DNA of 11,319 nt. Origin: Vulcanimicrobiaceae bacterium. GTDB lineage: Bacteria > Vulcanimicrobiota > Vulcanimicrobiia > Vulcanimicrobiales > Vulcanimicrobiaceae. A program made the translations under genes and the position numbers. The stretch spans positions 15,332-26,650 of the forward strand of contig JBHEMM010000016.1 of the NCBI GenBank assembly GCA_046262595.1, read 5' to 3'. The notes beneath the pieces were generated by a model. The model saw only the letters and a list, made by a program, of their open reading frames with translations. It searched no databases and was not told the origin of the DNA. How positions within the stretch are numbered: position 1 is the first letter of the stretch; the number at the start of each line of letters is the position of its first letter. This document shows, piece after piece, positions 1-11,319 of the stretch.

Positions 1-62
1 TCAGTGGCCAGAGCGTCGATTTTGTAAGTCGAGGGTCGTGGGTTCGACTCCCACCGTCGGCT
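1..62 (+). tRNA. tRNA-Thr(UGU), 5' end truncated by the window edge; CCA not encoded
   Basis: Anticodon arm TCGAT-TTTGTAA-GTCGA (16-32, anticodon TGT at 23-25). T arm GTGGG-TTCGACT-CCCAC (38-54). 3' acceptor strand CGTCGGC (55-61), discriminator T62, then AAA rather than CCA. Confidence 0.95.
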
Positions 63-69
63 AAACGCC

Positions 70-93
70 CGAGGCCCATGCCAAACGGCCTCG
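70..93. other. Inverted repeat (7-bp stem, 10-nt loop) just downstream of the tRNA
   Basis: CGAGGCC (70-76) / GGCCTCG (87-93). No U-tract follows, so it is not a classical intrinsic terminator; it may be a processing or pausing hairpin. Confidence 0.45.
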
Positions 94-109
94 AACAAGC
101 AACGGCACG

Positions 110-472
110 ATGCAACCGATCAAACCCAAGTGGCTCAATGCGGGCCTGGTCCTGGTTTGCGAGCGCTGCTACAAAGAACGCATTCCGGAAGAAGATCCGC
201 AGATCGCCGCGAAGATCGGTGAGTTTAATCTGCGCGACTGGCTCAAGAATCGCTTAAAGAACGACGGACACTGGGGCAACGTGCGCGCGATAAGCACCAG
301 TTGCATGGACGTCTGCGCGCGGGGCCGCGTCACCGTCGTCGTCGATGGCCAGACCGGAACGAAGCCGGCGCACGCATTCGTCGTGGATGCGCTTGCCGAT
401 CGCGAGGCGCTATATCAAAGTATCGTCGAGTTGCTGGCTCATCCGCGCGACGACGCAGACGGCCAAAGCTAA
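110..472 (+). CDS. Small 4-Cys protein, thioredoxin-like (2Fe-2S) ferredoxin / DUF1636-like metal-binding domain
   Basis: 120 aa. N-terminal VLVCERC (CxxC) and later V-RAISTSCMDVC (CxxxC) followed by a beta strand (RVTVVV), the layout of TRX-fold Fe-S/metal-binding proteins. Stop overlaps the stop of the convergent ridA. Confidence 0.7.
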   Translation: MQPIKPKWLNAGLVLVCERCYKERIPEEDPQIAAKIGEFNLRDWLKNRLKNDGHWGNVRAISTSCMDVCARGRVTVVVDGQTGTKPAHAFVVDALADREALYQSIVELLAHPRDDADGQS

Positions 473-846
473 GCAGCCGCGATCGCCGTCAATTCAAAGC
501 GCGCGCCGAAAAGCAGCGGCCCGGAGCCTAGGAACGCGCGCGCGGGCAGCGGTCCGGTGAAATACGTGCGGTAAACGCCGTTGAACGTTTCGTACAGCGA
601 AACGTCCGGCGTGTAGACGGTCACCTGCACCAGATCGCGCATGCGCAAGCCGCACTTTTCGAGCACCTCGCGCAGGTCGTCCATCAGCAGCCGCGCTTCC
701 TCGGCCGCGTCCGCCGGCGGCAAGTTCGTCGCGTCGTCCAAACCGATACGGCCGGCAATATAGTACGTGGCGCCCGCCCGCACTGCGTCGCTGAACGGCA
801 AGTTGCTGCGGCCCGGCCGCTCGAAGCTCAAGAATTCCCGTTTCAT
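469..846 (-). CDS. RidA/YjgF/YER057c/UK114 family protein (imine/enamine deaminase-like)
   Basis: PFSDAVRAG..YIAGRIG, LVQVTVY, FNGVYRTYF...PARA (catalytic Arg present), FELTAIA. Start moved from 873 to ATG 846 (MKREFL) to match family length and avoid overlap with the divergent gene. Confidence 0.92.
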   Translation of the reverse strand: MKREFLSFERPGRSNLPFSDAVRAGATYYIAGRIGLDDATNLPPADAAEEARLLMDDLREVLEKCGLRMRDLVQVTVYTPDVSLYETFNGVYRTYFTGPLPARAFLGSGPLLFGARFELTAIAAA

Positions 847-896
847 CGGGGCTCTGTATGACAGGAAATGCACGCTTTCCGGTTGAGAGTGCCGCT

Positions 897-1247
897 ATGA
901 GCACAAGAGGCATCGACGCGACGTTTTTCCAGGTGAAAGATATGAAGCGCGCGCGCGCGTTCTACGACGCGATCCTAGGCGTCGCGCCGAACGTGATGAG
1001 CGAAGAATACTGGGCGGAATACACCTTTGCCGACGGCACCACGTTCGCGGTAGCATACAATCCGTCGGCGCCGTGGCGGGGCGGATCCGGCGTCTTGCTC
1101 GGCGTGGATAATCTGGAAGAAGCGGCACGGCGCGCGCAAGAAAACGGCGGTACGCTTACGGGCGTTGAGTTCGGCGGGAAAATCTGCAAATCAAAAGAGT
1201 GCATCGACACCGAAGGCAACTATCTGTACCTGCACGAGCGCTTTTAA
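897..1247 (+). CDS. VOC family (glyoxalase/bleomycin resistance-like) protein
   Basis: IDATFFQVKDMKRARAFYDAILG at the N-terminus, LGVDNLEEA, and CIDTEGNYLYLHE (DxEGN motif) at the C-terminus. In-frame ATG 897 is preferred over 858, since the recognisable fold starts there. Confidence 0.88.
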   Translation: MSTRGIDATFFQVKDMKRARAFYDAILGVAPNVMSEEYWAEYTFADGTTFAVAYNPSAPWRGGSGVLLGVDNLEEAARRAQENGGTLTGVEFGGKICKSKECIDTEGNYLYLHERF

Positions 1248-1254
1248 GCGCCGC

Positions 1255-1902
1255 TTATGGTAATTCGATCTCCGAGAGATTCTTTTCGATCTTGCGTTTC
1301 ACGCGCTGCAGTGCGTTGTCGATCGACTTGACGTGACGTCCCAAGTCGCGCGCCATCTCTTGGTAGCTCTTGCCTTCCAAGTATGAGAGCAGCACCTGAG
1401 ACTCGAGCTCCGAGAGATTTTCCTGAATGCGCTCTTTGATGTCTTGCGAGACTTCCTGATTGATCACGAGCTCTTCGGGATCGGAGGTCTTCTGTGAGGC
1501 CATCACGTCGAGCAGCGTACGTTCGCTGTCTTCATCGTAGATCGGTTTGTTCAGCGAGATGTACTGGTTGAGCGGGATATGCTTCTGCCGCGTCGCCGTC
1601 TTGATCGCCGTGATGATCTGACGCGTGATGCACAGCTCGGCGAACGCCCGGAAGCTCGAAAGTTTGTCCGCCTTGAAGTCTCGAACCGCCTTATAGAGCC
1701 CGATCATGCCTTCTTGGATGATATCTTCGCGATCCGCGCCGATTAAAAAATAGCTCTTCGCCTTGATGCGGACGAAGTTCTTATATTTGTTGAGCAGAAA
1801 CTCCATTGCGAGGTTGTCGCCGGATTTAGCCGTCGCGACAAGGTCCTCGTCCGCCCGTTCGTGGTAGTCGAGTCCATCCGACGCAGGATGGGTCATTGCC
1901 AT
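1255..1902 (-). CDS. sigH: RNA polymerase sigma factor SigH (Spo0H type)
   Basis: KYKNFVRIKAKSYFLIGADREDIIQEGMIGLYKAVRDF, SSFRAFAELCITRQIITAIKTATRQKHIPLN, YLEGKSYQEMA, HVKSIDNALQRVKRK are signature segments of Bacillota SigH. Located downstream of rlmB as in Bacillus. Confidence 0.96.
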   Translation of the reverse strand: MAMTHPASDGLDYHERADEDLVATAKSGDNLAMEFLLNKYKNFVRIKAKSYFLIGADREDIIQEGMIGLYKAVRDFKADKLSSFRAFAELCITRQIITAIKTATRQKHIPLNQYISLNKPIYDEDSERTLLDVMASQKTSDPEELVINQEVSQDIKERIQENLSELESQVLLSYLEGKSYQEMARDLGRHVKSIDNALQRVKRKIEKNLSEIELP

Positions 1903-1977
1903 TGCTACTTGCCCTTAACAGACGTGCGGCGCAAATCGCGGGCCCCGCGGGGCCTCGTCGAGCCGACGCACCCGCAT

Positions 1978-2006
1978 AGTATAGGAGGGTGGTCCTTGGG
2001 CGTCAA
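1978..2006 (-). promoter_or_regulatory. Sigma70/SigA-type promoter for sigH
   Basis: Minus strand: TTGACG (2006-2001), 17-bp spacer, TATACT (1983-1978). Each hexamer matches consensus 5/6 with optimal spacing, with an AT-rich stretch just upstream. Predicted start of transcription ~1971. Confidence 0.8.
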
Positions 2007-2099
2007 GGATAAATTTGGCAGGCCTCACGAGCGTCCCGAAGTGCAGGGCCCGGCTATGCAGGCGGGCGGAATCTTCCTCGCGGCCGGGAAACGGGCGTC

Positions 2100-2780
2100 A
2101 TGCTTTCCTCGTATGTTTTAGCCGCGGTGGTGCAGACGGGCAACGTGAAGCCGATCCGCTCTATGCTTTTCGCGTTCCATGCCTCTGGGCAAACCGAGGG
2201 TATTTCGCACTACGGCGGCATAGAAACCGGCCTGCCGGGCGTCTCGACGAATTATTCTTTGGGCGGTTACGACGGCACAATCGCCGTGGACGTTCTCGCG
2301 CTCGGGCCCGAAAAATCGCTGGTCCTGCGCATCACGCAGTCTGTTCCCCTCGCTCACAGTCTGGACGTTCCCGCCGGCGAGTGCGCGGTCTACCCCGACG
2401 GGCAGGTGAAATTCGATCCGGGGGCCGTGAAGTTCAGCACGCCGGAACTCACGCTCACGCGTTTTTTGGGCCGCACCTTTGTGAACGCCGATGCCATGGA
2501 TGACAAGAATCATTGGGCCGTCGATTTGGCCACCGGCCGCGTAAACGTGCGCTCCGATTTTACGGTGACGAGCAACAACAACGGCGTGGTGTCGATCGAT
2601 GAAAAACGCGTCTTAAAGGACGGGAACGACGAGTCGGACACCACAGGCCGGATCAGTTACGATATCAAACGCATGGTGCCGCTTTCGATTCACGAAGAAA
2701 GCGTCGAAATCTACGGATCGGGCAGCGTGCGTACGGGGGTGGATTACACCCTTAAGGCAGACTCGCTCGCTCCGCGCTGA
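2100..2780 (+). CDS. Hypothetical beta-rich protein, possibly exported
   Basis: 226-aa ORF filling the gap between the sigH promoter and rlmB. Composition is protein-like with alternating beta-strand patterns (GTIAVDVL, SDFTVT, GRISYD, VDYTL) and a very short hydrophobic N-terminus (MLSSYVLAAVV). No family recognised. Confidence 0.8.
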   Translation: MLSSYVLAAVVQTGNVKPIRSMLFAFHASGQTEGISHYGGIETGLPGVSTNYSLGGYDGTIAVDVLALGPEKSLVLRITQSVPLAHSLDVPAGECAVYPDGQVKFDPGAVKFSTPELTLTRFLGRTFVNADAMDDKNHWAVDLATGRVNVRSDFTVTSNNNGVVSIDEKRVLKDGNDESDTTGRISYDIKRMVPLSIHEESVEIYGSGSVRTGVDYTLKADSLAPR

Positions 2781-3520
2781 CGCACGGCCTCGTACAGCAG
2801 CACGGCAGCGGCCACCGACGCATTGAGCGACTCCGTGCGGCCCAGCAGCGGAATCCGCACCAGATAATCGCACTCGCGGGCGACCAGCGGGCTGAGCCCT
2901 TCTTCGCCCCCGATCACGATTGCGGCGTCGCGCGTGAAATCGGCTTGCGTGTAGGCGATGCTTTGCGGTGCGATGCCGGCGCCCGCGACCCAAACGTTCG
3001 CTTTCTTGAGCTTGCGGATCGTCTCGGCGACGTTCGCGACCCGCGCCACCGGCAAGTGCGCCGCTGCTCCGGCGGCGGCTTTACGCACCGTTGCGTTGAC
3101 ACCCGCCGCCCGCCGCTCGGGCATGACCGCCCCGTGCGCGCCGGCGCACTCGGCGGTACGGATGATCGCGCCGGCATTGTGCGGATCGGTGATATGGTCG
3201 AGCACGACGAGCAGCAGCGGTCCGCCTCGCGGACGCACCAGTAAATCTTCGAGCGAAGCGTAATCATACGGCGGCCCGAACGCGATGACGCCTTGATGCG
3301 CCTTGTACGGAAATTGGCTGAAGTACTTGCGGTCTTCCGTGCGCACGCGGATCTCGCGCTCGCGCGCGGCTTCCATGATTTTGCGCAACGCCGGATCGCG
3401 GCGGCGCTCCTGCGCGACATGAATGTGGCGCAGCTGCTCGCCCGCCGCGAGCGCCTCTTCCACCGCATGCACGCCGTAGACGACGTTGTCGAGATCTATT
3501 TTTGCGCGGCGAGGCTCCAT
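2744..3520 (-). CDS. rlmB: 23S rRNA (guanosine-2'-O)-methyltransferase RlmB (TrmH/SpoU family)
   Basis: VVYGVHAVEEAL, HQGVIA, LDHITDPHNAGAIIRTAEC, ESLNASVAAAVLLYE. Start reassigned to ATG 3520 (MEPRRAK), overlapping the cysS end by 25 nt. Position after cysS is canonical. Confidence 0.93.
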   Translation of the reverse strand: MEPRRAKIDLDNVVYGVHAVEEALAAGEQLRHIHVAQERRRDPALRKIMEAAREREIRVRTEDRKYFSQFPYKAHQGVIAFGPPYDYASLEDLLVRPRGGPLLLVVLDHITDPHNAGAIIRTAECAGAHGAVMPERRAAGVNATVRKAAAGAAAHLPVARVANVAETIRKLKKANVWVAGAGIAPQSIAYTQADFTRDAAIVIGGEEGLSPLVARECDYLVRIPLLGRTESLNASVAAAVLLYEAVRQRGASESALRV

Positions 3521-4908
3521 GCGGTTCCATCTTTCGAGTCCTTGAGCGCGATTCCGCACTCGAGCAAAATGTCGCGAAGACGGTCGGACTCCGCCCAGTT
3601 CTTGCTTTGGCGTGCCCGCGTGCGCAGCGCGATGACGTTTTCCAGTGCGGCTTGCGGCGATTCGCTGTCGAAAGCCGCCTGCCCGAGCGCCGCGCGCAAC
3701 CGCGAGGCGAAGTCGGCGGGAAGTTCGGCAGACGGCTGCGCGAGCCACGCTTCACCGGCCTGGATGCCGAGCAACTGCAGCGCATAGGCGAAAGCGCCGG
3801 CGCTCGTTCCTTTGTACGCCAGCAGTTCGGCGAGCGCGACGGCGGTATTGAGATCTTCATCCAACGCCGTTTCCATCCGAGCGATCAAACCGCCATCTTC
3901 CTGCCCCGGCGAGTGCATCAGTGCGCGGTAGGTCTTTTTCAGACGCTCCAGCGTTACGGCCGCCGCGGTGACCGACTCTTCGGTAAAGTTCATCACTTTG
4001 CGGTAGCCCGTTTGCAGAAACAGCAGGCGGATCGCCTGCGGATCGTGCCGGCCGAGCAGTTCCTCGAGCGGCTCGAAGTTGCCTAGCGACTTGCTCATCT
4101 TCTGGTTTTCGAACAGCAGCAGGCCGCCGTGCATCCAATATTTCGCCATCGGCGGGTGCTGCATGAGCGGCTCGCTTTGGGCGACTTCGTTTTCGTGATG
4201 CGGGAAGATCAGGTCGGCGCCGCCGCCGTGAATCTCGAAGCCTTCGCCCGGCGGGTCCAGCAGGGAACGCGACATCGCCGAGCACTCGATATGCCAACCC
4301 GGCCGGCCGTCGCCCCATGGCGAAGGCCACGTCGGCTCTCCCGGCTTTGCGAATTTCCACAGCGCAAAATCGAGGGGATCTTCTTTGTCCGCGTCCACTT
4401 CGATGCGCGCGCCCGCTTCGAGTTCCTCAATGTTGCGGTTCGCGAGCGCACCGTAACGTGGAAACGCCGAAACGCGGTAATAAACGCCTTCCTTGGATGC
4501 ATAGGCGTAACCCTGGGCGACCAGCGCGGCAATCATCTCGACGATCGGCCCGATAAATTGGGTCGCGTACGGTTCTTCATCGGGTTCCAAGACGCCCAGG
4601 CGCTTCATCGATGCCTTAAACCCCGCGTAGTAACCGGTGACGATGTCGTACCAATGTTCGCCCGTCTCACGGGCACGGTTGATGCTGCGATCGTCGATAT
4701 CCGTCACGTTCTGCACGTAGTGGACGCGAAAACCTTTGTGCGCCAAATAACGGCGCAGCACGTCGAAAAACAGAAACGAACGGGCGTGACCGAGATGCGC
4801 TTGCGCGGAGGGCGTGAGCCCGCACATGTAGATGCGCACGCGCCCGGGCTGCAGCGGCTCGAACGGCTCGACGCTGCGCGTGCGCGTGTTGTAAATCTTC
4901 AGGCTCAC
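3496..4908 (-). CDS. cysS: Cysteinyl-tRNA synthetase
   Basis: YMCG...HLGHAR (HIGH), QNVTDIDD, DFALWK, GRPGWHIECSAM, HGGGADLIFPHHENE (Zn ligands), KMSKSLGNF, DALR-type segment ALDEDLNTAVALAEL, and C-terminal R..AR..KNWAESDRLRD...GI.LKD. GTG start. Confidence 0.97.
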   Translation of the reverse strand: MSLKIYNTRTRSVEPFEPLQPGRVRIYMCGLTPSAQAHLGHARSFLFFDVLRRYLAHKGFRVHYVQNVTDIDDRSINRARETGEHWYDIVTGYYAGFKASMKRLGVLEPDEEPYATQFIGPIVEMIAALVAQGYAYASKEGVYYRVSAFPRYGALANRNIEELEAGARIEVDADKEDPLDFALWKFAKPGEPTWPSPWGDGRPGWHIECSAMSRSLLDPPGEGFEIHGGGADLIFPHHENEVAQSEPLMQHPPMAKYWMHGGLLLFENQKMSKSLGNFEPLEELLGRHDPQAIRLLFLQTGYRKVMNFTEESVTAAAVTLERLKKTYRALMHSPGQEDGGLIARMETALDEDLNTAVALAELLAYKGTSAGAFAYALQLLGIQAGEAWLAQPSAELPADFASRLRAALGQAAFDSESPQAALENVIALRTRARQSKNWAESDRLRDILLECGIALKDSKDGTAWSLAAQK

Positions 4909-4912
4909 GCCG

Positions 4913-5554
4913 TCATATCACCCACGACCACGCTTCTTCGCCCGTCTCGTCCTGTTCGATGTCAGCGATGCGCGCTTCGAGCTGCGACAAACGGCGCTCG
5001 AACGCGTTGCCCGTAACGCCTTCGTCCTGAACGCGTACGTGGACGCCGCTGTGCATCACGATGCGCGCGGGTACGCCGACAACGGTCGCATCCGGCGGAA
5101 CGTCCTTCACGACGACCGAACCGCCGCCCACCTTTGCGTTGTCGCCCACCGTAATCGCGCCGAGCACCGCGGCATTGACCCCGACCGTCACATTCTTTCC
5201 AAGCGTGGGATGGCGCTTTCCGTGCGAGAGGCTCGTGCCGCCGAGGGTGACGCCTTGATAGATCGTACAGCCGTCGCCGACTTCGGCCGTCTCGCCGATG
5301 ACGACGCCCATTCCGTGGTCGATGAACACGCCGCTGCCGATCTTCGCCCCGGGATGAATCTCGATCCCGGTTAAAAACCGGTTCATATTCGAAAGCCAGC
5401 GCGGAAGCAGCGGCAAGCCGGACGCATGCAGCGCGTGAATGATGCGGTGCAGGACGAGCGCGTGAAACCCGGGGTACGAAAGAATGACATCGAGCGGCCC
5501 CCGCGCTGCGGGGTCGCGTTCGAGCGCGGCGCGAAGATCCTCAACGATTGCCAT
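4913..5554 (-). CDS. cysE: Serine O-acetyltransferase
   Basis: ERDPAAR...[46 protein letters not shown]...[15 protein letters not shown] hexapeptide-repeat acetyltransferase. GGGAG RBS upstream; adjacent to cysS. Confidence 0.97.
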
Positions 5555-6092
5555 CGGGGCGTTCTCCCCGTATGGGCTCGAACGGTTCGCCGCCCGGGCC
5601 GTACTTAATCGGATCTAATCCGCGCCCGTGCAGCAAACGCGAGTTCACTGCGCCCAAACGGATCAAGATGCGATCGTGCCCGAGCAGCGGAAAAAGCAAC
5701 TCCAGCGGCGGGCCGTCCGTTTTTCCGCTCAGCGCCATGCGAACGGCGTAACGCGCGTCGCCCGTGCTAACACCGAACTCCTGCGCCATCACCGCAAGAT
5801 CGTTCTGGAGCGGCAGCCCGCGCAGTTCGGCTTGACTGTCCACATATTGACCGACGGTGTCCAAGAAAAACAGTACGTCGCGCGAGCGCAAGCGCTCCAG
5901 TTCGAGCGCCGGAATGATGCACGATTCTTCTCGCAGTTCCGCAACGCGCGCGCGCGCATCGGCCACAGTGGAGCATTGCGCACCGTACGCCTGCACAAAC
6001 AGATCGATCCAACGCAGCGCCGCATCGGGAGCGGGGGTTTCGAGCACTCCCCATTGCTGCATCGCCGCAGCCAGTTCGTCGCGCGCGATCAT
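5541..6092 (-). CDS. Stand-alone protein resembling the C-terminal anticodon-binding domains of glutamyl-tRNA synthetase (no catalytic domain)
   Basis: [30 protein letters not shown] matches the GluRS C-terminal pattern R-x-A-h-[ST]-G-x3-G-P-x-L...L-[LI]-G-x5-6-R-L. No HIGH or KMSKS. Occupies the gltX slot between ispF and cysE, with ATGA overlap to ispF (6089-6092) and 14-nt overlap to cysE. Confidence 0.8.
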
Positions 6093-6562
6093 CGTTCGTC
6101 AATCAGCGCGACGGCGTGAACCGCGATGCCGCTGCCGTCTCCGGTGTAGCCCATGCCTTCGCTCGTCTTCGCTTTCACGCTCACCTGCGAGACGGCAAGC
6201 TCCAACCGCTGCGCGATATTCGCACGCATCTGCTGCAGATACGGCGCCAACTTCGGGCGGTCGACGATGATGCTTGCGTCGACGTTCGTGATGTAGTAGC
6301 CCGCGCGCCGCACGTGCGCGGCGCACTGCGAGAGCAGCGTGAGCGAATCGGCGTCTTTCCAACGCGCATCAGCATCCGGAAAACGTTCGCCAAGATCGCC
6401 CAACGCCGCAGCGCCGAGCAGTGCGTCGCACAGTGCATGCGCGAGCGCATCGGCGTCGGAATGCCCGAGCAGGCCGGTCTCGTTCGGCACGTTCACGCCG
6501 CCCAAAATGAAGGTGCGGCCGGTCACCAAACGGTGTGCGTCGAAGCCATGCCCCACACGCAT
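6089..6562 (-). CDS. ispF: 2-C-methyl-D-erythritol 2,4-cyclodiphosphate synthase
   Basis: MRVGHGFDAH, GHSDADALAHALCDALLGAAALGDLG, NVDASI, PKLAPY, VSVKAKTSEGMG. TAATG overlap with the ispD stop. Confidence 0.97.
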   Translation of the reverse strand: MRVGHGFDAHRLVTGRTFILGGVNVPNETGLLGHSDADALAHALCDALLGAAALGDLGERFPDADARWKDADSLTLLSQCAAHVRRAGYYITNVDASIIVDRPKLAPYLQQMRANIAQRLELAVSQVSVKAKTSEGMGYTGDGSGIAVHAVALIDER

Positions 6563-7230
6563 TACGACCGCGCCTGCAAAAGCATCTCGGCGCGCGTCAG
6601 ATCGGCCGGCAGCGTGACTTTGAAATTTTCCGGCGATCCGGCCACCATGCGAACCGGAATGCCCACACGTTCGAGCAGCATCGCGTCGTCGGTTGCGTCA
6701 ATTCCGTCGTGAATGCCTGCTTCGTGCGCGTCCAACAGTTCGGTTAACATCGCAAACTGCGGCGTTTGCGCGGACCAAAGCACGCCGCGCTCGAGCGTTT
6801 GCATCACGAGGCCGGCGCCGTCCACCATTTTCACCGTATCGACCACCGGAACGCCCAAAACCGCAGCGGCACGCGGGCCGGCGGCCGCCATACCCTTGCG
6901 CACGTCTTCGGGCTCGATCAAGGGGCGTGCGCCGTCGTGCACGAGCACCGCGTCGACGCGGCCGCGCAGCGCCCTGAGTCCTGCGTAGGAACTTGCTTGG
7001 CGCGTCGCCCCGCCCACGACGACTGCACTGTTCACCGCAACGCGCGCCATTGGTTCGATCCATTCGCGTTCCGTTACGACGACGATCTCCTTGATTTCGC
7101 GCATCGATTCAAAAACGCTGACGGACCAAGCCGCCAGCGGTTTCCCTGCAACGGGCAGCAGTTGCTTGGGACGCCCGAAGCGCGTTCCGCGGCCGGCGGC
7201 AACGATCACCGCGCCCCACGCGAGTATCAC
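6562..7230 (-). CDS. ispD: 2-C-methyl-D-erythritol 4-phosphate cytidylyltransferase
   Basis: AAGRGTRFG.PKQ, GGATRQAS, VLVHDGARP, PVVDTVK, QTPQ, NFKVT. GTGA overlap with the upstream PIN/TRAM gene. Confidence 0.96.
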   Translation of the reverse strand: MILAWGAVIVAAGRGTRFGRPKQLLPVAGKPLAAWSVSVFESMREIKEIVVVTEREWIEPMARVAVNSAVVVGGATRQASSYAGLRALRGRVDAVLVHDGARPLIEPEDVRKGMAAAGPRAAAVLGVPVVDTVKMVDGAGLVMQTLERGVLWSAQTPQFAMLTELLDAHEAGIHDGIDATDDAMLLERVGIPVRMVAGSPENFKVTLPADLTRAEMLLQARS

Positions 7231-8330
7231 AGTTTACTGCTTCTGGGACGCGCGAAGATCATGCGTCCGGCAACGGTTTGCAGCACGCTCGTGACGACGA
7301 CATCGGCGCTCTCGCCCAAAAGGCGGCGGCCCTGTTCGACCACCACCATCGTGCCGTCGTCCAGATAGGCGACGCCTTGATGCGGTTCTTTGCCCTCGCG
7401 AACAATTTGAACGTGCATCTCCTCGCCCGGGAGAACGACGGGCTTCACCGCGCCGGCAAGCTCGTTGATGTTGAGCACTTGCACGCCTTCAACACCGGCG
7501 ACGCGGTTAAGATTGTAGTCGTTTGTGAGCAGTCTGCCCGAAAGTTCTTTCGCAACGCGAACAAGTTTCGCGTCCGCTTCGCGAACGTCGGCGTAATCGC
7601 GTTCACTGATCTCGAGCACACCGAGTTCCTGCAGGCGATTGAGCACCTCCAGGCCGCGGCGGCCGCGCGTACGCTTGAGCGGATCGGTCGAATCTGCAAC
7701 GGCTTGCAGCTCGCGCAGAATGAAGCGCGGCAAAATGAACGGGCCTTCCAAAAATCCGGACTCCAAGATTTCGACGATCCGGCCGTCCACGATCACCGAC
7801 GTGTCGATAATTTTCGGCATGCCGTGCGCGCCCGCCGCGCTGCCGGCGCCGAGCGGCAAGAAGTGCACGCGCGCGCCGACCCGAGCGCCCAGATAAGCGG
7901 CGAAGATGCTTATCAAAATGTAGAAGAGGATCGCGAGATAACTTCCCGCAGGCCCCATCGAGGCAACGAACTCAAAAAGGATGCTGCGGATCAAAAAAGC
8001 GACGAGCAAGCCTAAGATGAGTCCCACCGCACCGCCAGCGAGTTCCACCGGCGCAAGCCGTTCGATCGCGCGTTCCACGGCGTTGAGTTCACCCTCAAAG
8101 ATCGTTTGGGCGAGCGGCGCGAGCAGCACGCCGGCGATGGCGCCTACGGCGGGCGTAACGATCGTGAAAGCGAGCTGCCACGCCTCGCTGGTGAAGTGCA
8201 GCGAAAAAAGGTGCAGATACGCCTCGCGCCCGAGCAAGAAACCGGTGATGCCGAAAATTACAGCAAACAAAAACCGCAGCAGTGCCGCGGCGATGCCGGG
8301 CCCTACGCGAGCGTTACGAAGGCCGCGCAT
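7227..8330 (-). CDS. yacL: Membrane-anchored PIN/TRAM domain protein (YacL-like)
   Basis: About four N-terminal hydrophobic segments, PIN motifs KIIDTSVIVDGRI, ELQAVADS.D..KRTRGRRGL, LLTNDYNLN, and TRAM segment GKEPHQGVAYLDDGTMVVVE...VTSVLQTVAGRMIFA. Canonical neighbour of ispD. Exact start uncertain. Confidence 0.92.
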   Translation of the reverse strand: MRGLRNARVGPGIAAALLRFLFAVIFGITGFLLGREAYLHLFSLHFTSEAWQLAFTIVTPAVGAIAGVLLAPLAQTIFEGELNAVERAIERLAPVELAGGAVGLILGLLVAFLIRSILFEFVASMGPAGSYLAILFYILISIFAAYLGARVGARVHFLPLGAGSAAGAHGMPKIIDTSVIVDGRIVEILESGFLEGPFILPRFILRELQAVADSTDPLKRTRGRRGLEVLNRLQELGVLEISERDYADVREADAKLVRVAKELSGRLLTNDYNLNRVAGVEGVQVLNINELAGAVKPVVLPGEEMHVQIVREGKEPHQGVAYLDDGTMVVVEQGRRLLGESADVVVTSVLQTVAGRMIFARPRSSKL

Positions 8331-9430
8331 ACGTCGTTTGCGAGAAAACGGCCGCGGCGCGTGAGGCGCGCGTGCGTTTCATCGACTTCCAGCAGGCCGT
8401 CTTGCGTGAAACGCGCCACCGCGTTGGCATAGAAAGAAGAAAAGTCCAAACCGTAGCGATCTTTGAAGTGCTGCAGAGATACCCCTTGCGCGGTGCGCAG
8501 CGCAAGCATGATTGCCTCGCCGGCACGTTGTGCCCCTTTCAACTCCTCCGATTCACCCGGTATCGCCTCATTTTCTAATGCCGCTTTTACGTACTCGTCC
8601 AGCGACTTGGTGTGAATACTTCGGATGCCGCGCTGGTACGAGGCGGCCCCCACGCCCAGCCCGACGTAATCGCCGTTTGCCCAGTAGTTCGCATTGTGCG
8701 CGCTGCGGTGACCGGGCCGCGCGAAATTGCTGATCTCGTAGTGTTCGAACCCCGCTTCTTCGAGCGTGGCGATCGTGCGCTCGTAGAGTTCCGCTTCCGC
8801 GGCGTCGTCCATGAAGGCTTGCGGTTCGCGATCGCGCCAGCGTTCGTAAGGCGTCTGCGCCTCGACCGTCAATCCGTATGCCGAGATGTGATCCGCGCCG
8901 AGCCGGATCGCCGCGTCGAGCGAGTGCTGCCAGCTCTCGGGCGTTTGGCCCGGAACGGCGAACATCAGATCGACGCTTACGCTGCGCATGCCGGCCGCGC
9001 GCGCGGCATCGACTCCCGCTTGCACGTCGGCCGCGGTATGGCGCCGTCCAAGCGTTGCAATCTCCGCGGCAACGAACGACTGCACGCCGATCGAAAGCCG
9101 GTTGACGCCGCTGCTGCGGTACGTTTGCAGATCCGCCGCACGCACGAGTTCGGGATTGACCTCGATCGTCGTCTCGCGATCTTGCGGCCCCGGATACAGC
9201 GCGTCGAACAAAGCGAGCAGACCGGCGATCTCCTCAGCATCGTACGTATTGGGCGTCCCGCCTCCGAAAAAGACCGTTTCGAAAACGCCGGCGCACGCCC
9301 GGCTGCGCGCTTCAGACTCGAGCGCCGCAAGATAGCGTGCGGCGGCGCTGCGCTTATGCGGCCATTTCGCAAAATCGCAGTACGGACAAATGTAGGGGCA
9401 AAACGGTAGGTGAACGTACAGTGCAGTCAT
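8303..9430 (-). CDS. hemW: Radical SAM heme chaperone HemW (HemN-like)
   Basis: LYVHLPFCPYICPYCDF (CxxxCxxC, no HemN N-terminal extension), FFGGGTP, TIEVNP, RLSIGVQSF, YEISNFA, HNANYW (HNxxYW typical of HemW), GLGVGAAS. Confidence 0.92.
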   Translation of the reverse strand: MTALYVHLPFCPYICPYCDFAKWPHKRSAAARYLAALESEARSRACAGVFETVFFGGGTPNTYDAEEIAGLLALFDALYPGPQDRETTIEVNPELVRAADLQTYRSSGVNRLSIGVQSFVAAEIATLGRRHTAADVQAGVDAARAAGMRSVSVDLMFAVPGQTPESWQHSLDAAIRLGADHISAYGLTVEAQTPYERWRDREPQAFMDDAAEAELYERTIATLEEAGFEHYEISNFARPGHRSAHNANYWANGDYVGLGVGAASYQRGIRSIHTKSLDEYVKAALENEAIPGESEELKGAQRAGEAIMLALRTAQGVSLQHFKDRYGLDFSSFYANAVARFTQDGLLEVDETHARLTRRGRFLANDVCAAFVTLA

Positions 9431-9445
9431 AAAGGCGTCTGCGCA

Positions 9446-10297
9446 TCAATCTTGCGCGCAGAAGATACCAACTGCGCCCGGACCGCCATGGGTTGCGATG
9501 ACAGGCCCCGCCTCGATGAGGGCGATGGCTTTGGGCGTTTGGCCGGCAAAGCGTTCACGCAGGCGCTGCCGCATATCGGCGGCCAGCTGGGGCGCATTCG
9601 TATGCATCACCAAAAAGCGCGCGTTGGGTATATCGTTCGCGGCGGCAAGCGTGAGATCGATCATCGTCTCCCGCGCTCGCGACATCGTGCGCACCTGTGC
9701 CTCGGCAACCACTTCTCCCTCGCGCAAAGCGATCACGGGCACGATCTTCATCAAGGTGCCGAGAACGGCTTTCGCTTTACCGATGCGTCCGGTGCGGACG
9801 ACGTGCGAGAGGTCCGGAATGCAAGCGTACAGGTGCTGCACCGAACGTTGCCGCGCAAGCTCGTTCAGAATAGCGTCGATCCCGGCAGCGGATTTCGCCA
9901 TTTCATGTGCGGTAAGCACCTGCATCTGCAATCCGCCGGCGACCGTTTGCGAATCCACCACCTCGATGTGCGTGCCGGGAAACTGCTGCGCGGCCGCGCG
10001 GGCCGCATTGATCGTTCCCGAAAGTTTGCCGCTGATCGTCACGCAGACGATGTCGCTGCCGGCGTGCACGTGCGGTCGAAACGCGTCCTCGAACATCGAG
10101 GCCGTGGGCTGCGAGGTATTCGGCAGTTCCTTTGCCGCCGCAAGCTTTTGGTAAAAATCCGAACGTGAAAGGTCGAGATAATCGCGATAGCTGCATTCGC
10201 CGAAACGCACGAACAACGGGACCACGTCGATGCCGAGTTGCAAAGCGCGCTGCGGCTCGATGTCCGACGTGCTGTCGGTGACGACGGCGACCGCCAA
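9446..10297 (-). CDS. DegV family fatty-acid-binding protein (FakB-like)
   Basis: VVTDSTSD, PNTSQP, TISGKLSGT, VVDSQTV, TGRIG, VIATHGGPGAVG. TTG start directly abutting the plsX stop. Confidence 0.93.
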   Translation of the reverse strand: MAVAVVTDSTSDIEPQRALQLGIDVVPLFVRFGECSYRDYLDLSRSDFYQKLAAAKELPNTSQPTASMFEDAFRPHVHAGSDIVCVTISGKLSGTINAARAAAQQFPGTHIEVVDSQTVAGGLQMQVLTAHEMAKSAAGIDAILNELARQRSVQHLYACIPDLSHVVRTGRIGKAKAVLGTLMKIVPVIALREGEVVAEAQVRTMSRARETMIDLTLAAANDIPNARFLVMHTNAPQLAADMRQRLRERFAGQTPKAIALIEAGPVIATHGGPGAVGIFCAQD

Positions 10298-11203
10298 CTA
10301 CGCCTCTTTGGCCAAATGCGGCTTGACGAGCTCGGTGATCTTGCCGACGACGTCGCGATCGGCTTCGATGGCCGCTTGCCGCACCGCGTGTTTGACCGCA
10401 TTGCGCGTCGCGCGGCCGTGCGCGACGATGCAGTTTCCGGAAAGGCCGAGCAGCGGCGCTCCGCCGTACGTCTCGTAGTCGAAACGTGTGCGCAGTTTGC
10501 GCAGTGCCGGAAGCATGAGGACGGCGCCGGCTTTGGCGAGCAGATTACCGCCGAGCACCGCTTCCTTGATCACTTTTTGCAAGTCGGAAACCAAACCTTC
10601 GCCCAGTTTAAGCACGACGTTGCCGACGAATCCGTCGACGACCACCACATCGGCGGCATTGTGGAACAGGTCTTTACCCTCGACGTTGCCGGTGAAGTTG
10701 ATGGGCGCTTTGCGCAGCAGTGCGGCGGCTTCGAGCACTTGCGCATTGCCCTTGCTCGGCTCTTCGCCGACGGACAAGATCGCGACGCGCGGATTCGCGA
10801 TGCCGAGCACCGACTTGGAATACGCCGAGCCCATAATGCCGAATTGTTCGAGCCATTCGGGACGGCAATCGACGTTCGCGCCGGAATCGAGCAGCACCAT
10901 CGGGCCGTTCATCGCGGGCCACACGGTCGCGATCGCGGGACGCGCGATGCCGGGGATCGTGCGCAGCCGGATAAGTGCGATAGCCAAGAAAGCACCGCTG
11001 TTGCCTGCCGAAACCACGGCGTCGGCGGTGCCTTCCTTGAGCATGTTGACCGCCACGCCGAGCGACGTCTTCTCGGAGATGCGCAGCGCTTGCGCCGCGT
11101 GCATATCCATCGGCACGGACTCGGGCGCATGAACGACGGTAATCTTCTCGCTTCCCGGGCCGGTAAGCAGCGCGCGCACCTGCGGTTCGTCGCCGACGAG
11201 GGC
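10298..11203 (-). CDS. plsX: Phosphate acyltransferase PlsX, N-terminal ~30-40 residues missing (replaced by foreign sequence)
   Basis: LVGDE, ADAVVSAGNSGA, GIARPAIA, LLDSGANVD, LSVGEEPSKGN, NFTGNVEG, DVVVVDGFVGNVVLK, YGGAPLLGL, HGR. The conserved N-terminal IAVDAMGGD motif is absent although the reading frame stays open to the window end. Confidence 0.9.
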   Translation of the reverse strand, partial: ALVGDEPQVRALLTGPGSEKITVVHAPESVPMDMHAAQALRISEKTSLGVAVNMLKEGTADAVVSAGNSGAFLAIALIRLRTIPGIARPAIATVWPAMNGPMVLLDSGANVDCRPEWLEQFGIMGSAYSKSVLGIANPRVAILSVGEEPSKGNAQVLEAAALLRKAPINFTGNVEGKDLFHNAADVVVVDGFVGNVVLKLGEGLVSDLQKVIKEAVLGGNLLAKAGAVLMLPALRKLRTRFDYETYGGAPLLGLSGNCIVAHGRATRNAVKHAVRQAAIEADRDVVGKITELVKPHLAKEA

Positions 11204-11319
11204 GTGGACCTGGTGCACTTCGACAAGGGCCAGCGCAAAGACGACATCGCCCAGTCCTACCTGGCCACCCACGACGGCTCCGAGGGGACCTTGTTCGTGG
11301 GCCGGGCCCAGGAGAAGAC
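11183..11319 (+). other. Internal fragment of an unrelated coding sequence, resembling an uncharacterised, probably mobile-element-encoded protein family
   Basis: + frame from 11183 reads RFVADEGVDLVHFDKGQRKDDIAQSYLATHDGSEGTLFVGRAQEK(T) with no stop to the edge. Third positions are almost all G/C, with GCC/ACC/TCC/CTG codons. The F.KGQRKDD...YL.....EG.LF.GRAQEK pattern is recalled from multicopy IS-like hypothetical genes (not verified by search). Confidence 0.6.

Follow-up and report, generated by a model that had tools for sequence, protein, structure and literature searches.

How does a bacterial chromosome come to hold, where a glutamyl-tRNA synthetase (GluRS) gene might stand, only the anticodon-binding half of that enzyme, and what might such a protein do on its own? 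The question is raised by a stretch of 11,319 nucleotides (the window) with the gene row yacL-ispD-ispF-[gltX slot]-cysE-cysS. This order is repeated in relatives, where the slot between ispF and cysE is occupied by gltX or a derivative of it. In the window, the slot contains an ATG-initiated open reading frame of 183 codons plus stop (ORF183; 5541..6092, minus strand), flanked by ispF (6089..6562, minus strand; PF02542, E 1.7e-64) and cysE (4913..5554, minus strand; Hexapep and SATase_N). Next in the row comes cysS (3496..4908, minus strand; PF01406, E 1.4e-111), and upstream of ispF lie ispD and a PIN-TRAM yacL-like gene. Direct reading of the sequence bears out the tight coupling to both neighbors that an earlier note on this DNA had described: the TGA stop of ispF overlaps the ORF183 start codon in an ATGA at 6089-6092, and the cysE ATG at 5554 falls within ORF183, whose stop is at 5541, giving a 14-nt overlap (5541-5554).

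ORF183 derives from the GluRS that ancestrally occupied the slot, hereafter type A, and consists of its C-terminal anticodon-binding domain (ABD) module followed by a short conserved tail. It belongs to the Pfam family Anticodon_2 (PF19269; E 6.7e-7), with residues 8-147 aligned to positions 3-138 of the 141-position profile and a score of 30.2 bits, above the curated gathering cut-off of 23.6 bits. On TIGR00464 (gltX_bact) it covers positions 347-464 of 470 only and scores 22.8 bits, far below the equivalog cut-off of 289.95 bits. No match to the catalytic domain PF00749 was found in ORF183 or anywhere in the window, and no HIGH-like or KMSKS-like string occurs within the 183 residues, in agreement with the earlier note; lacking a catalytic domain, the product cannot aminoacylate. 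The AlphaFold (AF2) model (pLDDT 93, pTM 0.87) is helical throughout its core (residues 4-13, 23-39, 43-54, 62-67, 71-86, 95-105, 110-122 and 130-155). Together with the profile alignment, these helices delimit an anticodon-binding core equivalent to GluRS domains 4 and 5 (residues 1-147; 5652..6092, minus strand), and residues 314-467 of Thermus thermophilus GluRS are matched by a profile containing this core.

Structural comparison assigns the same fold. When the model was compared with 48,161 chains using VIA-align, the best match was Thermosynechococcus GluRS (2cfo_B; Z 15.4, 157 residues aligned), and the six best chains were all bacterial GluRS (Z 10.7-15.4, over model residues 1-159); class I LysRS followed at Z 9.1, after which scores fell to Z 5. 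The fold is likewise that of domains 4-5 of the Thermus enzyme (1j09/1n78). Each of the 26 Foldseek rows listed down to rank 41 was a bacterial GluRS (probability 1.00, TM 0.55-0.68). Profile matches to the PDB were strong (E 1e-22), in part by construction, because the underlying alignment (A1) included the ABDs of full-length GluRS. The profile of alignment A2, which comprises 31 ABD-only family members, matched solved GluRS chains weakly (8jpv_A, E 2.3e-4; 2o5r_A, E 4.8e-3). The earlier note had named a profile search and a structure prediction as checks on its domain assignment, and both uphold it.

Relatives provide a view of how this gene arose. Their slot is found in one of four states: an intact gltX, with a further canonical gltX in the genome, a gltX whose catalytic part is eroded, an ABD-only gene, or nothing. 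An ORF183-like match, either an ABD-only gene or a longer slot gene matched in its C-terminal part, is present in 131 of 151 genomes of the Baltobacteraceae (Eremiobacterota), representing 66 of 78 genera, and was not found in the remaining 20; ABD-only loci were read directly in eleven single-contig genomes. Full-length slot genes occur in f3 (G037-G039), in f2 (G025-G027) and in G015, G074, G122 and G083 of f1. Their C-terminal part is 58-66% identical to ORF183, which supports the proposal in the earlier note of a gltX derivative that kept only its anticodon-binding half in the ancestral slot. In five genomes (G108, G139, G159, G133 and G054) the slot gene has suffered a 41-aa deletion, the loss of KMSKS and erosion of the HIGH region, and keeps the ABD and tail intact; in G016, the deletion is found alone. 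At the other extreme, cysE directly follows ispF in genera g80 and g49 and the ABD gene is gone (five of five genomes read, 93-98% complete). The ABD protein is thus dispensable in some lineages.

All 37 tree rows from genomes with an ABD-only or eroded slot gene fall into one starred clade (95/93*), within which the ABD-only G042 gene is placed among three degenerate full-length genes from the same genus (98/85*), and at least four changes of slot state are needed on the tree. These relationships indicate that the deletion of the catalytic half, and hence the ABD-only state, was reached more than once. A single truncation event, as seen in a 40-row tree, was rejected once more genomes had been added. 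Open-frame length was also abandoned as a proxy for a full-length gene, since a 773-aa open frame in G009 is without a catalytic domain.

What took over from the lost catalytic half? Two other kinds of GluRS are relevant here, a second canonical enzyme (type B) and a Pseudomonas aeruginosa-like one (type C). The source genome (89.7% complete) has a single PF00749 match, on contig C43, and the corresponding gene carries its own Anticodon_2 domain (E 8.5e-25). Exactly one catalytic domain was also found in each of four single-contig relatives (G007, G009, G012 and G018). The GluRS of G009 spans the full length of the P. aeruginosa enzyme, and the best PDB match of type C is 5tgt_A (E 1e-179 for the G009 copy, 4e-146 for the C43 copy). 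Type C is present in all five genomes with an eroded slot gene, at 61-66% identity to the G009 copy, and absent from all five others checked (G015, G074, G083, G122 and G016), where the best match reaches 37-48%. No type B was found wherever type C is present, and among the genomes checked, ABD-only and degenerate slot forms were seen in type C genomes only. We conclude that type A once worked beside type B, and that in most Baltobacteraceae type C is the only full-length GluRS. Judged by its relatives, ORF183 itself descends from a canonical GluRS and not from the P. aeruginosa type: the best PDB match of its full-length G015 orthologue is T. maritima GluRS1 (2o5r). Likeness to the P. aeruginosa enzyme is a property of the C43 gene, whose dimeric state is predicted from similarity. 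In type C genomes, the catalytic half of type A is either deleted outright or lacks KMSKS and a 41-residue segment, and we envision that it decayed after this foreign-type GluRS had taken over the job.

The source genome contains genes for GatB and GluTR. No GlnRS was found in it, its one PF00749 match being the C43 gene, and with GatB present, one GluRS must therefore serve both tRNA(Glu) and tRNA(Gln). Aragorn found a tRNA-Gln(UUG) and no tRNA-Glu in this assembly, the latter gap being attributed to its incompleteness.

Why, then, was the other half kept? The pattern of conservation offers some clues. Forty-three columns are invariant among the 31 members of A2. Residues 117-146 (5655..5744, minus strand), as delimited by profile alignment and A2, read V-R-M-A-L-S-G ... 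G-P-P-L ... L-L-G-H-D-R ... R-L and share with bacterial GluRS the domain-5 motif R-x-A-L-T-G...G-P-x-L...L-G...R that the earlier note had recognized at these very residues; R118, G127, L130, G138 and R145 are invariant in A2. A second, lineage-specific charged block at residues 53-93 (5814..5936, minus strand; L-R-x-E ... P-A-L-E-L-E-R-L-R ... F-x-x-D ... Q-Y-x-D ... E-L) holds 19 of the 43 invariant columns of A2 and has few residues in common with the aligned T. thermophilus stretch. A third element lies past the canonical domain end, where a tail motif (residues 153-176; 5565..5636, minus strand) is near-invariant in A2 with the pattern L-L-H-G-R-G-L-x-P-I-x-Y/F-G-P-x-G-x-P-F-E-P-I-x-G. 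In the AF2 model, the tail has a pLDDT of 74-81 and forms isolated beta bridges. G015, G027 and G029 also have the motif in their slot genes (that of G029 is cut by a contig end), whereas it is absent from those of G025, G026, G016 and family f3. Charged block and tail are presumably not main anticodon contacts. In the alignment with T. thermophilus GluRS, the counterpart of R118 is R435 and that of G127-P128-P129-L130 is T444-P445-G446-L447; we take R435 and R417 of that enzyme to be anticodon-contact residues. The equivalent of R417 (A100 in ORF183) varies within the family, as does that of R358 (Q39), a residue described as binding C36 (PMC12088422).

Taken together, we infer that ORF183 encodes a non-catalytic, putative binding module for the anticodon arm of tRNA(Glu/Gln), for a protein partner, or for both. 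Our favored scenario is that the retained ABD continues some non-catalytic task once performed by the C-terminal part of the old enzyme. It would most likely dock on the anticodon arm of tRNA(Glu) or tRNA(Gln) via the domain-5 motif (R118, T/S122-G123, G127-P-P-L130), and the charged face (residues 53-93) and the tail would contact a protein partner, so that the protein might act as a tRNA-targeting adaptor. We propose this reading as a whole tentatively, and stop a little short of calling it probable. The near-invariance of R118 would favor tRNA docking, and a free GluRS distal domain acting in trans has a precedent in E. coli (see below). The equivalents of R358 and R417 vary, however, so that the anticodon contacts seem to be kept only in part, which would count against such docking. 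An exapted tRNA-binding adaptor or regulator, one of the possibilities raised in the earlier note, would fit the data.

Alternatively, tRNA binding may have been lost altogether, leaving a regulator or scaffold whose fold presents the charged face and the tail to a partner such as GluTR, GatCAB, CysRS or CysE. The ABD-only proteins are acidic (median pI 4.95, median net charge -8.5; 32 rows), which would argue against strong RNA binding, and the acidity rises along the decay series, from a median net charge of -4.5 in intact slot ABDs (10 rows) over -8 in degenerate full-length slot genes to the ABD-only value; twelve ABDs of other GluRS paralogues range from -5 to +3. That conservation is strongest in block 53-93 and the tail, that the R358 and R417 equivalents vary, and that GatB and GluTR are encoded in the genome is also in keeping with a purely protein-binding role. 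Against it stands the invariance of the domain-5 motif including R118, albeit possibly for structural reasons. The gene neighborhood says nothing on this point, because it was inherited from the ancestral gltX operon. We regard this alternative as possible, if somewhat doubtful.

Could the free domain instead read an anticodon on behalf of another enzyme? As a trans-acting tRNA-recognition subunit, ORF183 would read the anticodon of tRNA(Gln) or tRNA(Glu) and hand the tRNA to an enzyme without that specificity, which could be the PaGluRS-like dimer, already using its ABD across subunits, or GatCAB, or GluTR. We consider this unlikely. Were it true, tRNA identity would be read by a separate polypeptide, a living case of modular tRNA recognition in two pieces. 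The more specific version, in which ORF183 would bind anticodons as a subunit of either the resident type C GluRS or the GatCAB pathway, appears decidedly unlikely, even though ABD-only and degenerate forms accompany type C and a single GluRS has to serve two tRNAs. In P. aeruginosa-type dimeric GluRS (5tgt/8vc5), the ABD is described as serving the tRNA held by the other subunit (PMC12088422); a free type A ABD might therefore add a second anticodon specificity, for example for tRNA-Gln, or could keep Glu-tRNA(Gln) in place until it is amidated. For E. coli GluRS, stimulation of the C-truncated form by the free distal domain, acting in trans, has been reported (Dubois, Blais, Huot, Lapointe, Biochemistry 2009; cited in PMC3927822). 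However, type C has an ABD of its own, and genera g80 and g49 apparently keep a single GluRS gene, presumably of type C, without an ABD gene. Type C copies of G009, G008 and G020 have a C-terminal extension resembling a motif quoted in PMC12088422 (L-G-G-h-S-K-K-type), whereas the C43 copy of the source genome ends before this lysine-rich extension. Moreover, charged face and tail are already found in the intact type A of G015, G074, G083, G122 and G027, without type C; both were in place before type C arrived and hence did not evolve to bind it.

A functionless, slowly decaying remnant, whose frame is needed merely in cis for translational coupling or operon architecture of cysE and cysS, would account for the overlaps with both neighbors, for a series ending in complete loss (g80 and g49) and for occasional broken copies: a stop codon interrupts a matched piece in seven of the 131 matching genomes, G018 has a frameshift in the tail, and in G013 the tail is lost. 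It leaves the conservation of amino acids unexplained. The frame is open in the source genome, and dN/dS of ORF183 is 0.109-0.189 (14 pairs), comparable to that of the neighboring housekeeping genes (ispF 0.10-0.22, cysE 0.08-0.43, ispD 0.20-0.40), all of these values being rough because dS is about 1-2, near saturation. In degenerate full-length slot genes, dN/dS is 0.36-0.54 for the catalytic and 0.19-0.41 for the ABD part; in intact slot genes the two parts are equal (0.06-0.18). These ratios indicate that the ABD half stayed under purifying selection. ORF183 shares 70-75% identity with its orthologues in G009 and G008, and the only GluRS of the source genome 52-56% with the GluRS of those two genomes. 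In addition, the ORF is conserved in most genera, and the gene persists in a changed context: in G042 it adjoins cysS, and no ispF or cysE occurs within 2.5 kb of it, while an MscS-like gene separates it from cysE in g85. A cis-acting remnant thus seems very improbable. The earlier note had reckoned with a recent deletion or an assembly collapse should relatives carry an intact gltX here and ORF183 evolve neutrally; some relatives do carry one, but the evolution of ORF183 is not neutral, and there is no assembly artefact. ORF183 is a selected, translated-looking gene.

The earlier note had also considered a split enzyme, in which ORF183 and a catalytic-only paralogue encoded elsewhere would together make up the working GluRS. 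This is scarcely credible despite a truncation falling cleanly at a domain boundary and the E. coli precedent (Dubois et al. 2009), because the only full-length GluRS of this 89.7% complete genome, on another contig, has its own ABD, the four single-contig relatives likewise hold one PF00749 gene, and GluQ-like catalytic-only genes were seen in sister family f2 only, where the slot gltX is intact.

Stand-alone domains derived from synthetases, such as editing domains, HisZ, Glu-Q-RS and DALRD3, are known sources of new tRNA biology, and ORF183 is a missing counterpart among them. Unlike domains 4-5 of bacterial GluRS, it stands alone without a catalytic domain, has its own conserved 30-residue tail and charged block, and is more acidic, with a varying R358 equivalent. 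In the laboratory-made distal domain of E. coli GluRS, this part of the enzyme likewise forms a polypeptide of its own, but it results from an engineered split, whereas ORF183 is a natural fragment for which no catalytic-only partner was found. Glu-Q-RS (YadB) is described as a GluRS paralogue that kept one half and gained a new role (PMC12088422); it retained the catalytic half without the ABD, and ORF183 is its mirror image. A model for the adaptor reading is human DALRD3, which is reported to form a complex with METTL2 needed for m3C of arginine tRNAs (PMC7237682). It too is non-catalytic and carries a synthetase-type anticodon-binding domain, yet this is an ArgRS-type DALR domain in a eukaryotic protein with a known partner, as opposed to the bacterial Anticodon_2 domain of ORF183. 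Full-text literature searches turned up no account of a free-standing, conserved anticodon-binding domain from bacterial GluRS.

One bacterial family thus displays at one locus every stage, from a working enzyme over a dead catalytic half to the binding half alone and to nothing, with the switch of slot state coinciding with a foreign-type GluRS. Such a decay series shows that selection can act separately on the two halves of a class I synthetase, and a protein of 183 residues provides a small, tractable handle on what the C-terminal module of GluRS does beyond aiding aminoacylation. Homologues of ORF183 of 100-321 aa number 1044 at E<=0.001, and an A2 search of 1.84 billion proteins (representatives) yielded 69 matches at the same threshold. 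Other short Anticodon_2 proteins (P0171, P0175 and P0177) are flagged as partial or come from contigs 651-3577 bases long. Databases label ORF183-type proteins only as 'hypothetical' or 'Anticodon binding domain-containing protein'.

Our findings show that ORF183 (183 aa; minus strand, 5541-6092) encodes a GluRS anticodon-binding module that is free-standing, non-catalytic and under selection, left behind after the native enzyme was displaced. The claim of the earlier note that gltX lost its catalytic half and kept its tRNA-recognition half has thus held up. The minus-strand genes of the window form a compact row, composed of plsX (10298-11272), degV (9446-10297), a hemN-like radical SAM gene (8303-9430), a PIN-TRAM (yacL-like) gene (7227-8330), ispD (6562-7230), ispF (6089-6562), ORF183, cysE (4913-5554), cysS (3496-4908), an rlmB-type methylase gene (inside 2744-3748) and a sigH-like sigma factor gene (1255-1902). 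The overlaps of ORF183 described previously, an ATGA with ispF and 14 nt with cysE, are both present in the sequence read. The rlmB-type ORF (2744-3748, minus strand) carries about 85 N-terminal residues outside the SpoU domains, and its true start therefore probably lies further in; a 226-aa plus-strand ORF between it and sigH (2100-2780) has no Pfam match.

ORF183 matches Pfam Anticodon_2 (PF19269) over nearly the entire profile (30.2 bits; gathering score 23.6), and its match to the gltX equivalog model is confined to the last 118 model positions; it lacks a catalytic domain, exactly as the earlier note had observed. The AlphaFold2 model, derived from an alignment of 51 sequences (mean pLDDT 93, pTM 0.87), consists of eight helices followed by a tail with pLDDT 74-81. 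Among the Foldseek matches listed to rank 41, 26 of 26 are bacterial GluRS, the top one, 2cfo_B, having a TM of 0.68 on query length but an E-value of 1.3e-3. VIA-align, searching 48,161 representative chains, places GluRS in the top six positions (Z 10.7-15.4, 141-157 residues aligned) and class I LysRS next (Z 9.1), all other chains having Z of 5 or less. The predicted fold is thus that of a GluRS anticodon-binding domain (ABD), as had been supposed, and this assignment is solid for residues 1-159, the part to which it is limited because these searches hardly probe the tail.

Reading relatives' loci by tblastn and alignment, all in the row yacL-ispD-ispF-X-cysE-cysS, we found slot X, the gltX position, in four states: intact, degenerate, ABD-only and empty. 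Intact slots hold a full-length slot GluRS (type A) with a normal HIGH region, a C-Y-C...C-R-x-L segment and K-L-S-K-R-H, both in a further family, f3 (G037, G038, G039), and in the sister family, f2 (G025, G026, G027; in G029 the contig ends within the gene), as well as in the window's own family, Baltobacteraceae (G015, G074, G122, G083). Degenerate genes are full-length with a conserved C-terminal module, but lack a 41-residue segment; KMSKS is replaced (e.g. by H-K-L-S-R-Q, E-K-L-E-H-D or V-K-G-S-G-A) and the HIGH region eroded, or missing in G133 (G108, G139, G159 of genus g33; G133 of g85; G054 of g45). The slot gene of G016 (g14) has the 41-residue deletion with HIGH and KMSKS kept, and a diverged ABD without the tail. 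ABD-only slots, like that of the window, were read at locus level in 34 published genomes, 11 of them single-contig assemblies (G007, G009, G012, G018, G093, G160, G061, G077, G125, G141, G163); in one of the 34, G155, the ORF has 385 aa, and its N-terminal 200 residues are without any match. In empty slots, cysE follows ispF after 30-417 nt (G089, G130, G152 of g80; G058, G114 of g49). With ORF183 as query, 131 of 151 family genomes and 66 of 78 genera give a match at E<=1e-8, a tally that, like the PF00749 counts below, includes unpublished genomes on which no conclusion rests; given this occurrence and the 11 single-contig assemblies, we reject an artefact.

The ABD gene can leave its ancestral context: in G042 (L062) only 7 nt separate it from cysS downstream and neither ispF nor cysE occurs within 2.5 kb, and in g85 (L063 of G094, L064 of G155) an MscS-type channel gene separates it from cysE. 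Some copies look damaged: that of G018 (L028:4698-5223; single-contig genome) changes frame at residue 150, its tail being read in another frame, that of G013 (L036) stops short of the tail, and that of G001 (L033) is interrupted near residue 30 by a stop or frame break, with cysE not adjacent. The unpublished G023, with two copies, and G126/G150, in which coordinates point to a full-length slot gene, are consistent with the overall picture.

ORF183 has a dN/dS of 0.109-0.189 (Nei-Gojobori, 14 genome pairs), a range like that of its neighbours in the same pairs (ispF 0.10-0.22, cysE 0.08-0.43, ispD 0.20-0.40); with dS about 1-2 these values are rough, the comparison with neighbours still being fair. 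Of what the earlier note had set against its own reading, intact gltX does occupy the slot of some relatives, but neutral evolution or an artefact was not borne out. In intact type A genes dN/dS is equal in both halves (0.06-0.18); in degenerate ones it is 0.36-0.54 in the catalytic and 0.19-0.41 in the C-terminal half. Judged by identity to the G009 and G008 orthologues (70-75%, against 52-56% for the only GluRS of this genome), ORF183 is the better conserved of the two in this genus.

This assembly (2.42 Mb, 122 contigs, 89.7% complete; window on contig C16) contains a single class I GluRS catalytic domain (PF00749), on contig C43 and fused to its own Anticodon_2. GatB and glutamyl-tRNA reductase genes are present; GlnRS was not found, the 89.7%-complete assembly giving one PF00749 match, so that the indirect route presumably supplies Gln-tRNA. 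Aragorn found two tRNA-SeC genes, one tRNA whose anticodon is called as four bases (gcgg) and, at this completeness, no tRNA-Glu. PF00749 matches number two per genome in f3, two each in G015, G074, G083 and G122, one in most ABD-only genomes and three or more in f2, where they comprise type A, a second canonical GluRS (type B) and a gene of about 320-335 aa with the catalytic domain alone. The PF00749-only matches of G025-G029 (open frames of about 160-335 aa, 86-172 bits; e.g. G027:C55:26856-27665) look like Glu-Q-RS-type paralogues, of which the PF00749 count showed none in ABD-only genomes.

In every ABD-only or eroded-slot genome checked, the full-length GluRS is of a third type (type C), most similar to the P. 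aeruginosa enzyme (5tgt_A; 602 bits and E 1e-179 for G009, E 4e-146 for the present copy), the intact type A of G015 being closest to T. maritima GluRS1. Type C occurs in 5/5 degenerate-A genomes (61-66% identity) and was not found in the four intact-A genomes checked (G015, G074, G083, G122) nor in G016, the best matches in these five being type B (37-39%) and the slot gene (40-48%). Type C homologues at 72-81% identity also bear the source names Acidoferrales and Binatia, which would fit a gene moving between soil phyla. P. aeruginosa GluRS is described as having a lysine-rich C-terminal helix (PMC12088422); type C of G009, G008 and G020 has a similar extension, whereas the present copy ends ahead of it. 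The latter (L001:1015-2574 on C43, minus strand), the only full-length GluRS of its genome, carries a short deletion where its relatives are near-invariant, and type C of its genus sits on a long branch (1.64).

In a tree of the C-terminal module (49 rows, IQ-TREE careful mode, bootstrap not fully settled), all 37 rows from ABD-only or eroded-slot genomes form one starred clade (95/93*); the f2 genes fall outside it, as do the intact ones of G015, G074/G122 and G083. Nested inside it, among the three degenerate full-length genes of one genus, is the ABD-only gene of the congeneric G042 (98/85*), and the tree requires a minimum of four switches between the full-length and ABD-only states. Because genera were assigned in the genome collection and not by the ORF183 gene, the contrasts within g33 and g85 are independent of the tree. 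From these nested states and repeated changes we envision a likely order whereby type C arrived, type B was lost, the catalytic half of type A decayed and was then deleted several times, and the whole slot gene eventually disappeared in a few genera.

How might the orphaned module act? We infer that ORF183 is a binding module, and rank an adaptor first, ahead of a protein-only role, a trans subunit, a cis remnant and a split enzyme. As an adaptor, tentatively preferred, it would bind a tRNA anticodon arm and a protein partner; DALRD3, described as a synthetase-type anticodon domain serving as an adaptor (PMC7237682), provides a working model. The invariant domain-5 motif speaks for an essential RNA-binding role: R118 corresponds to T. 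thermophilus R435 in the alignment, as G127-P-P-L130 does to T444-P-G-L447. Against it stand complete loss in g80 and g49 and the acidity of ABD-only proteins (median pI 4.95, median net charge -8.5; intact type A ABDs, median -4.5; other GluRS paralogues, -5 to +3). The residue aligned with R358, reported to contact C36 (PMC12088422), is Q39 and variable across the family, as is the R417 equivalent. A purely protein-directed role is a less likely, though serious, competitor. It is rather improbable that ORF183 is a trans subunit for type C or GatCAB, even if P. aeruginosa GluRS is described as a homodimer in which each ABD reads the other protomer's tRNA (PMC12088422). Retention of a remnant for cis reasons is more doubtful still: ORF183 overlaps both neighbours, but is itself under selection. 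The split enzyme with a catalytic-only paralogue proposed earlier is scarcely credible, because the sole PF00749 gene of the 89.7%-complete assembly has its own Anticodon_2.

A full-text literature search turned up no report of a bacterial GluRS anticodon-binding protein that stands alone, nor any paper naming both Eremiobacterota and glutamyl-tRNA synthetase. Among the closest parallels is an engineered split of E. coli GluRS, reportedly by Dubois et al. 2009; Glu-Q-RS is the mirror image of ORF183. Homologues with the source names Candidatus Baltobacteraceae, Eremiobacteraeota or Vulcanimicrobiota are already in databases under automatic names, and the family is therefore recorded, yet uncharacterised; as far as the searches show, the decay series and the link to a PaGluRS-like enzyme are absent from print.

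Conservation in ORF183 is highest at residues 53-93 and in the tail (153-176), with 43 invariant columns among 31 ABD-only members. Both elements already occur in four intact type A genes (G015, G074, G083, G122) and in the slot genes of G027 and of G029, the last truncated by the end of its contig; they are absent from those of G025, G026, G016 and f3. Being present before catalysis was lost, they belong to an older function of the enzyme's C-terminal part. The tail motif (window 5565-5636) resembles a unit, G-V-F-H-L-R-G-L-x-P-F-R-F-G-P-R-G-S-x-W-x-P-V-x-G-D-W, of which two large proteins, P0182 and P0183, carry five C-terminal copies (one a 993-aa subtilase, one of 839 aa; profile E-values about 2e-4), a likeness that could reflect a common beta-hairpin unit, or chance.
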